Source of the DNA: Chloroflexota bacterium
GTDB lineage: Bacteria; Chloroflexota; Dehalococcoidia; UBA2979
NCBI GenBank assembly: GCA_027593235.1
Contig: JAQCIU010000010.1
Coordinates: 35,498 to 99,497 of the forward strand
DNA length: 64,000 bases
Direction: 5' to 3'
Made by a program: the position numbers and the translations under genes. The notes below the pieces were generated by a model. It worked only from the letters and a program-made list of their open reading frames with translations, made no database searches and was not told the DNA's origin. How positions within the stretch are numbered: the stretch's first letter is position 1; the number at the start of each line of letters is the position of its first letter. Positions 1 to 64,000 of the stretch are shown in pieces.

Positions 1-558
1 CAACACGGGCGTGTGCTCGAACGCGACGTCTTGCGCCGCCACATCGGCATCCCCAGCATCGAGACGATGCAGCGACTTGCGGAGCACTACGAGCTGACTG
101 TCTCGGGCGCGCAACTGACCGAGGAGAGGCAAGCCCTCCTCGACGCCCTGTTGCCGACCGCCGCACCGCGTCCGGGCGCGCGTGAACTCACGGCGGCGCT
201 GCGCGCTGGTGGTGTGCCGATCGCGATCGGGACCAGTTCCACCCGCCACACCTTCGCGCTGAAGGCGGCGAATCATCGCGAGTGGTTTGGTGAGTTCGAT
301 GCCGTGGTCACCAGCGACGACGTGGCGCGCGGAAAACCGCACCCCGACATCTTCCAGCGCGCCGCGGAGCTCCTCGGACGACCGGCGGCGGAGTGCGTCG
401 TCTTCGAGGACGCGCGATCCGGTGTGGAGGCGGCGCAAGCGGCCGGCATGGCCGTCGTGATGGTGCCGACAATCGGCGTCGATCCGAGCGGGCTTGAGCC
501 CGACGAACTCCTCGATTCGCTCGTTGATTTCGACCCGCAACGCTGGGGCCTGCTCTAA
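1..558 (+). CDS. HAD-superfamily phosphatase (pseudouridine-5'-phosphatase/CbbY-like), 5'-truncated by the window edge
   Basis: Motifs GTSS, KPHPDIF and VFEDARSGVEAA; the frame is open from base 1 and motif I (DxD) is not in the window. Confidence 0.85.
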   Translation, partial: QHGRVLERDVLRRHIGIPSIETMQRLAEHYELTVSGAQLTEERQALLDALLPTAAPRPGARELTAALRAGGVPIAIGTSSTRHTFALKAANHREWFGEFDAVVTSDDVARGKPHPDIFQRAAELLGRPAAECVVFEDARSGVEAAQAAGMAVVMVPTIGVDPSGLEPDELLDSLVDFDPQRWGLL

Positions 559-689
559 GCTCGGAGCTGCGATCCGAGGACGGGCGCCCGCCTGCCCGTT
601 TTCCGGTGTTCAGCCGAAGATCAGTGGAGAATCAGGCGCGATAGCGCCCGGTCCGTCGCGCGCGGAATCTGGGCGCTCCTTGAGGAGCC

Positions 690-2372
690 ATGGTGGGACC
701 TCCCTCCGCGGATATGACCGAACGAACCGGCGATGCCTCCGGCTGGCTGATCGTGCGCGAGGACGGTGTGATCGTCGCGGCCGATGAGCGCGCGATGACC
801 CTCGTCGGCGCGGGCGCGATCGCGACGCTGGTTGGCCGTGCCTGGCCCTCGCTGGTCGCTGCAAGCGATGCCCCGCTGCTCGCGATGGCAGTCACCGCCT
901 TCGAGCACGGCGAGGCATGGTCGGGCGCCCTCGCGTTCCAGTTCGACGAGGAGCCAGTCGCGCTCGCCGTCTCGCTGATCCCGCGCGTGCCCGGTCGCGG
1001 CGAAGTCGCGGTCATCCACCTCGCGCCCGTTGCCCACGAGGATCACCAGCCGATCCGGACCGCCACCGCCGCCGGGCAGCGTGACGACCTCGAGGTGCTC
1101 GTCGACGCGATCGAGGCCAGCGCGGAGCTGCAGGATCCGACCGCGATCGCGCGGGCGGTACTGCAGGCGATCCGGCCCGCGATCCGCTTCGAATGGGGCA
1201 TGGTGCTGCGCCTGTTCCACCAGGATCACTTCGGCACGCCACCAGCCGCCGAAGTCGTCGCGACCTATCCGACCGGTCTCGCCGGCATCGACGCTGGCGC
1301 GGCCTGGACACCGATCGATGCCGCGGAACATGCCCTCCTCGAGAGCGGCGAACCGTCGCTCGATGGCCGTCTGGCACGCGCCGAGAACGAGCGTTCGCCA
1401 CTGCGGCGCCTGCCGGCGTTCGGCATGCGCTCGCGGCTCGTTGTGCCGCTGTTCGCACCCGCCGGTGGCGGCGTGAACGGCGCCGTCGCGCTCTACAGCA
1501 CGCAGCCGGTCGCCTTCAGTCCGGCGGATGGCCTGCGCCTCGAACGGTTCGCGCGCCGCCTCGGTCACTTCGTCGGCGCCGCCGTCGAGTTGGCCGCGCC
1601 CGTGGACCGAGAGCCCGCAGGCACGCCGACCGCCGAGGAGCCCGTTGCGCCCTCGGAGCACACGCCTTCGGAGCCCACATCCTCGGAGGCCGCGGCCCCG
1701 AGCGATCGATTCGATCGCCTCGCGGACTTCGCCGCCGGGGTCGCCCACGAGCTGAACAACCCGCTGGCCGCCGTGCTCGGCTACGCGCAGCTCCTACCGC
1801 AGCTCGGCGACGACGACCGCGCCGCGGCGCTCGCGGCGATCGAGGCGGAGACGTTGCGCGCGAGCGAGGTCACGCGGGATCTCCTCGCGTTCGCACGCCA
1901 GCAGCCCTCGGCGCGTCGTGACGTACACCTCGCGGCCGTCGCAAGCCGCGTACTGGACGTGCTGCACCATGACCTGCACGCAGCCGGGATCGAAGTCCAG
2001 ACGGCCTTCCTCGCGACCCCCGTGCTCGCCGCCGACGAGCCACAGCTGGAACAGGCGATCCTCCACCTGCTTCGCAACGCCCTCGATGCGATGCCCGATG
2101 GCGGAACGCTCGCGCTGGCCATCCGCCCGATCGACGGCGCGGTTCGGCTGGAGGTCACGGACAGCGGCCCCGGTGTGCCCGAGATGATCGCGAGCCGCAT
2201 CTTTGAGCCGTTCGTCACCACCCACGATGACCCCGCGCACCGCGGTATGGGCCTTGCGATCGTGCACGGCATCGCCGGGGCGCACGGTGGTCGAGCCTGG
2301 TTTGAGCCGGTCACACCGCACGGCGCGCGCTTCATCCTGGAACTCCCGGCAGGAGCGCAGCCCGCGATCTAG
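690..2372 (+). CDS. Sensor histidine kinase (PAS-like/GAF + HisKA + HATPase)
   Basis: H-box AHELNNPL, N-box LLRNALDA, DSGPG, IFEPF, GMGLAIV; GAF-like LVVPL...GAVALYS. Confidence 0.9.
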   Translation: MVGPPSADMTERTGDASGWLIVREDGVIVAADERAMTLVGAGAIATLVGRAWPSLVAASDAPLLAMAVTAFEHGEAWSGALAFQFDEEPVALAVSLIPRVPGRGEVAVIHLAPVAHEDHQPIRTATAAGQRDDLEVLVDAIEASAELQDPTAIARAVLQAIRPAIRFEWGMVLRLFHQDHFGTPPAAEVVATYPTGLAGIDAGAAWTPIDAAEHALLESGEPSLDGRLARAENERSPLRRLPAFGMRSRLVVPLFAPAGGGVNGAVALYSTQPVAFSPADGLRLERFARRLGHFVGAAVELAAPVDREPAGTPTAEEPVAPSEHTPSEPTSSEAAAPSDRFDRLADFAAGVAHELNNPLAAVLGYAQLLPQLGDDDRAAALAAIEAETLRASEVTRDLLAFARQQPSARRDVHLAAVASRVLDVLHHDLHAAGIEVQTAFLATPVLAADEPQLEQAILHLLRNALDAMPDGGTLALAIRPIDGAVRLEVTDSGPGVPEMIASRIFEPFVTTHDDPAHRGMGLAIVHGIAGAHGGRAWFEPVTPHGARFILELPAGAQPAI

Positions 2373-2472
2373 TGCCGGGTAATGCTCAGGCGCTCGCTCA
2401 CATGACCGATATCTCACGCCGTGATAACGTCACCGGCGACCAAACAGCGCTCCACCACGAAGGATCAACCAC

Positions 2473-2937
2473 TTGCAAAACTGGCGCCGAGCGGCGTTCG
2501 CCCTCAGCCTCCTTGTTGCCACCAGCGGCCTGGTCGCCGCCTGCGGCGGCGGCGGTGGCGGTGATGGCAACGACGAAGATTACGTGAAAGCACTCTGCGA
2601 ATCGGGTGACATCCTGGAGGAGGTGATCACGGTCGCCTTTACCGCGGCCGCCGACGGCGACGAGGACGCAGCCCGGGACGCCGTTGTCGAAGTCATGGAG
2701 AAGTGGGCCGACGCGCTCGACGATGCGAACCCGCCAGCCGACGCGGCTGACGCTCACAACGCGCTTGTCGACGGCCTCCGCGACGGGATCCAGCGACTGA
2801 AGGACGGCGATTCGGATCTGGACACCGTCTTCGAGGGCATCGATCCGTCGATCGATATGCCTCAGGCAGTCCAGGACCGGCTCGAAGTGGTCGCCAACAA
2901 CACCGCTGAGTGCGAGGACGGCGGATTCTTCGACTAG
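2473..2937 (+). CDS. Lipoprotein of unknown function
   Basis: Signal peptide with lipobox VAAC; acidic helical domain. Confidence 0.75.
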   Translation: MQNWRRAAFALSLLVATSGLVAACGGGGGGDGNDEDYVKALCESGDILEEVITVAFTAAADGDEDAARDAVVEVMEKWADALDDANPPADAADAHNALVDGLRDGIQRLKDGDSDLDTVFEGIDPSIDMPQAVQDRLEVVANNTAECEDGGFFD

Positions 2938-2962
2938 ATCGAACAGACGGCTTCGGGTGTTG

Positions 2963-3631
2963 CTAGCCGAGCAGCACTCGAAGCCCGACCGCCAGTTCCG
3001 CGAAGCTGGGCAGCGTGGCATCCGCGCCCGCCGCGTTGAGCTGATCCTCGGTCCAGCTTCCGGTTGCCACGCCGATGCCGATCGCACCGATCGCCGCCGC
3101 GCCGGTGATGTCGTGCTCCGAGTCCCCGATCACCACCAGCCGCTCGCCCGCGCTCCAGCCCAGCGCCTCGGCGCCCTCGCGCAGCATGTCTGGCCGGTTG
3201 TCGTGTCGGTCGCCGAAGCCGCCGGTCTCGAAGTACTGCGCGAGTCCCACGTGTTCGAGCTTCATGAAGGCGGTGTCGCGCCAGTTCCCGGTGCCCAGCC
3301 CCATCACGACGTCATCGCGACCGCGCAGCGCCTCGAGGAGCGCGACCACCCCGGGGAGGACGCGCGCGTCGCGCTGCGCCAACTCCTCAAGGAGTAGCGG
3401 CGGGTACTGCTCGCGGTAGGCAGTCATCAGCGTGGCCTCGGGGACGCCGCTCGCCCGGGCGACCTCGCGCACGATCCACAGGTCCGTGCGGCCCTGGTAG
3501 TTCAGTCCCGCGAACGCGCCCTCGGCTCCGGGGACGCGATCGAAGGCGCGTCCCAGCGCGGCGCCGCCGGCGCTGTTGCTCGCCATCAGCGTCTGGTCGA
3601 GGTCAAAGAGCAGGTGGGTGCGGCTCGTCAC
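2963..3631 (-). CDS. HAD-family hydrolase (phosphoglycolate phosphatase-like)
   Basis: LLFDLDQTL, GRTD, GTGN, IGDSEHD; start placed at GTG 3631. Confidence 0.88.
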   Translation of the reverse strand: MTSRTHLLFDLDQTLMASNSAGGAALGRAFDRVPGAEGAFAGLNYQGRTDLWIVREVARASGVPEATLMTAYREQYPPLLLEELAQRDARVLPGVVALLEALRGRDDVVMGLGTGNWRDTAFMKLEHVGLAQYFETGGFGDRHDNRPDMLREGAEALGWSAGERLVVIGDSEHDITGAAAIGAIGIGVATGSWTEDQLNAAGADATLPSFAELAVGLRVLLG

Positions 3632-3659
3632 TGGTGCGCGCCGGTCTTCGCTGCGCGGT

Positions 3660-4001
3660 TCAGTCTTGCTTCTCCATCGGGTAGCCGGCCTTCGCCCACG
3701 CGTCGTGGCCACCTTCGACGTTGTACAGGTCGGTCAGGCCAAGCGCCGCCGCGAACTCGGCGGCGACCGCGGAACGCTGCCCGGACTTGCAGATGAAGAG
3801 GATCGGCTTGTCCGTCGCCAGATCGGCGGCGCGGGTCAGCGTCGCCATGTGCTGGATGTTCAGGGATCCGGGAACGTGGCCATCGGCGTGCTCGTGCATT
3901 TCGCGCGAGTCGATCACCTGGACGCCGCCACCATCGATCAGCTCTTTGGCCTCGTGGACGTCGATCCGCGTGAACGGCTCGCCCTCGTTCTTCACTGCCA
4001 C
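3660..4001 (-). CDS. Single-domain rhodanese
   Basis: IDSRE..EHADGHVPGS, active loop CKSGQRS, VEGGHDAW; GGAGG precedes GTG 4001. Confidence 0.88.
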   Translation of the reverse strand: MAVKNEGEPFTRIDVHEAKELIDGGGVQVIDSREMHEHADGHVPGSLNIQHMATLTRAADLATDKPILFICKSGQRSAVAAEFAAALGLTDLYNVEGGHDAWAKAGYPMEKQD

Positions 4002-4086
4002 CGTCGTATCCTCCGGATCGGGCACCGGATCGCCGCGAACAGACGGCTCCGAGATTGCCTGTGTTTGTTGGGTGGATTGGTCAGAA

Positions 4087-4791
4087 ATGCCGAACAATCC
4101 GAGCATACCAGAGCTTCGCGAGGCCGCAGCCATCAACCTTGTTGGCGCACGCTCACCCGGCGACTCGCTGCTCACCGTCGGCATCGACCTCCGCAGCGGT
4201 CCGCGCTACCCGACCGGCCTCGCCGTCCTCGATGCGACGAACCGGCTGCGGCGCCTCGAGGTGGTGCGCGAAGACGCCGCGATCTTCGAGGCGATCGAGG
4301 AGGCGCGTCCCGCCCTGATCGCGATCGATGCGCCGCTCGGCCTCCCCGAGGGCCGTTGCTGCACGGATCAGGCTTGCGAGTGCGCACGGTTCGGGATCAT
4401 GCGCGACGCCGATCGTGTCTGCGCCGCCGCCGGCTACCGGCCGTTTCCGACGCTGCTGCCCTCGATGGTCAAGCTCACCGAGCGGGGGATTCGACTCCAC
4501 GACACCCTCACCGCAGCGGGCTATCCGGTGATCGAGGTCTATCCCGGCATGGCACAGGACATCCTGGGCATCCCGCGCAAGGGCGAGAGCGTCGACGCGC
4601 TCCGCCGCGGTCTCAAGCGCGGCGGCATCCTCGGCATCCCGCGCGGACGGCGGGTGACGCACGACGAACTGGACGCGGTCACCTGTGCCCTCGTCGCCCA
4701 GCTTCATCTCGCGGGAGCGACGGAGACGATGGGCCCCGGCGTCCCGGTGCCGCTCGTGCTTCCACGGCGAGCGCCCGCGGGGACCAGCTGA
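4087..4791 (+). CDS. DUF429 family (predicted RNase H-like nuclease fold) protein
   Basis: VGIDL, IAIDAPLG, IEVYPG, HDELDAVTCA. Confidence 0.8.
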   Translation: MPNNPSIPELREAAAINLVGARSPGDSLLTVGIDLRSGPRYPTGLAVLDATNRLRRLEVVREDAAIFEAIEEARPALIAIDAPLGLPEGRCCTDQACECARFGIMRDADRVCAAAGYRPFPTLLPSMVKLTERGIRLHDTLTAAGYPVIEVYPGMAQDILGIPRKGESVDALRRGLKRGGILGIPRGRRVTHDELDAVTCALVAQLHLAGATETMGPGVPVPLVLPRRAPAGTS

Positions 4792-4874
4792 AGCATCAGG
4801 CACCTCGGTAGCGCGGTTCGGCGCACGGCTACAATCGCAGGTGTGAACCGCCGTCCAGCCAACCCGCGCGCCCA

Positions 4875-5879
4875 ATGAGCGCCGCCGCCGCGTCGAGCCG
4901 CTCGACGGAGCGTGTGTTCGTCACCAGGATTCTTCCCGGTGAACCGTCGCTCGCGCGCCTCGCGGCGCGCTGCCATGTCGATGTCTGGCCGGATGCCGAC
5001 CCGCCCCCCGGTGCCGTGCTGCGCGACCACGCGGCTGGTTCCAGCGCGCTGCTCACGATGATCAACGACGTCGTCGGCGCGTCACTCCTCGATGTCGCGC
5101 CACGGCTCAAGGTCGTGGCGCAGATGGCCGTCGGCTACGACAACATTGACGTCGACGCGTGCAGCGACCGAGGTGTGCTGGTGACCAACACGCCGGGAGT
5201 CCTAACGGATACAACCGCCGACATGACGTTCGCGCTCCTCATGTCCGCCGCGCGGCGGCTCCCACGCGTCGAGCGCGCCGTCCGCGATGGCGAATGGGGC
5301 GAATGGAACCCGACCTGGATGCTGGGACACCAGGTGACGGGAGCCACCCTCGGCATCGTCGGGCCCGGGCGCATCGGTCGCGCCGTGGCCGAACGTGCGC
5401 GCGGCTTCGCGATGACCGTGATTTACGCCGGTCACCGGCCGAACGCGGACTTCCCCGGCGAGTACGTGACCTTCCAGGAATTGCTCGCCCGGTCCGATTT
5501 CGTTTCGATCCACGCGCCGCTCACCGCCGAAACCCAGCACCTCTTCGACGACGCGGCGTTCGCCGCGATGCAGCCACACGCGATCCTCGTCAACACCGCA
5601 CGCGGCGGGCTCGTCGACCAGTACGCCCTCTGCCGAGCGCTCAAGACGGGTGCGATTGGCGGCGCCGCGCTGGATGTCACCACCCCGGAACCGTTGCCAC
5701 CTGACGATCCGCTATTGTCCGCGCCAAACCTCACGATTGCGCCCCACCTCGGAAGCGCGACACTACAGACGAGGATCGAAATGGCGGAACTCGCGGTGGA
5801 CGGCGTCCTGGCCGTGCTCGACGGCATCCGACCGCAACACCTCGTGAATGCCGAAGCCTGGGAGCGTCGCCGCCCGTGA
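4875..5879 (+). CDS. D-2-hydroxyacid dehydrogenase (glyoxylate reductase/D-glycerate dehydrogenase)
   Basis: AVGYDNID, GPGRIG, NTARG, LDVTTPEP, PHLGSAT. Confidence 0.92.
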   Translation: MSAAAASSRSTERVFVTRILPGEPSLARLAARCHVDVWPDADPPPGAVLRDHAAGSSALLTMINDVVGASLLDVAPRLKVVAQMAVGYDNIDVDACSDRGVLVTNTPGVLTDTTADMTFALLMSAARRLPRVERAVRDGEWGEWNPTWMLGHQVTGATLGIVGPGRIGRAVAERARGFAMTVIYAGHRPNADFPGEYVTFQELLARSDFVSIHAPLTAETQHLFDDAAFAAMQPHAILVNTARGGLVDQYALCRALKTGAIGGAALDVTTPEPLPPDDPLLSAPNLTIAPHLGSATLQTRIEMAELAVDGVLAVLDGIRPQHLVNAEAWERRRP

Positions 5880-6556
5880 ACGAGAAACGTGATCTCAGCC
5901 AGCTGCATGGACGGCTCTGGCTCGCCGAGGCGCTCTGGAAGCTCGGCTCCATCCAGTTCGGCGACTTCAGCCTCGGACGGACCGTCCGCAACTCCCCGGT
6001 CCACGTCAACGCGAAGCTCCTGATCTCTCGACCGTCCGATCTCCAGCGCACCGCGCAGCTCATCGCGGACGAGCTGCGCATGGGTCAGGCGATGCGCAAC
6101 CGGCAGGTCGAGCCGTTCGACAACATCGCCGGGGTGCCGATCGGCGGTCTCCACATCGCCACCGCGCTCTCCCTCGAAACGGGCAACCCGCTGCTGTACG
6201 TCCGCCCGCCGCGGACCGGCAGCGTCGAGCACGCGCCGCACATCGAGGGCATCTACACACCGGGACAAGGCACGGTGATCGTCGACGACCTCGCCGCCGG
6301 CGGTGGGTCGCTCGTCGAAACGGTCGAACGGCTACGCGAGGCCGGTCTGCGCGTCCACGACGCGGTCGTGTTGATCGATCGCGAGCAGGGAGCGGCCGGA
6401 CGCCTCGGGATGCTCGGGGTCAGCCTGCATTCGGTGCTGACCCTGGATGTTGTCCTCCAATACCTCCACTCGGCGGGACACGTGGACGACGAGGACTACG
6501 AGCGCTCACGGCTCTACCTTGGTCGTGAGGGACAGGTCCGCTCCGAATTCGACTAG
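5876..6556 (+). CDS. Type I phosphoribosyltransferase, divergent orotate PRTase (PyrE)-like
   Basis: IQFGDF, AGVPIGG, IVDDLAAGGGS, LIDREQG; overlaps the upstream stop (GTGA). Confidence 0.75.
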   Translation: MNEKRDLSQLHGRLWLAEALWKLGSIQFGDFSLGRTVRNSPVHVNAKLLISRPSDLQRTAQLIADELRMGQAMRNRQVEPFDNIAGVPIGGLHIATALSLETGNPLLYVRPPRTGSVEHAPHIEGIYTPGQGTVIVDDLAAGGGSLVETVERLREAGLRVHDAVVLIDREQGAAGRLGMLGVSLHSVLTLDVVLQYLHSAGHVDDEDYERSRLYLGREGQVRSEFD

Positions 6557-6800
6557 CGCGCCGGACCACGCCTCTTACGATTCACCCCGGCGATCCCCGC
6601 CTGATCGGCACCTGACATCGCCCGAACCGCCGGGGATCCTCGCGGGTGGCCTCGGTGACCGCTCGAGACTGCAGCGCTTATTCCTCTCCGCCGCTGCGCC
6701 GATTCTTACCGGTCCTGCCGTAGCACCGCGCTGCTCGCGGCAATTCCTCTAGCAACGAAGGAGCGAGCGGCGCCGACAGCGACGCCAGGAGGAGACCACG

Positions 6801-7632
6801 ATGTGGGGAGTGCTGATCGGTACCGCGGCTGCGCATAAGGCCGCCGCGGTTGGCGTCGGATTGTCGGTGATACTTGGCACGGCAGGGACCGCCGAGGTCA
6901 CCGGCATCGGCCCAACCGTTCGAGACATCGTCCGGCATGAGGCCGTGCAGGAGAGCGCGTCAGACGCGATCGACGAAGGCGTCACCCGCGAGGACGAATC
7001 AGCGCTCGCCATGCTGGACGAGGACGAGAGCACGATCTCCGAGTTGGCGCTCGAATCCGAAGCCACGAGCGAGGACGAGAGCGCCCTGGATGAGGACGGG
7101 GAACGGGAGCACTTCGCGCTGGCGGCCGAGGACGGTCCCGGGAACCTAGTGTGGCATCTGAAGGACGGCGTCTTCCACCTCCGCGGCACCTTGATCGATG
7201 CAGGCGACGGGCTCGCGATCCGAACTGCAGGACCTGACGGGGAAGTGCTCGACCTGCTCGTGGATGAGGACTCTGTCGATCTCAGGATCCCCGGTGGTCA
7301 CGCGAAGGACGGTGATATCGCGCTCGATGACTACCTGGGCGCGATGGTTCGCGCGACCGGAACCTGCGTCGCATCCACCGACGCCGAGGCCGCCCCGGAT
7401 TGCACGGTAGAGACGCTGCGAATCCTCGGAAACGCCGGGCGGAACGATGCTGGCGGACGACTCGTCGATCGACGAGTCGTCCGCCAGCATCGATGAGCAC
7501 GAGTCGGTCGACGGTGAGGACGGCGAGGACCTCGATGACGAGGACGGCGAGAAGGACGGTGGACACGGACAAGGTCACGGTAAGCCCGACCACGCCGGTG
7601 GACCGCGATCGCACGACGAGTCGGATGACTAA
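6801..7632 (+). pseudogene. Membrane-anchored/secreted paralog of 8493-9455, frameshifted at a 48-bp palindrome
   Basis: Shares AAAHKA, TAEV[TS]GIGP, PGNL, F.LRG.L, IPG, C..C and LGNAG blocks with 8493; the C-terminal GHGKP tail continues in the +1 frame (7447-7632). Confidence 0.7.
7445..7492. repeat. Perfect 48-bp palindrome with no spacer
   Basis: CGATGCTGGCGGACGACTCGTCGA|TCGACGAGTCGTCCGCCAGCATCG. Confidence 0.97.
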
Positions 7633-7801
7633 GAGCCCCCCGCACGCCCGCGGTCTGACCGAGCAGCATCAGGGCCGGTAACGTTGCCGGCCTCGATGCT
7701 GCTCCTCTGCGATCCCCCGAACGGGGACGATTTGACCTGGCATCGAGGGGCGCCCCGGTCGCGGGATTCGACGGTCGACCGATGATCCTTGAGAACCAGG
7801 C

Positions 7802-7827
7802 GTCACAAACCGAGACATCACGGCAAT
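7802..7827 (+). promoter_or_regulatory. Candidate ECF-sigma promoter GTCACAAAC-N12-GCAAT (copy 1, upstream of the sigma gene)
   Basis: Same bipartite motif and spacing recurs at 8401-8426. Confidence 0.6.
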
Positions 7828-7852
7828 GCCCGATCTGAGCGCCGGCGAGAGG

Positions 7853-8380
7853 ATGGCAGTCAACCGCGTGGATCCGCACGCCCGTCAGACCGTGGAGCGT
7901 GCCCGCGCCGGCGACGAGGCCGCCTGGCGGGAACTCTTCGACGAGCATTACCCCCGGCTCTTCAAGTTCTTTCGCAGTCGCGTCGATTCCGACGCAACGG
8001 CGGAGTACCTGGCGGCGGAGACCTTCACCGAGGCCGTGCGTGGCCTCCCGCGCTTCCGCTGGCGAGACCGCCCCTTCGGTGCCTGGTTGTTCGGAATCGC
8101 GCGCAATCGCTTGAGGATGCACTACCGCTCGCGCCGCGTTCATGCCGAATTGCCTGAGGAAATCGGCTATGCGCGCGATGACTACCTGGAGATAGACATC
8201 CGCGACGCGCTGGAGCGGATCGAACCGGATCACCGGCTGGCGATTGAACTGCGATACCTCCTGGGATTGAGCGGCGAGGAGGCCGCTGCAGCGATGGGCC
8301 GTTCCCACGGCGCGTTTCGCGCCCTGCTCCACCGGGCGACAGCCGCCTTCAAGCGGGAGTACGGGAGTCCGTCACCGTGA
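7853..8380 (+). CDS. ECF (sigma-24 type) RNA polymerase sigma factor
   Basis: GDEAAWRELF, ETF, FGAWLFGIARN (region 2); LRYLLGLS.EEAA..MG...LLHRA (region 4); start uncertain (7826/7853/7868). Confidence 0.92.
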   Translation: MAVNRVDPHARQTVERARAGDEAAWRELFDEHYPRLFKFFRSRVDSDATAEYLAAETFTEAVRGLPRFRWRDRPFGAWLFGIARNRLRMHYRSRRVHAELPEEIGYARDDYLEIDIRDALERIEPDHRLAIELRYLLGLSGEEAAAAMGRSHGAFRALLHRATAAFKREYGSPSP

Positions 8381-8400
8381 CCCGGCTCATCACAGGGCCC

Positions 8401-8426
8401 GTCACAAACGGGCCAGTGCCTGCAAT
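8401..8426 (+). promoter_or_regulatory. Candidate ECF-sigma promoter GTCACAAAC-N12-GCAAT (copy 2)
   Basis: Matches 7802-7827; lies upstream of 8493. Confidence 0.6.
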
Positions 8427-8492
8427 TCCATGGTTAGAGACCGACCCGAGCAACCGCGTCGCAGCCGGTGGCGTGCGTAAACGAGATGTCCG

Positions 8493-9455
8493 ATGATCCG
8501 CATCCGATTCTGGCGGCAGCCACAGCCCGAAGCCCTGGACCCGGAGATCCTGGCGGTGTTCGAGCAGCACGCGCACGCGCCGATCCTCCACGAGGCGCGC
8601 ATCACGGCCGTACGTGCGCGCGTCGCGATGCAGCTCGAACGGGAGGCGCCCCGCGGCGCTGGCCTGCGACAACGCCTCGCGTACGCGGCGGTCGGCGGGG
8701 GTGGCCTCTGGGGTACCGCGATCGGCGTCGCGGCGGCCCACAAGGCCGTCGTGGTGGCAGCCGGCGTCGGCCTGCTGTTAGCCGGCGGCACGGCAGCCGA
8801 GGTGTCCGGCATCGGTCCCGCCGTACGTGATGCCGTGCGGGCACCGCAGGCGACGACGCCCCATCCAACGCAGTCAGCGATCGATCCAACATCGTCCCCG
8901 ACCGCGACGGCAGTCGCCGCGGTGGTCGCGTCCAGCGCAACGCCACGACCGGGGAACGGCGCCACGGTGACCGATGCACCTGAGGACGTTCCGGGAAACC
9001 TGTCTACACACGTCAATTCCAAGGGCGAGTTCACGTTGCGCGGGGTACTGGTCGCCGTCGGCCCCGGAACGATCGACGTCCAGACGAGCGTCGACGACGT
9101 GCCAATCCGGTTCCTGCTGGGCGACGCCCGCGTGAAGATCCCGGGGAACGCGACGAGTGGCCTCGATGCATACGTCGGTCACCTCCTGGTGGTGAGCGGG
9201 CAATGCGAGACGATCGGCGGGCAACTGACCGAGGACTGCGACGTCGATTCGGTCACGGTGCTGGGCAACGCCGGGCAGAGCAATTCTGGTCAGGGGAACC
9301 TGAATCAGAGCAATCCCGCAGCAACCGGCACCGCAGAGGCCGAGCCCAGCGCGACGCCGAACGCGCCGGGACAGTCGGGCCAGCATGGCAAGCCGGAAGA
9401 CCCCGGTGCGTCGGAACACGCCGGCAAACCCGACGACGAGTCCTCCGAGGACTAG
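8493..9455 (+). CDS. Putative anti-sigma factor (short cytoplasmic N-domain, TM segment, extracellular beta domain)
   Basis: Directly downstream of the ECF sigma; hydrophobic segment after ~65 aa; Thr/Pro linker; Cys pair. Confidence 0.6.
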   Translation: MIRIRFWRQPQPEALDPEILAVFEQHAHAPILHEARITAVRARVAMQLEREAPRGAGLRQRLAYAAVGGGGLWGTAIGVAAAHKAVVVAAGVGLLLAGGTAAEVSGIGPAVRDAVRAPQATTPHPTQSAIDPTSSPTATAVAAVVASSATPRPGNGATVTDAPEDVPGNLSTHVNSKGEFTLRGVLVAVGPGTIDVQTSVDDVPIRFLLGDARVKIPGNATSGLDAYVGHLLVVSGQCETIGGQLTEDCDVDSVTVLGNAGQSNSGQGNLNQSNPAATGTAEAEPSATPNAPGQSGQHGKPEDPGASEHAGKPDDESSED

Positions 9456-9543
9456 GCGCGAATCGTCACCCGAGCCGTATCAAACAGCGGCACCACGGCA
9501 ATACCAGAGACGGGGGCAAGGATGGCTGCCCACCTCAATGCGG

Positions 9544-9578
9544 GACCCCCGGCTTCACGGCCGGGGGTCTTGTCGTTT
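9544..9578 (+). terminator. Intrinsic terminator
   Basis: Stem GACCCCCGGC/GCCGGGGGTC followed by TTGTCGTTT. Confidence 0.65.
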
Positions 9579-9661
9579 CCAGCCACATCGGGCGTCGCTG
9601 AGCCTCGGCGGACCGGGACGCGAGGGCCGGAGCGCGCTACGCTGCGGCCCGGAGGTCGCCC

Positions 9662-10444
9662 ATGGATGAGCTGATTGCCGATCTGGTCGCAGAGCAGGAC
9701 TACCTGGACGCCGCGATCCGCGACGCGCCCGAGGCGCGCTGGAATGCTCCGTCGCCCGCCGACGGCTGGCTGATGCGCGACTGCGTCGCCCACCTCGCCG
9801 AACTCGATCGCACTGCCGCCATCATCGCCGAGACCGGCGCCTATCCGGACGGCGATCGACGCCCCGGCGACGGTGTCGTAACAGCCGGACAGCTCGACGC
9901 GCGAAGGCTTTCGATCGCGGAGTTGCTGTCCTTCTGGCGCGAGTCGCGCGCTCGCCTCGCCACAGCGCTGAAGCCGCTCGACGGACGGGACCGGCTGCCG
10001 TGGGCCGGCAACACGATGAGCGTGCGTTCCTTCACCACGGCCCGACTGATGGAAGCGTGGTCGCACGGGTTGGACGCGATCGAGAGCGCGGGAGTGACCC
10101 CGGTCGATAGCGACCGCCTGCGCAACATTGCCCACATTGGCTACGCCACCCGCGACTTCGCCTACCGAAACCGCGGTCTCGAACCGAGCGCCGAGGCCCT
10201 CCGCGTGGAGCTGACGGCACCCTCCGGCGCGATATGGTCCTGGGGACCGGATGACGCGACAGCGCGCGTCACCGGAACCGCCGGCGACTTCTGCCGCGTC
10301 GTCACCCAGCGCATCCACTACACCGATACCGGTCTGGAATACACGCCGGGCGCGGCGGAGGAGTATCTGCAGATCGCGCAGGCCTTCGCCGGACCGACCG
10401 GCGCGGGGCGCCCGCCTTCCGGCACGCCCGAGGGCGCGCGCTAG
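9662..10444 (+). CDS. DinB/MDMPI superfamily metal-binding protein (TIGR03084-like)
   Basis: GWLMRDCVAHLA, ARLMEAWSHGLD, AQAFAGPTG. Confidence 0.85.
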   Translation: MDELIADLVAEQDYLDAAIRDAPEARWNAPSPADGWLMRDCVAHLAELDRTAAIIAETGAYPDGDRRPGDGVVTAGQLDARRLSIAELLSFWRESRARLATALKPLDGRDRLPWAGNTMSVRSFTTARLMEAWSHGLDAIESAGVTPVDSDRLRNIAHIGYATRDFAYRNRGLEPSAEALRVELTAPSGAIWSWGPDDATARVTGTAGDFCRVVTQRIHYTDTGLEYTPGAAEEYLQIAQAFAGPTGAGRPPSGTPEGAR

Positions 10445-11373
10445 ACCGCCTGAACCTCGGCGATCTCGGCGGCGGCGGTGCGGCCCTCGAGGCGGAGCAC
10501 GACCTCGTTGATCGCCAGCACGAGCGCAAAGCCAACGACGGCAAGCAGCGCGGTCACCAGCACCGCGCCGTCCGGTGCGCCGAGGGCGGTGTCGTCCAAC
10601 CCGTTCGGCCACGGCCAGAGCACCCGCGTCGAGCCGATCATCAGCCCGATTAGCGCGGCCATGACCGTGTCGTAGTGATGCTCCAGCGCCCAGTGCAGCA
10701 GTTGAGAGAACAGCGCGAGACCCAGCGTCGCTCCGAGCAGGAATACCGCCAGGAACCCAAACTCGCGGTTGGTCACGGAATCGAGCACGGGGCCGTACAT
10801 CCCCAGCAGCACGAGGATGAGCGATCCGCTGATACCGGGCAGAATCATCGCGCAGATCGCGATCGCGCCTGAGAAGAAGTAGGCCCAGATCGCAACGTCG
10901 GTCGCCTGCGACACGGAGTCCTCGGAGGTCCCGCCGCGGAGTCCCATCGCGACGAAAACCGCCACCCCAACGGCGACCATCACCAGCACGCGAGTCACGT
11001 CGCGGCGCTCGATCAGCCACCAGGCGACCACGATCGAACTGCCGACCAGGCCGAGGAAGAACCCGGCGACCTGAACCGGATGGTCATTCAGTTGGGTTTC
11101 GATGAGATGGGCCAGCGAGATCACCGCGAGACCGATTCCCGCGAGCAGCGGCACCAGGAAGAGCCACTCAACCCGGCGCAGCCATTCGATGCCGGCTGTC
11201 ACGTCGCCACGCGCGAAGCGCCCCAACGCGGAACTGCCGGAGCGAACCGAGGAGACGAGGCGGAGGTAGAACCCGAGCACCAGCGCCACGGTGCCGCCAG
11301 AGACACCCGGTACCACATCGGCGGCTCCCATGAGGAAGCCGCGAGCCACCGTCACGAGCGCGGAAATCATCAT
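10441..11373 (-). CDS. DUF368 membrane protein
   Basis: MGAADVVPGVSGGT and AMILPGISGS repeats. Confidence 0.9.
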   Translation of the reverse strand: MMISALVTVARGFLMGAADVVPGVSGGTVALVLGFYLRLVSSVRSGSSALGRFARGDVTAGIEWLRRVEWLFLVPLLAGIGLAVISLAHLIETQLNDHPVQVAGFFLGLVGSSIVVAWWLIERRDVTRVLVMVAVGVAVFVAMGLRGGTSEDSVSQATDVAIWAYFFSGAIAICAMILPGISGSLILVLLGMYGPVLDSVTNREFGFLAVFLLGATLGLALFSQLLHWALEHHYDTVMAALIGLMIGSTRVLWPWPNGLDDTALGAPDGAVLVTALLAVVGFALVLAINEVVLRLEGRTAAAEIAEVQAV

Positions 11374-11471
11374 CGAGCGAGTCTAGAGCCGCGCCCGGTT
11401 GTGGGCCTCAGCGTCCACCCGACGCCTCGCAGGGCGCGCCGAAGCGTCCAAGCACCGAGCACCGATCGGAG

Positions 11472-12245
11472 CTACTGTCCCCGCATTCGCCCGACGAATC
11501 GCGCCGCCGCGCGCGGGTTTCGCAGCACGCGGAGCACCGAGGGCCCGGGCGCCGGTGGCATCCCCGCCAGCTTCCGGATCCAGTCACCGAACACCTCGGT
11601 CAGTGGTGCGCCGTGCCCCGGAGCGCCGTGGCTCGGGGCACGCGCGGCGATGGACGCGAGCGATCGCTCCTGCATCGCGGTGTCGTCGTTGGCCATCGGC
11701 AGCGGCCGGCTGAGCCGGTCGCCCGAGTTCAGGGTCAGATCGCCGACGAAGATCAGGGCGCGCGCCGGTAACAGGAAACAGAGGGAGCCCGAGGTGTGTC
11801 CCGGCGACGGGATCGCCCAGATACCCGGAGACACCTCGGTGTCGTGCTCCATCGACACCGGTTGGTCGACCGCGGCCGGATGCGGGAGCGGGCCACCGCG
11901 ATGCATTACCCGCTGGAGCCAGCGTGGCGGCTTCTGATCAGCTCGGATGCGGCCGTCGGCGACGTCCCCCGCGCCGGCGACCACGCGCAGGCCCAGGCGC
12001 GCGCGCAGCTCCGAGGCGCCACCCGCGTGATCCCAGTGCCGATGTGTCAGCAGCAACATCGAGGGGGTCACGCCGAGCCGCTCGAGGGCAGCCGCGATCA
12101 CCGGTGCGGCACGCGGCGTGCCGGCGTCCACCAGTGCGTACCCACCCTCGTCCAATGTCAGCAGGTAGCAGTTGGCCCCGGGGATCGAACGCAGGCGCCA
12201 GACGCCATCGATCACAGGCTCGGCCACGGTCGAATCGAAGTCCAT
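11472..12245 (-). CDS. Metallo-beta-lactamase fold hydrolase
   Basis: THRHWDHAGG, PGHTSG, VGD, PGHG. Confidence 0.9.
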   Translation of the reverse strand: MDFDSTVAEPVIDGVWRLRSIPGANCYLLTLDEGGYALVDAGTPRAAPVIAAALERLGVTPSMLLLTHRHWDHAGGASELRARLGLRVVAGAGDVADGRIRADQKPPRWLQRVMHRGGPLPHPAAVDQPVSMEHDTEVSPGIWAIPSPGHTSGSLCFLLPARALIFVGDLTLNSGDRLSRPLPMANDDTAMQERSLASIAARAPSHGAPGHGAPLTEVFGDWIRKLAGMPPAPGPSVLRVLRNPRAAARFVGRMRGQ

Positions 12246-12327
12246 GTACCACCAGTTGACCTGAGCCGCGGAGAAGCCCAGCGTATCTGTTGCACGGATT
12301 ACAGCGAGGACGAAGGGGACGCGCGCG

Positions 12328-13089
12328 ATGCTCCAGGGTTCAGGCCGTCACCGACTTGTCGCGATGATCACGGTCGGACTGCTGGTGGCCGTCCTCGGCG
12401 CCTGTTCAGGTGGCGGGGGATCTGATCCGTTGACGGCCGCTCAGGCCGAGCAAATCGCCACCGACGCGCTCCTCGTCCGCGCCGACCTGCCCGAGGCCGA
12501 CTGGAAGCAGGAGGAATCTCAGGCAGGTTTGGAAGGTCTCATTCCTGGCGGGGGCGGTGGCGCGGGGATCGACATCCTGCCCGAGGCCTGTCAGTCGTTG
12601 GAGGATGCGATCGGGAACCTGCCGGCCGTGCTCGGCGATGCAAACCCGCTGGCGACCAGCAGCCGTACGTTCAGCGCAACCGGCACGCTGCTCAATCTGA
12701 AAGCCGTCAGCACCTCGGTCGTGGTGTTCGCGGACGCCGACGGAGCCGCCGCGGCGGCGGGCGCGCTGGGCGACGCCATCTCCGCGGACAACCTGGAGGG
12801 CTGCATCCAGGCGGCGTTCGTTCCGGCGGGCGACAACGACATCCAGATCATCGAGTTCACGTTGGCGCGGCCGTCGTACGCCCTCGAAGGATCGACCGCG
12901 CTGTCCGCGCAGATCGATGCGATCGCACTGATCTTGCCGATCAACCTGACGCTCGACCTGCACGCGTTCCAGCGCGACAGCGTGCTGGCGCTCTACGTCG
13001 CCGTGCAGATCAACACGAGCGACCTCACGGACGAACACGCCGCCCTGCTCGTCGCCTTCGCCAATCGGGTTGGCGAGGCGCAGCAGTAG
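12328..13089 (+). CDS. Lipoprotein of unknown function
   Basis: Lipobox LGAC; similar to 13143. Confidence 0.75.
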   Translation: MLQGSGRHRLVAMITVGLLVAVLGACSGGGGSDPLTAAQAEQIATDALLVRADLPEADWKQEESQAGLEGLIPGGGGGAGIDILPEACQSLEDAIGNLPAVLGDANPLATSSRTFSATGTLLNLKAVSTSVVVFADADGAAAAAGALGDAISADNLEGCIQAAFVPAGDNDIQIIEFTLARPSYALEGSTALSAQIDAIALILPINLTLDLHAFQRDSVLALYVAVQINTSDLTDEHAALLVAFANRVGEAQQ

Positions 13090-13142
13090 CGACACTCACC
13101 GCCGGTTGACGCGCCGTTCGGGCAGTCGCAGGCTGTCAGGCA

Positions 13143-13928
13143 ATGGTGAGTTCCGGCGTCCGGCCGTCCGCAGTGACCATGTTCGGCCTGGTCCTCGTTG
13201 TTGCGCTCCTCGGCGCCTGCAGCGACGCCCCCGACCGCGGACCGAACGATGCGCAGGCGCTTGCCCTCGCCGCGTCGCTCACGCGCGAGGACGTGCCGCG
13301 CGATGGCTGGCGCGCGACCGAACAGGCATTCGAGGATTTGCACCCGACCCCGGATCCTGATGCCACGCCGTTCGCGCTGCCGCCCGGCTTCGAGGCGTGC
13401 GACCTCATTCAGGAGGCTCTCGACCACCCCCCGACTCCGCCGCAGGCGATCGAAGCCGCGGCAGGCCGGTCATTCTTCGAGGGGGCGCCAAGCGGGACGA
13501 CGGCCTTCGTCATGACATCAACCCTCGTCTTTTCCACCGCCGAGCAGGCGGAGGGCTATGTCGAGGAAACTTGGGGTCCCGCTCAGGCTTCGGCATCCGA
13601 TGGACTCGACGGAGAGTGCATGCGAGCGTTCGCGGCTGCGGCGACCGATGTCCACGACGGCAGCGCGATGATCGTCCGCCGCAAGCGCGATCCGGGTTTT
13701 ACACTTCGCGGACTCGAGATCTCGCAGTTCAAGATGACGGTGAGTTCATCAGCTGGCATCGAGGCCAGTGTGAGCACCAGTGCAGTGTTCACGCGCGGTC
13801 ACGTCGTCGCGACCTACAACGCGAACGAATCCGAGGAGGGCGCGATCGACCACGAGGCCGTGCTACGCGCCTTCATCCAGCGCGTCACTGACGCGGAACT
13901 CGCCGATCGCGAAGCGACCGAAGACTAG
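13143..13928 (+). CDS. Lipoprotein of unknown function (probable paralog of 12328)
   Basis: Lipobox LGAC; shared L.R.D.P..W, EAC and F.R..V.A.Y patterns. Confidence 0.7.
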   Translation: MVSSGVRPSAVTMFGLVLVVALLGACSDAPDRGPNDAQALALAASLTREDVPRDGWRATEQAFEDLHPTPDPDATPFALPPGFEACDLIQEALDHPPTPPQAIEAAAGRSFFEGAPSGTTAFVMTSTLVFSTAEQAEGYVEETWGPAQASASDGLDGECMRAFAAAATDVHDGSAMIVRRKRDPGFTLRGLEISQFKMTVSSSAGIEASVSTSAVFTRGHVVATYNANESEEGAIDHEAVLRAFIQRVTDAELADREATED

Positions 13929-14140
13929 AGAAGGCGGCGGATCGGCTTCCGACCGGGACGCGGGTCGTAGCTGGACTTGAACATCTCCAGCTTGTCGCGC
14001 TCGATCAGGTACTTGCCCGCGAACAGTGTCGCCGGCACTCGCCCCTGCTTGATCAGCCGGCGCAGGCTCTGGGGGTGAATCCCCAGTTCCCGGGCAGCCT
14101 CAACCAGGTCTAGATAGTCGTCAAACGGGGAGTCAGACAC
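13925..14140 (-). CDS. Small excisionase/BldC-like HTH DNA-binding protein (HTH_17)
   Basis: YLDLVEAARELGIHPQSLRRLIKQGRVPA...YLI; GTG start. Confidence 0.85.
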   Translation of the reverse strand: MSDSPFDDYLDLVEAARELGIHPQSLRRLIKQGRVPATLFAGKYLIERDKLEMFKSSYDPRPGRKPIRRLL

Positions 14141-14521
14141 AGTGGGGTCCCTCGCATCAGAGTGTCCGTTCGCCTCGCTGCCCGTCGGCGGAGCAGCGTG
14201 TCGGCAGACGGCCGAACACGTCATATTGCTGAACTGCGTAAGCGAGGTTACCCAAAACGACGTGATGATGTAAAGCGCGTACGCATTTCTTGTCCACAGT
14301 CCGTCAACCCAACCAAGAAATCCGCGCCCGATCGGACCGGCTCTCGAACGCGCAGCCGCTCACGCGGATTCGCGAATCCCGATTGTCTCGGGGTCGCGCC
14401 ATGTCACGGCTGAACGAGTGAGGGGAACAATTTGGGAGCTCGCGGCGTCTTCCATGACATAGCGCCGCTGCGGCGATCGGCTCAGATCCGGTTCGAGCAG
14501 TGCGCCCGGAGAACACCAATC

Positions 14522-15040
14522 GTGAAAACGACCGTCCTCACAATGATTGCCGCCGTCTCGTTCGTCGTCGCCGCATGCGGCAGTGACAGCGGCACGACAC
14601 CCCCGACGCCAACACCGGCCAGCGAGGTCCCCACCGATACGACGGTGGCTTCGGGAGCCGCCTCAACGGCCCTCGAGGGGAGCAGCATGGCAATGTGCGT
14701 CGAGAGCTACACCATGAGCACGCTGCCGGCGCGGACCTTCGCCTTCGATGGCACCATCACCGCGATCACGCCGACAGACGACCCGGTGTACGTGAACGTC
14801 ACCTTCGAGGTCAGCGAGTGGTTCACAGGCGACGGCGCCGCCGAAGCAACCGTCGGCATGTTCCCCGCCGGCACCGCGCTCCTCGGCGGGCCGGAGTACG
14901 AGGTCGGCACGCGCCTCCTCGTCACCGGCGAACCGCGCTTCGATGACACCCGGCTCGAAGACCTCGTCGCCTGGTACTGCGGCTTCACCCGCACCTACGA
15001 CGACGCCACCGCCGCCGAGTGGCGCGCCGCGCTCAGCTAG
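14522..15040 (+). CDS. Lipoprotein of unknown function
   Basis: Lipobox VAAC, GGAG RBS; C...AFDGT...CGFTR pattern. Confidence 0.75.
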   Translation: MKTTVLTMIAAVSFVVAACGSDSGTTPPTPTPASEVPTDTTVASGAASTALEGSSMAMCVESYTMSTLPARTFAFDGTITAITPTDDPVYVNVTFEVSEWFTGDGAAEATVGMFPAGTALLGGPEYEVGTRLLVTGEPRFDDTRLEDLVAWYCGFTRTYDDATAAEWRAALS

Positions 15041-15176
15041 CGAAACGCCAGCGCCCGCAGAGACGTCGACGGCTATCCGCTCCCCGGCCTCGGCATTCCG
15101 CAAGCACGGTAAACGTCGTGACGAACCAACGGTGCCGCTCAGACAGGCGCGAAGCGTCGGTGAGCCTCGAAGAGGC

Positions 15177-16406
15177 TTAGATGGTGGGGACGGCGGTGGC
15201 GCGGAGGTGGACGACCGCGGCCGGGAGCTCCTGCGCGATGTAGTCGATGTCCGCGTCCGTGTGTGACGGCGACAGCGTCATCCGCAGCGAACCGATGGCC
15301 AGCTCAAGCGGCACGTTCATCGCCAGCAGTACGTGGCTCGGCTCCCAGGTTGCCGAGGTGCAGGCCGCGCCGGCAGAGCACTCGATGCCACGCCGATCGA
15401 GGGCTTCGACCATCGCTTCGCCCTCAACACCGGGGAAGCACAGGTGCAAGTTGTGCGGCAGGCGCTCAGTCGGGTGTCCGTTCAGCCGGGCGTCCGGACA
15501 GGCCGCCATCACCTGATTGAGCAGTCGATCGCGCAGGCGCGCGGTCTGCTCGTGGAAGTCAGCTCGCTCGGCCTGTGCCAGCCGTAGCGCGGTCGCCATT
15601 CCGACCACCCCTGACACGTTCTCCGTACCGGATCGCCGCTGGCGCTCCTGCCCGCCGCCGGAAGCCTGCTCCAGGAACGGCACGCCTCGGCGGATGTAGA
15701 GGACGCCGGTGCCTTTCGGGCCGCCGAACTTGTGGCCGGACAGCGACAGCAGGTCGACGCCCAGCAGATCGACGTTGAGCGGTAGCGACGACGCTGCCTG
15801 CACGGCGTCCGTGTGGACGGGGATGTGCCGGCCCAGTTCCGAGGCGCGCGCCTTCACCGCGTCCGCGATCGCGGCGATCGGCTGGATCGTGCCGACCTCG
15901 TTGTTGGCATAGCCGATCGAGACGAGGACCGTGTCGTCGCGGACCGCCGCCGCGACCTGTGCCGCGGTCACCCGTCCGTACTCGTCCACCGGAAGCAACT
16001 CCACCTCGAAACCGAACCGTTCGAGGTAGTGCGACGAGTGCAGGACCGCGTGATGCTCCACCTCGGTAGTCAGCACGTGGCGCCCGACGCCCGCGTCCGC
16101 CTGCGCGAACGCCACACCCTTCAGGGCGGCGTTGATGCTCTCGGTACCGCCGGAGGTGAAGACGACCTCCTCGGGCAGACCACCCAGCACCTCGGCGACC
16201 AGCTCACGGGCGCGATCGAGCGCCTCGGCGGCGCGCCGCCCGCCGGCGTGATGAGCGGATGGATTGGCGAAATCCTCGGCGAATAGGGGCAACATCGCCG
16301 CCAGCGCCTCGGGGCGCACGGGTGTGGATGCCGCGTTGTCGAGGTAGATGTGGCGGGGTGGTTCCGAGGCCGCGGTGCCGGGGTCCGGCGCTGGGGATGA
16401 GGTCAT
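15177..16406 (-). CDS. iscS: Cysteine desulfurase (IscS/NifS family)
   Basis: YLDNAAST, TSGGTES, EHHAV, DAVQA, SGHKFGGPKG, SAGAAC. Confidence 0.92.
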   Translation of the reverse strand: MTSSPAPDPGTAASEPPRHIYLDNAASTPVRPEALAAMLPLFAEDFANPSAHHAGGRRAAEALDRARELVAEVLGGLPEEVVFTSGGTESINAALKGVAFAQADAGVGRHVLTTEVEHHAVLHSSHYLERFGFEVELLPVDEYGRVTAAQVAAAVRDDTVLVSIGYANNEVGTIQPIAAIADAVKARASELGRHIPVHTDAVQAASSLPLNVDLLGVDLLSLSGHKFGGPKGTGVLYIRRGVPFLEQASGGGQERQRRSGTENVSGVVGMATALRLAQAERADFHEQTARLRDRLLNQVMAACPDARLNGHPTERLPHNLHLCFPGVEGEAMVEALDRRGIECSAGAACTSATWEPSHVLLAMNVPLELAIGSLRMTLSPSHTDADIDYIAQELPAAVVHLRATAVPTI

Positions 16407-16467
16407 ATCAAAACGCTACCCCTCGGGGGTATCACCGGTCAATGTGAGCAGCCTCACCTGCGGGCGA

Positions 16468-17841
16468 TCATCGTGCGAGCCACTCCGGTGGCGCCGACCC
16501 GATCTCCGAGGGCGCTCGATCCCAACGAGGTGGGCTCGCGGGCAACTCGCCGATTGCCCGTACCGCGTGCATCCGCCCGAACTCCGAGTCGACCTCGTGC
16601 ATGTACCGCTCGAGGTCCACTGCCGCCTCGGGCGCGCCGCCGCTTCCGAGGCCGACGAGCCAGTTCCGTGTCCGCAGTAACGCCAGCCGCGCCAGCCAGC
16701 TCCCGCCCTCCTGCTGTCGCCGCGTGAGCCCTCGGATCGCCGCGAATGCGCCAAGAAAGCCGGTCGCGTGATCGAGGGCCTGCACCGGGAGGTGAGCCGG
16801 CCGCCCGTCCGCGCCCGCCGCTGCGAGCGCGATACCGGTCGTCGATTGGATGATCGAATCGAAGCCACGGCGACCGCCCCAGGGGCCGGTCCATCCGAAC
16901 GCGCAGATCTGCACGATTACGATGCCGGGGCGGATCCGCGCTACCTGCTCCGGCCCGAACCCCAACTTCGCCAGCGATCCGGGCCGAAACGCATCGATCA
17001 GCACGTCCGCACTTCCGAGGAGTCGCGTGAACGTCGATTTCCCCTCGGGCGACCGCAGGTCGATGTTCGTGTTCCGCTTCCCGAACCCCGTCGTCTGTGC
17101 CCCGCTCGCCGTCCACGGCAGATGGTCCGCGCCAACGCGCAGCACGTCCGCCCCGTGCGACGCCAGCGTCATCCCCGCGACCGGCCCCGCCAGCACGCGC
17201 GAACAATCGAGGACCCGCACACCCTCGAGCGGTCGCGCCGCCGAGAGGGATGGCAGCGGCCCGCCCCCGTCGCCGATCCGCTCGAAGTCGAGCACCGGCC
17301 GCTTTGCCGTGGCCTGCGCGTGCGGATGCGCGTCCCATTCGTCCAGGGTGCGGTATGCCGCCGCCACCATCCCCGCCTCGATCAGCGCGGTCTCCAGCTC
17401 GACCGCGTCCCACTGCGCGATCGCCGCCTCGAACGCAGCGCGCTCCTCCGCCACCTCGAGGCATTCGGCAATCCCCGAGGCGTGATGCGGGAAGTTGCAG
17501 TGCAGTTGGATGAAGCGCTCGTCGCGTGTCTGGTACGCCCCCGACAACGTCGCCCAGGCATCCACCGGGGCTCCGTTCACCCGGAGCACCCGCTCCGCCG
17601 AGAACGCTGCGGCCGCATGCGCCCGGTCCACGCCGACCCGCTGTCGCGCTCCGCCCCGCGCCGCCAGCAGGTCGGCCGCCGCCAGGGTCGCTGCTCCGAC
17701 CGACGCCGCCGCCGCCTCGGTGACGGCAAACTTCGAGGCCAGCACGTGCTCAGGTCCGCTGACGTCGAAGCCGTCCGTTGCCGCCGGCTCACCGCCGCTC
17801 AGTGCCCAGAGCGCTTCAACGTGTGCGCGTGTGTCGACCAC
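16468..17841 (-). CDS. CaiB/BaiF family III CoA transferase
   Basis: PLEGVRVLD, VLAGP, GADV, FRPG, RRGFDS. Confidence 0.9.
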   Translation of the reverse strand: MVDTRAHVEALWALSGGEPAATDGFDVSGPEHVLASKFAVTEAAAASVGAATLAAADLLAARGGARQRVGVDRAHAAAAFSAERVLRVNGAPVDAWATLSGAYQTRDERFIQLHCNFPHHASGIAECLEVAEERAAFEAAIAQWDAVELETALIEAGMVAAAYRTLDEWDAHPHAQATAKRPVLDFERIGDGGGPLPSLSAARPLEGVRVLDCSRVLAGPVAGMTLASHGADVLRVGADHLPWTASGAQTTGFGKRNTNIDLRSPEGKSTFTRLLGSADVLIDAFRPGSLAKLGFGPEQVARIRPGIVIVQICAFGWTGPWGGRRGFDSIIQSTTGIALAAAGADGRPAHLPVQALDHATGFLGAFAAIRGLTRRQQEGGSWLARLALLRTRNWLVGLGSGGAPEAAVDLERYMHEVDSEFGRMHAVRAIGELPASPPRWDRAPSEIGSAPPEWLAR

Positions 17842-17932
17842 CGATCACCCCCACCTTCCCGGGAAGTATCGCAGTTCAGTCGCAGCGCATTGCCTCGTGC
17901 GTTACATTCGTCGTCACGAATGGATGGCGCCT

Positions 17933-18868
17933 ATGCACCCCTTCCGATTTGGCCTCAGCGCACGCGGCCTTGAGGGCCCGGCCGAGTGGACCAGCCTCGC
18001 CCGCCGCGTGGAATCGCTCGGCTACGACACGTTGTCGGTCGCCGACCACCTCGTCGACGGCCTGCTCCCGCCGTTCGTCGCGCTTGCGACCGCGGCTGCG
18101 GCGACCGAGCGCATCCGGCTCGGCACGCTGGTGCTCAACAACGATCTGCGCCACCCGGTGATGACCGCGCGGGAAGCCGCTGCGCTGGACGTGCTCAGCG
18201 GCGGCCGGGTCGAACTGGGGCTTGGCGCCGGTCACTCGAAACCGGAGTACGAGGCGATCGGCCTCCCCTTCGACGACGCGTCCACGCGCGTGGAGCGCCT
18301 CGAAGAATCCGCCGCCATCGTCAGCCGCCTGCTCCGAGGCGAGACTGTGAACTTCGAGGGCGCGCACTACCAGGTCCTCGCACACCAGCTCTGGCCGCGA
18401 CCGGCACAGGAGAAGCTGCCGTTGTTGATCGGCGGCAACGGTCCGCGCCTGCTGCGCCTCGCCGCGCGTGAAGCCGACATCGTCGGGTTCACCGGGATGG
18501 GCCGCACCCTCGAGGATGGCCAGCGACACGAGCCGACGGGCTTCGGTCCGACGGCGGTCGATCAGCGCGTCGCGCTCGTCCGATCCGCCGCAGGGGAACG
18601 CTCGGCACGCCTCGAGTTCCAGGCACTCGTGCAGTCAGTCGTCATCACGGACGACCGCCAGGGCGCAGCGGCCGCGATGGTCGGCGAACTCTCGCCGCTC
18701 AGCGGGGCGGACATCCTCGGATCGCCGTTCCTGCTCATCGGAACACCGGACGAGCTCAGCGAGGAGCTGCGCGGGCACCGCGAGCGGTTCGGTATCTCCT
18801 ACTACACGGTCTTCGAGAAAGACCTCGAAGCGTTGGCCCCGGTCGTGCAGGCGCTGACCGGGACGTAG
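17933..18868 (+). CDS. LLM-class (probable F420-dependent) oxidoreductase, TIGR03621-like
   Basis: PFRFG, VADHL, LVLNNDLRHP, SGGRVELGLGAG. Confidence 0.9.
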   Translation: MHPFRFGLSARGLEGPAEWTSLARRVESLGYDTLSVADHLVDGLLPPFVALATAAAATERIRLGTLVLNNDLRHPVMTAREAAALDVLSGGRVELGLGAGHSKPEYEAIGLPFDDASTRVERLEESAAIVSRLLRGETVNFEGAHYQVLAHQLWPRPAQEKLPLLIGGNGPRLLRLAAREADIVGFTGMGRTLEDGQRHEPTGFGPTAVDQRVALVRSAAGERSARLEFQALVQSVVITDDRQGAAAAMVGELSPLSGADILGSPFLLIGTPDELSEELRGHRERFGISYYTVFEKDLEALAPVVQALTGT

Positions 18869-18919
18869 CCCGCGGCAGGTCCTTCGCGTCCCACGCGCCT
18901 CCACCGAGGGCGACCATGG

Positions 18920-20332
18920 CTATTCGCGTGTGTAGTGGTCGACCACCCGGCCGAGCCCCTGAGCGCCGCGCTCGAACGAGGGATACACCGCGAACCCTCG
19001 CTCCGCGACGCGATCGCGGACACTCGCCACCTCGGCGACGTCGCCGGTCATCACACCGTGGGTCGGCATGACGAGAATCACCGGCTGCTTCGTCTTGGCG
19101 CGATACGCGTCGAGCAGATCGAGGATCTCCTCCAGATCGCCGGGCTTCTCGAACCCGCGCGAGCGGAACTCCAGCGCCACGCCGCCGGTGATGATCGGCT
19201 CATCGGCGAGGATTTCGAGGATCTTCTGGAGGTTCTCCGCCTCGCTGCGAATCGTCGACGCCGCGTCAAACGGGTTCCGGTACGAGCCGCCGACGGTCAT
19301 GAAGAACTCGGCGAAGCGGTCGTAGGACCGCTGGCTCAGCTCCGGAACGTTGAACCCGAAGCGCTCGAACTGATCGGTGATCGCGACTGATTGACCGCCG
19401 GTCATCGCGATCAGCGCGATGTCGCGTCCGGTCGGCTGCTCCGTGTGCACGAGCGCGGCGATCGCGTCGATCGCCTCCTCGATGGAGCCAACCGCGATCG
19501 CGCCCGTCTGCTTGAGCATCGCGTCCCAGACGGACTGCGAGGAGGCCAGGGACCCGGTGTGGGAGTTGACCGCGCGGGAGCCGGCGGTGGAACGCCCGCC
19601 CTTCCAGACGATCACCGGCTTCTTCTTCGTCGCCTCACGCAGCGTGTTGAAGAACCGCCGCCCGTCGCGCGTCCCCTCCAGGTACATCGCGATCGCCGGG
19701 GTCTCCGGGTCGTTCACGAGGTATTCGAGGTAGTCCGACTCATTGAGGATCACCGCGTTGCCGAAGGAGATCGTGCGGCGCACCTTCACGCCAACAGACT
19801 GGGCGCCGTTGGTCATCCCGATGCCGTGCGTCCCGCTCTGCGAGATCACCGAGACGTCGCCGCCCTCGCCGTGCTCCAGACCGCCGCCGAACTTCACGCC
19901 CAGCTTGCGGTTGTAGACGCCCATGCAGTTCGGGCCAACCAGCGGCATGCCGGCATCAGTGCACATCTGCACCAGCTTCGCCTGCAACTCGATCCCCTGC
20001 GGCTCCTTCGTCTCGGCGAAGCCGGAGGTGAACATGCTGATCCCACCGACGCCCTTCTCGATCGCGTCGGCGACGACGAACGGCGTGACCTGCCGGGGCA
20101 CCGCGCAGATGACGAGGTCCACGTCGCCCGGAATGTCCTTCAGCGACTTGTAGTTGGTGATCCCCTTCGCTTCGATGCCGGGGATCTCCTTCTCGTCGAG
20201 TTGGACCGAGTAGAGCTGCCCGGTGAAGTGCTCCTGGTTGGAGAGCCACTGGTACTGCGGTCCCTTGTCGCCCACGACGGCAACACTGGATGGGTTGAGT
20301 GCGCGGTGCAGCCGCGCCTGGTCGATCGGCAT
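18920..20332 (-). CDS. ADP-forming acyl-CoA synthetase, alpha (CoA-binding/ligase) subunit
   Basis: GPNCMG, SQSG, SFGN, YLEG, phospho-His motif SHTGSLA. Confidence 0.9.
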   Translation of the reverse strand: MPIDQARLHRALNPSSVAVVGDKGPQYQWLSNQEHFTGQLYSVQLDEKEIPGIEAKGITNYKSLKDIPGDVDLVICAVPRQVTPFVVADAIEKGVGGISMFTSGFAETKEPQGIELQAKLVQMCTDAGMPLVGPNCMGVYNRKLGVKFGGGLEHGEGGDVSVISQSGTHGIGMTNGAQSVGVKVRRTISFGNAVILNESDYLEYLVNDPETPAIAMYLEGTRDGRRFFNTLREATKKKPVIVWKGGRSTAGSRAVNSHTGSLASSQSVWDAMLKQTGAIAVGSIEEAIDAIAALVHTEQPTGRDIALIAMTGGQSVAITDQFERFGFNVPELSQRSYDRFAEFFMTVGGSYRNPFDAASTIRSEAENLQKILEILADEPIITGGVALEFRSRGFEKPGDLEEILDLLDAYRAKTKQPVILVMPTHGVMTGDVAEVASVRDRVAERGFAVYPSFERGAQGLGRVVDHYTRE

Positions 20333-20335
20333 CGC

Positions 20336-21028
20336 CTAGGCCTCCGCCAGCACGATGTGCGCATCCGCCGCCATCGCGCCGGTGGGCGAGGCAAAGATCG
20401 GGTTGAGGTCCAGCTCCGCGATCTCCGGGTTCGCCTCAACGACCGCGGAGACCTTGAGGATCAGCGCCTCGAGCGCATCGAGGTCGGCTGGCTTCGTCCC
20501 GCGCGCGCCCTGCAGCAGCGGGAAGCCCTTGATCTCGCGGATCAGCTGGTGCGCATCGCGCGGCTCCAGCGGGACGATCCGGAACGCGACGTCCTTCATT
20601 ACCTCGACGAACACGCCGCCGAGGCCAAACATCATCACCGGACCGAACTGCGGGTCGGTCGTCGCGCCGATGATCACCTCGGTGCCGGGAGGCGCCATCG
20701 CCTGGACCGCGATGCCATCGATGGTCGCCTTCGGTGCGGCGGCCTTCACCGCGGTGTTGATCTGCTCGAAGGTCGCGCGCACACCCGCGGCGTCTTTCAC
20801 ACCGACGACGACGCCGCCGATGTCCGACTTGTGGGCGATGTCGGGCGACACCACCTTCATCACGAGCGGGAACCCGAGCGCCTCGGCAGCCGCGACGGCT
20901 TCGTCGGCGGTGGTCGCCAGGCGCGTCTCCGCCACCGACACGCCGGCCGCGCTCAACAGTTGTCCGGCCTCAACCTCGGTCAGTTGCGAGCGCCCTCGGG
21001 CACGCGCAGCCGCGATTACTTCGTTCAT
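20336..21028 (-). CDS. ADP-forming acyl-CoA synthetase, beta (ATP-grasp) subunit
   Basis: HKSDIGGV, DPQFGP, GLGGVFVE, ELDLNP. Confidence 0.92.
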   Translation of the reverse strand: MNEVIAAARARGRSQLTEVEAGQLLSAAGVSVAETRLATTADEAVAAAEALGFPLVMKVVSPDIAHKSDIGGVVVGVKDAAGVRATFEQINTAVKAAAPKATIDGIAVQAMAPPGTEVIIGATTDPQFGPVMMFGLGGVFVEVMKDVAFRIVPLEPRDAHQLIREIKGFPLLQGARGTKPADLDALEALILKVSAVVEANPEIAELDLNPIFASPTGAMAADAHIVLAEA

Positions 21029-21100
21029 CGGTGGCTCCGTTCAATCAGGTAGTCGCCGCCCGGTCGCCCCATCAGTGGACGCCGGACCCAGGGCGCCGCA

Positions 21101-21129
21101 AGCATAGGAGGGCCCCACGCGCCGGGCAA
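21101..21129 (-). promoter_or_regulatory. Sigma70-type promoter for the acyl-CoA synthetase operon
   Basis: Minus strand TTGCCC-N17-TATGCT, about 70 nt upstream of the 21028 start. Confidence 0.6.
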
Positions 21130-21359
21130 TAACAAACGCCGGTTGGCGCCATCCGCGATGGACGGCGCTCCGGCGGCACGAGCAAGTGGTGGGACCGGGG
21201 AGATCATGCCCGCCGCCACCTGAGGGCGATCGAGCAGAGCGTTCGACCGGCTTCGAATTCCACGCTTCACCCGTGCTGCGTCTAGACGTCGCGAACGGCG
21301 AATGTAGCGGAGCGATGCGTCGCCATCTGGCAACGGGCCTCGAACCGGCCGAACATGCA

Positions 21360-21396
21360 GAGACGCCCGCCTCTCGTACGAAGAGGCGGGCGTCTC
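21360..21396. terminator. Strong 15-bp hairpin, probable terminator of the adjacent ncRNA candidate
   Basis: GAGACGCCCGCCTCT-cgtacga-AGAGGCGGGCGTCTC; weak U tract. Confidence 0.6.
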
Positions 21397-21507
21397 CTGA
21401 GCCCCATTGGTGCCTGCTCGACCCGTAACCCCGCAGACCGGGTTGCGAATCGACCCCCGCCAAGGCGTAGTCAGAGGTTAGGCGCGCCACCCTCGCCCAA
21501 GCCCGAG
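21397..21507 (-). ncRNA. Structured small RNA candidate, possibly a compact 6S (SsrS)-like RNA
   Basis: Rod-like pairings GGGCUU/GGGCUC, GGUG/CACC, UAACCUC/GGGGUUA with an internal bubble and branched tip; followed by the hairpin. Confidence 0.35.
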
Positions 21508-21658
21508 TTGCGAACATGGTCGTGCACATGACACGCACATTGCCGCCCGCCGCCAGTGGATCACCGGTGGAAATCGCGAGCATCGAGGGCCAACCACCCC
21601 ACGGCCGGCCGGTACACCCGCTTGCGCTCCCCACCGGCGCGCGTGAACCATGGGAGCC

Positions 21659-22348
21659 ATGTCTCTCAGCAGCTGCTTCACCGGATTCCGTGGCGCGCGT
21701 AAGCGCACCGCGAACGAAGCCCTCGAGGAGCCCACACGCCTCGAGGCAGCATTCGATGGCCGCCCGCTGCTCGTCGTTGGCCTTGGCAATCCCGGGGGCG
21801 AGTACGGGAACACGCGCCACAACATCGGCGTCCGCGTCATCGCGCAGCTCGCGAAGCGGCACGGCGTTTCGCTCGAACGGCACGGCAAGATCGATCGCGT
21901 CGCGGTCACGGTCGATGGCCGCGAGATCACGCTCGCGCGCCCGCGTGCGTTCATGAACGTGAGCGGTCCACCGGTCGCCGCGGAGCTGCGCCGGTTGCAG
22001 CTTCAACCGGAGGCGCTGCTCGTTGTCTATGACGACCTCGATCTGCCCGTCGGCCGGTTGCGGCTGCGGCAGACCGGGAGCGCGGGCGGCAACAATGGCA
22101 TGAAGTCGCTGATCGCCTCGGTTGGAACGAAGGACTTTGGGCGCGCGCGGATCGGCATCGACCGCCCCTACGAGGACGGCAAGGGCGTCCGTGACCCCGA
22201 TCGGATCGCTGAGTGGGTGCTGTCCGCGCCCAACCCCGATGACCGCCGTCTCCTCGAGGACGCGATCACCCGCGCGGCCGACGCGATCGAACTGGCGCTC
22301 CAACGCGGCCTCGAGGTTGCCATGGGGGAGTACAACCGGATCGAGTGA
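21659..22348 (+). CDS. pth: Peptidyl-tRNA hydrolase
   Basis: VGLGNPG.EY..TRHNIG, FMNVSG, YDDLDL, SAGGNNG (N where H is usual); start uncertain. Confidence 0.93.
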   Translation: MSLSSCFTGFRGARKRTANEALEEPTRLEAAFDGRPLLVVGLGNPGGEYGNTRHNIGVRVIAQLAKRHGVSLERHGKIDRVAVTVDGREITLARPRAFMNVSGPPVAAELRRLQLQPEALLVVYDDLDLPVGRLRLRQTGSAGGNNGMKSLIASVGTKDFGRARIGIDRPYEDGKGVRDPDRIAEWVLSAPNPDDRRLLEDAITRAADAIELALQRGLEVAMGEYNRIE

Positions 22349-22368
22349 GCAGGCGCCGGGAGGCCACC

Positions 22369-23730
22369 ATGTCCGTGCTTCGAAGTTCGATCCTCCTTGG
22401 GATCCTCGCCCTCGCCGGAGCGCTCGGCACCGCCTGCGGCGGCGGATCGGCCACCGAGGCGCCCTCCGCGACGCACCTCGAAACCAACTTCGCCGTCACC
22501 CCGCAGGACGGCGTCGCGATGCTGGACGCAGATACCGTCGAGGCGCGACTCGTCTCCGCGGCTCCTGCCACGGGCGAGTATCGCTTCAAGGCTGGGACGG
22601 ATCTCGGCAGTGTCACCGTCGGACAGCCGATCGTCGTCCCCGGCGAAGGCTTCGGCATCGTCCGCGAAGTGGTGGACGACGGCGGCGATGTCGTGCTGCG
22701 CCTCGACGAGGCGACCCTCGCCGATGTGATCCAGGACGGCGAACTCTCCTGGGATTACGACGTCGCCTGGGACGACTTCGACATCACCTACGACCAGGTC
22801 GCCTCGATCCCCGGCATTACGAACGTCGTCATTCACCGCGATGTCGACGCAAGCGGCTATCAAGACATCGCCTACCAGACGCCGACCCCTCGAAAGATCG
22901 AGCTGTCGTTCGAGCACGAAGGCTGGACCTTCAAGATCGAGTTCGAGCCGAAAGACAGCAAGCTCAATTTCAAGCTCACCGCCGGTCTGAAACGCGGCGG
23001 CTCCGAGCCGGCCGCGATCAGCGGTGAGGGCTGGATCAGCGGCTTCAACTACTCCTCGATCGCACACTTCAGCGATGGCTCGCCGTCCGACCTCGATACC
23101 CAGATCAACGGGCTGCAGGGCGAACTGGAATTGAAGTGGGCGGCGTTCACGGACCCGGGCACGACGGTCGCCGAGATCGTGCGCTTCAAGGTGCCGGTCT
23201 CCGTTCCCTTCGCGCTGCCGGGACCGTTCGGGATTCCGTTCGTCCTCCAGATCAAGATGGCCGGGCGCATCGTCCCCGAACTCTCCGTGCCGTCGGCCTC
23301 CAGCGGTGGCAGTTGGAAGATCAGCTACTCCAGCGACCAGGGCTTCAACGTGGATGACGGCATCGGGAAGCCGACGGGCAGCGCCAGCTCGCAGAAGATC
23401 GACACCTCGGGGGATACCGTCAGTGCGGGACAGGGACCGGTCGGCTTCGGGCTGGGTTTCGAGTTCCCACGGTTCGAACTCGGGGTCGCGGGACTCGACC
23501 CGTTCGCGTTCATCACGCTGGACATGTACAGCACGAGTCTCTGGACGCCGGGAACGCTGCTCACCGGCGACATTCCACCGTGCCAGTACGGTTACACGAA
23601 GCATTCCGCGGTCGCCGGCTACGAGTTGAAGATCATGGGTTGGGGCGGGCTGTCCGACCAGTACACGTTGTTTGAGCAGCAAGTCGACAAGTACCTCGAC
23701 GGGAAGAAGTGCACGCTGACCGGCAGCTAG
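22369..23730 (+). CDS. Large beta-rich lipoprotein of unknown function
   Basis: GGAGG RBS; lipobox GTAC; beta-strand periodicity. Confidence 0.8.
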   Translation: MSVLRSSILLGILALAGALGTACGGGSATEAPSATHLETNFAVTPQDGVAMLDADTVEARLVSAAPATGEYRFKAGTDLGSVTVGQPIVVPGEGFGIVREVVDDGGDVVLRLDEATLADVIQDGELSWDYDVAWDDFDITYDQVASIPGITNVVIHRDVDASGYQDIAYQTPTPRKIELSFEHEGWTFKIEFEPKDSKLNFKLTAGLKRGGSEPAAISGEGWISGFNYSSIAHFSDGSPSDLDTQINGLQGELELKWAAFTDPGTTVAEIVRFKVPVSVPFALPGPFGIPFVLQIKMAGRIVPELSVPSASSGGSWKISYSSDQGFNVDDGIGKPTGSASSQKIDTSGDTVSAGQGPVGFGLGFEFPRFELGVAGLDPFAFITLDMYSTSLWTPGTLLTGDIPPCQYGYTKHSAVAGYELKIMGWGGLSDQYTLFEQQVDKYLDGKKCTLTGS

Positions 23731-23837
23731 TGGGTCGTGTCGCCGCGAAGGACTGCCGCCGGCGCAGACGGCCCAGCTTGACCCTCGATCAGCGTCGAAC
23801 ACAGCGGTCGCGATACACTCGCTGAGCACAACGTCGA

Positions 23838-23868
23838 GGGCCATTCCGCGAGGAACGGCCCCCTTTTT
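23838..23868 (+). terminator. Intrinsic terminator immediately upstream of mfd
   Basis: GGGCCATTCC-GCGA-GGAACGGCCC followed by CCTTTTT. Confidence 0.65.
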
Positions 23869-23883
23869 GCGTGGGAGACGCGC

Positions 23884-26800
23884 GTGGACCTCAGCTCGGC
23901 GCTGCCCCTGCTCCAGGCGGTCGAACCACTGACCGAGGTGTACTCGCGCCTTGATGCGGGTGAGCGCGTCACGCTCGGCATGCCGGACTCGGCCAAAGCG
24001 GTGACCGCCGCACTGCTCTGGCGGCGCCACCGCAAGCCCACGCTGTTGATCGTCGCTCGCGAGGTGGACGCCCAGTCCTACGCCGAACAGCTCTCCGCCT
24101 GGACCGGCGGTCGCGCCATGCTGTTCCCCTCCCACGGCACGATGCCGTACCAGCGCGAAGCGCCGGACGCCGGGATCACCGCGGAGCGGCTCCGTGTCCT
24201 CGCCGAGATCTCGAATCCGACCGCCGGTCCGCCGCTGGTGATCGCGTCGGTCGCCTCTGCCGTCAGTCACACGCTGGCGCCGGCGGACCTCTCTCGAGGT
24301 GCCGGAACCGTCGCCAGCGGCGAGTCGATCGGCCTCGATCAGCTCGCGCGGCGCCTCGTCGCCGCCGGCTACGACATCGGCCCGCTGGTCGAGCTTCCAG
24401 GACAGGCCGCCCGCCGCGGTGGACTCGTCGACGTCTTCCCGCCGATCCTCCGTTTCCCCGTCCGCATCGAGTTCTTCGGCGACGAGGTGGAATCGATCCG
24501 GGTGTTCGACCCGGACACCCAGCGCACCGTGGAGCACCTCGATCGCATCGCGATCGGTCCCGCGCGCGAGTGGTACGCCGAGGCGGGCGACCTCGTGCGG
24601 CTCGCGGCGCGCCTCGGTCGTGTCGACACCGACGCCGCTGAGGAGGAAGTCGCGTCGCTCCGGCGCGGGCAGCTCGCGGCTCCCGATCGCTACGGCCCGC
24701 TCGCCAGCGAGGCAACCCTGCTCGATCACCTCCAGCGCGACGCGTTGGTCCTGATCGACGAGCGCGAAACGGTCGAGGCGGCCGCCTCGGACCAGGACGA
24801 CCTCACCGAGGAACGTCGCGCGGACCTCGCGAAACAACAGGACCTCGATCCCGACGCTCCGCTGCCGCACGCCACCCGCAACGAACTGGTCGCGGCGATC
24901 GAGGGCCACCCCCGCCGCGTCGAACTCGCGCGCTGGGCAACCGGCCGCGAACCGGGCGCGTTTCGACTCCCATTCGGCACCGCCGATGCCTACGCCGGGC
25001 GGCTACCAGCGGCCGCTGGCGACCACGCACGCCAGCTCGCCCGCCGTGATCGCGTTGTCGTCGTCACCCAGCAGGCACAGCGCTACACCGAGGTCCTCGC
25101 CGAGAACGGCGTCCCCGCCGCGGTTCAGTCCGTACTACCCGAAGCCCCGGACGGTGGTTCGCTCTCGCTCCTCCAGGGCGCATTGCCCGAGGGCTGGACG
25201 ATCGCGACGCCGCGCGGGATCGTCTCCCTCACCACCGATCGTGAGCTGTTCGGTTTCGTGAAGCAGCGCCGCCAGCTCCGTAAGCGCGCCACGCACCGTT
25301 CGCAGTTCCTTGCCGAGGTTCGCCCCGGCGACTTCGTCGTCCACGCCGATCACGGCATCGCCCGGTTCGGCGGCATCGTGCGCCGCCCCGTTGGCGACGA
25401 GGATCGCGACTACCTCGAACTGCGCTACGCCGACGAGGATCGCATTTACGTTCCGGTCGAGCAGGTCGACAAAGTCTCGCGATACAGCGGACCGTCCGGC
25501 CACGCGCCCCGACTGACCCGCCTCGGCACCCAGGAATGGACGCGGGCGCGGGCGCGAGTGAAGGCCGCCGTCTCGATCGTCGCGGCCGACCTCGTGCGCC
25601 TCTACGCTGCGCGTCAGATGCTGCAGGGCCACGCCTTCGGCGAGGACACCGCGTGGCAGGGCGAGCTCGAGGCCGCCTTCCCCTACGAGGAGACCGAGGA
25701 CCAGCTCGCGGCGATCGTGGCCGTGAAGGCCGACATGCAGTCGGAGCAGCCGATGGACCGCGTCATCTGCGGCGACGTCGGCTTCGGCAAGACCGAGGTC
25801 GCGGTGCGCGCCGCCTTCAAGGCGGTCCAGGAGGGTTACCAGGTCGCCGTCCTCGTCCCCACGACCGTCCTCGCGCAGCAGCACCTCAATACCTTCCGCG
25901 AGCGGGTCGCCGGGTTCCCGGTCACCGTCGACGTGCTGTCGCGGTTCCGCACCGACAGCGAGGCTGCCGAGGTGATCGCGCGCACGGGTCGCGGCGAGAT
26001 CGACATCCTGATCGGCACGCACCGCATGCTCGATCCGAACATCCAGTTCCAGAACCTGGGTCTGGTGATCATCGACGAAGAGCAGCGCTTCGGTGTCACC
26101 CACAAGGAACGCCTCAAGCGGATGCGGCTCGAGGTGGACGTGCTCACACTGTCTGCCACACCGATCCCGCGCACGATGCACATGGCGCTCAGCGGCATCC
26201 GCGACATGTCCACGATCGACACGCCGCCCGAGACACGGCAAGCGGTTCAGACCTACGTCACCGAATGGGACGAGGCGATCGTCCGCGAGGCGATCCTCCA
26301 CGAGGTCGAACGCGGCGGGCAGGTCTACGTCGTACACAACCGGGTGCGCACCATCGATGCGTTCGCGGATCACATCCGCGAGATGGTTCCGGAGGCGCGC
26401 GTCGTCATCGGGCATGGGCAGATGCCGCCGTCGATCCTCGAGAACGTCATGAGCAAATTCGCGGATGCCGAGTTCGATGTCCTCGTCTGCACGACGATCA
26501 TCGAGTCCGGAATCGACATCGCAAACGTCAATACGATGATCGTCGATCGCGCGGACCGCCTGGGCCTCGCGCAGATGTACCAACTCCGTGGCCGCGTCGG
26601 CCGTGGTTCGAATCAGGCGTACGCCTACCTAATGCACCCGAAAGACTCGGTACTCAACGAGGTCGCCCAGCAGCGCCTCTCGACGATCTTCGAGGCCAGC
26701 GAGCTGGGCGCCGGCTTCCAGGTCGCCCTCCGCGACCTGGAGATCCGAGGTGCCGGCAACCTCCTCGGCGCCGAACAGAGCGGCAACATCGCGACCGTTG

Positions 26801-27351
26801 GCTTCGACCTCTACACGCAAATGCTGGCCGAGGCCGTCGAGGAGCTGAAGGCCTCCCACGAGAACCGCGAGCGCGCACCACTGCAGCACGAGAAGCAGCG
26901 CGACCTGCGCCAGGTGGTGATCGACCTCCCCGTCGCCTCGTTCATCCCCGAGCCCTACATCGAGGAGATCGACGGTCGGCTCGCCCTCTACCAGCGCATC
27001 TCGGCGCTCACCGACCGGGCTGCGGCGGATCTGCTGGAGCAGGAGACCGCGGATCGCTTCGGCGAGATCCCGGAGCCACTCGCCCACCTCTTCCAGCTCG
27101 TCAGGCTCCGGCTGGCCGCGGCCGCCGCCAATCTCGGCTCGATCCGCATGGACGGCGACGAGCTGGTGCTGACTGCCGCCGGCCGTCCCTTCTCCTCCCG
27201 CACGCTGCCCCGCCTGCCCTCGGGCGTGCGTCGCGGCGCGACGCAGCTCCGCCTCGAACGCCGCGCGCTCGGCCGCGAGTGGCTCGAACCCCTCGATGCG
27301 CTCGTGCGACTCCTCGGCGATGACGCCGCGCTCGCACCCACCGGCGCCTGA
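23884..27351 (+). CDS. mfd: Transcription-repair coupling factor
   Basis: VVHADHGIA (CarD-like), GDVGFGKTEVA, DEEQRFGV, SATPIPRT, QLRGRVGR, DLEIRGAGNLLG. Confidence 0.97.
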   Translation: MDLSSALPLLQAVEPLTEVYSRLDAGERVTLGMPDSAKAVTAALLWRRHRKPTLLIVAREVDAQSYAEQLSAWTGGRAMLFPSHGTMPYQREAPDAGITAERLRVLAEISNPTAGPPLVIASVASAVSHTLAPADLSRGAGTVASGESIGLDQLARRLVAAGYDIGPLVELPGQAARRGGLVDVFPPILRFPVRIEFFGDEVESIRVFDPDTQRTVEHLDRIAIGPAREWYAEAGDLVRLAARLGRVDTDAAEEEVASLRRGQLAAPDRYGPLASEATLLDHLQRDALVLIDERETVEAAASDQDDLTEERRADLAKQQDLDPDAPLPHATRNELVAAIEGHPRRVELARWATGREPGAFRLPFGTADAYAGRLPAAAGDHARQLARRDRVVVVTQQAQRYTEVLAENGVPAAVQSVLPEAPDGGSLSLLQGALPEGWTIATPRGIVSLTTDRELFGFVKQRRQLRKRATHRSQFLAEVRPGDFVVHADHGIARFGGIVRRPVGDEDRDYLELRYADEDRIYVPVEQVDKVSRYSGPSGHAPRLTRLGTQEWTRARARVKAAVSIVAADLVRLYAARQMLQGHAFGEDTAWQGELEAAFPYEETEDQLAAIVAVKADMQSEQPMDRVICGDVGFGKTEVAVRAAFKAVQEGYQVAVLVPTTVLAQQHLNTFRERVAGFPVTVDVLSRFRTDSEAAEVIARTGRGEIDILIGTHRMLDPNIQFQNLGLVIIDEEQRFGVTHKERLKRMRLEVDVLTLSATPIPRTMHMALSGIRDMSTIDTPPETRQAVQTYVTEWDEAIVREAILHEVERGGQVYVVHNRVRTIDAFADHIREMVPEARVVIGHGQMPPSILENVMSKFADAEFDVLVCTTIIESGIDIANVNTMIVDRADRLGLAQMYQLRGRVGRGSNQAYAYLMHPKDSVLNEVAQQRLSTIFEASELGAGFQVALRDLEIRGAGNLLGAEQSGNIATVGFDLYTQMLAEAVEELKASHENRERAPLQHEKQRDLRQVVIDLPVASFIPEPYIEEIDGRLALYQRISALTDRAAADLLEQETADRFGEIPEPLAHLFQLVRLRLAAAAANLGSIRMDGDELVLTAAGRPFSSRTLPRLPSGVRRGATQLRLERRALGREWLEPLDALVRLLGDDAALAPTGA

Positions 27352-27371
27352 CCGGCACCGCGAGGTCAGAC

Positions 27372-28133
27372 GTGCGTTTCCGCCCCTGCATCGATCTCCA
27401 CGACGGCGCCGTGAAGCAGATCGTTGGCGCCACGCTCACCGAGTCCGCCGATCACCTGGAGACGAACTTCGAGGCAGAACACCCGCCCGAGTGGTTCGCG
27501 GAGCGCTACCGACAGGATCGCCTCCCCGGTGGCCACGTCATCCAGCTCGGCTCCGGAAACGAGCGCGCCGCGCGCGCAGCGCTCGCCGCGTGGCCCGGCG
27601 GGATGCAGCTCGGTGGTGGGGTCACCCTCGACAACGCCGCCGACTGGCTCGAAGCCGGCGCCAGCCACGTGATCGTCACCTCGTGGGTCTTCCAGGGCGG
27701 CGTGATCCGCACGGACCGCCTCGAGGCCCTGCGCGCCGCAGTCGGTCGCGACCGTGTCGTCCTCGACCTCAGTTGCCGCAAGCGCGGCGACGAATACCTG
27801 GTGGCCACCAACCGCTGGCAACAACTCACCACCGAGGCCGTCACCCACGCCCTCCTCGTCCGCCTCGCCGAGTACTGCTCCGAGTTCCTGATCCACGCCG
27901 TCGATGTCGAGGGACTCGTCGCCGGCATCGATGCCGATCTGGTCGCGATCCTCGGAAGCTGGGATGGGCTCCCGCTCACCTACGCGGGCGGCATCCGTTC
28001 CGCGGACGACATCGCGCAAATCGAGACGCTCGGCCACGGCCGCATCGACTTCACCGTCGGGAGCGCCCTCGACATCTTCGGCGGCACCGCCCTCCGCTAC
28101 GCCGACCTCGCCTCCCGCTACCGCGCGGACTAG
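27372..28133 (+). CDS. hisA: ProFAR isomerase, His6/eukaryotic-type HisA
   Basis: FRPCIDLHDGAVKQIVG, GGHVIQLG, DLSCR, HAVDVEG, TVGSALDIFGG. Confidence 0.9.
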   Translation: MRFRPCIDLHDGAVKQIVGATLTESADHLETNFEAEHPPEWFAERYRQDRLPGGHVIQLGSGNERAARAALAAWPGGMQLGGGVTLDNAADWLEAGASHVIVTSWVFQGGVIRTDRLEALRAAVGRDRVVLDLSCRKRGDEYLVATNRWQQLTTEAVTHALLVRLAEYCSEFLIHAVDVEGLVAGIDADLVAILGSWDGLPLTYAGGIRSADDIAQIETLGHGRIDFTVGSALDIFGGTALRYADLASRYRAD

Positions 28134-28224
28134 GAGGCGACGTCGGGTTCAACGAGACCTCACCTAATCCGCGGAACCGCGCGACCCTCTCTGGCGTCTT
28201 ACCGTCGACACCTCGGAGCCCCCC

Positions 28225-29671
28225 ATGCACCGCCCCCTCTTCGTCATCCTCGCCTGTGCGACCCTCCTCCTCGCCGCCTGCAGTGCCGAGGAACACCCAA
28301 CCTCGACGCCCACACAGACCACGGGACAGACCGCCACGCCGGCTGTCTCACCCAGCCCCGAGCCGACGACCCGCGCTCCGTTCGTCCTCCAAACGCCGGC
28401 GCCCACCCCAGAACTCCTCCACCTGTACGCCACGGTCTGGCTGGTCGACATCCGCGACGGGACACAGACGACGCTCACGGGATTCCTCGGTACCGCCCCG
28501 TATCTGGCCGAGTTCACACGCGACGGTGGGATCCGGATCGAATACAGCGCCCAGGGCGAAATCCGCGAGATCACCTTCGACTCAGATGGCAACCAACTGG
28601 GCGAATCGCCGGTACAACCTCGATGCGTCAACGCCGACGCAGGCACCCGCGTCGACGGTCGCCTCTACACCGACACGTCCTGCGGAGCGATCTCTCCAAA
28701 CGGCGGCTTCATGACCTACGCGATCGACGCCGGCGAGGTCGAGGTTAATGGGCGTTACTCCGTCCCAACCTGGGACCAGTGGGTCGTCGACCTCGACACC
28801 GGCGACCGTCGACTCCTCAAGGAAGGCATGCGCCACTGCGGTGGATGTGACTTCCGTTTCGGGCCAATCTGGCCGGCGAGCGGTCGCTATGTCGTCGTCC
28901 CTGAGTTGCTGGATGGGGGCGAGGTCTTCCTCTTCGACCTGTCCACCGATGGCAGTCGCAACCTTGCCGTGGACGATCGCTCCACGCAGCTCTCTTCGGC
29001 TCTCACCTGGTCGCCCCGCGGCGACCGCCTACTCCGCCCCGGCCCCGACGGATCGACCATCCTCGAGGACTTCGACGCCGGCACATCGCGCCAGCTCGCC
29101 GACCTGCCCTGGCCGGCCGCCTTCGACCCGACTGGCACTTACGCGTATTCCCCCGGCATGGGCAGTGAGTACGGAGCCCGGCCCCCACCAGCGAACAACG
29201 ATCGTCGACGCCGCGACCGGAGCGACCGTCGGGAAGCGCCCCGGAACGCCATCCCCTCACCGCCTCTGGGATCAGACCGGCGATCCGATCGTCGCAGCCG
29301 ACGGCGACTTCGTCGCCGCGCTCTCCAACTCCGGCGACTGCGATGGCGTACTCGTCTACAACCCGGGCCACCCAGGTGCGGCCTGCCTCGAGGGCGCCGT
29401 CGCCCCCGTCTTCTCCCCGGACAACTCCCTCGTCGCCTTCACGCGCGAGACCGGTCGCACAGGTCCAACCAGTGGCCCCCACCTGGAGAGCTACGACGGC
29501 CTTCCGATCTGGGAAGTCGCCATCTTCGACCGCACCGACAGTGACATCACCGTCGTCGCGGATGTCACCGTGGTCGCCGAAGCTGCCGTCGGCTACTACT
29601 TCCCTGACCTGACCTGGAACGAGGACGGATCGAAGCTCCTCATCCGCTGGCCCAACGTGTTCGGGTTATAG
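28225..29671 (+). pseudogene. Beta-propeller (TolB/WD40-like) lipoprotein with one frameshift
   Basis: Lipobox LAAC; ISPNG, WSPRG, FSPDN, WNEDG repeats split over two frames; removing one C from the C5 run at 29150-29154 joins them. Confidence 0.7.
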
Positions 29672-29742
29672 CGGCGGTCCGGAGACTCACCGATCCGGAT
29701 GCCACCCATCCGGCGCGCCGCCTCATCAGCGGTGAGTCGGTC

Positions 29743-30303
29743 TTAGCGCATGCCTGCGAAATCGACATCCGCGGTCGCGACGGTCCCCGCGGTCCGACCA
29801 GGTGCCCGGTGGTACGTCCAGTAGAGGTTCGTGTGCGCGATCACCTGCTCCGGCGGCGGCGCGCCCCACGCGCTCTGGTCCCCCGTCGTGTGCGCGTCGC
29901 TCACGAGGATGGCGTCGTAACCCCGGACGACAGCGCCGTGGAGTGTCGATCGGATGCACTCATCCGTCTGCGCCCCGGCGACGACGAGCCGTCCGACCTC
30001 CAGACCGGCCAGCACCGTCTCGAGAGTGGTCTCCTCGAACGCGTCGCCGTAGTGCTTCTCGACGAGCGGCTCGTCCTCGAGCGGCTTCAATTCGGCGACG
30101 ATTCGCCAACCGTCACTCCCACGCTCGATCTGCTCATCGGAGTGCTGGACCCAGATCACGGGGATCCCGCCGCGCCGCGCCTTCTCGACCAGTCGGCCGA
30201 CGTTGGCGACCACTCCGTCTCGCTCGTGGGCCTCCGCGACAACGACGTTCTGCGCGTCGACAACCAGGAGCGCTGTGTTCGGACGGTTCTCAAGAGTCGT
30301 CAT
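29743..30303 (-). CDS. Isochorismatase/cysteine hydrolase family protein
   Basis: ALLVVDAQ, EKHYGDAF, GAQTDECI, DAHTT. Confidence 0.9.
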   Translation of the reverse strand: MTTLENRPNTALLVVDAQNVVVAEAHERDGVVANVGRLVEKARRGGIPVIWVQHSDEQIERGSDGWRIVAELKPLEDEPLVEKHYGDAFEETTLETVLAGLEVGRLVVAGAQTDECIRSTLHGAVVRGYDAILVSDAHTTGDQSAWGAPPPEQVIAHTNLYWTYHRAPGRTAGTVATADVDFAGMR

Positions 30304-30315
30304 CGTTGCTCCTCG

Positions 30316-31215
30316 TTAGGTCGCGCGCTGGCGCGCACGGTCCGCCAGGTACTCCCGGGTCCGTGCCGGTCCGCCCGACTCCGCGCGGAAGATCGCCGGA
30401 TTGAAGAGCGTCACACCAGCCGCCTCGAGGCGATCGAGTTCGGCGTCCAACTCCGCCTCGTTGCCGACCAGTGCCGCGTCCCCCGGCCCCGCCGCGCCCC
30501 CGTGATCGAGGAGCGCGCGGTACGAGGGCAGCGTGCCGTACATCGCGAACTGCTGCGCTGCCTGTTCGCGCGCCGCGGCCGCGTCGTTGGTCAGAGCGAT
30601 CGGCAGCCCGGCGATGATCTCCGGCGCGGGCCGGCCGGCGGCCTCGGCGGCGCGACGGATCCGAGGTGCCACGTGCGACTCAACCGCCTGTGCGGTTCCC
30701 ATCCAAAGGATCGTACCCTGCGCCTGCTCACCGGTCATGCGCAGCATTCGAGGCCCCAGCGCTGCCACGCCCAGCGACACGGCATCCGCAGGTCCCGGTC
30801 GGGGCTCGCCGTGATACGAGTAGAACTCGCCCGCGAAGTCAACCGCGTCACCTCGCAGCAGCGGCGCGAGAATCCGCAGGTACTCCTCCATCCGCGAACC
30901 GGGACGATCGAATGAGATCCCGAGCGACGCCTCGATGAACGAGGGGTGCGAGAGCCCGATCCCGAGCGTGAACCGATTGTTCGAGGCGTCCTGCGCTACC
31001 CGCGCCTGGTTCGCCAGCACCGAGGGGTGAATCCCGAAGATCGGTACCACCGCCGTCAGCAGCCGAATCGATTCCGTCTGCGCCCCGATCAGCGCCAGCA
31101 TCGCCGTCGAATCACCCGGCAGTGCGTATGCCGCGAAACCCTCTTGTTCCGCCCGCTGGGCGTCCGCCACTGTCCGTGCCGCCCCCGGCGCTCCGCCCGT
31201 CAGCCCGATCCGCAT
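30316..31215 (-). CDS. LLM-class (probable F420-dependent) oxidoreductase, TIGR03564-like
   Basis: AVVPI..HP, FTLGIGLSH, AALGPRML, YGTLPSYR. Confidence 0.88.
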   Translation of the reverse strand: MRIGLTGGAPGAARTVADAQRAEQEGFAAYALPGDSTAMLALIGAQTESIRLLTAVVPIFGIHPSVLANQARVAQDASNNRFTLGIGLSHPSFIEASLGISFDRPGSRMEEYLRILAPLLRGDAVDFAGEFYSYHGEPRPGPADAVSLGVAALGPRMLRMTGEQAQGTILWMGTAQAVESHVAPRIRRAAEAAGRPAPEIIAGLPIALTNDAAAAREQAAQQFAMYGTLPSYRALLDHGGAAGPGDAALVGNEAELDAELDRLEAAGVTLFNPAIFRAESGGPARTREYLADRARQRAT

Positions 31216-31359
31216 CGCCGCCGTCCTTCGCTCGCTAAATTCGCGTTCCGCGGCGTTCACGGTACACGCCCGCCAGGGCCTGCCGAGGGGCAACTTCGTG
31301 GCCGACCATGCACACTGGTTCGACGCCACCACGAACCCCAGCGAGGAAGCGCGCCGCAG

Positions 31360-32076
31360 ATGCTCCCACCCGGCACCCGCACGGTGCTATTCGACTTCGA
31401 CCGCACGCTCGGGCAGGCGAAATCGCACTTCGGTATGTACGTGCGCGCCGCCGCCGAACACGGCGTCTCCGCAACCGAGGCCGCGCTCGCCGAGGCGGAG
31501 CTCGACGACGCCTGGGCGCAATGGATGACCCCCGAGGGCCCGGCGCACCCGGACGCGTCGCGCGACGAAGCAGCGTTCGCGGCGGTCCGCCGCGCAATCG
31601 CGGCCACCCGCCTTCGCGGTGCGGGCGTCGACTGCGACGACGCGACCCTCGATCGCATCACCGCGCGGATCGCCGACCTCGAGGGGGAGGCCGAGAACTA
31701 CCTGCTGTACGACGACACAATCCCCGCGCTTGAGCGGCTTGCCCGGCGCGGCATCCAATCGTTGATCGTGTCGAACCACGTCTGGCGGCTCCCCGAGATC
31801 ATTCGCGGCCTCGGTGCCTCCGCCCGCTTTGAGGGCGTGATCACCAGCGCGCGCGCCGGCTTCCGCAAGCCGCACCCCGCCATCTTCGAGGCCGCGCTGC
31901 GCCTCGCCTCGACCCCCGTGGAGGCGACGATCTACGTCGGCGACTCCTACAAGCACGACGTCGAGGGTGCGCGCGGGGTCGGTATGGCCTCGATCCTGAT
32001 CGATCGCGACTCCCGCTACGCCACCGCCGAGGTCGACGTCCCCGTGATCAAGAAGCTGACGGAGTTGATCCCATGA
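31360..32076 (+). CDS. HAD-family hydrolase
   Basis: VLFDFDRTL, IVSN, RKPHPAIF, YVGDSYKHD. Confidence 0.9.
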   Translation: MLPPGTRTVLFDFDRTLGQAKSHFGMYVRAAAEHGVSATEAALAEAELDDAWAQWMTPEGPAHPDASRDEAAFAAVRRAIAATRLRGAGVDCDDATLDRITARIADLEGEAENYLLYDDTIPALERLARRGIQSLIVSNHVWRLPEIIRGLGASARFEGVITSARAGFRKPHPAIFEAALRLASTPVEATIYVGDSYKHDVEGARGVGMASILIDRDSRYATAEVDVPVIKKLTELIP

Positions 32077-32534
32077 GCGTCGCGCTGGTGACCATTCCTG
32101 AGGAAGAGTTCGACGATTTCTTCGAGCTCTTCGCGGACTATCACGACGAGATGTCCGAGTACGACGACGACCCCGAGGACACTGACGCCTACCTGGAGCG
32201 CTACCGCCCGGCCATGCTCGCCGACTTGAGCGGCCGCGAGCTGTACTGGATCGAGGTCGACGGCGAGACCGCCGGCTTCGTCGTCGCGCGCTACCTGCCC
32301 GATTGGCCCCACGAGGAACGGATGGTCGCTTCGATCGCGGAGTTCTACGTCGACCCGGACTTCCGGCGGGCGAACGTCGGCACCGAGGCGGTCGAAATCC
32401 TGCTCGCAGAGCACCGTGATCGCGGCACTTACCTCGTCGAGGCAGACATCCTGCGCGCGAACGAACCGGCGAAGGCCTTCTGGTACGGCCTTGGCTTTGA
32501 GCTCCAGTTTCACCAGACGGGCCGCAAGCCCTAG
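32073..32534 (+). CDS. Single-domain GNAT acetyltransferase
   Basis: IAEFYVDPDFRRANVG, NEPAKAFWYGLGF; ATGA overlap with the HAD gene. Confidence 0.88.
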   Translation: MSVALVTIPEEEFDDFFELFADYHDEMSEYDDDPEDTDAYLERYRPAMLADLSGRELYWIEVDGETAGFVVARYLPDWPHEERMVASIAEFYVDPDFRRANVGTEAVEILLAEHRDRGTYLVEADILRANEPAKAFWYGLGFELQFHQTGRKP

Positions 32535-32591
32535 CCCATTCGTTATGCCGATCGATTCGCTCTACTTTCTTACCGTCCCTACTCTCCCGGC

Positions 32592-33743
32592 ATGAACGAA
32601 CCTCTGCATCTGCGCCCGCCCCGGCTTGCCGGGGAGGTTGCGCCGCCGGAATTCGAGGGTGCGCTCGCCCGCGAGGCCACGCGCGATGACGCCCCCGCGA
32701 TCCTCGGCGTCTTCGAGGCGGCGTTCGATCAGTGGCCGCCATGCGACATCGATGTAGCGGCCCTGGAACACCTGCACTGGAAGATGGAGACGGCGGACGG
32801 CGAGACCATCAGTCCGCATGATGTCGTCGTGGCGGACGGCAAGATCGCCGCGGCCATGCTCGCCTGGATCGGTCGCGGCAAGCTGGGCGATAACGTCTTC
32901 GTGACTGATCGCGCGGTCGACCTTGCCGTGCATCCCGACTACCAGGGCAGGCGTTTCGCCCGCCTGCTGATGATGCCGTCGACGGTTCGTAACGAAGGGC
33001 GCACCAGCTACTTCAGTTGGGACACCCGCCCCAACGCGCCACCCGTGCTGCACATGTCGGACGGCACCCGCTTCGCGCGAGGCGTGCGCGTCTGGGGGCG
33101 CCCGCTCGGCCCGATCCGAGCCATCGCCGGACTGCGCCATCCCGCCGGCCGGCACTACCTCGCCCGCCAACTCTCCACCCTCGGGCGGCGCGACGGCGCC
33201 GCCCTCCGTGCTGCCGCTCGCGATATCGAGGTCCGACCGCTGACCGCGTTCGATCAGCGCGTGGATGCACTCTGGATCGAGGAGCGCACCCGTTTCGACA
33301 TCGCTCGCCGTCGGAACGCGGCCTGGCTGAACTGGCGGTACCTGGATCCGCGCGCCGGGCGCATCCTCACCATCGGTGCCTTCGAGGGTGACGCGTTGCT
33401 CGGCTATCTCGCGGTGCGTCGGGCCCCACGCGGCGCGGATAACCGCACCGCCGCGCTCCTCGATGTGCTCTCGCGGGGCGACCGGCCGGCCGCGGTCACC
33501 GCGCTCGTCCGCGCGGCGGCACGCGCGATGCGGAGCGACGGCGCGACACGCCTCGATGCGTGGCTCGCCCCCGACCACCTCTACGAAGCCGCGTTCGAGG
33601 CCGCCGGCCTCGCGGACACCGGGATCCTCACGAACGTGGAATTCGGCACGAAGCGCCTCGGTGCGGCGCCGGACGCGCTGGCGATCCTTCGCGACCCGGC
33701 AAGTACCATGCACGTCACGCTCGGCGACTTCGACTGGATCTGA
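32592..33743 (+). CDS. Tandem-GNAT family acyltransferase, paralog 1 of 7
   Basis: WP...EHLHWKM, DLAVHPDYQG, FDQRVDALW, WLNWRYLDPRAG, HVTLGDFDWI*. Confidence 0.85.
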   Translation: MNEPLHLRPPRLAGEVAPPEFEGALAREATRDDAPAILGVFEAAFDQWPPCDIDVAALEHLHWKMETADGETISPHDVVVADGKIAAAMLAWIGRGKLGDNVFVTDRAVDLAVHPDYQGRRFARLLMMPSTVRNEGRTSYFSWDTRPNAPPVLHMSDGTRFARGVRVWGRPLGPIRAIAGLRHPAGRHYLARQLSTLGRRDGAALRAAARDIEVRPLTAFDQRVDALWIEERTRFDIARRRNAAWLNWRYLDPRAGRILTIGAFEGDALLGYLAVRRAPRGADNRTAALLDVLSRGDRPAAVTALVRAAARAMRSDGATRLDAWLAPDHLYEAAFEAAGLADTGILTNVEFGTKRLGAAPDALAILRDPASTMHVTLGDFDWI

Positions 33744-33784
33744 CCTCCGTTCGGTCGCCACCCCGCCGAGCTGGGGGCCACCGA

Positions 33785-34858
33785 ATGACCGCGCACCTCG
33801 AACCGGTCCTCCGAGAGGCGACGCCACAGGACCTCCCGGCGATGATCGCCGTGATCGAACGGGCATTCGACCACTGGCCGGCCTTCGACATCGACGTCCC
33901 GCCGATCGAGCACCTGCGCTGGAAGACGGCGCCGCATGACGGGCTCGCGCCGCGGCACCTCGTCGCTGAGATCGATCAGCGGATCGTTGCCGTGCGCCTT
34001 CGCTGGGAGAGCCGGATACAGATCGGGCCCCGGGAATATGTGTCTGAAACCGGCGCCGACTTCGCCGTCGACCCGGAGTTCCAGGGCCGCGGGCTCTCCC
34101 GCCTGCTGAGTTCGGCGGTCCACGACGCCCTCGTCGCCAATCCTCGTCCCGGCTTCGGCACCCTGAGCAACGCGCCCCAGGTGCAACACATGAACGAACC
34201 CGGGTTGCTGGAGCGCACCCTCACTGTCTGGCACCGCGCGTTCACTCCGCGCGCGCACGCCGCGGTCCACTTCCGCGAAGGCGGGCTGGGCCAGCTCGGA
34301 CGGCTCGCCGCCACGGCCGCGTCATCCCGCCTGCCGGCACGCCATCGCGCGAGCACCCGCATCGAGCTGATCGGCCGCTTCGACGAACGAACGGACGCGC
34401 TGTGGGAGCGCGCGCGACGGTCCTGGCACGTCATCACCTCACGGCACTCGAGCTACCTCAACTGGCGCTTCGAACGTCCCGCTTCGGGGAACGGCGACGT
34501 GCTCTTGCTGGCGGACGGCGATCGCGCCTCGGCCTATGCCGTGCTCCGCTACTCCGCCGGCCAGGCCGCCCTGGTCGATCTGCTCTGGGACCGCGAGGAA
34601 CGAGGCGCCCTGCGAACGATCGTGCAGGCGGCGCTCGCTCGTGCTCGGAACGCCGGCGCAACCGGCCTCGATTGCGCGCTTCCCGCCGGCCACACCGCCG
34701 AGGGCGAACTCCGCCACGCCGGGTTCGCCGTGGTCGGCGAGCAGACGATGCTCCTCGGCAGCCACGACAGCGGAGAAAACCCGCCCGAGGCGATCGATCT
34801 GATGGCTGATCGCTCGCGCTCGATGCACCTCACCATGAGTGACTTCGACCAGCACTAA
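33785..34858 (+). CDS. Tandem-GNAT family acyltransferase, paralog 2 of 7
   Basis: EHLRWK, DFAVDPEFQG, FDERTDALW, YLNWRFERP, HLTMSDFDQH*. Confidence 0.85.
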   Translation: MTAHLEPVLREATPQDLPAMIAVIERAFDHWPAFDIDVPPIEHLRWKTAPHDGLAPRHLVAEIDQRIVAVRLRWESRIQIGPREYVSETGADFAVDPEFQGRGLSRLLSSAVHDALVANPRPGFGTLSNAPQVQHMNEPGLLERTLTVWHRAFTPRAHAAVHFREGGLGQLGRLAATAASSRLPARHRASTRIELIGRFDERTDALWERARRSWHVITSRHSSYLNWRFERPASGNGDVLLLADGDRASAYAVLRYSAGQAALVDLLWDREERGALRTIVQAALARARNAGATGLDCALPAGHTAEGELRHAGFAVVGEQTMLLGSHDSGENPPEAIDLMADRSRSMHLTMSDFDQH

Positions 34859-34921
34859 GCTGGCCCAGCGCGCGACGCAGTTCTGAGCGATGTAGTTGTC
34901 CGCGATGCAGTGGGAGCAGCG

Positions 34922-36001
34922 GTGACGAACCCTTCCAACCCCGGTCCCGAGCCGACGATCCGTGACGCCACTATCGAGGACGCCCCGGCCATGCTCGAGG
35001 TGATCACGGCCGCATTCGAGTGCTGGCCAGACTTCGCCCTCGAGGTGCCCCCGATCGATCACCTGCGTTGGAAGATGGCGTCGCCGGACGGTGTCCCGCT
35101 GCACCACTCCGTCGTGCTGGTCGGCGACCGCGTCGCCGCCGCCCAGCTCCGCTGGGCGCGCCGCCTCTCCGTACGCGGCGAGACCCGCATCGGCGAGACC
35201 GGTGCCGACCTCGCGGTGCACCCCGACTTCCGAGGTCAGCGCCTCTCACGACTGATCAGCGATCGAGACGACGCCCGACTCCGCGCCGATCGCGTCACCG
35301 GATTCGCGATGCAGAGCAACGCCGCGCAGGTGCGCCACCTCAACCGCGACCGGATCACGCGCGAGCTGGACACCTGGGTGCGACCGTTCGGCTGGCGATC
35401 CTTCGTCGCGACCCACCGCAACGCTGGTGGCTGGGGCCAGGCGCTCCGCGCTTCCGTGCGGCGCGTGATGTCCCGCACTCCCGGCCTCTCCGCGGCCGCG
35501 CGAATCGAAGTCCTCGACCGGTTCGACGCGCGCACCGACGACATCTGGGCGGCGGCGCGCGACGCGTACGACGTGATCGCCTTCCGCAACGCCGAGTACC
35601 TCAACTGGCGGTTCGCCCGCCCGGTCACGGGCCACCCAACGATCCTCGCGATCTTCGAGGGCGATCGGGCGCTCGCCTACGCCGTGGTGCGGCACGCCGG
35701 CGGGCGCGGCGATCTGATGGACTGGCTCTGGCGGCCCGACGCGGCTGCGGTCGTGCCCGCGCTGCTCGGCGCGGCGATCTCGCACCTCCAGCAGGGCGGC
35801 GCGACGGACGTCACCTGCTGGCTACCCCGCCGCCATGACGCGGAACAAGCGCTCCGTGCAGCCGGCTTCGCGCGCACGGGAACCCAGGAGATGCTCTTCG
35901 GCATTCGCAACAGCGCCGAGGAACGCACCCCGGACCTCGATGTCTACGACGACCCGGCGAGCACCCTGCACATCGCGATGTGTGACTTCGACTGGACATA
36001 G
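34922..36001 (+). CDS. Tandem-GNAT family acyltransferase, paralog 3 of 7
   Basis: DHLRWKM, DLAVHPDFRG, FDARTDDIW, YLNWRFARP, HIAMCDFDWT*. Confidence 0.85.
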   Translation: MTNPSNPGPEPTIRDATIEDAPAMLEVITAAFECWPDFALEVPPIDHLRWKMASPDGVPLHHSVVLVGDRVAAAQLRWARRLSVRGETRIGETGADLAVHPDFRGQRLSRLISDRDDARLRADRVTGFAMQSNAAQVRHLNRDRITRELDTWVRPFGWRSFVATHRNAGGWGQALRASVRRVMSRTPGLSAAARIEVLDRFDARTDDIWAAARDAYDVIAFRNAEYLNWRFARPVTGHPTILAIFEGDRALAYAVVRHAGGRGDLMDWLWRPDAAAVVPALLGAAISHLQQGGATDVTCWLPRRHDAEQALRAAGFARTGTQEMLFGIRNSAEERTPDLDVYDDPASTLHIAMCDFDWT

Positions 36002-36044
36002 CGGGGTATCCTCGAATCCCTGGGCGAGGAGCACCGAGGGCAGC

Positions 36045-37124
36045 ATGACCACGACCGTCCAGCCGGCCATCGAGCCGATCATCCGCGACGCAACCGAGCA
36101 CGATGCCCCCGAACTGCTCGAGGTGATTGAGGCCGCGTACCCGAGCTGGCCGGCGTTCCCCCTCGAGACCCCCACGATCGATCACCTGCGCTGGAAGATG
36201 AGCCCGCCGGGCGACATCCCGCTCCATCACGCCGCGATCGAGGTAGGCGATCGGATCGCCGCCACTCAGCTTCGCTGGGTCTGCCAGGTTCAGGTCGGCG
36301 ACGAGGTCCACATTGGCGAAACCGGAGCAGATCTCGCCGTGCATCCGGACTTCCAGGGCATGGGCCTGGCGCGCCTGATCAAGGACCGCGACCACGATCG
36401 GCTCGCTGAGAACCAGATCACCGGCTTCGGGATGATGAGCAACGCTCCACAGGTGCAGCACATGAACGAGGGCTCGGTCAGCCGCGAGATGACCACCTGG
36501 ACGCTCCCCTTCGCCCTCCGTTCCTACCTCTCCGTCCATCACGCCGCAGGTGGTCCGGTGCAGGCCGCGCGCGCCCTCTGGCACCGCGCGCGCCGCGCAC
36601 CCGCACCGCTCCCAACGCCCGGTCGCATCACCGTCCTAGAACGGTTCGACGAACGGGCGGACGCGCTCTGGGAAGCCGCGCGCCACGCCTATGACGTCAT
36701 CCCGTTCCGCAACTCCCAGTACCTCAACTGGCGCTTCGCGCGACCGTTCAGCGGAGAGCCTGTGATCCTCGGGCTCCTCGATCGCGGGCGGGTCCTCGCC
36801 TACGCCGTGGTCCGCCGCGCCGGCGACCGCGGCGATCTGATGGACTGGCTCTGGCGACCGGAGGCGACAGCGATGGTCCCTGCACTCCTCGACGCCGCGA
36901 TCGAGCACCTCCGCGCCAGCGGCGCGCGCAACATCACCTCCTGGCTGCCACGCGGCCACCGCGCGGAGCGCGCGCTCCGATATGCCGGCTTCGCACCCGT
37001 CGGCACGCAGCACATCCTCTTCGGCACCCGCGATCGAGGCGAAGCCGCCGCCGGAGTGCTGGACGTCTACGAGGATCCGCGGAGCCGCCTTCACCTCACG
37101 ATGAGCGACTTCGATCACGCCTAG
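36045..37124 (+). CDS. Tandem-GNAT family acyltransferase, paralog 4 of 7
   Basis: DHLRWKM, DLAVHPDFQG, FDERADALW, YLNWRFARP, HLTMSDFDHA*. Confidence 0.85.
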   Translation: MTTTVQPAIEPIIRDATEHDAPELLEVIEAAYPSWPAFPLETPTIDHLRWKMSPPGDIPLHHAAIEVGDRIAATQLRWVCQVQVGDEVHIGETGADLAVHPDFQGMGLARLIKDRDHDRLAENQITGFGMMSNAPQVQHMNEGSVSREMTTWTLPFALRSYLSVHHAAGGPVQAARALWHRARRAPAPLPTPGRITVLERFDERADALWEAARHAYDVIPFRNSQYLNWRFARPFSGEPVILGLLDRGRVLAYAVVRRAGDRGDLMDWLWRPEATAMVPALLDAAIEHLRASGARNITSWLPRGHRAERALRYAGFAPVGTQHILFGTRDRGEAAAGVLDVYEDPRSRLHLTMSDFDHA

Positions 37125-37166
37125 CTTCCCCCGCAGCCGGTTGACCCGGTTCCCTGTGAAGTCGCG

Positions 37167-38276
37167 ATGACCGAGGACCGCCTACCGCCCCCCGACCGAC
37201 GTGTCGTCCGCGCCGACGCCTCCTGGGCGAACGCGATCCTCCCGTTGCTGCAGGCGGCCTTTCCTCGCTGGCCCGCACCAGAGATCGAGGTCAGTCCGTT
37301 CGACCACCTCCAGTGGAAGATGACCGGCGCACCGGGCGCGCCGGATCACCCGCACACCGTCGTGCTCGAGGGCGATCGAATCGTCGCCGTCCAACTCCGC
37401 TGGCTCGCCCACGCCCATGTCGGCGGCGCGGTGATGCCCTTCGACCGAGGGGTCGACCTTGCTGTTGATCCGGAGCGCCAGGGCACCGGGCTCGCGCGGT
37501 TCATCTTCGATGACGACCCGCTGCGGAATCCGCCACTCGGCGACTTCGTCCGCTGGGACACGCCCTCGAACGACGCGCGCGTCCCGCACCTGGAAGCGCA
37601 GCACCTCGCGGGTCGCCGGCTCCGCGTCTGGGTGCGCACGTTCGACGTGCGGACCTTCGCGGCCACCCACCGCCAGGGTGGGCGCAAGCACCTGGCCGTG
37701 ACCGCCGCGAGCGCCCTGCGCCGCAAGCTGTCCAAGCTCCCCCGCGCCAACAGCGCTGCGCCCATTCCGCGCACCCAGGTCAGCGACCTGACCGCGTTCG
37801 ATGCGCGAACGGACGCGCTCTGGGAGGCGGTCGCCCCACAGTTCGATATCGCGCGTGTCCGAGACGCGGAGCTGATGAACTGGCGCTACTTCGACCCGCG
37901 CGCCGGGCGCGCGTCGGCCCTCGCGGCATTCGAGGGCAACACGCTCGTCGGCTACACCGTTTACAAACGCCGCGCGTCCGAGGGCGCGATCCTCGAACTT
38001 GTCGCCCACCCTCGGCACCGGGGCGCCGCGGGAGTGCTCCTCCGCGCCGCGTGTGATCGTCTGCGGGCGGCGGGCGCAAGCAGGGTGCGCTGCTGGCTGC
38101 CGCCCGGACATCCCTCGGAGGCGGCGCTCCCCGCAGTCGGGTTCCGCGATGCCGGTCACCCGCAGCAACTCATCATCGACTACGGCTGGATGCTCGGCGC
38201 AACCGAGGCGGTCGCCGTCGTTCGCGACCCCAGCTCGAAGCTCCACATCACCATGGGCGATCTCGACTTCGTGTAG
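37167..38276 (+). CDS. Tandem-GNAT family acyltransferase, paralog 5 of 7
   Basis: DHLQWKM, DLAVDPERQG, FDARTDALW, MNWRYFDPRAG, HITMGDLDFV*. Confidence 0.85.
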   Translation: MTEDRLPPPDRRVVRADASWANAILPLLQAAFPRWPAPEIEVSPFDHLQWKMTGAPGAPDHPHTVVLEGDRIVAVQLRWLAHAHVGGAVMPFDRGVDLAVDPERQGTGLARFIFDDDPLRNPPLGDFVRWDTPSNDARVPHLEAQHLAGRRLRVWVRTFDVRTFAATHRQGGRKHLAVTAASALRRKLSKLPRANSAAPIPRTQVSDLTAFDARTDALWEAVAPQFDIARVRDAELMNWRYFDPRAGRASALAAFEGNTLVGYTVYKRRASEGAILELVAHPRHRGAAGVLLRAACDRLRAAGASRVRCWLPPGHPSEAALPAVGFRDAGHPQQLIIDYGWMLGATEAVAVVRDPSSKLHITMGDLDFV

Positions 38277-38328
38277 CCTCGCGAGCCCCTGACCGGACGC
38301 CGTTGGTCGCACCCGAACGCAGGAACCG

Positions 38329-39429
38329 ATGCCCGAGCGTGATGGCCACGAGCCCTTGCTCCGACGCGTCACCGTCGCCGAGGCCGCGGCGCTGTTCCCC
38401 GTGATTGAGTCGGCGTTTCCGACCTGGCCGGTCTTCGCAATCGAGGTTCCGTCGATCGATCACCTGCGCTGGAAGATGGCGCCGCCCGCGCACCTGCCGG
38501 ACGACCAGCACGCGGTGGTCGAAATCGACGGAACGCCCGTCGCGATCCAGCTTCGCTGGCCCGGCCGCGGCCACGTGCGCGGCGTCGAACACCCGCTCGA
38601 CACCGGCTGTGACATGGGTGTGCACGCCTCGTTCCGAGGGCTGGGCCTCGCCAGTGTGCTCCGCGACGGGGAGACCGAGCGCCGCAGACTCACCGGCTCG
38701 TCAATCGGCTACGACACGCCGTCGGTCAACGAACGGGTGATCCAGATGTACAGCGACCGCGGCTACCTGCGTCGGCCGTTGGGCGTGTGGGCACGAAGCC
38801 TTAACACCCGCGCCTTCCTCGCGACCCACCGTCGTGCCGGAGTCCTGCACCTCGGTCGCGCTGTTCTCGCCGCCGTTGCGCGCCGTGGGCGACAGCGCGG
38901 ACTCAACGGCGCACCGACGGCACGTGGAACGGTGACGCGTGTGAGCGCCTTCGATCACCGTGCGACGGCGCTCTGGGAGACCGTCCGCGCCGAGTACGAC
39001 TTCGGCCGCATCCGCGATGCCGCCTGGCTCAACTGGCGCTATCTCGACCCGCGCGCCGGCCGCATCGCCGCCTACGCCCTGACCGAGGGCGATCGCCTCC
39101 TCGGCTACGTCGCCGTGCGCCGGGACCTCGATCGAGCGCGGATCCTCGATCTGGTGACCGACCCCTCGGTCGCCGACGTCGGCGCGCGCCTGCTCACGCA
39201 GGCTGTTTCAGACCTCGAGGGCTCTGCGGTCCAGGCGATCGAGTGCCTCCTGCCGCTCGGACATCGTGAGGAAGCCACGCTACGCGCGGCGGCCTTCGCC
39301 CCAACCGGTGAGACTCGTCCGGTACAGATCACGCGCACCCGGCACGCGTGGCTCCCTGAGCTCATCGCCGTCATGGAGGATGCGGCAAGCCCGATCCACG
39401 TGATGCTCGGTGACTTCGACCACGGCTAG
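38329..39429 (+). CDS. Tandem-GNAT family acyltransferase, paralog 6 of 7
   Basis: DHLRWKM, DMGVHASFRG, FDHRATALW, WLNWRYLDPRAG, HVMLGDFDHG*. Confidence 0.85.
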   Translation: MPERDGHEPLLRRVTVAEAAALFPVIESAFPTWPVFAIEVPSIDHLRWKMAPPAHLPDDQHAVVEIDGTPVAIQLRWPGRGHVRGVEHPLDTGCDMGVHASFRGLGLASVLRDGETERRRLTGSSIGYDTPSVNERVIQMYSDRGYLRRPLGVWARSLNTRAFLATHRRAGVLHLGRAVLAAVARRGRQRGLNGAPTARGTVTRVSAFDHRATALWETVRAEYDFGRIRDAAWLNWRYLDPRAGRIAAYALTEGDRLLGYVAVRRDLDRARILDLVTDPSVADVGARLLTQAVSDLEGSAVQAIECLLPLGHREEATLRAAAFAPTGETRPVQITRTRHAWLPELIAVMEDAASPIHVMLGDFDHG

Positions 39430-39588
39430 CGGCCCCGCCGTCGCGCAAACGCGGACGCGAACTCGACGTACTCTCTGCTTCGAAGCAAGAGTCCGACGCC
39501 GCCCATCCGAGACCGCGGGATCACCCTCTCCGCGCGAACGGCGGCGCCCCGGACATAGCGAGGGCATCACACCCTCCGAGGAGTCCAG

Positions 39589-40137
39589 GTGCCCATCTAC
39601 GCCGTCGGCGACAAGGTCCCCAGCATCCATCCCGACGCCTTCATCGCCCCCACGGCGACCATCGTCGGCGACGTCCGCATCGAGGCCGGTGCATCCGTCT
39701 GGTACAACGCCGTCGTCCGCGGTGACACCAGCTACGCCGTGATCGGCGCCGGTGCCAACGTCCAGGACGGCGCCGCTGTCCACGGCCGTGCCGACCAGCC
39801 TGCGCTGATCGGCCGGCAGGCATCGCTCGCCCACAACTGCGTCGTCCACGGCGCCACCATCGGCGAACAGGCGCTGATCGCAAATGGCGCACTGATCCTC
39901 GATGGCGCCGTCATCGGCGCCCGCTGCCTGATCGCCGCCGGTGCGATCGTCCTCCCCGACACCGTCATCCCGGAGGGCATGCTCGCGGTCGGCGCCCCCG
40001 CCGTTGTGAAGCGCTCCATCCTCGGCTCCGCCTCGGAAGAATGGGTGACCGGCAACCCCGGTCGTTACGAGCGGCTCGCCCGCGAACACATGGCTGGCCT
40101 TCGCGAACTCACCCGCGACGAAGCCACCCCGCGATAA
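39589..40137 (+). CDS. Gamma carbonic anhydrase family (PaaY/CaiE/YrdA-like) protein
   Basis: AFIAPTATIVGDV, VVRGD, NVQDGAAVH, AHNCVVHGA hexapeptide repeats. Confidence 0.92.
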   Translation: MPIYAVGDKVPSIHPDAFIAPTATIVGDVRIEAGASVWYNAVVRGDTSYAVIGAGANVQDGAAVHGRADQPALIGRQASLAHNCVVHGATIGEQALIANGALILDGAVIGARCLIAAGAIVLPDTVIPEGMLAVGAPAVVKRSILGSASEEWVTGNPGRYERLAREHMAGLRELTRDEATPR

Positions 40138-40276
40138 CCGCCCTCGAACGCCGACACCACCGCCTCCGCCACTCCCGGCGAAGCCGCCTCGGTGCCGAAG
40201 CCCTCGGGAGTCCCACCGCATTGAGGGCGCTTCGTCGCCGAGGCGCGAAGCGTGATGAGCGGGCGGCACGCCCCCA

Positions 40277-41362
40277 CTAGAAGAAGTCGAAGTCGCCCAT
40301 CGTGACGTGCATCCGTGTCCCCGACGCCTCAAGCGTTGCGACTGCCCCTGCTGGTACGCGATCGCGGTGCTGCAGATCCAGCGTCATCACCCCCACGCGC
40401 GCGAACCCGGAGGCCGCCAGTTCCGCCTCGAGCAGGTGCCCCTCGGTCAGCCAGCACACCACCTGCTCGGCGCCCTGGCGTCGCAGCCGTTCGCTGCCCG
40501 CCACCAAAAGCTGTCGCCCGACCGCGGTTCGCGCAGGGGCCACCACCACATCCAGCACGTTCCCAGTCGCGCCATCGCGCTTGAACACCGCGAATCCGAC
40601 GAGCCGCTCGCCCTCGAAGGCGCCCAGCACGTCCGCTCCCCCGCTCCGCGGATCGATGTATCGCCAGTTCAAGAACTCCGAAGCGCGTGTCCGCGCCACA
40701 TCGAACTGACGCCCTGACACCTCCCACAGCGCATCGACCCGTTCGTCGAATGCCGCCAGTCGCTCCAGCCGCGCCGGTCCGGTGAGCAGGCGCGCCCGCT
40801 GTGGCCCGAACGTCCGCCACGCGTCGCGTCCGAGTGCCCTCCATCTCCGCGCCTGCCGGTGCTGTCGGAGGAAAGCCATCGGCCTGAACCACCGCTCCCA
40901 TACCGGCAGCGGTCGCAGGATGTGATCCGGGATGTCGTTCAGGTGCAGTAGCTGCGGGCTGCGGCTCGGCGTTCCGATCTGGATCTGGCGGGCCTGGGCT
41001 GCCACGCGATCGCGCTCGGCCACCAGGATCTTTCCAATCTGCCGTCCTTGCCACGCCGGGTGCACCGCCACGTCCGCGCCACCGTCGCAGTCGTACTCCA
41101 ACCCAGCTACCCGCACCGGCGCGTACCAGTGCAGACGCGTCCCGACGATCTCGCCCCCGACCGTCACCACATGATTGCCGGACGGCGTGTCCGCCTTCAG
41201 CTCCGTCAGCTTCCATCGCAGGTGTTCGAGCGGTGTCGTGCCCGCCAGCTCGAAGCCCGGCCACCGCGAGAACGCGGCCTCGAGGACGCGCAGTATCCCC
41301 GGCGCATCCTCCAGGGTTGCCTTGCGAAACACCGGTGCCTCTGGCGCCACATCCGTGGTCAT
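40277..41362 (-). CDS. Tandem-GNAT family acyltransferase, paralog 7 of 7 (opposite strand)
   Basis: EHLRWKL, DVAVHPAWQG, FDERVDALW, FLNWRYIDPRSG, HVTMGDFDFF*. Confidence 0.85.
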   Translation of the reverse strand: MTTDVAPEAPVFRKATLEDAPGILRVLEAAFSRWPGFELAGTTPLEHLRWKLTELKADTPSGNHVVTVGGEIVGTRLHWYAPVRVAGLEYDCDGGADVAVHPAWQGRQIGKILVAERDRVAAQARQIQIGTPSRSPQLLHLNDIPDHILRPLPVWERWFRPMAFLRQHRQARRWRALGRDAWRTFGPQRARLLTGPARLERLAAFDERVDALWEVSGRQFDVARTRASEFLNWRYIDPRSGGADVLGAFEGERLVGFAVFKRDGATGNVLDVVVAPARTAVGRQLLVAGSERLRRQGAEQVVCWLTEGHLLEAELAASGFARVGVMTLDLQHRDRVPAGAVATLEASGTRMHVTMGDFDFF

Positions 41363-41505
41363 CGCGCTCCTCAGCGCGAGCAAGTCTAGAGCGCGCGATC
41401 CGTGGCTGATACGGCCAACCAACGCGGAATCGGGCTATCATCCCGCCCGTAGTCCCCCGGGCCATCCCATTCCCTTGGCCCGCTGCATTTCCCGAGGAGT
41501 TCCGC

Positions 41506-42318
41506 ATGTCACTCGATGGACAAGTCGCCCTCGTCGCCGGCGCCAGCCGCGGCATCGGCGCTGATATCGCCCGCTACCTCGCCGCCGCCGGCGCCAACGT
41601 CGCCGTGGCGGCACGCACGGTCGAGCAGAAGGATCCACGGCTGCCCGGCACCATTCACAGCGTCGTCCAGGAGATCACGGACGCCGGCGGTCAGGCGTTC
41701 CCGGTCGTCATCAACATGCGCGACCCGGAGAGCATCGCCTCGGCGATCAAAGAGGTCGTCGACACCGCCGGCCGGCTCGACATCCTCGTGAACAACGCCG
41801 CCATCTTCGTTCCCGGCAACCTGGAAACCGTCCAGGAGCGCCACATCAACCTCAGCATCGAGGTGAACTTCCGCTCGTACATCCTCGCGATGCGCGAAGC
41901 GGTCCCGCATCTGCGCGCGGCCGGCGGCGGTCACATCCTCAACATCTCCTCGGTCGGCGCGATCGCCCTCGGCCCGGGGCCGTACACCGAGGACCAGCAG
42001 AACCGCGCCGGCGACATCTTCTACGGCGCCGAGAAGATCGGCCTCGAGCACTTCTCCCAGCGCATGGCGGCGATGTACCAGAAGGACAACATCTCGGTGA
42101 ACATCCTGTCCCCCGAGGGCGGCGTCCGGACCCCCGGCAACAAGTACGCCGCCAACGACCGCGAGAACCCCGATCTCAACTTCGAGGTGGCGGACGACAT
42201 GGGCCAGGCCGCCGTCTGGATCTGCGAACAACCCGCGCAGCAATACACCGGCAACGTCCTCTTCGATAAGCCGCTGCTCCGCGAGCAAGGCATCGAACTC
42301 AAAGGCCCGTTCCGCTAA
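41506..42318 (+). CDS. SDR family oxidoreductase
   Basis: AGASRGIG, VNNA, NISS, YGAEK. Confidence 0.92.
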   Translation: MSLDGQVALVAGASRGIGADIARYLAAAGANVAVAARTVEQKDPRLPGTIHSVVQEITDAGGQAFPVVINMRDPESIASAIKEVVDTAGRLDILVNNAAIFVPGNLETVQERHINLSIEVNFRSYILAMREAVPHLRAAGGGHILNISSVGAIALGPGPYTEDQQNRAGDIFYGAEKIGLEHFSQRMAAMYQKDNISVNILSPEGGVRTPGNKYAANDRENPDLNFEVADDMGQAAVWICEQPAQQYTGNVLFDKPLLREQGIELKGPFR

Positions 42319-42337
42319 CCGGCCGGCAGATCGCCGA

Positions 42338-42361
42338 CGCCGGCGCCGCGGGGCGCCGGCG
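42338..42361. terminator. GC-rich hairpin between convergent genes
   Basis: CGCCGGCGCC-GCGG-GGCGCCGGCG. Confidence 0.45.
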
Positions 42362-42374
42362 CGACTACCGACGG

Positions 42375-42761
42375 CTAGGCGGTCCGTTCGAGGTCGCCCC
42401 AGAAGCCGGCAACTCGCTGCAGGCGCCCGTCCGGCGCGATCTCCCCGACGTCCACGCCACCGAGGATCACCGTCCCGTCCGGTGCCGCCAGCTCCCACGC
42501 GTAACGGAACTGGTCGTGGTGTGCGTCCACCGCGCTGACCTGGCGGAACGAGTGGCCGGGGTACTGGGCGTGCACCCCGCTCATCGCCCCCAGAATCTCG
42601 GCGTGGCCGCTGACCGCGAACGGCGGATCGGTCAACTGACCGTCTGCTGCCCAGGTCCGCTCGATCATGGCCGCCCGCTTCTCGGCGTCCGGCTCGTTCC
42701 ATGCCGCAAGGTTCGCCGTCACCAGCGCGCTCGCGTCGACGGTCGAGGTCTCTGGAGTCAT
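42375..42761 (-). CDS. SnoaL/NTF2-like domain protein
   Basis: AAWNEPD..R, TDP, VDAHH, GVDV, V.GFWG. Confidence 0.85.
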   Translation of the reverse strand: MTPETSTVDASALVTANLAAWNEPDAEKRAAMIERTWAADGQLTDPPFAVSGHAEILGAMSGVHAQYPGHSFRQVSAVDAHHDQFRYAWELAAPDGTVILGGVDVGEIAPDGRLQRVAGFWGDLERTA

Positions 42762-42835
42762 CGCTTCGCTCCTGCCTTCCATGCCTCGTTGTTGAGGCGT
42801 TGAAACCAGTAAGCGCGCCGACCAACGGCTTCGCG

Positions 42836-42852
42836 ATTACGTCCCAGGTAAC
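42836..42852. promoter_or_regulatory. Candidate operator of the XRE-MmyB regulator (site 1)
   Basis: ATTACGTCCCAGGTAAC; 14/17 identical to 43696-43712. Confidence 0.6.
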
Positions 42853-43661
42853 GCTGTCGCCGTCTCGGAGGCAGTCTGGAGCCCGCGCAGGAACACCCCC
42901 GTCGCGTCGTCCGCGGGGAAAAACAGCTCGACCGCCAGTTCGCTCAACGTCACATCCTGCGGGCTGCCGAACCGGGTCAGCGTTGTGATCAGCGACAGCT
43001 CCGTGCCCGCCACCGCCAGTCGCAACGGCACCAGCAGCGTCGGCGCGAGGTCCCCTGCCTCCCGCCACCCGCCGAGGGCCGCGACGTTGGGGTAAGCGCT
43101 CACCTCGGCGAGCAGCGCCTCCAGCTCCGGCGCCCCGGAGAGCGATGTCGCGCGCCGCAGCTCGCCCAGCAGGTAGCAGGCCCACTCGTCAAAGTTGAGG
43201 ATCTGGCGCGCCATCCCATCCGGGTGCAACGACACCCGGAACACATTGACCGGCGGCGCCAACAGCTCAGGCGCCGCGCCGCCAACGAGGAGCAGTCCCG
43301 CCTGGTTCGACAGGACCACGTTCCACATGCGGTCGATCACCGCGCCGGGGTACGGCTGGTGCGAGTCCAGCATCCGCTGCAGCGCGCTGCGGACCTGGCC
43401 CATCGCCGCATCGTCCAGCGGCGTCTCCGCGTAGCGAGGCGCGTACCCGGCCGCCAGCAGCAGCGAGTTGCGCTCGCGCAGCGGTACCGCCAGCTCGTCG
43501 GCGATCGCCACCAGCAACTCCGGACTGGGATTCGATCGTCCGGTCTCGACGAAGCTCAAATGACGAGTCGATACGCCGACGTCCAGGGCGACATCCATCT
43601 GGCTGCGGCGACGCCGCATCCGCCAATCCCGCACCAGCGCCCCGACTGCGCGTCCCGCCAT
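42837..43661 (-). CDS. XRE-family HTH regulator with MmyB-like ligand-binding domain
   Basis: SQMDVA..VSTRHLSFVETGRS.PS, PLRERNSLLLAAGYAP, ELFFPAD. Confidence 0.92.
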   Translation of the reverse strand: MAGRAVGALVRDWRMRRRRSQMDVALDVGVSTRHLSFVETGRSNPSPELLVAIADELAVPLRERNSLLLAAGYAPRYAETPLDDAAMGQVRSALQRMLDSHQPYPGAVIDRMWNVVLSNQAGLLLVGGAAPELLAPPVNVFRVSLHPDGMARQILNFDEWACYLLGELRRATSLSGAPELEALLAEVSAYPNVAALGGWREAGDLAPTLLVPLRLAVAGTELSLITTLTRFGSPQDVTLSELAVELFFPADDATGVFLRGLQTASETATALPGT

Positions 43662-43695
43662 CCGCCGATCCTAGTCCGCGTCCCGCTCCGTCACC

Positions 43696-43712
43696 ATGAC
43701 CTCCCAGGTAAT
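43696..43712. promoter_or_regulatory. Candidate operator of the XRE-MmyB regulator (site 2)
   Basis: ATGACCTCCCAGGTAAT in the divergent intergenic region. Confidence 0.6.
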
Positions 43713-43745
43713 GCGAGCCGTGCGCGCGCGCTCTACGATGCCGCC

Positions 43746-44543
43746 ATGACCAGCGAAGCTGACCTCGGCCCACCCGACTACGCCCTCCTCGACAGCGCCG
43801 GCCTCGCGGCCTCGATGTTTTACCCGCGACCAGACGATCAGCCGCCGCCACCCGGCGCCAGCGATCACCTGATCGAGGTAGCTCCCGGCGTCGTCCTTGG
43901 TGCGCGGTTCTACCCGCTGCGACCGGACGCCCCGACGCTCCTCTACTTCCACGGCAATGGCGAGGTGGCCAGCGATCACGACAACATCGCGCCGCTCTAT
44001 CACGAGATCGGCGTGAACCTCTTCGTCGCGGAGTTCCGTGGCTACGGTCAGAGCACCGGCACTCCCAACGTCGCCGCGCTCGTCGGCGACGCGCACCCCA
44101 CCGTCGCCTACTTCCACGATCTGCTCGATCGCGGCGGCTACTCCGCCGCCCGCTTCGTCATGGGCCGCAGCCTCGGCGCCCACCCCGCCCTCGAGGTCGC
44201 CGCCAACGCCGCCGGGCGATTCCGCGGCCTCATCCTCGAAAGCGGCGCCGGCAACATCCGCCGCACCGTGGAGCGCCGAGGTCTCGGCGACACCGAGCTG
44301 GGTGCACGCCTCGCCGCCGCGCACGACGCGAAGGTGCGCGGCATCGCGATCCCGGTGCTGCTGATCCACGGTGAGATCGACAACCTCGTGCCGCTCAGCA
44401 CCGCGGAGGCGATCCGCGATCTGCTCACCTCGACGACTGCGCAGCTCGAAGTGATCCCGCGCGCCGGGCACAACGATCTCCTGTGGGTCGGCCGCGATCA
44501 GTACTTCGGCGCGATCTCCGCATTCGTTGGGGCGAACGGCTAG
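43746..44543 (+). CDS. Alpha/beta hydrolase
   Basis: FHGNGE, FRGYG, GRSLG, HGEID, AGHND. Confidence 0.9.
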   Translation: MTSEADLGPPDYALLDSAGLAASMFYPRPDDQPPPPGASDHLIEVAPGVVLGARFYPLRPDAPTLLYFHGNGEVASDHDNIAPLYHEIGVNLFVAEFRGYGQSTGTPNVAALVGDAHPTVAYFHDLLDRGGYSAARFVMGRSLGAHPALEVAANAAGRFRGLILESGAGNIRRTVERRGLGDTELGARLAAAHDAKVRGIAIPVLLIHGEIDNLVPLSTAEAIRDLLTSTTAQLEVIPRAGHNDLLWVGRDQYFGAISAFVGANG

Positions 44544-44593
44544 CGAGGTCGTCCCGCCGGAGTAAGCTTTCGGCGAACCTCTGGAGGACGCCG

Positions 44594-45433
44594 ATGACCA
44601 CCCAGCTCGCGTGCGAAGAGAAGACGGTCGAACTCAACGGCCTGCGCTTCCACTACAGCGATTGGCCGTCCCGTCAGCCCGGCGCACCGACGCTGCTGCT
44701 GCTCCACGGCTACACGGGACACGCCCGCTCCTGGGACGCCTTCGCCGAGCTCATGACCGATCGCTATCGCGTAATCGCCCTCGATCAGCGCGGACATGGC
44801 GAGACCGGGTGGGCCGCTCCCGACCAGTACCTCAACGCGCACATGGTCAGCGACGTCCGCGAATTCGTGGCCGCGCTCGGCCTCGAGGACTTCGCGCTCC
44901 TCGGCCTCTCGATGGGTGGCCGCGTCGCCATCCACTACGCCGGCGAGCGCCCCGAGGGCCTGGCGAAGCTGGTCATCGTCGACATCGGCCCGGAGACCGT
45001 CGCCAGCGGCGCCGCCCGCATCCAGGCCGGCGCGCAGACGGCCGACGTGTTCGACAGCCCCGATGAGGCGTGGGCGCAGCAGCGCGCCTCGAATCCCCGA
45101 CCGCCCGAGGCCAATCATCGCTACCGCGTCGAGCACAACCTGATGCAGACCGACGACGGCAAGTGGACCTGGCGCTACGACAAGGCGCTCCGCGATCCCA
45201 GCAACCCGCGCCCGCGCCCAACGACCGAGGAAGGCTGGGCCGCCGTGCGCAACATCAACGTTCCCACCCTCGTGCTCCGTGGCGAACTCAGCGACATCCT
45301 CGCCGCCGACATCGCCCAGCACATGGCCGACGAGATCCCCGACGCGAGGCTTATCGAGGTCAAAGACTCGGGGCACTCGATCCCACTCGACCGCCCCGAC
45401 GAATTCGCCGAGGCGGTTCGCACCTTCCTCTAG
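44594..45433 (+). CDS. Alpha/beta hydrolase
   Basis: LLHG, DQRGHG, GLSMGG, SGH. Confidence 0.92.
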   Translation: MTTQLACEEKTVELNGLRFHYSDWPSRQPGAPTLLLLHGYTGHARSWDAFAELMTDRYRVIALDQRGHGETGWAAPDQYLNAHMVSDVREFVAALGLEDFALLGLSMGGRVAIHYAGERPEGLAKLVIVDIGPETVASGAARIQAGAQTADVFDSPDEAWAQQRASNPRPPEANHRYRVEHNLMQTDDGKWTWRYDKALRDPSNPRPRPTTEEGWAAVRNINVPTLVLRGELSDILAADIAQHMADEIPDARLIEVKDSGHSIPLDRPDEFAEAVRTFL

Positions 45434-45474
45434 CACCGCCGCCGACAGGACGAGATACCGAGGAGCACCTCGCG

Positions 45475-45867
45475 ATGACCACCACCGGCTTGAAGCTCAC
45501 CAAACTGCACCAGGTCGCCCTCGCGGTGACCGATCTCGCGCGCTCCGTCGAGTTCTACCGCGACCGGGTCGGACTCGAATTCACCATGCAGTTCGACCCG
45601 CCCGGCCTTGCGTTCTTTGACCTCGACGGCACGCGCCTGATGCTCGACGCGATCGCCGAGGCGGCCGGACACGCCTCGCCGCTCTACTTCTGGGTCGACG
45701 ACATGGACACCGCCGTCGCCACCCTGAAGGGGCGCGGTGTCGCCTTCGAGGGCGACCCCCACGTCATCAACCGCGAACCCGACGGCACCGAGGAGTGGAT
45801 GGCCTTCTTCAAGGATCCGGACGAAAACGTCCTCGCCCTCGCGACGAAGCGGTCCCCCTCCGCCTAA
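45475..45867 (+). CDS. VOC/glyoxalase family protein
   Basis: HQVALAVTDL...FYRD.VGL, WMAFFKDPDEN. Confidence 0.9.
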   Translation: MTTTGLKLTKLHQVALAVTDLARSVEFYRDRVGLEFTMQFDPPGLAFFDLDGTRLMLDAIAEAAGHASPLYFWVDDMDTAVATLKGRGVAFEGDPHVINREPDGTEEWMAFFKDPDENVLALATKRSPSA

Positions 45868-46196
45868 GCCGTCGCTGGCGCGTCGACCATGTTCGCCAGC
45901 AGGAACTCCTTCACACCGGCCGCGCCGCCCAGCCGCACCGTGAACTCCTCGGCGCCGGCATCGAGCGACAGCGCGAAGTCAAAGAACGCGCAGCACTGCC
46001 GCTCGCGGGCAATCCAAGCAGCGGCGGCCGACAGTAGCTCTGCCCGCGCCGGGTAGCGAAACACCACGCCGCTCGCATCCTCGCTCGTGCCGATGCAGGC
46101 AGCCCGGAGCAGCCCCCAGGCGTCTGGCTGCGCGGGCAGTTCGTCCGACCGAATCGCATCCAGGTTGCAGACAATCGGGATGTCCAGCTTCTTCAT
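45864..46196 (-). CDS. Small Cys-containing protein typical of MerR-regulated loci
   Basis: PIVCNL...ERQCCAFFDF...GVKEFL; GAGG RBS. Confidence 0.75.
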   Translation of the reverse strand: MKKLDIPIVCNLDAIRSDELPAQPDAWGLLRAACIGTSEDASGVVFRYPARAELLSAAAAWIARERQCCAFFDFALSLDAGAEEFTVRLGGAAGVKEFLLANMVDAPATA

Positions 46197-46197
46197 C

Positions 46198-46431
46198 TCA
46201 GACTCCTCTCGATGCATTGGTTCCGGGAGCCACGAACCAGCGGCGCAGCGCAATCACCGACCACACGCCCTCGACGAGGGCGAACGGCCACGATTCGATC
46301 GCCACCGCGTACGCCGACGCGCTCATGCTTGCCAGCGCAAAGACCAGCACCCACGTCCGGCCCCGCGATTCCAGCGCATAGGCCGTCGCCATCGCGCCAA
46401 CGCTGCCGAATCCCCAGAGGTCCAGGCCCAT
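46198..46431 (-). CDS. Small three-TM membrane protein
   Basis: YALE...WPFALVEGVWSVIALRRW; AAGG(G)AG RBS. Confidence 0.7.
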   Translation of the reverse strand: MGLDLWGFGSVGAMATAYALESRGRTWVLVFALASMSASAYAVAIESWPFALVEGVWSVIALRRWFVAPGTNASRGV

Positions 46432-46452
46432 CGGTGGCTCCCTTGCATCAGT

Positions 46453-46483
46453 GATACGAGTTAAAGTTGACTTGAAGTCAAGT
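46453..46483 (-). promoter_or_regulatory. MerR/SoxR-type promoter-operator
   Basis: Minus strand TTGACT-N19-TATCAC; dyad TTCAAGTCAACTTTAA resembles the SoxR box CTCAAGTTAACTTGAG. Confidence 0.7.
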
Positions 46484-46501
46484 TGTTCCGAGGAGAACCC
46501 A

Positions 46502-46900
46502 ATGAGCCTCAGCATCGGCGAAGTCGCAAGCCGTACCGGCTTCGCGCCATCAACGCTCCGCTACTACGAAAGCGTCGGCCTTGTGCCGTCACCCAATCGT
46601 GTCAGCGGCCGGCGTGCTTACGAGGAAACCGCCGTCGATCGCCTGCAGGTCATCGCGCTCGCGCGCTCCCTGGACTTCCCGCTCGACGACATCCGCGAAC
46701 TGCTCGATGGCTTCCCCACCGCAACATCCGCCTCCGCACGCTGGCGCGCCGCCAACCGTACCCGGATCGCGGCCCTCGAGGCCCAGGCCGCCGACATCGA
46801 GCGAATGCTCGGCCTGCTTCGTCACCTCGCCGAAGACTGCGAATGCGGCGACCTCGCGGCCTGCGCGCGGGTATGGACGGCCCGCCGCGAAGACGCGTGA
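46502..46900 (+). CDS. MerR-family regulator, SoxR-like
   Basis: SIGEVA.RTG..STLRYYE..GL, RVSGRRAY; C-terminal CxCx5C. Confidence 0.9.
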   Translation: MSLSIGEVASRTGFAPSTLRYYESVGLVPSPNRVSGRRAYEETAVDRLQVIALARSLDFPLDDIRELLDGFPTATSASARWRAANRTRIAALEAQAADIERMLGLLRHLAEDCECGDLAACARVWTARREDA

Positions 46901-46955
46901 GGCGGGACTGCCGCGGCCAGACGGCGCCCGCGTTGGCGACCGGCCCGACAAACAA

Positions 46956-46989
46956 CGAGGGCGCGCCACCTCTCGATGACGCGCCCTCG
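46956..46989 (-). terminator. Intrinsic terminator
   Basis: Stem CGAGGGCGCG/CGCGCCCTCG followed by TTGTTTGT on the minus strand. Confidence 0.6.
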
Positions 46990-47014
46990 CGCATGCACTC
47001 GTCGCGAACTGGAG

Positions 47015-47536
47015 CTAGCTGACCGGAACCGCGGTTCCGTCGCCCGCAACCGCGAACCACACATCGTTCACGCCCTGACCACCGGTGTCACCGGGGGCCG
47101 CGTCTGAGGCGAAGTGGTACAGCGGCACGTCGTTGATCGTCACCTGCATCGTGCCGTCGGCACGCTCGATCACGCCCAGCGTGCCGGTCACGCCATCGCC
47201 GGCCACCAGCTCAGCGCCGGCCTCGACCGTCAACGGCGGCCATGCTGCCGCGCAGCCGTCCACGCAGTTGCTCACGCCAGCCTCGTCGTTGGTGAAGAGG
47301 TACAGCGTGAGACCGCCGTGCCCGACCAGGACGTCACCCAGGCCCGTCGTGGCCAGGTCGACCGTGTGCTCCATCATCTCGGCAGTCGCCTCGGCGGTCC
47401 CCTCAGCCGTTGCTTCCGAGGTGGCCTCGGACGTCGCTTCCGCCGTCGCCGTGCCATCGTCGTCGCTACCGCACGCCCCCAGAAGCATCACCACTGCAAT
47501 GGCGCTCACAACCACCAAACTTAGCCGTCGAATCAC
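47015..47536 (-). CDS. Lipoprotein with COG4315/Lipoprotein_15 repeats
   Basis: Lipobox LGAC; GLTLYLF..D...C...CAAAWPP, PLYHFASD; AT[SA]E repeat linker. Confidence 0.88.
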   Translation of the reverse strand: MIRRLSLVVVSAIAVVMLLGACGSDDDGTATAEATSEATSEATAEGTAEATAEMMEHTVDLATTGLGDVLVGHGGLTLYLFTNDEAGVSNCVDGCAAAWPPLTVEAGAELVAGDGVTGTLGVIERADGTMQVTINDVPLYHFASDAAPGDTGGQGVNDVWFAVAGDGTAVPVS

Positions 47537-47860
47537 TTAGTACTCCTTGTCGATGGGAACTCACTCGGTACGCTGCGGCATCGGCGACGGTTCTCCGCGC
47601 GCAACGCGTACGTGTTAGCCCCCGATGATCTTCAAGAGTTGACGGCGTGAAATCGTATTCTTGGTGGCTACTCCACACCCCCCGCGCCTCGCATTCGATC
47701 GCCATCGTCCCCGAATCGCCGGCAGCAGAGGTGACGCCCGCGTAACCGCCGAGGGTTGATCAGCTGAGGGACCTTCACGTAATCCATCGGTTCGAATTTC
47801 TTGGCTGACCGTGGGCGTCGCATCTGCTGTCGCCCGCTGGCAGGACTACCATGCCTCTCG

Positions 47861-48964
47861 ATGGTTACCGTCATTACGCCCACCGCATCCATCGAGGTAC
47901 CCACGGCTGTCGTCGTCGAAGACGACCTCTGGCTGGATGCCGGCGACCTCGACCGCGTCACTGGCTACGAACTCAAGCCAGAGGGGTTCTGCCGCGACGA
48001 CGTCTGCGTCCCCGTCCCCGCCGGGCGTGAAGCCGAATTCCTACGTCCGAACGGCGTGAACCTCGCCACCCTCTGGCGCCACCTCGGTGGCGCCGTCGTC
48101 CACGACGCCTCCGCTGCGAGCTGGTCCCTCGGCGACGCGCCGGCCGATCACCACGCCCGACTCGACGCGCTCGAGGCCCCCGACTTCACGCTGCCGGACG
48201 TCAGCGGCGCCCTGCACTCCCTCCGCGACTATCGAGGTCAGAAGGTGCTGCTCGCCGCCTGGGCCTCATGGTGAGGCTGCCGCGCTGACCTGCCCGTGTG
48301 GCAGGAGCTGGTGAACGAGCTCGCGGACCGGAACTTCACCGTCATCGCCGTTGCCCTCGATAGTGAGCCCGGCGCTCCCGACCCGTGGATCGAGCAGGCC
48401 GCCCCGACCTACCCGGCCCTGATCGACCGCGCCCACCTGCTCTCCACCCTCTACGGCATCGTCAACGTCCCGACCGCCATCTGGATCGACGAGGACGGTC
48501 GTATCGTTCGCCCTGCCGAGGTAGCCGGCGCCTACGAGGCATTCCGCCACGTCGACCCCGAAACGCGCACCGTCCCCGAGGAACACCGCGACCGCGCCCG
48601 CCACCACCGCAGCACCTACCTCGATGCGATTCGCGACTGGGCCGCCAGTGGCCCCGCGAGCCGCCACGCGCTGGCGCCCGATGAGATCCGCCGTCGCCTC
48701 AACCCGCCCGACCCGGCCATCGCCGAGGCACACGCCCGCTTCCGCCTCGGCCAGCACCTCCGCGCCACCGGCAACGAGCCCGAGGCCCGCGCGCAGTTCG
48801 ACGAAGCCTCGAGCCTCCACCCCGAAAGCTGGGCCATCTGGCGCCAGGCCGCGGACAAACTGGAGAACGGCATCGCCGGAGGAGCTGCGTTCTCGGCCCG
48901 CGTCGCCGCCCTCGGCGACCGCCACTACTACCCACCGCCGGACATCGACGGCATCGCCGAGTAG
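47861..48964 (+). CDS. Thioredoxin-fold (TlpA/AhpC-TSA-like) selenoprotein with UGC motif; Sec at TGA 48272-48274
   Basis: ORFs 47801-48274 and 48296-48964 are in one frame; reads APDFTLPD...KVLLAAWASW-U-GCRADLPVWQ; SECIS-like hairpin follows. Confidence 0.85.
48284..48308 (+). promoter_or_regulatory. Candidate bacterial SECIS element
   Basis: GCT-ga-CCTGCC-cgtgt-GGCAGG-AGC; GU near the 5' side of the loop, 20 nt after the UGA. Confidence 0.65.
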
Positions 48965-48980
48965 CCGTTAGGCGCGTGCG

Positions 48981-49982
48981 CTACCGAGGCGGACTGAGCC
49001 CTTCCGGAACGACGGGCGCCAGCACGATCTCCGCTCCCTCGCTCACGTCGAGTGAAAACAAGTCGCCCACCCGCGGTCCCGCCGTGAGCGCCGCGACGAT
49101 ACGGCCACGGTCATCGAGCATCAGGCCGAATGAACCGCCGGGTCGCGAGAAGAACGCGGTGTAGAGCACCGGGAATTCGCTATCAGCGATCGTCACCTCC
49201 CGTCGCGCCACGACCGCATACAGGCGTGGCGGGTTGGCGGGATCCAAGTCGACGAACTGATCGACCGTTCGCTCGCCCGCGACCCGCGCGATCGGCGAGG
49301 AATCCGAGTCGTAGACGCCTCTGACGAACACGTCGATTACAGCGCCGTCCGGGACCCCCTCGGGGCAGGTCGCCTGTCCCGGACCGTCGGGAGCGACGGC
49401 GCAGGTCTGGGACTGGAACACCAGCAGCGCGTCCACCGCATCAGCATCCGCGGCCCACACCGCTTTGATCGTCGCGTCGATCTCCGGGATGCCCGTCTCA
49501 GCGCCCACCGGTTGATCAGGCCCCGCGACCCAATCGTCGCTCTGAGGAATAGACACCAGTGGCCGCTCGAGCTGCAGGCCGCCCTCCGAGGGGATCACCC
49601 ACCCCACGCCCGGCAGCGCCAGCCACAGTGGGGCGGGCGCCCAGCGATGGGAAACCGTGATCGTGTCGCCCCGGCCGAGCGCCCCGATCCGGTAGCTCTC
49701 ATGGGACGGTGACACGAACACGTCGAGTCTATCCGCGACGACGACAGCGGTTACCCCTTGCTCGCCGCTGCCGGGGACCACCACCCCCGAGGGTGTTACC
49801 AGCGGCATCGGTGTCGCCGCCGCGCTCGGCCCCACGGTCACGCTGACCGAGGGCGTGATGGTCGCAGCCGCCGGCGAAGCGGTGCCGGTCGCGGCATCGT
49901 CCGAGGAACCTGAGCACCCCACGAGCAACACCACCGACATGGCACCGACGAACAGCGCCAGACGCCGGATAGTGATTCGCAT
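48981..49982 (-). CDS. Lipoprotein, possible SH3-like domain
   Basis: Lipobox LVGC; Thr/Pro linker; LDV...P...IG.L..GD...W...GW pattern. Confidence 0.65.
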   Translation of the reverse strand: MRITIRRLALFVGAMSVVLLVGCSGSSDDAATGTASPAAATITPSVSVTVGPSAAATPMPLVTPSGVVVPGSGEQGVTAVVVADRLDVFVSPSHESYRIGALGRGDTITVSHRWAPAPLWLALPGVGWVIPSEGGLQLERPLVSIPQSDDWVAGPDQPVGAETGIPEIDATIKAVWAADADAVDALLVFQSQTCAVAPDGPGQATCPEGVPDGAVIDVFVRGVYDSDSSPIARVAGERTVDQFVDLDPANPPRLYAVVARREVTIADSEFPVLYTAFFSRPGGSFGLMLDDRGRIVAALTAGPRVGDLFSLDVSEGAEIVLAPVVPEGLSPPR

Positions 49983-50155
49983 CAAGGCCACCTCCCACAA
50001 CAACGGCACGCGCAGAGACGCCTGGACAACGCTCTCCGCTCCCTCACAGCCTATCGCCAGCATCAAGTCGCGACGGCGGATCACGGACAACCCGAGAACG
50101 AACGCCCGCTGTCGGTTACGATCCGTCGAACGCCACCACCTCGGAAGGCCCGCCC

Positions 50156-51034
50156 GTGATCTGGGACGTCCACTGTCACTTCCCGCGGAACTGGCAAGAT
50201 CCCGACAACTTCGACCCGGCGAAGGAGATCGACGCCCGCGCTGACGCGCTCCGCGCCGCCGGCGTCACACGCGCCTCGCTGCTCTGTGGTGGCCGCTTCG
50301 GGATGGCGTACGACGAATCGCTCACTTACGCGCGACGCCACGAGGATCTCTTCCTGCCCTCCGCGATGATCGATCCGGAAGAGATCAAGCACAGCGATAT
50401 TCGCGAGCTGCACGAACAGGGCTACCGCGGCCTGAAGATGATCGGCGTCCGCAAGCCCTACGACGACTACACCTACTTCGGTGTCTACCAGGCCGCCGAG
50501 GAACTCGACATGCCGATCCTGATGCACATGGGCGTCATCGGTGGCGGCGTCGACTACTCGATCACCCACCCGCGCCGTGACCCGGAGGCGGCGCAGCGCT
50601 TCCGCGAGATGAAGAACTCCCCGCGCGCACGCGGCCGGGACGTCTCCGCGACGCGCATGCGTCCCTTCCACATGGACACGATCGCCAACAACTTCCCGGA
50701 CTTGAAGTTGATCGGTGCCCACATGGGCGGCACCGGTAACTACGACGAGGCCGCCTCCGTCACCCGCTGGCGACACAACGTCTACCTGGACATGTCCGGC
50801 GGCGAAACGATCGAGCGCCACGCCGTCGAGCGTCGCCTCGTCGGTCACGAGATCGGTGTTGAGAAACTCACCTGGGGCTCCGACTGCGGCAACGAGGAGA
50901 TCGCCGATCACGTCGCCAACCTCGAACGCATCTTCGATCAGGTCGGCCTGACCGACGACGAGCGCAACCGGATCCGCTACCAGAACGCCGCCGAGATATT
51001 CGGCGAGGCGGAACCGATCCACGCCGCCGAGTAG
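50156..51034 (+). CDS. Amidohydrolase family (amidohydro_2) protein
   Basis: DVHCH, GLK, LMHMG, GAHMG, WGSD, NAA. Confidence 0.9.
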   Translation: MIWDVHCHFPRNWQDPDNFDPAKEIDARADALRAAGVTRASLLCGGRFGMAYDESLTYARRHEDLFLPSAMIDPEEIKHSDIRELHEQGYRGLKMIGVRKPYDDYTYFGVYQAAEELDMPILMHMGVIGGGVDYSITHPRRDPEAAQRFREMKNSPRARGRDVSATRMRPFHMDTIANNFPDLKLIGAHMGGTGNYDEAASVTRWRHNVYLDMSGGETIERHAVERRLVGHEIGVEKLTWGSDCGNEEIADHVANLERIFDQVGLTDDERNRIRYQNAAEIFGEAEPIHAAE

Positions 51035-51039
51035 ACCCC

Positions 51040-52260
51040 GTGACTGACGAACGTCCCGCCGCCGATCCCGAGTCGTCCGAGGCGCTCGAATCCCCCGAGG
51101 CGCCCGAGGCGCAGCTCGAACTCTCCGCGATCGCGCGCGACGCGCACGGCCCTGGCACCAACGGCGGGTCGGCCCCGCCCGATGACGCGCCGCCTCAGGA
51201 TCCCCCGCCCAACCTCCCGCTCCCCGAGGGCGAACCGCCTCCCGAGTCCTCCAACCTCCTCGACATCGACGTCGAAGCCGCCGAAGACCCGACCGCTCTG
51301 GACGAGCTCGATGACGTAGACGAACCCGACGACCCGGACGAAGGGCCGTCCGCTGACGAGCCTGATCCGGCCTTCGAGTCCGACGCTGCCGCCGTGGCCG
51401 CCACGGCCGCCTCGCTCCTCCCGACAAGCTGGCCCGACCCGATCCCCGTTGGCGCCGCGGCCCGCGAACCCACGCGCTTCGAGGGCATCCGCATCACCCC
51501 GCCGACGCTCATTCTGGGCAGTCTCGTCACCCTCGCGTTCGTCCTCTTCGTGACGATCGAACCGACCCCGCGCTGGTTGTTGCTCTTCCTCGCCGTGATT
51601 GCCGCGATCGGAACGGACGGCATCCTCCGCCAGGCATGGCCCCGCCCGTTCGCCCGTGGCGCCGATCATGGCGACACCACCCCGTATCTGTTCCTACCGG
51701 CGCTGGCGGCGATCGCCTGGCCGATGCTGATCGAGCACAACATTCGCGGGTACCTCGTCATCCCCGCCGCACTCCTCGCGGGCGGCGGCTACACCGCTAT
51801 GCTGGTCGCGCAACTCAGCTCGGTCCGCGTCCGCGCCATCGCCTACCCGCTGACACGGCACGCCTCCACCGCCGCCGTCTACCTCAGCGCGTTCGCCCTG
51901 TTCTCGCTCAGCTACGTGCTGGACTCCCACCTCGGCGCCAGTGTTGCCGCCGTGGGTCTCGTCGCCGCCATGCTCGGCGTCGAGGTCTTCCGTGAAGGCG
52001 AGGTCGATCCGCTCGAAACGCTCGTCTTCGCCGGCGTTACCGGGGTCATCCTCGGCGAGGCGCGCTGGGCGATGTACTACGTACCAGTCGGCGGTTACCT
52101 CGCCGGCCTCGCGCTGCTGCTCGGCTTTTTCCTGGTCACCGGCCTGCTCCACTCACACCTCACCCGACACCTCAACAACGTCATCGCCCTCGAATACGCC
52201 GGCATCGCCAGCGCTGGCGTCGTCCTTGTCGCGATCGCCGGACAGGCTGGCCTCGGCTAA
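51040..52260 (+). CDS. Multi-pass membrane protein with long acidic N-terminus (DUF5656-like)
   Basis: Multiple hydrophobic helices after a D/E/P-rich disordered region. Confidence 0.7.
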   Translation: MTDERPAADPESSEALESPEAPEAQLELSAIARDAHGPGTNGGSAPPDDAPPQDPPPNLPLPEGEPPPESSNLLDIDVEAAEDPTALDELDDVDEPDDPDEGPSADEPDPAFESDAAAVAATAASLLPTSWPDPIPVGAAAREPTRFEGIRITPPTLILGSLVTLAFVLFVTIEPTPRWLLLFLAVIAAIGTDGILRQAWPRPFARGADHGDTTPYLFLPALAAIAWPMLIEHNIRGYLVIPAALLAGGGYTAMLVAQLSSVRVRAIAYPLTRHASTAAVYLSAFALFSLSYVLDSHLGASVAAVGLVAAMLGVEVFREGEVDPLETLVFAGVTGVILGEARWAMYYVPVGGYLAGLALLLGFFLVTGLLHSHLTRHLNNVIALEYAGIASAGVVLVAIAGQAGLG

Positions 52261-52449
52261 CGCTCGTCCGGCTCGCTTCACTCCTCCCCGTCCGCTCGAG
52301 GTACCGCCAGCGACCCGGCGTGCTATTTCGAGCAGAGCGCCCGCTGAGGTGCTCGCGCGGACGTCGATCGGACATGCTGCCTCGTCGGCAACGAGTCGCC
52401 GATCAAGGGGTCGCCCAACGGCCGCCCTCTGCTAGCATCGAGGGCCGAT

Positions 52450-52526
52450 CGGGGAGTAGCGCAGCCTGGTAGCGCACCTGTCTGGGGGACAGGTGGTCGT
52501 CGGTTCAAATCCGGCCTCCCCGACCA
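52450..52526 (+). tRNA. tRNA-Pro(GGG)
   Basis: CGGGGAG acceptor stem, D-arm GCGC-AGCCTGGTA-GCGC, anticodon stem CCTGT/ACAGG with GGG, GGTTCAAATCC, encoded CCA; extended -10 TGCTAGCAT at 52430-52438. Confidence 0.97.
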
Positions 52527-54016
52527 ATTCGACCACCGACCCTGAGGAGCGACCGATAGGGCTCCTGAAGTTCGACGTGTTGGATACCTCTGGCTCCGAT
52601 CTGTACTTCCTCAAACACTAGATTCACGATCTCGCGGCGCGCTTCAAGCGGAGCGCTATCCCACATCGTGCCGAGCTGCGACAGGTACTCGATACCTCGC
52701 TGAACCTCATTGAGCCCGATCGGTTGGCGCGGAGCCGCGTCCCGCAACGCGCGCTCAATGTCCTCGCGCTGCTTGCGATACTCGGCCTCTTCGATGTCGC
52801 CCCAGGTGAACAACTGGCGCAACTTCTCGAGCGCGCCCTGCAAGCGCTCGGCCTGCGTAGAGTCACGCGCCTCCGGCGCTTTCGCAGCGGCGATGGCGAT
52901 ACGCTCGATGCTGGCGGGCGGGAGACTCAGCCTCTTCACCACCAACTCGCGGGCCTGCCCTTCGAGGAGATCTGAGCTGAAGGACCGGCGGTAGTCGCAC
53001 GAACCGGCGGCGTGGCGCATCCGCCGCTTGTTCGTCCTGCTGCCCGTGTCGCCAAAGAACGACCCTCCGCAGTGGTAGCAGAACGCGCGCCGAGTGAGCG
53101 GATAGATGCGCGCTGCGCGCGTGCGCCCCTTCGGACCGGTCCATGTCCGGCGCTCGCGTCGCGCCGCCTCCACCCGGTGGAACATGTCAGCATCGATGAC
53201 CGCCTCGGGAGCGCCCTTGATCACTTCCTCGTCCGGGGTGCCAGGCGACCAGATCGATGCTCCGGTGTACGTCCGGTTCCGCAGAATCTCCTCGACAGCT
53301 CCTCGGCTGAACGGTCGGCCCAGCCTCGTCCGCAATCCCTCCGCGTTCGCGGCGGACACGAGCGAACGGATCGAGTGACCTTCCAAGTACAGCGCGAACA
53401 GGCGCTGCACCGTCTGAGCCCCTTCTTTGTCCACCGCGAGGGAGCCGTTGAGCGGGTCTCCGGGTTCGCCGTGGTAGCGGTGGTAGCCGAGCGGGGGCTT
53501 GCCGTTCACGCCTCCTCGTTCATGCTTCTGGCGCAGCGCGTTCGAGATCATCATCCCTGCCTCATCGGACCGCTGCTCGTCGATCAATTCGTACAGGCCC
53601 TCCTGCAGCTTGTGGTCCGGGTTTCCCGAGATGATGCCCTGCTGGGCGAACACGAGAGTGATCCCCGCATCCCTAAACCGCCGCTTCCAGATCACCGCAT
53701 CGTGCCGGTTGCGGAACGACCGAGACGAGTGGAAGAACACCAGCACGCCGTAGCCGTGAGCCTCCTCGAGCGCGCGTTGTAGTCCCGAGCGACCAACGGT
53801 GGAACGCCCCGAAACCGCATCGAAGTACTCGTGCTCCGCCTGACTTATCTGGTGCGCTTCACAGAACTGGCGGATACCTGCCCGCTGAAGGTCATGGCCG
53901 TAGTGGTCGGCGCCAGCCTGCCGCTCAGTCGATTCGCGAACGTACGAACGCACTCTCAGTCCGCGCAGCGACGCGAAGTCGACCTTTGAGCGCTTCCTGC
54001 TGGGCCGTCGTGCCAT
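52505..54016 (-). CDS. Large serine recombinase (integrase)
   Basis: YVRESTERQ (catalytic Ser), [25 protein letters not shown], Zn-ribbon CYHCGG, coiled coil. Confidence 0.92.
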
Positions 54017-54018
54017 CG

Positions 54019-54189
54019 CTACGCACTCTCCCACGCTTCCGCATCGAGTATGCGACGCAGGATGCGCGCCCAGGCCGCTTCATGCTCTGACGGCAACCTC
54101 TGCTCGGCTGGGGTCGCCTTCGCGAGCAGGCGAAGCAGCGATTCCATCTCGGGGGGGAGGTCCGGACGGAATCGTAGCTTATCCCCCAT
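54019..54189 (-). CDS. Small hypothetical protein coupled to the integrase
   Basis: MGDKLRF...EAWESA; stop is 2 nt before the integrase ATG. Confidence 0.45.
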   Translation of the reverse strand: MGDKLRFRPDLPPEMESLLRLLAKATPAEQRLPSEHEAAWARILRRILDAEAWESA

Positions 54190-54430
54190 CGCTCGCCACG
54201 TTGAATGGCAGAGAGCCGTCGCGTCGACCCGGCTGTCTACAAATCGGAGCGCCGCAGAGGAGGTCCGCATCCAGGCCGAGGAACTCCGGGAGGGCCGCGA
54301 ACCGTAAGAACGTCGCGTCGAACATCTCCGCCAATCGTGCGAATCGTTCGATCCGCCGGTCCGGCCGAATCACGTAACCAGAGCCGGTGAGCGGGAATAC
54401 GCGGAGCGCCTTCACCCCGAACGCCTCCAT
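54179..54430 (-). CDS. Small hypothetical protein
   Basis: Overlaps both neighbours in operon fashion. Confidence 0.4.
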   Translation of the reverse strand: MEAFGVKALRVFPLTGSGYVIRPDRRIERFARLAEMFDATFLRFAALPEFLGLDADLLCGAPICRQPGRRDGSLPFNVASDGG

Positions 54431-56195
54431 GGGGTGCCCACCGCAATAGAAGTCGCCGAGCCGGCTGAACTTGTCACGTAGCGCCCGTTGGGATTTGTCG
54501 CTTCATTCGAACCCGAGGAAAAGCGATGAACGGAGTCCGACCTCCGGCGCTGTGACTGAACGGAGGCGAGGAATTGCTTCTCTTCCGACTCCGGCCAATG
54601 CCGGCGTAGTTCGGGGCTATCCGATGTCCTCCAAAGCGGGCCGAGGAGACCCAGCGAGTTGTAAGGATCCCTAGCGAACCGCCACTCGGTCGTTAGCAGC
54701 AACGGTAGGCGCGCCTCGAACTCGCGCTCCGCCTCGCGCACGGCGCGAGCGATGCGGTGCTCGGCCTCGTCGCTCGTGGACACCACCAACACCACTGGTC
54801 GCCCGTCGTAATCGCTCTCGAACTGACGAGTGGCGAAGTAGCGGTGGTAGCCGACGAGCTTCGAGCGATGATTGGCAGCACGCTCCGTGCCGCGGTCGTA
54901 CTCGAGCAGGAACTCGTGGCGTGCCTGCGCGGACTGCAACACGCCGCCAGCATCCGGGCGTATCCAGTAACTGCGTTCGCCGTCCCGGAACCGTCTGGTC
55001 GAGGCGGCCTCACTGCGCCACTCCCGGAGATGATGGCCGGCGAGACGTGCGTCGGAGGCGAGACGTACCAGGACGCGGTTCACGCCGACCGAGTGTTCGA
55101 AGTGGCGCAGCAGCCCGTCGAGCCGCGTGCTGGTCGTTCCGCTGCTGCCGGAGGTCGCGGCAACTGCGCCGTGCTCCGCGTAGCGGCGAGGCGGCACGCC
55201 GTCGCGCGCGGCCAGCCAGCTCAGGCCGAGATTGGTGAGCGCAAGTCGCCGGGGAGTGACCCGATCACCATCCGCCCAGCGCGTGATCGTTTCGATCACC
55301 TCGCAACGGACGAGCCGCTCGATGCGCCGCTCGATGGTCTCAACCGGACGGGCGAGCAGGACCGCCAGCTGGGCCGCTTCGAGCAGCGGGTGCTGCCCCA
55401 CCCACTCCGTCAGCAGCTTCTCCTCTGCGTCGGTCGCGAGCGTGAGGGCGGCGAGCCGCTCGCGAACGTTCGCCGGGCGAGCGACGGCCGTGGCTGTGCT
55501 GGTCGCCGACGTGCGCAGCGGAGCCCGGCGTCGTGAGACTGCTGGCAGTGGTCCCGCAATAGCCGCCAACGACGGAGGCTGCAGCCCGGCGGGCGGTGCC
55601 GGCCCCCACGCCAGTCGCTCAATGAGGAGCGCCGGACGAGGCACACCGGGAACCCACCAGATCTCGTCACCAGCGTCGGCGATCGCGAGATCCGCCGCGA
55701 GGCCGAGGATGACGTGCGGACGGTCAGCAGCGCCGTTGCCCGCACCCCGCTCCAACGTGCCGGCCCACTGCTCAAGCTGACGTCCGCCGGCGCAGACGAT
55801 CACCGTCGGCGGAACGCCGCATGCGCCCCAGGTGCTCTCTGCATTCACGAAGGAGCGCCAGCTTGAGACGCGCTGCCGACGGTGTGCTGCTGGTGCTCGC
55901 GATCGATCCCAGGCGACGAAGAACGGTGCGTACAATTCGCCAGCGCGCAGGCACCCGTAGGCGTCGACGCCGGACGGCCACCAGCGATCCGCAGCGCTTC
56001 CAGATGCGGGCAGCGCACGAGCGTCGACCAGTTGAAGCCCGTCGACGCCCTGTGGGGTGCCATTATGCGGTCTGACCACCCCGGACGGGTTAATGGCACC
56101 CCACACGCGTCGCTGCTGCCACAGCTGCGGGCCGCACACGCCGAGCACCAGCGCTGCCGGCGCCGGCTCACGGAACTGTGCCGGCAAGCGGGACG
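54412..56195 (-). pseudogene. Replication-relaxation (Replic_Relax, PF13814-like) protein, 5'-truncated
   Basis: HSVGVN, WRSE, IRPDAGG, FLLEYDRGTE, KLVGY; a degenerate second copy upstream (VDAYGCL..FFVAWDR); N-terminus runs into IS110 sequence. Confidence 0.75.
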
Positions 56196-56197
56196 CA

Positions 56198-56607
56198 CCG
56201 CCGAGATCGTGGACTCGCACCGCGGCCCAGACGTGATCGTCACGGCGAAGCTGCTCGCTGAGGCACCCCAGGCGCTGGCCGAGTTGGACCTGCAAATGCT
56301 CCGCATCCTGGCCGGGACCGCGCCCGTCACCAGACAGAGCGGGAAGTCACATCGGGTCGTGATGCGTCGCGCCTGCAACACGCGGCTGCGTGATGCGGTC
56401 CGGCACTGGGCGCGCTCGAACATGGCTAGCGACCCGTACGGTCGGTCGCTCTACCTGTCGATGCGTGCGCGCGGCCTCCGTCACGAGCGCGCGCTGCGCG
56501 GTCTTGCCGACCGGCTGCTCGCCTGCCTCATCGCCACGCTCCGCAACGACGAGCTCTACGACTCGCAGCGACGTGCCCGCCGTGTCCCGGAAGCGCTCGC
56601 CGCTTGA
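56198..56607 (+). pseudogene. IS110-family transposase C-terminal remnant
   Basis: LAGTAPVTRQSGKS, RRACNTRLRDA, RALRGLADR; N-terminal DEDD domain absent. Confidence 0.85.
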
Positions 56608-56828
56608 CGAACGACCAAAGATGTCCCACAGGTACGGAAATTGACCACCGCTCCTTCACCCTTCACGCGAGCGTCGGCCAGACACTGAGACCGAAGGGCG
56701 TTCGAGACGGCCGGGGTACGGGTCACGAATTCGATCCGGACGGTGAGGGGTGCGGCTAAGCATCCCTCCTTTGGATTCCCGCGCTACCATCCGACTCCGC
56801 CCACCTCCCGAGCAGGATCGAGCCCCCG

Positions 56829-57965
56829 ATGCAAATCACCGACATCCAGACCGTCGTCGTCGACGCCGCCAAAGCCGCCCTCGGCACCGGCCGCCGCACC
56901 TGGATGTTCGTCGAAGTCCACACTGACGAGGGCATCCTCGGCATCGGCGAATGCAGCCAGAGCCGCCTCGACGAAGGCGTCGCGCTCGCCATCGAAGAGA
57001 TGAAGCCCTACTACCTCGGCAAGAACCCCCTCGGCCTCATCGAACCATCGAGGCGCCAGTTCCTCGCCAACCCCTTCGCCTCCCGCATCCGCTACGCCGC
57101 AGTCAGCGGCATCGAGCAGGCCCTCTGGGACCTCACCGGCAAAGCCCTCGGCCAGCCCGTCCATGTCCTCCTCGGCGGCGCCGTCCGAGAGCGCATCCAG
57201 CTCTACGCCAACCTCAGCCAGGCCACCCCCAGCCGCAGCCCCGAGGACCTCGCCGAAACCGCCGCGCGCGCCGTCGCCGATGGCTTCAAGGGCGTCAAAA
57301 TCTACCCCTTCCCCCAGGGTGCCGAGGTCGCACCCAACCGCGGCGTCGCCCTCACCCGCGAAGAGCGCGACCTCGCCGAAGCACGCATCCGAGCTGTCCG
57401 CGACGCCATCGGCCCGGACATCGCCCTCCACACCGACTGGGCCTGGACCGTCACCCCCGCCGACGCCACCCAGATGGCCGAGCGCCTCATCCCCTACGAC
57501 CTCTTCTGGATCGAAGAGCCCTTCGCCACCGACGACCCCGAGGAGTTCGCCGCCCTCCGCCGCCAGATCCGCCCCCGCATGGCCGGCGGCGAACAGCTCT
57601 CCACCATCCTCCCCTTCCGCCAGCTCTTCGAAGCCCGCGCCCTCGATGTCGTCATGCCCGATGTGAAGTGGATCGGCGGCATCTCCGCCTTCCGAGAAAT
57701 CGCCCATCTCGCCGCCACCTACGACGTCGAAGTCTCACCCCACAACATGTCCGGCCCCGTCGCCACCGCCAGCTCCGTCCACCTCAGCGCCGTCCTCGGC
57801 AACTTCCTGACGCTCGAGTACGGCTACGCCGGCGTCCCCTGGCGTGACGAACTCGTCGCCGGCACCGAAATCCTCCAACACGGCACCATCCCACTCCCCA
57901 CCGCCCCCGGCCTCGGCATCACCTGGGACCCTGCCGCCGCCCGCCGCCACACCATCGACGCCTGA
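56829..57965 (+). CDS. Mandelate racemase/muconate lactonizing enzyme (enolase superfamily; DgoD-like)
   Basis: SGIEQALWDL.GK, KGVKI, WIEEP, GGEQ, PDVKWIGG, PHN, PGLGI. Confidence 0.92.
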   Translation: MQITDIQTVVVDAAKAALGTGRRTWMFVEVHTDEGILGIGECSQSRLDEGVALAIEEMKPYYLGKNPLGLIEPSRRQFLANPFASRIRYAAVSGIEQALWDLTGKALGQPVHVLLGGAVRERIQLYANLSQATPSRSPEDLAETAARAVADGFKGVKIYPFPQGAEVAPNRGVALTREERDLAEARIRAVRDAIGPDIALHTDWAWTVTPADATQMAERLIPYDLFWIEEPFATDDPEEFAALRRQIRPRMAGGEQLSTILPFRQLFEARALDVVMPDVKWIGGISAFREIAHLAATYDVEVSPHNMSGPVATASSVHLSAVLGNFLTLEYGYAGVPWRDELVAGTEILQHGTIPLPTAPGLGITWDPAAARRHTIDA

Positions 57966-57974
57966 CCTAGCGCG

Positions 57975-59115
57975 CCTGTCGGGCCACAAAACCCGATCAC
58001 CTCAGGCAGCTTGCCGTTCGTAGCGATGATGGATACCTCCGAGCACGGGAATCGATACGACCTTGCCGTCCCGCTGGACTGGGCGAGGGCCCCGCGGGGG
58101 CTCCAATGCCAGAGTCCGATGTGGTCGCGTTGCGTTGTAGTAGTCGACGTACTCCTGGAGCACTCCGCGTAGGTGCTGCTCGCCGAGGGGAATGATGTGC
58201 TCGACGCATTCACGCCGGAACGTCCCGACCAGTCGCTCAGCGATCGCGTTCGCCTGCGGTGCGTGCACCGGCGTCAACACGGTTTCGATACCGATCCGTT
58301 TCGCGCGGGCGATGAAGTCCCCGCCATAGGTACGGTCGCGGTCCCGGATCAGAAAACGGGGACGCCGATTCCACGGCGTCGCCTCGATCAACTGCCGCCA
58401 GACCCATTCGGCGCTCGGATGCCTGGTGACATTGAAGTGCTCGATGCGACGGCGGTCATGCGACACGACGAAGAAGACGTACAATGTGTTCATCGTCAGC
58501 GTCGGCACGGTGAAGAAGTCCGCTGCCCAGATCTCGTGCCGGTGATTGCGGAGGAAGGTGCCCCAACTCGGGGATGGTGACCGTCGTAACGCCTTGAGGC
58601 GGTAGCGGCGAACGCTCTCGCGGCTGACGTCGTGACCGAGGGCGTGCAGCTCACCCTGAATTCGTACCGCGCCCCAGCGGGGATTCTCTCGGGCGAGCCG
58701 CGTGATTAGGGAGCGAGCTTCGTGGTCGATTCGAGGGCGGCCAGGGCGTCTCGAACGGCTCTTCCATGTCCAATACCGGTGCCAGCCGGCTCGATGCCAG
58801 CGCACCACCGTCTCAGGCCCGACGGCAATCAGTACGTCACGCCAGCCCGGCCAGAGCCGGACCAGCCAGATCCAGAACATGCGATCCGAGTCCCGGATCT
58901 GAGGGCGTCGGCGCTCGTACATCGCCAACTGGTGCCGCAGCGCGGCGTTTTCGATGACCAGATCACGTCTGCCGCGGAACCAGCCAAACAGCACCGTCAC
59001 CCAAGGTCGAATGTATGCGCCCATCTCCGTCCTCTCGTCTGAGAGGAAGCCTTCGCGACTCGCTGGCCGCGGTCAAATCGGGCGGATCTAGTTTTGTTGT
59101 CCCTATACCCACAGG
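57975..59115 (-). mobile_element. IS-like element carrying an rve transposase
   Basis: Imperfect terminal inverted repeats: CCTGTCGGGCCACAAAACCCGATC (57975) and GATCTAGTTTTGTTGTCCCTATACCCACAGG (59085-59115). Confidence 0.65.
58002..59024 (-). CDS. Integrase-core (rve) DDE transposase, IS3/IS481-like
   Basis: ENAALRHQL, ENPRWGAVRIQGEL, AADFF, IRDRD, NAIAER, YNATRPH. Confidence 0.92.
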   Translation of the reverse strand: MGAYIRPWVTVLFGWFRGRRDLVIENAALRHQLAMYERRRPQIRDSDRMFWIWLVRLWPGWRDVLIAVGPETVVRWHRAGWHRYWTWKSRSRRPGRPRIDHEARSLITRLARENPRWGAVRIQGELHALGHDVSRESVRRYRLKALRRSPSPSWGTFLRNHRHEIWAADFFTVPTLTMNTLYVFFVVSHDRRRIEHFNVTRHPSAEWVWRQLIEATPWNRRPRFLIRDRDRTYGGDFIARAKRIGIETVLTPVHAPQANAIAERLVGTFRRECVEHIIPLGEQHLRGVLQEYVDYYNATRPHRTLALEPPRGPRPVQRDGKVVSIPVLGGIHHRYERQAA

Positions 59116-59152
59116 TCCCACAGGATCTCGTCCTCGAAATTCTGGCATTCCG

Positions 59153-59860
59153 TCATACTCCGAGGGCGTTCGCCAACGCGGTGAAGTCGAGGACCGTCAC
59201 GTCCGGATGGTAGCGTTCGTCGGTGTCCTCAAAGGGCAGGCCATAGCGGTCGACGTATGCGCCGCGGAGCCCACACATGCGCGCGCCCATCACGTCGAAC
59301 GAGTTCGCGGAAACCATCAATAGCTCGCTCGGTTCTGAGTTCAGCTCACGCGCGGCCCGCCGGTACACCGCCGGCGAGGGCTTGAAGATCCCCACCAGTT
59401 CCACCGACAGCACGTCGTCAAACTCGTAATGAATGCGGTTCTTCACAAGGTGATCCAGAAACCACGGGTTTCCGTTCGATAGCGCCACGAGCTTGAAGCG
59501 CGTCCGCAACCGGTCGAGGCCTGCAACGACTTCTGGGAACGGCGACAGCTGCTGCCAGCTCTCCATCCACGCCTTGATCTCATCGCGCGAGGGGTCGAGC
59601 CCGTTCAGCCGGCTCACGTATGAGAACGCCTTCTCGACCGTCTCGAGGTAGCCCGAATGGCCGAGCTCTACCAGCGAGTCCTGGTACTGCTCGATGCGTT
59701 GGCGATATCGGAGCTGTTGCCAGAACTCGGCGGCGATCGCGTCGCTCGATTGCTCCTCTAGGAACCTCGCGATGTGCGGGGTCAAACTCCCTCCGAGGTC
59801 CAAGATTGTCCCGAAGAGGTCAAAGGTGAGCACCTTCGTGTGCTCGAGTTCTGGGTTCAT
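59153..59860 (-). CDS. Haloacid dehalogenase type II-like HAD
   Basis: FDLFGTILD, LSNG, FKPSPAVY, VSANSFDV.GA. Confidence 0.88.
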   Translation of the reverse strand: MNPELEHTKVLTFDLFGTILDLGGSLTPHIARFLEEQSSDAIAAEFWQQLRYRQRIEQYQDSLVELGHSGYLETVEKAFSYVSRLNGLDPSRDEIKAWMESWQQLSPFPEVVAGLDRLRTRFKLVALSNGNPWFLDHLVKNRIHYEFDDVLSVELVGIFKPSPAVYRRAARELNSEPSELLMVSANSFDVMGARMCGLRGAYVDRYGLPFEDTDERYHPDVTVLDFTALANALGV

Positions 59861-60349
59861 GAGATCCCCCGGCGTCCACCGAACCAGCTCGCGTCAATTC
59901 CCTCGGTCACGGTAACGCGCGAGCGTCGACAGCGCGTATAGGGGCCCAGCAAAACCCGAGCCGACCGGAGCCGAAGCCTGCCGGCTCGGTCGAGATCGCC
60001 CGGAATAAGTGCTATGCGGCCTGTGGAGCAGGCATACGTAGGCCGCTTGACGTTCCGGCGGCCGAACGGGGTCGTCTTCGGGAGCGCTTACGCATCACGG
60101 AGGTCGCCCAAGCTCAAGGCGAATCCCGACAGAGCGCGCCACGACCTCATCGGCGATGCAAAGCCCGGGAGCGTCGCCCCGGACACGAAACTTCGCCGTG
60201 CTGGCGTCCTGAATGGGTTGCTGAACTCCCGCCCTGCTTGGGCGACGCCCGCGCCACTTCTCGAGACTCTGCGGGGCAGGGCGTGGATCGATACCGCGTC
60301 ACAGCAATCGATTACGGCACGCAGGCCCTGCTCCAGACACCGTCGTCGG

Positions 60350-60490
60350 CTGACACTGCACCGACTGGGACGCTACTGGACCTGGAAGAGCCGGTGACAC
60401 CGCCACGACGGCCGCGCATCTCACCCGAGGTCCGCAAGATCCATCGTGCGGACAGAGCGCGAGAATCGGACGTGGGTGCTCACGGACTAG
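60350..60490 (+). pseudogene. Decayed fragment of an rve transposase related to 58002-59024
   Basis: HRLGRYWTWKSR and RRPRISPEVRK...ARE...GA across frames; end-like sequence at 59936-59963. Confidence 0.65.
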
Positions 60491-60759
60491 CTTGTGTGCC
60501 CGGCACTCGGGGGCGAGCGTCGCGGCGTCCACCATCGCCGAGCTAGCGAACCTTCCTGAGTCTTCATTCGGAGAGGTTCAGCACGCCAACGTTGCCGTCG
60601 ATCGGTCTTTCCGGACGCGCCATCGCGAACGCTCAACGACTCTGGGGGGGACCATCGTCGCCGGACCGACTGGGGGTAGTCAGCGCGACCGGCGCAGGCA
60701 GATCTGCCCGCGCCTGATCGACAACGAGCGGATGCCGGACCTCGCATGATGGAAGCGAG

Positions 60760-61173
60760 TCACCTTGTTGCACGCCACAGTTCGAACTCGGAGAGAACGT
60801 GGAGGAGTTCGTGATCGTCCTCCAACGGTTCGAGTGGGGCCACTATGTGTGTCCCACCGAAGGCTTTGACGACGTCGATGTCGTCATCGACCACGAAGTC
60901 TGGCACAAACGGCACGCCGTGCTCTGACAGTCGCTCGTGGTGGCGCGACAGCGGCTTCGCGAAGCAATCGGTCACGAATTCGGCGAGGTCATAGGCGTGA
61001 GCGACGCCCCAGCGACGGCCTGTGCCTGACCAGAGGAAGAGCTCGGCCTGCCGAGCACGCAGCCCTCGAAAGACGTCATGCGCGTGAGGGCGCAGTCGTC
61101 CGTCCCAGGTGAGCAGCGTGTCGTCGACGTCGAAGAACACGCGGGTCGGGGGGAGCTCGTCCGGGTTCGACAC
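60760..61173 (-). CDS. Minimal capless HAD-superfamily protein
   Basis: FFDVDDTL, LWSG, KP, FVVDD. Confidence 0.8.
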   Translation of the reverse strand: MSNPDELPPTRVFFDVDDTLLTWDGRLRPHAHDVFRGLRARQAELFLWSGTGRRWGVAHAYDLAEFVTDCFAKPLSRHHERLSEHGVPFVPDFVVDDDIDVVKAFGGTHIVAPLEPLEDDHELLHVLSEFELWRATR

Positions 61174-61179
61174 CGAGAG

Positions 61180-61434
61180 TTAGGCCGACGCTCGCGGGCC
61201 GCAACCGATCGCGCTGCGAGCGATGAACACCGCGCCGCGCGCCGGCAGCTCGGGAACTGGTGCGCCCTCGACGCAAGCGAGCGGACGGCATAGATGGTGA
61301 CTGTCACCGAGCCGCAGAGCGTGTTCGATGGCGATGATCGCCGGGACATGGGCGGCCGCGCATTCGGACTCCCCGTGCGTCAGGAACGACAGGTCGCCAG
61401 GCACTCCCTGACCGCCGTGGAGGATGCCGCACAT
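61180..61434 (-). CDS. Small Cys/His-rich hypothetical protein
   Basis: Start overlaps the upstream stop (TGATG) and the stop is 6 nt before the next start. Confidence 0.4.
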   Translation of the reverse strand: MCGILHGGQGVPGDLSFLTHGESECAAAHVPAIIAIEHALRLGDSHHLCRPLACVEGAPVPELPARGAVFIARSAIGCGPRASA

Positions 61435-62558
61435 CAGGTGAGGCCAGTCCTCGTCGCCGACTGGCGCCCGGGCAGGCCAGCGAGTGCCGCCGTTGCGTCA
61501 ATAACGAAGCGGTCCATCACCTCGGCGACCGTTGCCTCCCGGTCGGTCCAGACGACGCCCTGGCCGGCGCCGCTGCCGATCAGCGGTTCAATATCATGCC
61601 GAATAATCGATCCCAACAGGTCGCCAACCAGGATGTCCTGATAGGGCATCTTCAGCGGGGTGGGTGCCCCTTCGGCAGCCCACTCGTCCTGGTACGCCGT
61701 CCGTAGCTGGCGATTCGTCTTTCCACTCTGTGCACGCGTGATGACGGTGTCTTCCGCCCCTGCTTCGATCAGCTTTCGCTTCACTGAAGGCGGCGTATCT
61801 GCTTCCTGGGTTGCCAGCCACGCGGTGCCAACCCAGACGCCGACGGCTCCTAGGGCGAGCGCCGCAGCGACGTGCTGCCCGGTCGCGACGCCGCCCGCGG
61901 CGAGGACAGGAGTATCCCCGGCGATCTGCACCACCTGAGGTACTAGTGAGAATGTGCCGATCGGCCCGGTATGCGCGCCGGAATCGTGCCCCTGCGCCAC
62001 GAGAATCTCAGCTCCTGCATCGATCGCACGGCGGGCGTGCTTCGGCGAGCCGACCAGCGACAGCACCCGCTTGCCGCGTCGCTTCGCCTCTGTCACGAAC
62101 TCCTCAGGGCTTCCGATGCCCATCGCGAAAAGATCGACATCGGACTTGAGCACCACCTCAGCCTGTCGCCGCGCTGTGTCCTCGGAGCGGACGAATCGAG
62201 ATCGCGCCCCCGGGAGGCCGTCCCGTGGCACCTGGTACTTCTCGAACAGGTGATCGACGAACGCGCGGTGCGCGTCTGGGAGTTGGGCCTCGATCTCCTC
62301 GCGGTTGTTGTGTTCTGGCATCCCCTTCGGAATCACGAGGTCAATCCCGAACGGCCGCGCGCCGATCCGCTCACGGATCTCCGTCAGTGCCTCGTCGATC
62401 TCCTCCGGCAGGTGGCGGGTACCGCCCCACACTCCGAACCCGCCTGCCAGCGTGACCGCAACGACGACGTCGACGCTGTGACTGAACGCGAAAATCGGGT
62501 GCTCAATCCCCAACATGTCGCAGATCCGCGTGTGGATGGGGGACTCGGTCAACAGCAT
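61434..62558 (-). CDS. Nitronate monooxygenase/FabK-like flavoprotein
   Basis: LGIEHPIFAFSH, VAQG.DSGAHTG, AAGG, GVWVGTAWL. Confidence 0.9.
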   Translation of the reverse strand: MLLTESPIHTRICDMLGIEHPIFAFSHSVDVVVAVTLAGGFGVWGGTRHLPEEIDEALTEIRERIGARPFGIDLVIPKGMPEHNNREEIEAQLPDAHRAFVDHLFEKYQVPRDGLPGARSRFVRSEDTARRQAEVVLKSDVDLFAMGIGSPEEFVTEAKRRGKRVLSLVGSPKHARRAIDAGAEILVAQGHDSGAHTGPIGTFSLVPQVVQIAGDTPVLAAGGVATGQHVAAALALGAVGVWVGTAWLATQEADTPPSVKRKLIEAGAEDTVITRAQSGKTNRQLRTAYQDEWAAEGAPTPLKMPYQDILVGDLLGSIIRHDIEPLIGSGAGQGVVWTDREATVAEVMDRFVIDATAALAGLPGRQSATRTGLT

Positions 62559-62830
62559 CCTCCTCGGCTCGATCACGATCTCGGAGCGTCGCTGAACGAC
62601 GGGCGGAGGCTTCGTGCGGCGCGGGGGCTCTCGAGGGAGCCGACACCGCGCCGTCAGCCTAGTCACCGCCTCGGGGTTCGTCGAAACACGGCAACGATAC
62701 CGCGCCTGGCGAGCCCTCGTGTACGAGGAGGGCGCCTCGAACGTCTGGTACTCGAAACACGTGCAACGCCACGCGGGAAAGCGACGACTTCGCGATCGAT
62801 GTCCAATGTCCGACGCGGTAGAGACTGTGG

Positions 62831-63823
62831 TTAGGCGCCCTCGGGAACAGAGCCAACGGAACCGCGGTGCACGTAGTCCGTCTTCATCGTCACGTTGCGC
62901 GGCGCGCTCTCATCCCCGGTGATCTGGCGGATCAAGAGCTCAACCACCGCCGCCGCCCCTTCTGTGAACGGCGAACGGACAACACTGACCGGGGGATTCG
63001 CGTTCCGGGTCCAGTCGGATTCACCTGTGGAAATCAGCGATACATCACGTGGAATCTGGTAGCCGCGCGCGACGAGCTGGCTGCCGGCGGCTGAAGCGTT
63101 GTAGGCGTTCACGACGATGACGGCGGTCGGCGGGTCAGCTTCAGCCATCAATTGGTCGATCGCCTGTCGGGCGTCGTCCGGGCTATCGACCTGCCGCAGC
63201 AGCTCTGGGTAGTGCGGCACACGCAACGTGCTGAGTTCGTCGCGCAACGAATCCGCCCAGTGGGACCGCCTACGCGACGCGATCAAGGCAATCCGCCGGT
63301 GCCCGTGGTCGACGAGGTCGCGCAGCGCCGCCGCGAAGGCGTCGTGGTGATCGAACGCGAGCGTGCCGGCTGAGGGATGGGCGCGGCGATTCAAAATCAT
63401 CGTCGGTAGCCCCGCCTCGAGGACCGGACGAAGTAGATCGTCGACGGCCCCCGAGTCGTAGCAGAGCAGACCGTCGATCCCCCGCGAGAGGAGATTGTCG
63501 AGGTACGCCGCCCACAATTCGGGGTCCTCGTGCGCATCGCTGATCGCGATGAGATAGCCCTGTTTGTGCGCGGCAGTCGACGCGCCCTGCAGGATCTGCG
63601 GCACCGCCGGGATATCCAGCGCCGGGACCAGCAAGCCCAGGACGTGGGTCTGGGCCGTTCGCAGGCTGCGCGCGTGGGAATTCGGACGGAAGTCGAGCTC
63701 CTCGATTGCCGCTTGGACCCTCTGACGGATGCCCTCGGCGACGTAGGGTTGATAGTTGATCACCCGCGAGACAGCGCTCTTCGAGACTCCGGCCCGCCTC
63801 GCAACGTCATAGATGGTGACCAA
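62831..63823 (-). CDS. LacI-family transcriptional regulator
   Basis: TIYDVARRAGVSKSAVSRVIN, FRPNSHARSL, GHRRIA, IPRDVS; GGAGG then TTG. Confidence 0.93.
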   Translation of the reverse strand: MVTIYDVARRAGVSKSAVSRVINYQPYVAEGIRQRVQAAIEELDFRPNSHARSLRTAQTHVLGLLVPALDIPAVPQILQGASTAAHKQGYLIAISDAHEDPELWAAYLDNLLSRGIDGLLCYDSGAVDDLLRPVLEAGLPTMILNRRAHPSAGTLAFDHHDAFAAALRDLVDHGHRRIALIASRRRSHWADSLRDELSTLRVPHYPELLRQVDSPDDARQAIDQLMAEADPPTAVIVVNAYNASAAGSQLVARGYQIPRDVSLISTGESDWTRNANPPVSVVRSPFTEGAAAVVELLIRQITGDESAPRNVTMKTDYVHRGSVGSVPEGA

Positions 63824-63893
63824 GGGTCCTCCATGCCACAAGCCGTGAGGGTCACGTCCGTGGGGACCGTCCCGCCATAGCGTGTGCATCCTA

Positions 63894-63907
63894 TGGTACC
63901 GTTCCCA
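63894..63907. promoter_or_regulatory. Candidate LacI-family operator
   Basis: TGGTACCGTTCCCA dyad with central CG; a related dyad GGGACCGTCCC at 63863-63873. Confidence 0.55.
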
Positions 63908-64000
63908 GAATCATCTTCAGGATGTAGCTCAGCGACGATTCACGGTCGCAGATCGGAACGATGGAACGTATGCCGAACCAGCGATTAACAAGCACTCGAG

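Follow-up and report, generated by a model that had tools for sequence, protein, structure and literature searches.

Which reaction is catalysed by seven strongly diverged versions of one protein whose genes lie side by side in the genome of an uncultured member of the Dehalococcoidia (Chloroflexota), and are all seven still under selection? These questions are raised by the array g1 to g7, which we studied within a window of 64,000 nucleotides (contig JAQCIU010000010.1). The array and its flanking genes are arranged as follows (coordinates are those of the window).

30316..31332, minus strand: F420-dependent luciferase-like oxidoreductase (Pfam; TIGR03564 at 272 bits, cut-off 234)
31477..32076, plus strand: HAD-family hydrolase (Pfam; NCBIfam HAD-IA)
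32073..32534, plus strand: single-domain GNAT protein of 153 aa, immediately upstream of the array (Pfam Acetyltransf_1, E 7e-14)
32592..33743, plus strand: g1, tandem-GNAT paralogue of 383 aa (open reading frame, GNAT Pfam matches, five motifs)
33785..34858, plus strand: g2, tandem-GNAT paralogue of 357 aa, g2-g4 type (open reading frame, Pfam, motifs)
34910..36001, plus strand: g3, tandem-GNAT paralogue of 363 aa, the protein used for modelling (AlphaFold2 model)
36045..37124, plus strand: g4, tandem-GNAT paralogue of 359 aa (open reading frame, Pfam, motifs)
37167..38276, plus strand: g5, tandem-GNAT paralogue of 369 aa (open reading frame, Pfam, motifs)
38329..39429, plus strand: g6, tandem-GNAT paralogue of 366 aa (open reading frame, Pfam, motifs)
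39589..40137, plus strand: hexapeptide-repeat/gamma-carbonic-anhydrase-like protein, between g6 and g7 (syntenic anchor)
40277..41362, minus strand: g7, tandem-GNAT paralogue of 361 aa from the ATG, in an open reading frame that runs to 41422 (Pfam, motifs)

We propose, with a probability of roughly 0.6, that g1 to g7 are cytoplasmic acyl-CoA-dependent N-acyltransferases of a two-lobed family, encoded in a birth-and-death array and equipped with a tail that is predicted to lie in the active site. The N lobe would bind acyl-CoA, and the acceptor site would be formed by the C lobe together with the alpha1-alpha2 region of the N lobe (W-P ... H-L-x-W-K). As in N-myristoyltransferase (NMT) and Eis, the tail would fold back to reach the active site, where the terminal carboxylate, or else H354/D359/D361 (g3 numbering here and below), would deprotonate the acceptor amine.

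All seven open reading frames are present and uninterrupted, six of them on the plus strand and g7 in convergent orientation on the minus strand, just as the initial annotation had described; the gene that g7 converges with is the hexapeptide-repeat gene. The five motifs that it had listed, WP-x(8-10)-[DE]HLxWK, D[LFMV][AG]V[HD]xxx[QR]G, FDxRxxx[LI]W, [LM]NWR[YF] and Hxxx[GSC]D[FL]Dxx, occur in each of the seven proteins (357-383 aa), the fifth at the very C-terminus. Intergenic gaps from g1 to g6 measure 41-52 nt, and GC3 of the called frames is 0.81-0.86. Upstream of the array, the stop of the HAD gene overlaps the start of the small GNAT gene by 4 nt, which makes co-transcription likely. 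Pairwise identity among the seven is 33-58% (mean 37%), with 32 invariant columns in the seven-way alignment and closer pairs only in g3/g4 (58%) and g2 with g3 or g4 (42-45%). Pfam yields weak GNAT matches in both halves of the proteins; a profile of the seven run against the genome hits the array copies with E values of 1e-149 to 1e-168, well outside the range of chance. An assembly artefact was ruled out for the array: one contig from run X1, possibly the source sample itself, covers 32000-41500 with one difference, and six contigs from run X3, which belongs to a different study, jointly cover this stretch, each with 0-3 differences and without indels.

The family to which these proteins belong is large, uncatalogued and uncharacterised. 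It comprises 521 representative clusters at E<=1e-30, and neither Pfam nor NCBIfam holds a dedicated model for it. The whole genome encodes about 15 intact and three broken copies, seven of them in the array; the three broken ones are among the approximately 11 copies outside it. Split copies are also present in the genomes of relatives. Our literature searches turned up no described system with this gene arrangement, in agreement with the initial annotation. Arrays of diverged copies nevertheless recur in unrelated metagenomic contigs and are common there, so that the arrangement is a habit of the family and not a peculiarity of the window.

The seven copies fall inside a genus-level clade of 25 copies (aLRT 100), and their orthogroups are shared with the congeners G001 and G003 and with metagenomic contig L058/L057. 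For g1 the nearest relative lies elsewhere in G003 (aLRT 96-97). A 10-member clade (aLRT 99) unites g2, g3 and g4 with copies from G001, G003 and L058/L057; within it g3 and g4 group together (aLRT 98; one metagenomic copy is included in one tree), and g4 shares 59% identity with its syntenic G001 counterpart. The g5 orthogroup includes G003-L017_8765 and L057_1653 (aLRT 99), that of g6 has six members (two G003, one G001 and two L057 copies plus g6; aLRT 100), and g7 is 74% identical to a reversed copy, L057_7858-8946, in a syntenic metagenomic contig. The array is old and comprises at least four orthogroups, namely the types of g2-4, g5, g6 and g7, with g1 in addition.

This set occupies a conserved syntenic slot. 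In G001 and G003 the HAD hydrolase (81-86% identical), the single-domain GNAT gene (72-82%; also found in L058) and the hexapeptide-repeat gene (91-94%) are retained, and the oxidoreductase, a recurrent neighbour of family arrays, comes after the array in G001, G003 and L057. Identity to congeners at the slot is 72-94% for the flanking genes versus 47-59% for array orthologues, and copy number varies from 6+1 in the window to 4, 2 and 8+1 across genomes and contigs. The array, shaped by gene birth and death, is changing far more quickly than the genes around it, which fits enzymes whose substrate range is under diversification. Nei-Gojobori dN/dS ratios are 0.25-0.68 and below 1 in 15/15 pairs, values that are rough given a dS close to saturation (about 0.7-1.4) and a GC3 of approximately 0.85. 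The seven copies are old, intact and strongly diverged; the four or five orthogroups common to congeners and the rough dN/dS ratios bear out the earlier view of a maintained expansion as opposed to a recent duplication.

Fast divergence of the array orthologues, three broken genes among about 18 in the genome, split copies in relatives and loss of the P-loop glycine in three of the seven proteins might also be taken to mean that the copies are largely decaying or non-catalytic, a neutral by-product of a duplication-prone lineage that includes several pseudo-enzymes. We consider this improbable, given that two independent metagenome studies show all seven frames intact and free of indels, that each copy keeps 30-35 of 36 signature residues, that orthogroups persist across four genomes or contigs, and that dN/dS stays below 1. 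Moreover, the g2-g4 clade shares D237R, R239x, G256A and G358S/C, and the conservation of these changes across species argues for selection rather than decay.

An AlphaFold2 model of g3, built on an alignment of 131 sequences (pLDDT 93.6, pTM 0.91; 97 for tail residues 351-360), predicts with high confidence that g1 to g7 consist of two GNAT folds and a C-terminal tail of approximately 30 residues. Foldseek placed NMTs (E 5e-13) and the Eis-like protein 2hv2 (TMq 0.61) at the top, and in structural superpositions three groups matched the model about equally: NMTs (Z about 20.5-22, approximately 300-318 residues aligned), the tandem GNAT MAB_4324c (Z 20.8) and Eis-like enzymes (Z 19-21). VIA-align gave Z 21.3 for yeast NMT (316 residues, rmsd 5.2), 20.7-20.8 for MAB_4324c (283 residues, rmsd 3.4-3.5 A, 18% identity), 20.6 for 2hv2, 19.6 for Eis2, 19.0 for Eis, 16.2 for MshD and 12.2 for FemX. 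Model, search and superpositions support the initial suggestion of a tandem-GNAT fold, closely related in structure to NMT and Eis. MAB_4324c of Mycobacterium abscessus (7q3a) is, like the family, a bacterial stand-alone two-lobed tandem-repeat GNAT (about 340 aa) and superposes most tightly, but it is a single gene and its alignment stops at model residue 338, without a counterpart of the conserved tail.

The FemABX-type option fares less well. Aminoacyl-tRNA-dependent enzymes that attach amino acids to peptides or amines (FemABX, L/F-transferase or Sbb17-like) have two GNAT-like lobes in common with the family, and one metagenomic member (L081) is preceded by an ATP-grasp gene and a pair of Mur-ligase genes. 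However, FemX/FemA and Sbb17 match at Z 11.6-12.2, 7-10 units below NMT and Eis (19-22), the CoA-type Q/R-x-x-G loop of the N lobe is kept in 119-126/131 members, and Pfam matches of the 131 are to the acyl-CoA-using families Acetyltransf_1, _7 and _9. Fem proteins carry a helical arm, of which the secondary structure of the g3 model gives no sign. We regard tRNA-dependent transfer as highly improbable.

The loop in question is a conserved beta4-alpha3 CoA-pyrophosphate loop (Q/R-G-x-G), with Q/R108 in 126, G109 in 90 and G111 in 119 of the 131 aligned sequences. G111, the near-invariant P-loop glycine, is replaced by Arg in g1 and g3, by Gln in g7, and also in the entire C53 subclade; CoA binding may thus be altered in some copies. 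A conserved Tyr general acid was not found in the N-lobe alpha4 region of the family alignment, where positions 126-166 are poorly conserved. The C lobe is GNAT-like without a glycine loop, as in Eis. By eye, an R-x-x-G-x-A-like loop is discernible in the C lobe of g5 in the seven-way alignment. Further likeness to Eis and its relatives (M. tuberculosis Eis; 2hv2, 3n7z, 4my0, Eis2) lies in the N-terminal GNAT, which matches Acetyltransf_9, the Eis-type N-terminal domain, in 100/131 members, in superpositions at Z 19-21 and rmsd 3.6-4.2 A, and in the presence of 4my0 and Eis among the best PDB sequence matches. Unlike Eis (about 400 aa), the family proteins have about 360 aa and no SCP2-like third domain (0/131 matches to SCP2-type Pfam families), and Acetyltransf_17, the central Eis domain, is matched by 1/131. 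Eis activity is confined to its N-terminal GNAT according to a review (PMC4964394).

W39, W54 and R234 are present in 131/131 sequences, and H354, D359 and D361 in 125, 126 and 124, respectively. H-x4-D-x-D-x-x forms the protein end in 114/131 and D-x-D-x-x in 120/131, with V, I or A as final residue in 101 of these 120; the chain thus terminates at a fixed distance, two hydrophobic residues, past a near-invariant H-x4-D-x-D. All seven window copies keep this family core. In 48/48 NMT rows (eight species), and likewise in those for Eis and Eis-like enzymes, the alignment runs up to model residue 361, which pairs with the final aligned residue of the chain (496, 455, 451, 492, 421, 410 or 466 in NMTs; 402 in Eis, where model 14..361 lies on chain 1..402). 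Tailless tandem GNATs, by contrast, stop at model residue 331-339. Judged from the predicted model and these end points, the tail would terminate where the NMT and Eis chains do, at their C-terminal residue. In PMC4964394, the C-terminal carboxylate of L455 is given as the catalytic base of NMT and C-terminal F402 is named as remote base of Eis.

NMTs resemble the family in having two GNAT lobes in one chain without a third domain, and they reach the highest structural scores, C-terminal tail included. It is thus conceivable that the paralogues are protein acyltransferases, each modifying the N-terminus or a lysine in its own set of proteins, the more so as Eis also acetylates peptides and proteins (PMC4964394). 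This is nonetheless quite unlikely: the NMT superposition is loose (8-12% identity at an rmsd of about 5 A) and bacterial small-molecule enzymes fit better (3.4-3.8 A), and 0/131 members match the NMT or NMT_C Pfam families at E<=0.01. In a sister subfamily, fusions to a GT2 glycosyltransferase and deacetylase neighbours suggest sugars instead, and housekeeping enzymes that modify proteins would not usually show such quick copy-number turnover. The family further differs from NMTs in being bacterial, multi-copy and arrayed, with a tail motif of its own.

Many polar positions in the C lobe and tail hardly vary across the whole family, which favours a shared substrate moiety over diversified acceptors; the initially proposed specificity-diversified battery stays conjectural. 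Such conservation would also be expected if the paralogues loaded different acyl groups onto one shared amine, e.g. an amino acid or amino sugar, as a conjugation or CoA-recycling battery fed by an unusually large acyl-CoA pool. Glycine N-acyltransferase detoxification would offer an analogy. In the genome (3.39 Mb), CoA-transferase family III is matched 91 times and luciferase-like oxidoreductases number 46, a pattern linked in SAR202 to diverse acyl-CoA pools (PMC5395668). A CoA-transferase gene lies directly upstream of, and co-directional with, copy C53:62120-63418, two more adjoin the C15 copy, and MFS exporters neighbour the C15, C60 and C35 copies. Yet CoA-transferase genes are so frequent that their occurrence within 5 kb of 3/8 family loci is close to chance (about 1.8 expected by hand estimate), both lobes have diverged equally among the seven copies (38.8% vs 38.9%), and nothing indicates which amine would be shared. 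A single acceptor with many donors therefore seems rather unlikely to us.

For the acyl-CoA-dependent N-acyltransferases that we favour, the leading candidate acceptors are amino-sugar-type amines, i.e. aminoglycoside-like compounds or de-N-acetylated glycans. Structural neighbours acting on amino-sugar-containing substrates include Eis, the glucosamine N-acetyltransferases 5kf1 and 4zm6, MshD and MAB_4324c, the last of which acetylates amikacin mildly (PMC10727445). MshD (1ozp) and the glucosamine N-acetyltransferases are tandem GNATs with Z 16.2-18.6, and the order of deacetylation followed by reacylation is reminiscent of those family members that have PIG-L or polysaccharide-deacetylase genes next to them; they differ in having no tail counterpart (alignments end at model residue 331-339), and the MshD model TIGR03448 scores 16-17 bits (cut-off 163). 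The window's own array neighbours do not make up a glycan cluster. The sister subfamily, whose identity to the window copies is only about 29%, contains three GT2::tandem-GNAT fusion proteins (702, 694 and 676 aa) and a cluster that combines a sulfotransferase, GT2::GNAT, a polysaccharide deacetylase and three GNAT copies. In the genome of the window itself, one family copy adjoins a PIG-L de-N-acetylase gene.

On the predicted structure, the proteins of the array are best read as acyl-CoA-dependent N-acyltransferases that follow the two-lobe-plus-tail design of N-myristoyltransferases (NMTs) and Eis. The array itself, proposed in the initial annotation, is borne out by seven uninterrupted open reading frames of 357–383 aa, designated g1 to g7:

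32592–39429, + strand: g1 to g6, six open reading frames with 41–52 nt between neighbours
39589–40137: hexapeptide/γ-carbonic-anhydrase-like gene, between g6 and g7
40277–41362, − strand: g7, convergent with the hexapeptide/γ-carbonic-anhydrase-like gene

The GC3 of the called frames is 0.81–0.86. Pairwise identities range from 33 to 58% (mean 37%), the only closer pairs being g3/g4 (58%) and g2 with g3 or g4 (42–45%), and 32 columns of the seven-way alignment are invariant. Each of the five motifs listed in the initial annotation was matched in all seven proteins, the last motif forming the exact C terminus. Pfam returned weak GNAT matches in both halves of the proteins and NCBIfam none above cut-off for any of g1–g7. 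The array is no assembly artefact because a single 24.7-kb contig from metagenome run X1, possibly the source sample, covers positions 32000–41500 with one difference, and six contigs from run X3, a separate study, tile the same interval with 0–3 differences per contig; insertions or deletions relative to the X1 and X3 contigs were not reported. A promoter and terminator scan yielded nothing exceeding shuffled expectation. As no hydrophobic signal-like N termini were seen when the translations were read by eye, g1–g7 are taken to be cytoplasmic.

Upstream of g1, a HAD-family hydrolase gene and a gene for a 153-aa single-domain GNAT (31477–32534) overlap by 4 nt, and the pair occupies the corresponding place ahead of the array in the congeneric genomes G001 and G003 and on the metagenomic contig L058. 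Given the overlap and the conserved position, the pair may form part of the array's own transcription unit. Further upstream, two long overlapping + strand open reading frames (28225–29544 and 28748–29671) lack a Pfam match; the former starts with a lipoprotein-like signal followed by an Arg-rich stretch that is apparently out of frame, and a relative in G003 matches over 332 residues with 45% identity. The region may represent a lipoprotein gene with a frameshift or sequencing error.

The array locus is syntenic in G003, G001 and the metagenomic contig L058+L057, with the common order Mfd, HisA-like, HAD, small GNAT, array, F420-type LLM, γ-carbonic-anhydrase-like, SDR, SnoaL and MmyB-type regulator. 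Between the genome of the window (G000) and its congeners, identities amount to 86–88% for Mfd, 91–94% for the γ-carbonic-anhydrase-like protein, 89–94% for SDR, 81–86% for HAD, 72–82% for the small GNAT and 47–59% for the best array orthologues; judged by these values, the array protein sequence evolves unusually fast relative to its neighbourhood. The slot holds 6+1 copies in G000, four in G003, two in G001 and 8+1 on L058/L057. The match to the Mfd orthologue at G001:C6:61482–64934 contains one in-frame TAG, which may be a sequencing error or mark a pseudogene.

Quick IQ-TREE trees, with SH-aLRT support only, with two aberrantly long rows omitted at the genus level and with partial copies dropped, place g1–g7 among the 25 copies of a genus-level clade (aLRT 100). 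The g2–g4 type comprises ten rows (aLRT 99), with 1, 1, 3 and 5 copies in four genomes or contigs; the g5 type (aLRT 99) and the g6 type (aLRT 100, 1–2 copies) form orthogroups, the g7 type (aLRT 100) shows 74% identity to a metagenomic copy, and g1 has its closest relative elsewhere in G003. The dN/dS ratios of 15 pairs (Nei-Gojobori) are 0.25–0.68 at a dS of about 0.7–1.4, which is near saturation and compressed by a GC3 of about 0.85, so that only dN<dS is demonstrated. In sequence terms the array is old, fast-evolving and copy-number-variable, and conforms to a birth-and-death mode in which old lineages are maintained. The earlier view of a maintained, old expansion thus holds, with orthogroups extending across four genomes or contigs and dN<dS in the 15 pairs, and the array is a clear case of a fast-evolving, copy-number-variable enzyme locus in an otherwise conserved neighbourhood.

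A profile of g1–g7 recovers all seven genes in their own genome (E 1e-149 to 1e-168) together with further copies on contigs C15, C60 and C66, four on C53, three on C42 and half of one on C35. By our own count, G000 (assembly of 3.39 Mb, 89.7% complete) carries 15 uninterrupted full-length copies and three broken ones:

C53:52298–53483: copy split over two frames
C42:11616–12695: copy with an in-frame TAG
C35:1368–2216: N-terminal half only

Since these three are broken, gene death accompanies expansion.

AlphaFold gave a poor model with a seven-sequence alignment (pLDDT 61), which was replaced by a run on 131 family members; the resulting g3 model has a pLDDT of 93.6 and a pTM of 0.91. It contains two complete sets of GNAT elements (residues 16–159 and 197–332) in the canonical order β1-α1-α2-β2-4-α3-β5-α4-β6, as well as two linker helices and a tail (341–363) whose last three blocks have pLDDT values of 90, 97 and 81. 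Hundreds of GNAT structures match at Z>8. Foldseek retrieved NMTs (E 5e-13, TM 0.53–0.57) and the Eis-like 2hv2 (TM 0.61). Superposition placed yeast NMT at Z 21.3 (316 aligned residues, rmsd 5.2), MAB_4324c at 20.7 (283 residues, rmsd 3.4, 18% identity), 2hv2 at 20.6, Eis2 at 19.6, 4my0 at 19.2, Eis at 19.0, glucosamine N-acetyltransferases at 17.9–18.6 and MshD at 16.2. With no more than about one Z unit separating the top scores, the predicted fold is that of a two-lobed GNAT of the NMT/Eis/MAB_4324c kind which belongs to none of them; the tandem-GNAT fold with NMT and Eis likeness suggested initially is supported by both methods on the g3 model. Use of an aminoacyl-tRNA donor, that is, tRNA-dependent chemistry, remains as an alternative to acyl-CoA; FemX, FemA and Sbb17 reach Z 11.6–12.2, well under NMT and Eis.

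At the domain level, Pfam Acetyltransf_1 matches 109 of the 131 members and an Acetyltransf_9-type N-terminal GNAT, which is characteristic of Eis, 100 of them (E≤0.01), albeit weakly in the window (g7 31.9 bits, g1 25.3 bits, cut-off 25). However, Eis is a three-domain protein of about 400 aa with a central Acetyltransf_17 GNAT, matched by one of the 131 members, and a C-terminal SCP2-like domain. The second GNAT of the g3 model is trailed by only about 30 residues, and the 13 Pfam families matched by the 131 members include none of SCP2 or NMT type. The two-lobed GNAT fold without further domains is shared with NMTs (Z 20.5–21.9), whose superpositions align 296–328 residues and span model residues 10–361, but sequence membership is lacking: none of the 131 members matches Pfam NMT or NMT_C at E≤0.01, and the profile run against PDB sequences reaches NMTs at E 0.017–0.5 only, over about 70 residues. 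Assignment to mycothiol synthase MshD was rejected, the TIGR03448 equivalog scoring 16–17 bits against a cut-off of 163.

In the C-terminal tail, H354, D359 and D361 (g3 numbering) are each present in 124–126 of the 131 sequences; 114 proteins end in H-x4-D-x-D-x-x and 120 in D-x-D-x-x, with V, I or A as terminal residue in 101 of these 120. The ending is likewise kept in most of 58 copies from six genomes of the same bacterial family. In all 48 NMT rows of the superposition, model residue 361, the last aligned, is matched to the final aligned residue of the NMT chain (human 496, yeast 455, Candida 451, Aspergillus 492, Leishmania 421, Plasmodium 410, Cryptosporidium 466), and the same applies to Eis (402) and Eis-like chains. 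By contrast, MAB_4324c, 5kf1, 2wpw and MshD are tandem GNATs without such a tail, and their alignments stop at model residues 331–339. As stated in passages of PMC4964394, the general base of yeast NMT is the carboxylate of the C-terminal L455, and the C-terminal F402 of Eis might function as a remote base, the N-terminal GNAT alone being active in Eis. From the end points of superposition on the predicted model we infer that the tail may act by the NMT/Eis design, in which case the C-terminal residue would reach the active site and take the role of base. If so, an unusual catalytic device would be far commoner in bacteria than recognised.

The two lobes differ in their cofactor loops. After β4 of the N lobe, the motif A pyrophosphate loop Q/R-x-x-G-x-G/A of GNATs is present, with Q/R108 in 126, G109 in 90 and G111 in 119 of the 131 sequences, whereas position 281 of the C lobe, taken as equivalent, is Gly in two (consensus P-x-R-x-D-V). 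At the level of the alignment, this contrast matches the division of labour in NMT and Eis between a donor lobe and a subsequent acceptor lobe. The copies g2, g4, g5 and g6 keep G111, but g1 and g3 have R and g7 has Q at this position, and the glycine is also replaced across three genomes in the C53 subclade. No conserved Tyr was seen at the usual site of the general acid, positions 126–166 being poorly conserved. We count both the losses of G111 and the missing Tyr against a simple NMT/Eis-like picture. Partial decay, by which some copies would be losing function, remains as an explanation; each of g1–g7 keeps 30–35 of 36 signature residues. D237R, R239x and G358S/C are common to the g2–g4 clade and its G001 and G003 orthologues, as is G256A except in the G003 copy, and these substitutions amount to a coordinated change that is conserved across species. 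Among g1–g7, divergence did not differ by lobe (38.8% vs 38.9%).

The phenomenon extends well beyond the window. Matches at E≤1e-3 occur in 12 of 41 genomes (G000 and 40 relatives), two of the three other congeners having 16 and 17 and three other genera of the same bacterial family 10, 9 and 5. A phylum-wide sample gave matches at E≤1e-30 in two of 251 genomes, G000 included; up to eight candidates per genome were scored, which makes its copy numbers unusable. The family is large even so: an exhaustive search of representative clusters returned 8,635 at E≤1e-3, 3,531 at 1e-10 and 521 at 1e-30. Look-alike clusters in the ESM-Atlas carry generic GNAT labels only, most commonly from Acidobacteriota, Actinomycetota and Chloroflexota. 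Neither Pfam nor NCBIfam has a model of its own for the family, and no characterised member was found. Full-text searches for GNAT paralogs in Dehalococcoidia or acetyltransferase paralogs in SAR202 found nothing, and those for tandem GNATs or a C-terminal carboxylate yielded no similar family among the matches listed.

When two family peptides were used to scan metagenome contigs, 29 loci emerged; because several of them carry tandem arrays of diverged copies, arraying is a habit of the family:

L074: four copies, 65–73% identical
L066: five copies, 39–67% identical
L062, L071, L072: two copies each, 39–44% identical
L070, L079: partial copies side by side

The genomic settings sort into two groups, a glycan-type one and a redox and mixed one. 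In the former, a sister subfamily with GDSDW[VI] tails and about 29% identity to g6 occurs in fusions with a GT2 glycosyltransferase, seen in three independent proteins. The fusions came from metagenomic loci and the representative library, a word-indexed search for longer forms having returned none:

L074:729–2834: GT2::tandem-GNAT fusion, 702 aa
L073:2128–4209: GT2::tandem-GNAT fusion, 694 aa
P0077 (library protein): GT2::tandem-GNAT fusion, 676 aa
L074:1–7768: sulfotransferase (− strand), followed by GT2::GNAT, polysaccharide deacetylase and three GNAT copies
L080:387–5068: deacetylase, GT2, GNAT copy and M20 peptidase

Such clusters suggest a pathway in which a glycan is made, de-N-acetylated and then acylated anew. 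A Nod-type assignment of L074 was rejected, its GT2 and deacetylase scoring far below the NCBIfam cut-offs for NodC-like, PgaC and NodB proteins; any likeness to known systems is therefore one of logic only. At L081:3–5001 a member of the family is found downstream of one ATP-grasp gene and two genes of the Mur-ligase family, a peptide-ligation context that differs from the other loci.

Amino-sugar-type amines are the leading acceptor candidates because of the fusions to GT2, the neighbouring deacetylases and what the closest structural relatives act on; the fusions in particular provide a tangible clue to the acceptor that can be tested. It is tempting to go further and regard the family as a widespread bacterial counterpart of the NMT/Eis design, with its two GNAT lobes and C-terminal carboxylate tail, that would operate as a combinatorial N-acylation system. 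Each paralogue would then transfer a different acyl group from a very diverse acyl-CoA pool to one common acceptor, a de-N-acetylated amino-sugar or a comparable amine, and in the sister clusters GT2 fusion, deacetylase and sulfotransferase would constitute a pathway to lipo- or acyl-oligosaccharides that, outside rhizobia, follows Nod-factor-like logic. We consider this reading as a whole unlikely (probability 0.15). A scheme of many donors and one acceptor remains also by itself. In any case, the finding is not a categorically new system.

Across the family loci of G000 there is no constant partner gene, as would suit enzymes that work alone on small molecules or precursors; protein acylation, with polypeptides as acceptors, remains beside the amino-sugar amines. 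CoA-transferase III was rejected as a conserved partner (within 5 kb in three of eight loci vs about 1.8 expected, by hand estimate). In the redox and mixed group, that of the window's relatives, luciferase-like oxidoreductases adjoin arrays or copies on L057, L066, L068 and L071, in the window and on C53, and lie within 3 kb of three of the eight own loci, which is marginal (binomial about 0.05, hand estimate). As G000 holds 46 such genes, this link is only a lead, and other lineages are perhaps also rich in them. The genome further has 91 matches to CoA-transferase family III. Paralogue expansions of both families are described for SAR202 Chloroflexota in parts of PMC5395668; the terms "acetyltransferase" and "GNAT" are absent from the main texts of PMC5395668 and PMC6946804. 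The Dehalococcoidia lineage that hosts the array shows expansions of catabolic enzymes like those of SAR202.

Neighbours of individual copies vary:

C60: PIG-L de-N-acetylase and MFS transporter
C53: CoA-transferase
C15:45369–56516: MFS transporter, chloramphenicol-phosphotransferase-like gene, two CoA-transferases, C1-type (bleomycin-hydrolase-like) aminopeptidase, APH-family kinase and luciferase-like oxidoreductase

By its gene content, the C15 locus resembles a small gene cluster for modifying xenobiotics or antibiotics; its family copy retains the complete signature. The copy at C66:57025–60647 adjoins two genes, one PRiA4_ORF3-like and the other of the integrase-core (rve_3) type, and may lie beside a mobile element.
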